Notes: a model not told the origin generated them from the letters alone. A stretch of 15,653 bases of DNA from Chthonomonadales bacterium (GCA_038217285.1 JBBQPO010000142.1:1-15653); one strand, 5' to 3'; counted from the stretch's first letter, positions 1 through 15,653 are shown. Numbers and translations are program-made.

Positions 1-1356
1 GGGTTGCTGATCCCGCAGCCGCTCAGCGAAAAGGCGCATCGAATCGAACTCCCAGAGGATCTCCAGCGCTCCCTTCTCATCGTTCGGCAGGCGCCCCGGA
101 ACCGGAAAAGAGAGCGGAGGCACGGGCCATACCTGCTCTCCTGCGACATGGAGCGCTTCCCGGCTGGTCGCCAGAATCCTCAGCCCGCCGCACCGGTGCA
201 GCAGCTCCTCTGCGTTTGCGGCGGCGGCGGTCAGCAGGTGCTCACAGTTGTCCAGCACAAGGAGCGCACTGCGATCCTGTAGATAGTCCGTCAGCGTCGT
301 CTCGACGGCGCGCCCCGGCTCATCACGCAGCCCCAGCGCCGTTGCGATGGTTCGTGCCGTCAGCTTCGGTTCGGACAGACTGTCCAACCGCACCAGCCAG
401 ACGCCGTCGGGATACTCGTCCGTCAGCTCCTCTGCGACTGCGATCGCCAGGCGGGTCTTCCCGATCCCTCCCGGCCCCGTCAGGGTCACCAGGCGGCGGC
501 GGCGCAGTCTCTCGGCAATCGCGGAGATCTGTTCGTCCCTGCCGACCATTTCCGTGAGAGGATGAAACAGCCGGGGTGCAGGGCGTCGGGCGGGAGAGCG
601 CGGGAGAACCATGCCGGGTGAGGTCTTCTGCGCCTTTCTGCGCAGTTGATGGTAGAGCGCCGTCGTCTCCGGGGCAAGGTCGGCCTGCAGTTCGCTCCTC
701 AGTGTGAGCCGGATCTCCCGATAGGCCTGAATCAGGCCAACCTGATCGCCCGAGGCGGCCAGCGCCTGCATCAACAGCCGATGCGCCCGCTCCTCCAGAG
801 GATTGACAGTGAGGAGACGCCGCAGAGACAGGATCGCCTTAGCGGCCTCCCCTGCGGTAAGCGCCTGTTCGGCAAGCCTTTCCAGGGCGTTCAGATACGC
901 TTGCTCGCGGAAAGCGCGCTCCGGAAAGACCCACTCCTCGGTACAGCCGTCCAACAACGGCCCCTTATAGAGCCCGACCGCTCGTTCCAGCGCACTGATC
1001 TCCCCGTTTTTGACCAGGGAGTCGAACGCGAACAGATCCACGTCGGCATTGGAGAGATCCAGGCGAAGGGTGTGACGGTTGGGGGATTGGAGGCGTTCGG
1101 ACTGAGCGCCGAGAGCGCGTCGCAGATCGGTGAGCGCCTGACGAAGGTTGTACATCGCCTGCGTTTCCAGGCTCTCCGGCCAGAGCGTTGCGACCAGCCA
1201 GGAGCGTTCAGCCGCGCGACCCTGACGCAGCGCCAGCAGCGCCAGTAGCCAGAGCACCTTGCGCGAGCGCAGGCGTGGCAGCGGCACCCCTTCAATCCGG
1301 ACCTCACAGGGTCCGAGTAGGTGGACGGAGAACGGCGGCGTCTCTTGTACTACCAT
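1..1356 (-). CDS. AfsR/SARP-family transcriptional regulator (winged HTH + BTAD + STAND-type P-loop ATPase); 3' end lies outside the window
   Basis: Not in the ORF track because it has no stop in the window; segments translated by hand. N-terminus MVVQETPPFSVHLLGPCEVRIEGVPLPRLRSRKVLWLLALLAL...LWPES...YNLRQALTDLRRAL is typical of the SARP HTH. Also Walker A LVTLTGPGGIGKTRLA (~446-493), Walker B-like LVLDNCEHL (~238-264) and ILATSREAL. Start ATG 1356 follows AAGGAG; an in-frame ATG at 1368 is an alternative. Confidence 0.9.
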   Translation of the reverse strand, partial: MVVQETPPFSVHLLGPCEVRIEGVPLPRLRSRKVLWLLALLALRQGRAAERSWLVATLWPESLETQAMYNLRQALTDLRRALGAQSERLQSPNRHTLRLDLSNADVDLFAFDSLVKNGEISALERAVGLYKGPLLDGCTEEWVFPERAFREQAYLNALERLAEQALTAGEAAKAILSLRRLLTVNPLEERAHRLLMQALAASGDQVGLIQAYREIRLTLRSELQADLAPETTALYHQLRRKAQKTSPGMVLPRSPARRPAPRLFHPLTEMVGRDEQISAIAERLRRRRLVTLTGPGGIGKTRLAIAVAEELTDEYPDGVWLVRLDSLSEPKLTARTIATALGLRDEPGRAVETTLTDYLQDRSALLVLDNCEHLLTAAAANAEELLHRCGGLRILATSREALHVAGEQVWPVPPLSFPVPGRLPNDEKGALEILWEFDSMRLFAERLRDQQP

Positions 1357-1443
1357 AATCTCCTTCATGGCCGGGGATGATGTCTCTCTCTCTAAACCGC
1401 GCAATACGGAGGATGTTCGTCCGTTTGGAGAGTTTTCTCTCTT

Positions 1444-1485
1444 GTACACGATTTCTCCTCCCTTTCGTACACGCTGCCGTCCACG
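1444..1485. promoter_or_regulatory. Candidate heptamer direct-repeat operator (possible SARP box)
   Basis: GTACACG at 1444 and 1467 and GTCCACG at 1479 (spacings 23 and 12 nt), lying between the divergent SARP and PEP-CTERM genes. Confidence 0.3.
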
Positions 1486-1542
1486 GAGCTGTGGGAGACT
1501 GATCCTGTCTTCGGACACAACTTGAAATCGGGAGTAGTCAAC

Positions 1543-2229
1543 ATGCAGAACGCAATGGAACGACAGTCAGTTCACCTTCGCAAATCAACGGCCTTGTTCA
1601 CTTTGGTCTTGGTCGGGATAGTCGGCGCCGCTTCCGCGCAGGCCGACGTACTCTTCTCCAGCCTCCCGTTCGTGACAGGAGGTCCCGGATCGGCAAGAGG
1701 TGTGTCTGGGCCTACAGCCAGTAATGGTTTCTACGCTGATTTCGCGGAGCAGTTTACGCCTTCTGTCACCGCTAACCTGAACAGTATCCAGATACCGTTC
1801 ATCTATGGTTCGGGCAGCAACAATGCCGTGACGATTACGCTCTATAGCAGCGTAGGCAATCTGCCGAGCGTTGCCCTGGCAAGCCAGGACATTCCCGCCA
1901 GTACGCTCACCGCCAGCAGCGTACTGTACACTCTCAACTTCGGGGGCAGCCCTCTGCTGACGGCAGGCACTCCCTATTGGCTGGGTGCTGCCACAACAGG
2001 GGATACTGCTGATGGTTGGTTTGAGACCAGCACCAATACAACAGGAGCCGGGGCGCACCGTCCCAATTCCGCAGGCGCCTTCGTCGCAGATTCTGTCCTA
2101 GGTCACAGCGCCTTCCAGGTGAATGGTACGGTCGTCTCCACTACCCCTGAACCCGGCGCGCTCGCCCTCTTCGTCGCGTCTGGCCTCTCCGGTGCAGGCT
2201 TCCTCATCCGTAAGCGAAGACGCGCTTAG
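1543..2229 (+). CDS. Secreted PEP-CTERM sorting-domain protein (beta-rich, choice-of-anchor R-like body)
   Basis: GGAG 8 nt before ATG 1543. Signal peptide ends ...AASAQA. Ser/Thr/Gly-rich body with AEQFT...LYS...LTAGTPYWL. C-terminus TPEPGALALFVASGLSGAGFLIRKRRRA gives PEP + TM helix + basic tail. The anchor-R subtype is tentative. Confidence 0.88.
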   Translation: MQNAMERQSVHLRKSTALFTLVLVGIVGAASAQADVLFSSLPFVTGGPGSARGVSGPTASNGFYADFAEQFTPSVTANLNSIQIPFIYGSGSNNAVTITLYSSVGNLPSVALASQDIPASTLTASSVLYTLNFGGSPLLTAGTPYWLGAATTGDTADGWFETSTNTTGAGAHRPNSAGAFVADSVLGHSAFQVNGTVVSTTPEPGALALFVASGLSGAGFLIRKRRRA

Positions 2230-2446
2230 AAGTACCGAACGATGACACTACAGCCGGTCGGACTTCCCAGACCGGTCGCAAGCCAGAGCGGACGCGCTGG
2301 AGAGGCGTCACCCTTGCGTGCCGACGATCACATACCCGGCCCTGTCTCCGTGGAACGGTACTGACTGTTCTGCCAACGACCGAGCGGGTGTTTCGATCAA
2401 GAGAGCATCAGTGACATTCATCAATCGGAAAAAGGAAACCACATTC

Positions 2447-3403
2447 ATGTACTCTCGCTCTGCCTTCGCGCCATGTAGCGTCGTGTCCGTCTCCCTGCTC
2501 GCCGCCCTGGCGCTCGCTCTCATTCCTGTGCAGAGTCAGGCGCAGAAGCTGTACGTTTCCAACGCTGATAGTAACACCATCAGCGTTTTCGACACCACTG
2601 GGAGCCTTGTCCAGACCATTGGCCTTGGCCACTTGAACATTCCCTATGGAATGACCTTCGATACTGGCGGCAACCTGTACGCTGCCAATTATAACAACGG
2701 CACCATCAGCGAGTTTGACAGCAGCGGAGTGTTCCAGCAGACCATCGGTACCGGCAACTTGAGCCGGCCCTATGGATTGACCTTTGACAGTGGAGGCAAC
2801 CTATACGCTGCCAATAATAACACCAATACCATCAGCGAGTTCAACAGCAATGGAGTGTTCCAACAAACCATCGGTGCTGGCCACTTGAGCGGTCCCGCTG
2901 GATTGACCTTCGACACCGGCGGTAACCTGTACGCTGTCAATAATAGCAGCAACACCATCAGCAAGTTCAACAGCAGCGGAGTGTTCCAGCAGACCATCGG
3001 CAACGGCAACTTAAGCGGTCCCTATGGATTAACGTTCGACAGTAGCGGCAACCTGTACGCTGCAAACTTCAACAGCAACACCATCAGCAAGTTCAACAGC
3101 AGCGGGGTGTTCCAGCAGACCATCGGTACTGGTCACTTGAGCGGTCCCTTTGGAGTAGCCTTCGACAGTGGCGGCAACCTGTACGCCGTCAATAATGGCA
3201 ACGGTACCATCAGCGAGTTCAACAGCGGCGGAGTGTTCCAGCAGACCATCGGCACAGGCAACTTGGCCGAACCCGCTTTCATAGCTTTCTCACCCGCTGC
3301 GCAAGTTGCTTCCACTCCGGAACCGGGCAGTATGGCGCTGATCGCGGGGCTGTTCGTATCGGGCGGGGGCTTCGCGGTTCGTCGCCGCCGCACACGCAAG
3401 TAA
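2447..3403 (+). CDS. NHL-repeat beta-propeller protein with PEP-CTERM sorting signal
   Basis: AAGGA upstream of ATG 2447; the track start at 2318 is probably too early. Signal peptide ...QSQA, 42-aa repeats PxGLTFDxxGNLYAxNxxxxTISxFxSxGVFQQTIGxGxL, and C-terminal TPEPGSMALIAGLFVSGGGFAVRRRRTRK. Confidence 0.92.
   Translation: MYSRSAFAPCSVVSVSLLAALALALIPVQSQAQKLYVSNADSNTISVFDTTGSLVQTIGLGHLNIPYGMTFDTGGNLYAANYNNGTISEFDSSGVFQQTIGTGNLSRPYGLTFDSGGNLYAANNNTNTISEFNSNGVFQQTIGAGHLSGPAGLTFDTGGNLYAVNNSSNTISKFNSSGVFQQTIGNGNLSGPYGLTFDSSGNLYAANFNSNTISKFNSSGVFQQTIGTGHLSGPFGVAFDSGGNLYAVNNGNGTISEFNSGGVFQQTIGTGNLAEPAFIAFSPAAQVASTPEPGSMALIAGLFVSGGGFAVRRRRTRK
2642..3271 (+). repeat. Five tandem 126-bp intragenic repeat units encoding NHL blades
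   Basis: The repeat-start Pro codon CCC recurs at 2642, 2768, 2894, 3020, 3146 and 3272, an exact 126-nt period. Shared blocks include GTGTTCCAGCAGACCATCGG and ACCATCAGC. Confidence 0.95.
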
Positions 3404-3420
3404 CCCCAAGACCGAACAAA

Positions 3421-3456
3421 ATGGGGGATAAACGCCACCAGACGCTTACCCCCCAT
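3421..3456. terminator. Inverted repeat between convergent genes (possible terminator or 3' stabiliser)
   Basis: ATGGGGGATAA...TTACCCCCCAT, 17 nt after the NHL gene stop. The loop is large and there is no clear U-tract. Confidence 0.35.
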
Positions 3457-3530
3457 AGCGCTAACAGGCCACCTCGTTTTGTAGTCAACCGCCGTTGAAG
3501 CCTCCGCGTTCAAAACATGCCAAGGTTGAT

Positions 3531-4286
3531 CTATTTGCGCTTGAAAATTCGCGGCAGGAGGCTCGGCTTCTCCGGATGTATCTCCCCAACAGACGTTTCG
3601 GCAGGGCGCAATAGCTCGCCGGGAACGGTCGTGTTTGATCCACTGGAGGCGGCTCGCAGAAGTTCGTCCTTCTCCCCGACCTCCTCGCGCATTCCGGCGC
3701 GCAGGAGTACTTTCGCATCCGTTCTGTTCCGCAATTCTACTAGCGCCGCTGCTGCTTCGCGTTTGAGGGCCTCTGCAAGCTCTGGTTTCTGGCATAGATG
3801 CTCGCAGAAGGTCTGTACGTTGCCCCCTACATAACGCACAAAATGACCGGAAGTACGGTGGGTGGCTCCTGCCAGGGCCTGAAGTGTGTCCAGCTTCTGT
3901 GAGAGGGTGAGGGTCGGCGCGGACAGGATGCGCAGCGGCAGTATATCGCTCGTTCCAAACTGTTCCAGCGCCTGTCCAGCGGCAATTCGAACCACGACAT
4001 TCTCATCGCTGAGCGCGGCGCACAGAGCCGCGACCCCTTCCAGATCCCCGATTCGTCCTAGCGCCTTTGCGGCGGCAGAGCGAACACGGTGGCTCATGTG
4101 GAGATGCCTGCTCTCGTAGAGGAGCACCGAGGAGAGCGGCCCGACGGCTCGCACAGCCCGTTTCAGGCCCAGCGTACCGGCGGCGAAGGCGCGAATATGC
4201 CAGTATTCGGTCTTCAACTGCTTGATAAGCGCAAGCGTCTCTGCAGTCGAAAGGGGCTTCTTTGGGTCAGAGTCTGTAATTTGCAC
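3531..4286 (-). CDS. HEAT/PBS-lyase-like repeat protein with a C-terminal LLR(A/P) triplet
   Basis: HEAT-type repeats IRAFAAGTLG, VRSAAAKALGRIGD and LSDENVVVRIAAGQALEQFG. Likely start GTG 4286 with GGAGG 8 nt upstream; the track starts at TTG 4310. Confidence 0.85.
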   Translation of the reverse strand: MQITDSDPKKPLSTAETLALIKQLKTEYWHIRAFAAGTLGLKRAVRAVGPLSSVLLYESRHLHMSHRVRSAAAKALGRIGDLEGVAALCAALSDENVVVRIAAGQALEQFGTSDILPLRILSAPTLTLSQKLDTLQALAGATHRTSGHFVRYVGGNVQTFCEHLCQKPELAEALKREAAAALVELRNRTDAKVLLRAGMREEVGEKDELLRAASSGSNTTVPGELLRPAETSVGEIHPEKPSLLPRIFKRK

Positions 4287-4361
4287 GGAAGCGACCTCCG
4301 CCCTCCGCAATTAGGGCAGCGAATCAAAGGTTTCTTGGTCTTTGATGTAGAGGCATAGCTC

Positions 4362-4383
4362 AGCGGCGATACGCATCGCCGCT
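4362..4383. terminator. Perfect 9-bp hairpin between steA and the HEAT gene
   Basis: AGCGGCGAT-ACGC-ATCGCCGCT, about 18 nt past the steA stop. There is no U-tract in the steA direction; the T-rich run follows it on the + strand. Confidence 0.4.
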
Positions 4384-4401
4384 TACTCTGGTTTTTCGTT
4401 T

Positions 4402-5553
4402 TTACAGGTGGAAGTGGCGGCGCATCCAGAGGCTTACGGTGACACCGATGGTCTGCATCAGGGTCTGGCCCGTCTGCGACAAGCCGAGAACGGCCACGAT
4501 AGGGGTCGCGGCGGCGAAGAGCAGAAAGGCCAGTTCGCGCAGGCGGGGGCGCTGGCCTGTCCAGAGACGCGCCAGTCCTTTGGCATCGACCAACTTGGAA
4601 CCGATGCGCAGACGCGTCAGAAACGTGCTCGCCATACCCGCGCGCCCTTTGTCGAGAAACTCCTCCAGCGAAAAGTGGGTGCCGACCGCCACGATGAGCG
4701 AAGCCCCCAGCTCATCCGCGAGGAGCATGGCGACATCCTCACTGGTGCCGGGGGAGGGGAATACGGTGGCGGTGAGGCCCAGAGATTCGATCCGCTCCAG
4801 GCCGGGAGCGCCGCGTTCGTCGCCTCGGGCATAGCCATGAACCACCAGCTCCGCGCCGCACCGCAGGGCGGCATCGCTGACGCTGTCCATGTCGCCCAGG
4901 ATAACATCGGGCTTGAGCCGGACTTCGAGCAGAGCGTCCGCGCCGCCATCGACCGCGAGAAGGACAGGCCGCGTGTCCAGCATATAGTTATGGAGCAGGG
5001 CCAGATCGTCCTTGTAGCCTTCGCCTCGCACGACGATCAGCACATGGCGGTTGGCAAAGCGTGTGCTCAATTTCGGCACATCGATCACATCGAAGAGCAG
5101 GCCCTTCTCGTTGTCGAGGTAGGCCAGTGTGTTTCGGGCAAAATGATCGAGTTCGAGGCTGAGATTGGTGTGTGCGGCTTCAAGTTGTTCGGCCAGCAGC
5201 TCCGGAGTCAACAAAACGCCTTGCAGGCACGTTCCATCGTCGAAACGCAGCGTGTCGCCCTCCCATACTGCCATACTTCCGTCCTGAACGGCTTCAAAAG
5301 CCTCCATCCCGATGGCATCAAGCAGGGGGATTCCGGCCTTCATCAGCACTTCCGGACCCCGGTTGGGGTAGCGCCCGGAGATACTCGGAACCGCGTTGAT
5401 GACGGCGGCGACCCTGTTCTCGACCAGAGTCCGCGCGGCGGTCGTGTCCAGATCGGTATGGCAGAGCAGCACGATGTCGCCGGCATGGAGCCGCCTGGTC
5501 AGATTTTTGGTGCGCCGGTCTTTCAGGACACGGTGTCGGGAGGGAACTGCCAT
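4402..5553 (-). CDS. steA: SteA-family putative cytokinetic ring protein (thiamine pyrophosphokinase-like domain, C-terminal membrane anchor)
   Basis: Family motifs DRRTKNLxxRL, SISGRYPNRGP, HVLIVVRGEGYKDDL, AVDGGADAL, GDMDSVSD, GTSEDVAMLLA, IVAVGTH, EFLDKGRAGMASTFLTRLRIGSKLVDAKG, then a hydrophobic C-terminal helix. Start ATG 5553; alternative GTG 5604. Confidence 0.9.
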   Translation of the reverse strand: MAVPSRHRVLKDRRTKNLTRRLHAGDIVLLCHTDLDTTAARTLVENRVAAVINAVPSISGRYPNRGPEVLMKAGIPLLDAIGMEAFEAVQDGSMAVWEGDTLRFDDGTCLQGVLLTPELLAEQLEAAHTNLSLELDHFARNTLAYLDNEKGLLFDVIDVPKLSTRFANRHVLIVVRGEGYKDDLALLHNYMLDTRPVLLAVDGGADALLEVRLKPDVILGDMDSVSDAALRCGAELVVHGYARGDERGAPGLERIESLGLTATVFPSPGTSEDVAMLLADELGASLIVAVGTHFSLEEFLDKGRAGMASTFLTRLRIGSKLVDAKGLARLWTGQRPRLRELAFLLFAAATPIVAVLGLSQTGQTLMQTIGVTVSLWMRRHFHL

Positions 5554-5613
5554 GCGGTTTCCGATCTGAGTCCGAAACAAAGCGAGCGCAACGTCTTGCG
5601 TCACGCCCGGTGT

Positions 5614-5642
5614 ATTATCCTTTTTTTGCTCGTAAAAGTCAA
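5614..5642 (-). promoter_or_regulatory. Sigma70-type promoter for steA
   Basis: Minus strand TTGACT (5642-5637), 17-nt spacer, GATAAT (5619-5614). Each box matches consensus at 5 of 6 positions. Confidence 0.65.
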
Positions 5643-5671
5643 TTGGCTCCCCGCATCATATCGGGTACACT
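5643..5671 (+). promoter_or_regulatory. Sigma70-type promoter for the folB operon
   Basis: TTGGCT (5643-5648), 17-nt spacer, TACACT (5666-5671). Confidence 0.5.
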
Positions 5672-5732
5672 ACTCTCAACGTACGTAGGGGAAACAGAGC
5701 GCGTTTCGTGTGCTCGGTTCGGCAGGAAGAGA

Positions 5733-6101
5733 ATGCAAACGGATTCGATACTCATCAATGGGCTGGAGTTCTACGGCTATCACGGCGCTTCCGACCAGGA
5801 ACAGACGGTGGGGCATCGGTATCAGGCGGATGTGCGATTGACCGTGGACACGCGCCCCGCCGGGGAGAGCGACCGCCTGAGCGACACCGTGAGCTACTCT
5901 CGCGTGGCAAAACGTCTGCTGGAGATAGGCACACAGGAGCAGTACCGCTTGCTGGAAGCGCTGGCTGCCCGTATGGTCGTCGTTGTTTTCGCCGACTTTC
6001 CGCTCGTGCGGGGCCTGACGCTCCGGATCCAGAAGATGGTTCCGCCGATGAACGCGATCGTCTCCTCGGTCGGGGTGGAGATCACCCGCGTCCGGGGATG
6101 A
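5733..6101 (+). CDS. folB: Dihydroneopterin aldolase
   Basis: 122 aa from ATG 5733 (AGGA upstream). Motifs DSILINGLEFYGYHG..DQE...GHRY..D, SDRLSDTVSY, YRLLEALA, QKMVPPM and VGVEITR. Confidence 0.93.
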   Translation: MQTDSILINGLEFYGYHGASDQEQTVGHRYQADVRLTVDTRPAGESDRLSDTVSYSRVAKRLLEIGTQEQYRLLEALAARMVVVVFADFPLVRGLTLRIQKMVPPMNAIVSSVGVEITRVRG

Positions 6102-6880
6102 GAGCAGCCATGAAAATTTCCGGCAGGCGAAAACGAGGCTTGCTGGCGTTGGGACTGGCTGGTGGTGTCCTCGTCCTCTCCGTCTGCAACGCGACTTACA
6201 ACGGATTCACCCTGACCGAATGGTGGCGGGATCTGCATTCCGGAGTGGTGCTCTCCCATGCCGTCACGTCCGAAAAAGTAGTAGCGTTGACCTTTGACGA
6301 TGGCCCCGATCCCAACTACACCCCGCGTGTCCTCGACATCTTACGCCGTTACTCCCTCCATGCCACGTTCTTTGACCAGGGCAGGCTGATACAACAGTAT
6401 CCGCAAATCGTGCGTCGAGCGGTCGCGGAGGGAAACTGCCTCGGCAATCATACCTATTCCCACCCTTACCTTACGCGTCTCACGCCCGGGGCGATCCAAA
6501 ACGAAATGCAGTCCTGCGAGCACAGCATCGAGGCGAATGTTGGGATAAGGACGGCGCTGTTTCGTCCGCCGCGCGGGGACTGGAATCCGGCCGTCTATCG
6601 GGAGACAGTAGAGGAGAGAAACCGGCTTATCCTCTGGACACTGGCTCTGGAGCACCACGATGTTCCGACGCCGCAGGCGATGGCGCAGCGGGTGCTGCAA
6701 CGCGTTCGGCCTGGAGACATCATTCTCATGCACGACGGAGCGTTCGTCTCCCGTGAGACAACCGTGCAGGCGCTCCCACTCGTGATCGAAGGGCTGCAGC
6801 GGCGTGGATACCGCTGCGTCACCGTGCCGGAACTGCTGCACATTCCCGCCATCTTGCCTCTCTCTCCCCGATCACGCTGA
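6098..6880 (+). CDS. Polysaccharide deacetylase (NodB/CE4 family), N-terminally anchored or exported
   Basis: ATGA overlap with the folB stop (alternative ATG 6110). Basic plus hydrophobic N-terminus, then VALTFDDGP, GNHTYSHP, FRPPRG and GDIILMHD. The track's 130-aa N-terminal extension overlaps folB and is not credible. Confidence 0.92.
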   Translation: MRAAMKISGRRKRGLLALGLAGGVLVLSVCNATYNGFTLTEWWRDLHSGVVLSHAVTSEKVVALTFDDGPDPNYTPRVLDILRRYSLHATFFDQGRLIQQYPQIVRRAVAEGNCLGNHTYSHPYLTRLTPGAIQNEMQSCEHSIEANVGIRTALFRPPRGDWNPAVYRETVEERNRLILWTLALEHHDVPTPQAMAQRVLQRVRPGDIILMHDGAFVSRETTVQALPLVIEGLQRRGYRCVTVPELLHIPAILPLSPRSR

Positions 6881-6885
6881 AGCAA

Positions 6886-8361
6886 ATGAAGGAACCTAAA
6901 AACAAGCCGCTTCCCTTTCCTCCAATCGCCTGGGCGATTGCCGCGCTTGCGGTCATCGTGCGCCTTATCGTCGCGTGGAACAGCCATTTCACGAGCGAAG
7001 ATTTCCTGATCACATTGCGCTACGCGGAGAATCTCGCGCACGGCAACGGGCTGGTTTTTAACGTCGGCGAACGCGTTTTAGGAACGACGACTCCGCTCTA
7101 CACGCTGTTTCTGGCGGCGATGTCGTGGATCGGCCTGCCTCCTGCGCCTCTCGGCAAGATGGTCAACATTCTGGCCGATGCGGGACTGTGCCTGCTGACG
7201 TATCGGCTCTTGCGTGGAATTGGGGAGGAGACGGCCGGTAGAGTGGCGGCCCTGTGCGTCGCGCTCTGCCCGCTGCAGATCCAGTGGAGCGTTTCGGGAA
7301 TGGAGACGAGCCTGGTTTCGTGCTGCGGCATGGCGGTTTGGGTCGCCTTCGCAGAGCGGCGGACGTTTTGGGCGTATGGGGCGGTCGCCGTGCTGTTCCT
7401 GCTGCGGTGGGACGGTATTCTGGTTTTTGTCGTGCTGACCCTGGCAACGGTCTGGCGCGACCGCAGGCTTCCGTACGGCGGCATTCTGTTGTTCGCTCTG
7501 GCCATCGCGCCGTGGCTGCTGTTCGCCACCCATTTCTACGGCAATCCGATCCCCGTGACTGCGTCCGCGAAATCCATTGTCTACGGCTGGCGAGCGCAGC
7601 ACGACCCGAACGTGCTGTTGCGCCATCTTCCCAGCCTGCCGAAACTGATCCAGCGTTTTATCCTCAGTCCAGGGTACGGCGTGATGACGCTCTTCGCCTG
7701 CGCCGGTCTGGTCCGAGCCCGAACAGCAAGACACGTCGTTCTCCTGCCTCCCGCGCTCTGGTTCGCCCTCTACTGGCTCGCTTTCTTAATCTCACGCGTG
7801 CTGCTATTTCCCTGGTACCTTGTTCCTCCGCTGGCGGTCTACGAGGTGGCTGTCGGGCTGGGCGGCGTCGCTGCGTGGGAATGGCTGCAGCACAGGCGGA
7901 GTTTCGACGTGCCGCGCCCTGTCTCTGGCGCGTTGTTCGGTACGCTGGCTGTCGCCTGCACCGTGGGCACGATGGTGATGACGCGAGGTGAGCAGGAGGT
8001 GGAAGAGAAGGTCCGCATCCCCCTCGCTCTCTGGCTGCAGGCGCACAGTCGCGCGACGGATCGTGTCATGCTTGAGCCTATCGGCTACATCGGCTACTAC
8101 GCGCACCGGCCTGTTCTGGATGTGGTCGGGCTCGTATCACCGCAGGTTCTGCGCTACTATCAGCCGCAGATCGAGGCGCCCATGCTGGAGATGGCGCGCG
8201 CCTTTCGTCCAGAGTGGTGCGTGCTGCGTCTGGGGGAGATCGCCCGCATCCAGCGCGCCGCCACAGCGCAGGGGGACCCGTGGGAAGACCATTACCGCTG
8301 TGTGCAGACCTTCTCCTACGCCCCGAATCATAACGTCTACTATGTCTTCCAGCGCAGATGA
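6886..8361 (+). CDS. Polytopic GT-C-fold glycosyltransferase (AftB/PMT-like membrane protein)
   Basis: EDFLITLRYAENLAHGNGLVFNVGERVLGTTTPLY after TM1, SGMET, many hydrophobic segments, and C-terminal IGYIGYY...VLDVVGLVSP. Confidence 0.8.
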   Translation: MKEPKNKPLPFPPIAWAIAALAVIVRLIVAWNSHFTSEDFLITLRYAENLAHGNGLVFNVGERVLGTTTPLYTLFLAAMSWIGLPPAPLGKMVNILADAGLCLLTYRLLRGIGEETAGRVAALCVALCPLQIQWSVSGMETSLVSCCGMAVWVAFAERRTFWAYGAVAVLFLLRWDGILVFVVLTLATVWRDRRLPYGGILLFALAIAPWLLFATHFYGNPIPVTASAKSIVYGWRAQHDPNVLLRHLPSLPKLIQRFILSPGYGVMTLFACAGLVRARTARHVVLLPPALWFALYWLAFLISRVLLFPWYLVPPLAVYEVAVGLGGVAAWEWLQHRRSFDVPRPVSGALFGTLAVACTVGTMVMTRGEQEVEEKVRIPLALWLQAHSRATDRVMLEPIGYIGYYAHRPVLDVVGLVSPQVLRYYQPQIEAPMLEMARAFRPEWCVLRLGEIARIQRAATAQGDPWEDHYRCVQTFSYAPNHNVYYVFQRR

Positions 8362-8410
8362 GAATGTTGCGCCAAAGTCCGGTAACCGCCGCTCTCCCTG
8401 ATTCGTAAGG

Positions 8411-8416
8411 TAAAAT
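8411..8416 (+). promoter_or_regulatory. Candidate -10 box for the nadA leader transcript
   Basis: TAAAAT in GC-rich surroundings about 175 nt upstream of the nadA ATG. No recognisable -35 box. Confidence 0.4.
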
Positions 8417-8501
8417 AGAGACGTTAGACGTTGCCCTATGGCAACTCACCCGCAGGACAGATTGATCCTGACGATTATTTTGCATCGACAACCACGTTTA
8501 T

Positions 8502-8575
8502 GGGCGTTGACAACATCCCCGTTCAGGGAGGATGACTCGGAGGATAGGCTCCGGTTCTCCCTGGACTGCACGCCC
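8502..8575 (+). ncRNA. Candidate NAD+-I (nadA motif)-like riboswitch aptamer
   Basis: Outer stem GGGCGUUGACA/UGCACGCCC with two bulged nt, one-sided bulge ACAUCCCC, 10-bp stem GUUCAGGGAG/CUCCCUGGAC, apical stem CGGAG/CUCCG. It ends 1 nt before the SD GAGGAG of nadA and matches the recalled core CA-ACAACCCC-GU...AC-UG with one substitution. Confidence 0.65.
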
Positions 8576-8590
8576 CGAGGAGACAATTTC

Positions 8591-9682
8591 ATGTTTCAGC
8601 AGCCCCTGCCTATCGAAATCACCCGTCTGACGCCGGAAGAGACCGACGCCCGCCTTGCGACTGCGCGGCGTTGCCTCGGCGAAGATCTGGTGATACTGGG
8701 CCACCACTATCAGCGGGATGAGATCATCAAGTGGGCCGATTTTCGCGGAGACAGCCTCAAACTATCTCAACTCGCGGCCGAACACCCGGAAGCGAAGTAT
8801 ATCATTTTCTGCGGCGTTCACTTCATGGCGGAGTCCGCCGACATTCTGGCAGGCGAGGATCAGATCGTCATTCTGCCCAACATGAATGCGGGCTGCTCGA
8901 TGGCGGATATGGCGAGCAGTCATCAGGTGGAAGACTGCTGGGAAGACCTCGCCACGGCGACCGACATCTCCCGCATCGTGCCGATCACCTATGTCAACTC
9001 GACCGCCGCCCTCAAAGCCTTCGTCGGACGCAACGGCGGTGCCTCCTGCACTTCGTCGAACGCGAAAAAAGTGGTAGAGTGGGCGCTGGAGCGGGGCGAT
9101 AAACTGCTCTTTTTCCCGGACCAACATCTGGGGCGCAACACCGCTGTCGCGCTGGGGCTCGATCCTGAGCAGGATATGCTGCTCTGGGATCCGCACAAGC
9201 CGTTCGGTGGTACGACGCCAGAGGAGGTGCGGGCGAAGCGGGTTCTGCTCTGGAAAGGCCACTGCTCGGTGCATGGCCGCTTCAACGTGGAGCAGATCAC
9301 GAAGGCACGGGCCGACTATCCTGGCGTCCGCGTCATCGTGCATCCGGAGTGTCCACTGGATGTGGTGCAGGCCGCCGATCTGAACGGTTCGACAGAGTTT
9401 ATCATCAAGGCCGTTACCGAGTCACCGGCCGGAACGACCTGGGCCGTCGGGACTGAGGTGAACCTTGTCAACCGACTGGCGCACGAGCAGCCCGACAAGA
9501 CGATCTTCTGCCTCGATCCGGTCGTCTGTCCCTGCTCCACGATGTACCGTATCCACCCACAATACCTGCTCTGGGTGATGGAGAACCTGGTGAACGGCGT
9601 CGTCGTCAATCAGGTGAAAGTCAAGCCCGAAATCGCGTCCGATGCCCGCCTGGCTCTGAATCGAATGCTCACCATTCGGTAG
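8591..9682 (+). CDS. nadA: Quinolinate synthase NadA
   Basis: GAGGAG 8 nt before ATG 8591. Motifs ILGHHYQRDE, CGVHFMAESA, AGCSMADMA, TYVNS, CTSSNA, PDQHLGRNT, WKGHCSVH, VHPEC, GTE and CPCSTMYRI, including the three [4Fe-4S] cysteines. Confidence 0.97.
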   Translation: MFQQPLPIEITRLTPEETDARLATARRCLGEDLVILGHHYQRDEIIKWADFRGDSLKLSQLAAEHPEAKYIIFCGVHFMAESADILAGEDQIVILPNMNAGCSMADMASSHQVEDCWEDLATATDISRIVPITYVNSTAALKAFVGRNGGASCTSSNAKKVVEWALERGDKLLFFPDQHLGRNTAVALGLDPEQDMLLWDPHKPFGGTTPEEVRAKRVLLWKGHCSVHGRFNVEQITKARADYPGVRVIVHPECPLDVVQAADLNGSTEFIIKAVTESPAGTTWAVGTEVNLVNRLAHEQPDKTIFCLDPVVCPCSTMYRIHPQYLLWVMENLVNGVVVNQVKVKPEIASDARLALNRMLTIR

Positions 9683-9731
9683 ACTCAAGCGCTTGCTTGC
9701 TATCGCTCGCTGCTTTTCGCATGGCCCTCCT

Positions 9732-9799
9732 TCCACCAAAACGATGAACCCGCTGTACCTGGCGGGTTTCGTTCTGTTGTGGATCTCATCGGGGTACAG
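9732..9799. other. Structured intergenic element (terminator-like hairpin with extra pairings)
   Basis: AACCCGC/GCGGGTT stem followed by a T-rich run, CGATGA (9742)/TCATCG (9786) pairing, and loop CTGTACCT (9753-9760) complementary to GGGTACAG (9792-9799). Confidence 0.5.
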
Positions 9800-9919
9800 G
9801 GGACGCTCTTGGCAACTATTGTGCAACGACGAAACTTCCCGCACTCGTAATAGGTATCAGAGTATGTGAAGACAATGCCACCTTTTCGGGCCAGACTTGC
9901 CGACACCACTTACGAAAAA

Positions 9920-10630
9920 ATGACCAAGCAAACCAAACTTCTACCGCTGTCGGCACTGCTGTTGGTGCCCGTGTTTGTCGGCTGTGCTCCCTCGCCGGGA
10001 GGGAGCGCGCCTCCGTACTCGCCGCCCATACGCTCTTCCCGCCCTGCCGGGACGCTGCATCTGCTCGTCGGAGTGGATGTGAGCGGCAGCACCGGAGACG
10101 ATCCGCTGACCCGCAAACGCTACTGCGCGCAGATCGAGGATACCATCGATACGATCCTGCCGCGTGAAACGCCCGTGACTATCTGGTTCTATGACACGGC
10201 GGCACGGATTCATTTTGGGCCGCAGAAGCTTCAGCAAGGCAGTGAGCTGCGTCCGGTGGAAAAAGATATTCTTGCCTATCGGTCCGACAACAAGGGGACA
10301 AAACAGTCGGTCCCGCTCCTGGCGATGCTGTCGGTCGTCAAAGACCTGGACAGCAAAGGCGACAGCTCCGTCTGCATGTTGCTGACCGACAGCGAGGACG
10401 ACGACAGCAACGCGACGAAGAAGGTGGCCGAGGAGTTGGCGGCCATCGCAAGCGTTCGCGCCGTCTGTGTCAGCGGAGCCAAAACCGAGGCGCGGTACCG
10501 TAATTTCATGCGCCAGAAACTGACGGAAGCCCTGACGCCGCTTGGCAGTCGCGCCGTCATCACCGGTGAGGGAGCAGACACGCAGGGCGGACTGGATCGC
10601 CTGCGGATACTGACGCAAGGAGGGCCGTAA
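9920..10630 (+). CDS. Predicted lipoprotein with a von Willebrand factor A domain
   Basis: MTKQTKLLPLSALLLVPVFVG-C lipobox-like signal, Pro/Ser linker, MIDAS LLVGVDVSGS...KGT...MLLTDSED. Start uncertain (9866, 9875 or 9920). Confidence 0.75.
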   Translation: MTKQTKLLPLSALLLVPVFVGCAPSPGGSAPPYSPPIRSSRPAGTLHLLVGVDVSGSTGDDPLTRKRYCAQIEDTIDTILPRETPVTIWFYDTAARIHFGPQKLQQGSELRPVEKDILAYRSDNKGTKQSVPLLAMLSVVKDLDSKGDSSVCMLLTDSEDDDSNATKKVAEELAAIASVRAVCVSGAKTEARYRNFMRQKLTEALTPLGSRAVITGEGADTQGGLDRLRILTQGGP

Positions 10631-10631
10631 C

Positions 10632-12218
10632 ATGGACGAAGAACTGTCGAGGCAGGCCCCGGCACAGGATCGGGAGCCGGAGCCGCCCACCCCCCTCTAT
10701 CGTAATGGCACGAACGGCGTCCATGCGACCATGCCCCTCCCTTCGCCTCCTTCCTTGTCGGAAGCGGCGCACTCCGAGCCACGGCCCGAGGCAACTGCCA
10801 CGTCCGAACCCGGCTCGATGTACTGGCAGCAGAACATGGCAGGCGAGGGGCGCGAAATCCTCTGGTACAATCCGCCGCTGCCGACGTCGCAACGGCGTCG
10901 TGACGAACTCGGCACGATGGTGAGCTCGTTCATCGGGCTGCTCGGCGAGCGCTCTCCTCGCGGCTGGTTCCTTCTCTGGACCTACCAGTCCCGCGCGGCG
11001 GCGGCCCAGGAGGAGGCGGAAAGGCTCGAACAGGAGTCGCGCGCCTTCCTCACAGCGGAGACCGAGAGAGCCCGGACGGAGCGGCGAGACCTGGACGCCG
11101 AGATCACCCGGCTGACGGGAGAACGCGCGCGAATCGAAACCACACTGGAGGCACAGCAGGAGCGGTTCGCGGAGATCACCGGTCGTGCCGGACTGATCCC
11201 GGAAGCCGGCCCTGTCACCGTGCAGGGCGTCGAAACCGCTCTGCAGAAACAGACGCCCAGCCTGGAGCGCGTCGCCGGATTTCACGGGGTCAGCCCGGCG
11301 CACCACGACAGCGGGATCGGTCGGATGCTCTCTACCGGAATTTTCGGGGTGTTGGCCCCTCTGGTCAGCGGTTTCATGCTGGCGCTCTGTCTGGGCACTC
11401 TGGTCGGACTGGTGGATCTGAAGGCGCTCAAACGGCCCGAGCTCCGGCTCAGCGACTACTTCCCGTTTATACTCTCAGCACTGCTCGGCTTTGTGATCGT
11501 CTATCTCATGGGGGAGCTTTACTATACCGCCATCCACGCGCTCACCCGTGCGCTGGAAGAGCGCGAGGAGGGCAAACGGCCCGGCGCGCTGGAAGAGCGC
11601 GAGGAGGGCAAACGGCCCGGCGCGCTGCCATCGCGCTATCGGGCCGCGCTGGGAGTGGCGATGGTCCTCCTGGTCGGCGCCGTGGTGCTGGGCTGCTCGG
11701 AGATAGCGGCCGAGGCGATGGGGCTTCGTGCGCTGCATCTCACCCGCATCGCCGACCTGGAGATTCGCGGCGTCACCGAGCATGAGCTTCCCATGTTCCT
11801 CTATACCCTGATCGGGCTGCTTATCAGCGGCCCTTACCTGCTCTACAAGTCCGCCAGGGCGTGGAATCACCACGACCTGAACCTGCGTCATGCCTGGCTG
11901 CTGCATCAACAGGAGGAGTGGAATCGGGACCGGCGCGGACAGGAGGCGGTGCAGGCTTCGTTTCATCAGGCGCGGGTGCTGGAACAGACCATGGCCCGAC
12001 TGGAGCTGGTAAAGACGCACGAGGAGGCCGCCCGCAGCCGTCGCACCGAGCTCAATTCGGTGGCGCTCTCTCCGGAGATGCGTGTCCGCCTGGACGAGGC
12101 GCGCGGCGCGGCCGTTGGCGAGGCGGCACGACTGCACCAGATGATCGAACAACTGGTCGATACCCACGAACCGCTGCACACGGCGTCGCCGCCCGTGCGC
12201 GCCGCGCATGGCTGGTAG
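10632..12218 (+). CDS. Uncharacterised membrane protein: Pro-rich N-terminus, coiled coil, about 4 TM helices, C-terminal coiled coil
   Basis: 528-aa ORF starting 1 nt after the upstream stop, preceded by AGGAGG. E/R/A-rich heptad segments flank four hydrophobic stretches. Confidence 0.8.
   Translation: MDEELSRQAPAQDREPEPPTPLYRNGTNGVHATMPLPSPPSLSEAAHSEPRPEATATSEPGSMYWQQNMAGEGREILWYNPPLPTSQRRRDELGTMVSSFIGLLGERSPRGWFLLWTYQSRAAAAQEEAERLEQESRAFLTAETERARTERRDLDAEITRLTGERARIETTLEAQQERFAEITGRAGLIPEAGPVTVQGVETALQKQTPSLERVAGFHGVSPAHHDSGIGRMLSTGIFGVLAPLVSGFMLALCLGTLVGLVDLKALKRPELRLSDYFPFILSALLGFVIVYLMGELYYTAIHALTRALEEREEGKRPGALEEREEGKRPGALPSRYRAALGVAMVLLVGAVVLGCSEIAAEAMGLRALHLTRIADLEIRGVTEHELPMFLYTLIGLLISGPYLLYKSARAWNHHDLNLRHAWLLHQQEEWNRDRRGQEAVQASFHQARVLEQTMARLELVKTHEEAARSRRTELNSVALSPEMRVRLDEARGAAVGEAARLHQMIEQLVDTHEPLHTASPPVRAAHGW
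11550..11627 (+). repeat. Perfect in-frame 36-bp tandem duplication (ALEEREEGKRPG x2)
   Basis: GCGCTGGAAGAGCGCGAGGAGGGCAAACGGCCCGGC at 11550-11585 and 11586-11621, followed by GCGCTG. Confidence 0.97.
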
Positions 12219-12224
12219 CGCCTG

Positions 12225-13478
12225 ATGGGGAAGAGCTTCCGCGCCCAACTCGGCTCCCGTCTTCGCTTCGCCCTGATCGGCTTCGCGGCCTGTCTGCTCG
12301 TCGCCGGGGCGCTCGAACTGCTGTTCGAGAGCGTGGACATGCAGGGATTTCTTGCCAGTCAGTCGGCGCGCTCCCTCCTGTTCGAGGTCGGTGCGGTACG
12401 GCGATCGACCCGAGATCGCCTCAAAACCGGCGACATTCAGATTACCCTGCACTGGCATAATCGCAACGATCTCGACCTCTGGTGCGAGGACCCCACGGGC
12501 GAGCGGATCTACTACGGGCATCCGCGCGCGAACTCCGGCGGGGAGCTGGACTTCGACATGAACTCCGGTGGCGTGAACTCCTCCTCCGATCCAGTCGAAA
12601 ACATTCACTGGCCGCAGAACTCCGCTCCCAGGGGCCATTATCGAGTCTTTGTCAACTACTTCCAGCCGCACGGTGATCCCGATCCGACCGGTTTTGAAGG
12701 AAAGATCTTGGTGGAAGGCCATACACAGACCTTCGTGGGCACGGCGGACTATCGAGAGAGAGACCGCAAACAGTTTGCTGCGGCATTCGACGTCACACAC
12801 GATCCCCGGACCTTCCTCGGTATCCATCCCGGTATTCTCTTCGCGTCGCTGATCGTCGGGGCGTGGTTCGGGCTGACGGCGGCCCTTCTGGCGCTGGCGC
12901 TGATCGGTGCGGAAAACCTCTGGTATCGCCGTTACTACAAAAAGCCGATTCTGAATGTAGTCGCGTCTGCCAGGGCGGTCGGGATCGCGTTCTCCATCGC
13001 TTTTGGGTGCGCGGCCTTGAGCCAACTGGTGTTCGGCGCGGTCGCGAATCATCTTCCGCCGCTGTTTGTCGTCTTGTTGCGTCTGGTAGGGTGGACGGCC
13101 TGTTTCGCGGTCATCGGCGCGTGCCTAAGTCGCGTCGTGCCGAACGTGTCGCGCAAGACGGCTGTCCTGGTCAGTCTCGTGGCGGGTTGGATCGCCGGGG
13201 TCGTGTTCCTGTTCGGGGCGCTGGCGGATAGCGAGATCGTGGCGCGGCTGTTCGGGGCAGGCCTGGTCGGCTTCGTCATCGGTTTCCTCATCTGCCTGCT
13301 CTGGGAAGAGCAGGCCGCGCCCGTAAAGACGAATCCTGCCTTCTCTTTGCCGCCCATGCGCCTCCAGCCCTACCGCATGACGGTTAATCAGATGGAGAAC
13401 GTCGGCCGAAATGCCCAGCAGCCTGTTCCGGCACCCGACAGCAAGCCACCCATAGTGCCGCACGAAAAACCGGAGTGA
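12225..13478 (+). CDS. Membrane protein with a YfaP/DUF2135-like beta domain and a C-terminal multi-TM bundle
   Basis: N-terminal TM helix, then GDIQITLHWHNRNDLDLWCEDPTGERIYY...GGELDFDMN...PVENIHW...APRGHYRVFVNYF, then about 5 Gly-rich TM helices. Confidence 0.8.
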   Translation: MGKSFRAQLGSRLRFALIGFAACLLVAGALELLFESVDMQGFLASQSARSLLFEVGAVRRSTRDRLKTGDIQITLHWHNRNDLDLWCEDPTGERIYYGHPRANSGGELDFDMNSGGVNSSSDPVENIHWPQNSAPRGHYRVFVNYFQPHGDPDPTGFEGKILVEGHTQTFVGTADYRERDRKQFAAAFDVTHDPRTFLGIHPGILFASLIVGAWFGLTAALLALALIGAENLWYRRYYKKPILNVVASARAVGIAFSIAFGCAALSQLVFGAVANHLPPLFVVLLRLVGWTACFAVIGACLSRVVPNVSRKTAVLVSLVAGWIAGVVFLFGALADSEIVARLFGAGLVGFVIGFLICLLWEEQAAPVKTNPAFSLPPMRLQPYRMTVNQMENVGRNAQQPVPAPDSKPPIVPHEKPE

Positions 13479-13515
13479 AGGCGCAGTTGCGCCAGGAGAA
13501 GAGACGATCGATCCG

Positions 13516-14796
13516 TTGTTGCTATCGCACTTTCGCACCTGTTCGGAGCCGTTAACGCTGCGCCGGGACGGCAATCCTGTGCATTGGAATGATGAGTCTT
13601 TGCATCGCGCGGCCTTTGGGTCCGATCCCGAACTCTATACTCTGTGCGCCTTCGCAGGAGGGATTCACCCCTGGCAGCAGGCCCGCATCCTGTTTCTTCT
13701 CCTGACGGAATCACGCCGCCGCCTTTCGCCGTCTCTGTGGTCCCATTGTGAGCGCATAACGCTGTTTCTCCTCGCGACCCTTCCCACGGATCTTGTGCTC
13801 TGCGTCTTTCTCGCGGTACGGCGCGCGCGGGCCAACCATCGGCACACCGTTCGCGCCGTGCTCTCCTATCTGCTGCAGCATCCGGACATCGAGGCGATGG
13901 CCCAGTCCCGGCCTCGGGAGATTCGGGACTGCCTGGAACATGCCCTCGGCCAGGGCCGGGTGCGCTACTTCGGTTACCATGCGCCGCGATTGGGACGGGA
14001 GGCTTCCCTCTGTGCACCGCTGCGCCGCTACGGCGGTTCCGAAGCACGCCTGCGATCCTTGTTCGAATGCCTCTATTTCGGAGCGAAGACGGGACCGGCG
14101 CGGTATGGAAGGCAGAAGGTCACCGCGCCCGTCAACGAACCAGCGTCGCCCGGAACTCTGGTTCCTCTGCTGAGCCGTCTCTACCGTGACGGAACCTCTC
14201 CTGAACTGATAAGCGGACTGGAAGCGGCGATTGCAGGCTCGTCTGCCGATCTTCCCAGCCTTTCCGGACGGATCGCGCTCATTCTGGATGCCTCCGCCTC
14301 GATGCGCGGCAGCGGTGAGCCGCCGTATGCGCCGATAGCGCTTGCGGTCGCGTTCGAGCGTGTCTTGCAGATAAAATGTGCGGATCTGCGCTTCTATACA
14401 ATCGGTGGCTTTGGCTGGCCGCCCGCCCCGGAAGGCCCGACAGATTTTGGGCGGGCGCTTCTAGATGCCCTTGAAGGCGCTCCTGACCTGATCGTAATCC
14501 TGACTGACGGTTATGAAAACCTGAACGACGGCGATGCCGCCCGGATCGTCGCCACCCTGCGGACGCTCGGCCTCTCGACTCCGGTCGTCTGCTGCTGCGT
14601 GGACCTTCCTGTCGTATTCCCCGCAGCAAACGTTCCTACGATTCCACTGCGCACGGCAGAGGACTTCGAGGCGACCTTACAGGTTTTCGACATGATGATC
14701 GCCCCGCAAGCGGCCCGGACGAGGATTGTGAATCGACTGCGCGAGCGGCAGAGCTTGTGGGAAACGGAGGTCTTGGGATGGACTGTCGCGCCCTGA
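13516..14796 (+). CDS. Alpha-helical (TROVE/ROT-like) N-terminal region fused to a C-terminal vWA domain
   Basis: MIDAS LILDASASM...GPTD...ILTDGYEN. The N-terminal region is Arg-rich and helical (RRARANHRHT, LEHALG). No signal peptide. The vWA call is firm; TROVE-likeness and the TTG start are tentative. Confidence 0.72.
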   Translation: MLLSHFRTCSEPLTLRRDGNPVHWNDESLHRAAFGSDPELYTLCAFAGGIHPWQQARILFLLLTESRRRLSPSLWSHCERITLFLLATLPTDLVLCVFLAVRRARANHRHTVRAVLSYLLQHPDIEAMAQSRPREIRDCLEHALGQGRVRYFGYHAPRLGREASLCAPLRRYGGSEARLRSLFECLYFGAKTGPARYGRQKVTAPVNEPASPGTLVPLLSRLYRDGTSPELISGLEAAIAGSSADLPSLSGRIALILDASASMRGSGEPPYAPIALAVAFERVLQIKCADLRFYTIGGFGWPPAPEGPTDFGRALLDALEGAPDLIVILTDGYENLNDGDAARIVATLRTLGLSTPVVCCCVDLPVVFPAANVPTIPLRTAEDFEATLQVFDMMIAPQAARTRIVNRLRERQSLWETEVLGWTVAP

Positions 14797-15653
14797 CAGG
14801 GGATCTTCTCGACCTGTCCGACTATCGTTTCGGGACTCCGCAAAGGGCGGGGCTCTTGACGGTCGTACCGATCACAGGGCGGCACGTCTCGAACGGCTTC
14901 CTCCCGCCGGGGAAGCGGAGTAGAGGCGGGAAACAGACGGTCGTAGACTCTACCAGCCTTCACAACGATTCGGAGAGCGATTGCCTGCTCGCGCCGCTGC
15001 ATTTTGGGCGTCCGACCGAGCGCAACAGCAGTCGAATCCTGTCTGGAACTGTGCTGGTGCCGAGTGGGAAGCGCCTGGAACTCGGCAAGGATATGGTTTT
15101 CCCCTATCACTTTTCCCGCCGCATTTGCTTCGATCTGTCGCGAAACTACATGCTGCCGCTCGCGTTGCGCGGCCCTGCCTGGCGCGCACGTCTCTCCTCG
15201 GACGTATCCCGTCTGACCCCAGAAATCAACGCTCTGCAAACAGCGCTAAGCCGCCACGATCTCGGTACTCTTTCCACTGCAGTTCAGGCAAAAAATGCGG
15301 AATTAAACACCTATTCTCGCCGGATCGAGCTGCAGACAGGGCAGACGGGCGCACTGTTTTTCATTCAGGATCGGCCTGTCGGCCTGGAGATCGGCCCGTC
15401 GCCTGCCTACTTCGAGGCTATCTGGCAGCCACTCCTCATCGGATGCTATGGGCTGACGGCGTTGCTGCGCCAACATGAATCGGCTTACGCTGCTCCGCCG
15501 CCGGAGCCTTATGCCGTCTCCCGTCTCGCAGATCTGCGCGCCGAGATGTTTCGTGTACGCCATCAACGCCAGGAGGAGTTGGAAGCCGCCCTCGCAGGTT
15601 ATCCGGCAGAGACTTTCGTGATCGAAGAGGGTCAGCAGTGGCAGGATTTTCGT
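14778..15653 (+). CDS. ARPP-1 (DUF6569)-like protein; 3' end lies outside the window
   Basis: Not in the ORF track; translated by hand. GGAGG 7 nt before ATG 14778, 19-nt overlap with the upstream gene, 292 open codons to the edge: MDCRALTGDLLDLSDYRFGTPQRAGLLTVVPITG...APLHFG...MLPLALR...ELQTGQTGALFFIQDRPVGLEIGPSPAYFEAIWQPLLIGCYG. The ORF is secure; the family call is from recalled motifs. Confidence 0.7.
   Translation, partial: MDCRALTGDLLDLSDYRFGTPQRAGLLTVVPITGRHVSNGFLPPGKRSRGGKQTVVDSTSLHNDSESDCLLAPLHFGRPTERNSSRILSGTVLVPSGKRLELGKDMVFPYHFSRRICFDLSRNYMLPLALRGPAWRARLSSDVSRLTPEINALQTALSRHDLGTLSTAVQAKNAELNTYSRRIELQTGQTGALFFIQDRPVGLEIGPSPAYFEAIWQPLLIGCYGLTALLRQHESAYAAPPPEPYAVSRLADLRAEMFRVRHQRQEELEAALAGYPAETFVIEEGQQWQDFR

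Follow-up and report, generated by a model that had tools for sequence, protein, structure and literature searches.

A single-domain, domain-2-like NAD+-I riboswitch candidate upstream of nadA in Chthonomonadales

The leader of nadA, encoding quinolinate synthase A, in a genome of the Chthonomonadaceae raises the question of whether a riboswitch class that published work (PMC6859854 and PMC10702441) confines to Acidobacteria may also occur, and as a single domain, in a different phylum. The leader lies in a stretch of DNA of 15,653 nucleotides, analysed as a whole and called the window here, for which an original prediction had proposed an NAD+-I-like aptamer abutting the nadA ribosome-binding site (RBS).

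The nadA motif of Acidobacteria is described as always tandem, with ACANCCCC in both domains, of which domain 1 carries a P1b helix and an internal loop, while domain 2 is without that loop and holds the RBS within its P1' helix (Malkowski et al. 2019, PMC6859854). According to PMC6859854, neither domain occurs alone, and according to PMC10702441, no single-domain examples are known. The validated acidobacterial riboswitch represses nadA when NAD+ is abundant (PMC6859854). In the structure of domain 1, the adenosine docks on the penultimate C:G pair of P1 and stacks on A8, metals are held by A8, C9, A10, C14, and C15, and C13 and C14 pair with a GYG loop, an arrangement which needs a P1a of 7 bp (PMC7297122). 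The domain-2 crystal features the same pocket contacts and no J1-J2 contact, isolated domain 2 binds ADP only at about 3.4 mM (PMC7708056), and in-line probing of ten constructs detected no ligand binding by domain 2 (PMC6859854). As for selectivity, the full riboswitch is reported not to discriminate against ATP (PMC10702441), and for domain 1 as well as for the full-length tandem RNA, binding of ADP and ATP is similar to that of NAD+ (PMC10702441 and PMC7297122).

Locus and predicted fold of the element

The gene nadA occupies positions 8591..9682 of the plus strand, stop codon included, with its ATG at 8591-8593; the Pfam NadA domain (PF02445) is matched over 8591-9679 with 333 bits and an E value of 1.6e-99. 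Upstream of it, on the same strand, lies a bulged stem. Its lower helix P1 is formed by the 5' strand GGGCGUUGACA (8502..8512, with U8508 and A8510 unpaired) and the 3' strand UGCACGCCC (8567..8575), both delineated by sequence, RNAfold, and covariation, and amounts to 9 bp, GC-rich and with two bulged bases. The J1 bulge ACAUCCCC (8513..8520), counterpart of the ADP- and metal-binding loop of the NAD+-I domains, is flanked by CA/UG pairs below (8511-8512 with 8567-8568) and GU/AC pairs above (8521-8522 with 8565-8566). The upper hairpin (8521..8566) is taken from the RNAfold minimum free energy (MFE) structure and comprises P1a (8521-8533 with 8554-8566), a 4-nt bulge (8534-8537), and P1b with its loop (8538-8553). 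A single base, C8576, separates P1 from the Shine-Dalgarno (SD) sequence GAGGAG (8577..8582), and a CA-rich tract, AACCAC (8490..8495), precedes P1 and is the window's copy of the conserved CCRC tract described below.

RNAfold applied to 8495-8595 returns the described fold at −38.6 kcal/mol (z = −2.25), with 4 of 200 shuffles equally stable; as far as this model goes, the folding energy of the window alone is only mildly unusual. The stem-bulge-stem fold that had been proposed at these positions is confirmed by sequence and by RNAfold, and its reading as a putative NAD+-I-type bulged-stem aptamer directly 5' of nadA is supported, with the identity of the gene resting on the Pfam E value of 1.6e-99.

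Scores with the Rfam model

The Rfam nadA riboswitch family RF03013 is a single-domain model of 62 positions with a gathering cut-off of 37.5 bits. The search with this covariance model, which the original prediction had called for, gave a divided result: at a permissive threshold the only match within 8360-8640 falls on the site (8506-8573, 22.0 bits, with an E value of 0.008 for the 281 nt searched and of 0.042 genome-wide), but the score stays below the cut-off, and at the gathering threshold the window contains no match. A match of 21.7 bits is found in the same genome inside a PRPP-synthetase-like open reading frame (ORF), where the word concerned encodes FNIPV. With a match of equal score in a coding ORF, the Rfam score taken by itself does not rise above chance, and it is the comparison with relatives that has to carry the case. 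The chance match is located at G000:C68:6088-6173 (L002, 1501-1586), and its ORF also contains a Guanidine-III match of 16 bits.

The core of the window, CAACAUCCCCGU...ACUG, equals the RF03013 consensus letter for letter, and hence the U in the bulge is no deviation. This corrects the earlier view of the element as a variant with an A-to-U change in the bulge: the published consensus is ACANCCCC (PMC6859854), the Rfam consensus reads CAACAUCCCC, and U stands at that position in 12 of the 18 canonical acidobacterial domains.

As a control, RF03013 was run over 151 Acidobacteriota genomes, where it found 9 carriers, each with two adjacent matches of 40.1-62.1 bits, upstream of nadA in 9/9. Chthonomonadales elements score 20-31 bits with the same model, against 40-62 for the acidobacterial controls; none of the 68 genomes of Chthonomonadales searched contains a match above the cut-off, the best reaching 31.3 bits, and annotation based on Rfam (Rfam 15) thus misses the whole group (0/68 genomes over the cut-off). 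We did not find a second domain, whether with RF03013 over 8360-8640, with the bulge motif within 300 nt upstream, or with RF03013 in the 68 genomes; each leader has one bulge motif within 300 nt upstream of nadA.

Distribution of the element

The nearest NadA relatives in the GTDB species collection, 92-73% identical, are all metagenome-assembled genomes (MAGs) of Chthonomonadaceae, Chthonomonadales, or Chthonomonas. Chthonomonadales belong to the phylum Armatimonadota, and the genome of the window falls with those relatives in Chthonomonadaceae (family f1), which bears out the claim that the element lies outside Acidobacteria. When we read 29 leaders (the window, L005-L030, L044, and L046), 24 displayed CAACAUC(C/U/A)CC, a hairpin, CUG, and then a strand complementary to the 5' strand of P1.

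A covariance model, R1, was built from a MAFFT alignment of 22 core sequences with 14 base pairs. In the genome of the window it assigns 61.4 bits to the site and 16.3 bits to the runner-up, and throughout the order it finds exactly one match per genome in 40 of 68 genomes, distributed over family f1 (32/41, plus the window's own genome), f2 (7/24), and f3 (0/2). According to tblastn or Pfam, nadA lies directly downstream of 38 of the 40 matches; the match in G168, whose score and length equal those of leader L022, was counted as the 39th nadA-adjoining copy, and the match in G162 does not adjoin nadA. Members outside the R1 seed comprise 17 at 28.0-60.4 bits and the weaker L044 (21.6 bits, E value 0.0067). 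Nine weak RF03013 matches missed by R1 were fetched, and six of them turned out to be nadA leaders with the bulge, three not; the six diverged leaders keep the bulge on quite different P1 sequences. Combining R1 and the weak RF03013 matches, the element is present in at least 45 of the 68 Chthonomonadales genomes, always in single copy.

Among 151 Armatimonadota genomes sampled across the phylum, R1 obtained matches in 8 including the window's own, 7 of them in Chthonomonadales; the eighth match (L093, 28 bits) is away from nadA. At 55 other loci (L028-L084, L044 and L046 excepted), ACANCCCC was not found upstream; the set takes in a few bulge-less leaders from Chthonomonadales and Armatimonadota, and also Chloroflexota, Pyrinomonadaceae, and others.

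A recent transfer from Acidobacteria was considered and rejected. Riboswitch-bearing acidobacterial NadA proteins are only 54-57% identical to the NadA of the window, so that a recent joint transfer is unlikely, and they are no closer to it than NadA of Chloroflexota or Pyrinomonadaceae. Within the family, two Chthonomonadaceae MAGs (L017 and L023, at about 1400-1503) have nadA directly after the preceding gene, whose stop codon overlaps the SD, and the leader element is absent. The same upstream gene is followed in L008-L010 by a riboswitch-type element, and gain or loss within the family can thus be deduced.

Covariation of the stems and conservation of the pocket

The leader alignment which had been suggested as a check on the fold shows that both stems, P1 and P1a, covary. 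In the alignment made with the covariance model (CM; 40 distinct sequences), 92.7% of the cells pair, compared with 79.6% in shuffles, double-change cells number 74 versus 21.0 in shuffles, and compensatory changes are seen in 9 of the 14 pairs, while sliding the partner by 1-3 columns lowers pairing to 26-41%. This alignment is fitted to the structure, and the count was therefore repeated on the structure-unfitted MAFFT seed, where 90.2% of the cells pair versus 81.0%, double-change cells are 32 versus 11.3, and slid controls do not exceed 41%. Since the sequences are related, controls based on shuffles overstate significance, and these figures are not to be read as probabilities.

The first five base pairs of P1a covary, with compensatory changes in four of them, and the rest of the upper hairpin ranges in relatives from a 6-bp stem with a 3-nt loop (L020) to about 90 nt. 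P1 is wholly replaced in distant members, which display, for example, UGCUG/CAGCA, CGGGACC/GGUCCCG, and GUGCCG/CGGCAC types. All 40 members keep the C:G and A:U pairs at the top of P1 as well as the first pair of P1a, G:C. The bulge reads ACAUCCCC in 32 of the 40 aligned members: its positions 1-3, 5, 7, and 8 (A8, C9, A10, C12, C14, and C15) never change, U stands at position 4 in 39/40, and position 6 (C13) varies among C, U, and A in 8/40. This last position, 8518 in the window, is U in L008, L011, L012, L111, and L120 and A in L018 and L019, and L117 combines U at position 6 with A at position 4.

The structure, its conservation, and its association with nadA are shown by these leaders, as is the conservation of the pocket: the nucleotides invariant here are those contacting ADP or metal ions in the solved acidobacterial structures, with adenosine, Mg2+, and the diphosphate as the contacted groups in domain 1 (PMC7297122) and the same contacts retained in domain 2 (PMC7708056). 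That C13 is the sole freely varying position of the bulge fits the absence of a J1-J2 contact.

Comparison with known NAD+ riboswitches

The Chthonomonadales element shares with the tandem NAD+-I riboswitch of Acidobacteria the domain built of stem, ACANCCCC bulge, and stem, the closing pairs CA/UG below and GU/AC above the bulge, and the location directly 5' of nadA with the RBS at the 3' foot of the regulatory helix. It differs in that the acidobacterial riboswitch has two domains whereas here there is one per leader, in another phylum; the 9-bp, GC-rich P1 with its two bulged bases, the SD outside P1, and the CCRC tract upstream of P1 are further differences. Measured against the RF03013 family, the element departs from it in four respects, namely, the score relative to the cut-off, the tandem arrangement, the J2 loop, and the location of the RBS within P1', and agrees with it in the bulge and closing pairs, the position 5' of nadA, and the covariation of the stems.

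The resemblance is closest to domain 2. In the acidobacterial copies, domain 2 runs GCUUUCA, ACAUCCCC, GU, a variable hairpin, AC, and UGAAGGC, followed by GGAG. Common to it and to the Chthonomonadales element are the lack of a J2 internal loop, a hairpin above the bulge that varies in length and sequence, U as the usual base at the N position of the bulge, and an SD at the 3' end of P1. However, domain 2 of Acidobacteria holds the RBS in the 3' strand of P1', while the SD of Chthonomonadales follows P1; the acidobacterial P1' (GCUUUCA/UGAAGGC) includes the purine-rich RBS, while the 3' strand of P1 is C-rich in Chthonomonadales; and C13, invariant in the 9 acidobacterial domain 2 copies, is variable in 8 of the 40 Chthonomonadales members. 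The GYG loop of domain 1, present by eye in 9/9 canonical acidobacterial domain 1 copies, is found at the 7-bp P1a position in 0/40 members, the window having UCUC there, and at 8 of the 9 acidobacterial loci it is domain 2 that receives the higher R1 score. Because R1 prefers domain 2, the GYG loop is absent, and the variable position is the J2 partner C13, the Chthonomonadales element is read, from its sequence, as a single, domain-2-like relative of the NAD+-I class.

The only published single-domain relative is the ubiB motif of Nocardia (PMC6859854). Like the element described here, it has one domain, is related to the nadA motif, occurs outside Acidobacteria, and is presumed to act on translation; yet it is a derivative of domain 1 with a few key positions changed and is linked to ubiB/aarF rather than to nadA. 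Going by its published description, the Chthonomonadales element is set apart from it by nadA as the downstream gene and by the lack of a J2 loop. The NAD+-II riboswitch (pnuC motif) is likewise NAD-related and controls translation, but its fold, a pseudoknot, is unrelated, recognition is of the nicotinamide side, and the gene downstream is pnuC; no match to it was obtained in the Rfam scan of the window.

Sequences flanking P1

Upstream of P1, a G-poor tract of consensus A-A-A-(A/C)-C-C-R-C-R-W lies 4-8 nt 5' of the helix. The word CC[AGU]C occurs within the last 16 nt 5' of P1 in 38 of 47 leaders, versus 9 of 47 in the control window −36..−21, and the base composition of these 16 nt is A.33, C.35, G.14, and U.19 (47 leaders). 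A helix P0, joining the tract to the region around the SD, was tried as an explanation and discarded, the RNAduplex pairing of the 16 nt 5' of P1 with the 3' flank being weaker than in shuffles (mean z of +0.35, 39 leaders); a column-by-column comparison of the tract with the rest of the leader revealed only coincidences of invariant C and G and no covariation.

On the other side, 28 of 39 leaders have a GGAG-like SD core that begins at a distance of 0-3 nt from P1, and in the window GAGGAG follows P1 after one base. YYC stands directly before the AUG in 28 of 47 leaders, compared with 8% for 409 control genes with an SD from the window's genome, and a local hairpin between the SD and the pre-AUG region of −2 kcal/mol or better is predicted in 35% of the leaders versus 11% of the controls. 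Taken together, YYC and the predicted hairpin hint at an expression platform. For the window itself, the mini-hairpin of SD and pre-AUG region has a predicted energy of 0.0 kcal/mol, and the MFE structure includes a 6-bp hairpin of GAGACA (8580-8585) with UGUUUC (8592-8597) that takes in one half of the SD along with some of the start codon. A search for an intrinsic terminator 3' of the aptamer was negative; a single terminator-like site was detected, 5' of the aptamer at 8453-8470, with 0.4 such sites expected by chance. Two small hairpins, GUUGCC...GGCAAC and CAGGA...UCCUG, occupy the region 5' of the CCRC tract (8431-8470). A U-rich run comes after the second one, which is the terminator-like site, and in relatives this place is likewise taken by a hairpin, of unrelated sequence.

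Proposed mechanism and alternative explanations

According to the reading we favour, with a probability of about 0.6, 8502-8575 is a cis-regulatory, single-domain RNA of the NAD+-I type which binds the ADP moiety of NAD+ or NADH and acts as an OFF switch. We infer its ligand, the direction of switching, and the mechanism as follows. The binding site would lie where the C:G/A:U top of P1 meets ACAUCCCC and would take up Mg2+ and the ADP moiety of NAD+ or NADH; it is modelled on the crystals of both acidobacterial domains. Once liganded, P1-J1-P1a would become a rigid stack abutting the SD, which would remove the single-stranded landing space 5' of the SD and lower initiation; alternatively or in addition, the small SD/pre-AUG hairpin stacked on P1 might be stabilised. 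Abundant NAD+ would in this way reduce nadA translation and exert feedback on the enzyme catalysing the first committed step of de novo NAD synthesis. We read the element as OFF because the validated switch is OFF and because the SD core is tightly spaced to P1; its gene association is that of the validated nadA-repressing riboswitch (PMC6859854).

Forcing P1 in the window costs 0.08 kcal/mol, and P1 is predicted to be essentially always formed. The predicted energy required to open the SD of the leaders is 3.9 kcal/mol when free, 3.2 with P1 forced, and 4.4 with the 5' strand of P1 blocked, compared with 3.07 kcal/mol for 400 control genes of the own genome. A thermodynamic switch by SD occlusion was rejected on these grounds, the SD opening energies of the leaders resembling those of ordinary genes (3.2-4.4 versus 3.07 kcal/mol). 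If anything, the modelled difference in SD opening points slightly toward ON, that is, to a switch whose unliganded aptamer parts pair with the SD and whose folding upon ligand binding frees it, so that nadA translation rises. We consider such an ON switch very unlikely. In its favour, with the 5' strand of P1 blocked, opening the SD costs 4.4 kcal/mol on average instead of 3.2, and in L024, L025, and L089 a CCCUC at the 3' end of P1 can, by eye, pair with GAAGGG downstream. However, the pairing that had originally been proposed to act in this manner, between UCUCC (8556-8560) and GGAGA (8579-8583), did not hold up: a CUCC-like word in the 3' half of the hairpin occurs in 12 of 39 leaders and is not conserved, and the underlying complementarity of hairpin to SD is at shuffle level (mean z of −0.18; −0.23 in the window). 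Another hairpin, between the 5' strand of P1 and the bulge, also speaks against ON and was rejected as an alternative, since it is no better than shuffles (mean −3.75 versus −2.99 kcal/mol); in the window it reaches −2.9 versus −3.8 kcal/mol in shuffles, and it is strong only in GAUG-type members (−7.2 kcal/mol, with about 7% of shuffles as good). Further against an ON switch, P1 of the window is predicted to be constitutive, and an end product inducing its own biosynthetic gene would be illogical and opposite to the acidobacterial switch (PMC6859854). A resemblance to the nadA motif by mere chance, to which the sub-threshold Rfam score and the equal match in a coding region of the same genome could point, is hardly credible and is already contradicted by the comparative data from at least 45 genomes, in which the element is conserved, covaries, and is specific to nadA.

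Two further explanations accept the kinship with the NAD+-I class and dispute what the element senses. The aptamer could have lost metabolite sensing and persist as a ligand-independent 'ghost' that stabilises the mRNA, binds a protein, or damps translation to a fixed degree. Binding by domain 2, undetected by in-line probing (PMC6859854) and very weak by fluorescence (PMC7708056), the absence of the affinity-setting J1-J2 contact (0/40), and a P1 predicted to be stable without ligand are all compatible with such a loss, but a plain hairpin needs no invariant 8-nt bulge with closing pairs that equal the ADP/Mg2+ pocket while the stems change freely, and for this we deem it unlikely. A different ligand or partner is in our view distinctly unlikely: ADP, ATP, or another ADP-containing cofactor might be bound, in keeping with the similar binding of ADP, ATP, and NAD+ by domain 1 and the tandem RNA (PMC10702441 and PMC7297122), or the conserved CA-rich CCRC tract beside P1 might serve as a second recognition element, for instance, for the nicotinamide half. 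Against this stand the association with nadA of 39 of the 40 model matches, one copy per genome, and the lack of covariation of the tract with other parts of the leader. Also under the OFF reading that we prefer, a lone domain-2-like aptamer may bind weakly or unselectively, as domain 2 binds ADP at about 3.4 mM and the full riboswitch accepts ATP. Also weighing against that reading are the Rfam score of 22.0 bits, the location of the SD outside P1, and the predicted 0.0 kcal/mol of the window's mini-hairpin.

In L024, L025, and L089, the SD-like GAAGGG lies 9 nt after P1, and the CCCUC with which it can pair overlaps the 3' end of P1; read by eye, this hairpin would exclude P1, a platform unlike that of the rest of the family.

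Significance of a single, domain-2-like element

In the literature searched, with subscription-only papers and supplements outside the search, neither an NAD+-I-type element from Armatimonadota nor a nadA-associated form with a single domain turned up. Since 2019 the NAD+-I class has posed a puzzle, in that only domain 1 binds well, domain 2 carries the platform and barely binds, and the full RNA does not distinguish NAD+ from ATP. Here, instead, a second phylum displays the domain-2-like unit only, with purifying selection on exactly the pocket nucleotides, and the Chthonomonadales element is thus a natural test case for the role of the second domain in the NAD+ riboswitch. It is of clear interest to specialists because it bears directly on what domain 2 and the tandem arrangement are for: with a minimal construct of about 75-110 nt one can test whether domain-2-type sensing and regulation work alone, what the tandem contributes, and what flanking single-stranded sequence does.

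More tentatively, and as a possibility that we would not bet on at even odds, a lone domain-2-type stem may be a self-sufficient NAD+ sensor, with the SD abutting a constitutive P1 and the single-stranded CCRC tract assisting, a platform of undescribed type. If this were true, the 'silent' domain 2 of Acidobacteria would be the ancestral regulatory sensor and domain 1 an add-on, and the CCRC tract may replace the input of domain 1 or J2, be it in affinity, in NAD+/ATP selectivity, or as a ribosome standby site.

Genomic neighbourhood and candidate promoter motif

On the plus strand, five long ORFs around nadA (6886-8361, 9866-10630, 10632-12218, 12225-13478, and 13516-14796) have no Pfam match at an E value of 0.001, nor do the minus-strand ORFs over the same five-ORF stretch. 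The other genes of the window comprise a BTAD/STAND-ATPase regulator (4-1518, minus strand), an NHL-repeat protein (2318-3403, plus), a HEAT-repeat protein (3531-4310, minus), a SteA-like protein (4402-5604, minus), a polysaccharide deacetylase (5708-6880, plus), and an ARPP-1 domain protein (14757-15653, plus), and no other NAD genes were found within the 15,653 nt.

A sigma-70 consensus scan of the region upstream of nadA returned no promoter. Between the upstream ORF and the leader, at 8404-8421, we noted the motif TCGTAAGGTAAAATAGAG. Similar words of the TCGTA-N-TA..AT-AG type were recognised by eye about 60-170 nt 5' of nadA in L005, L006, L013, L021, and L024-L027, and in L026 the TCGTA-type motif stands directly 5' of P1. 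This motif may represent the nadA promoter of the Chthonomonadales lineage.
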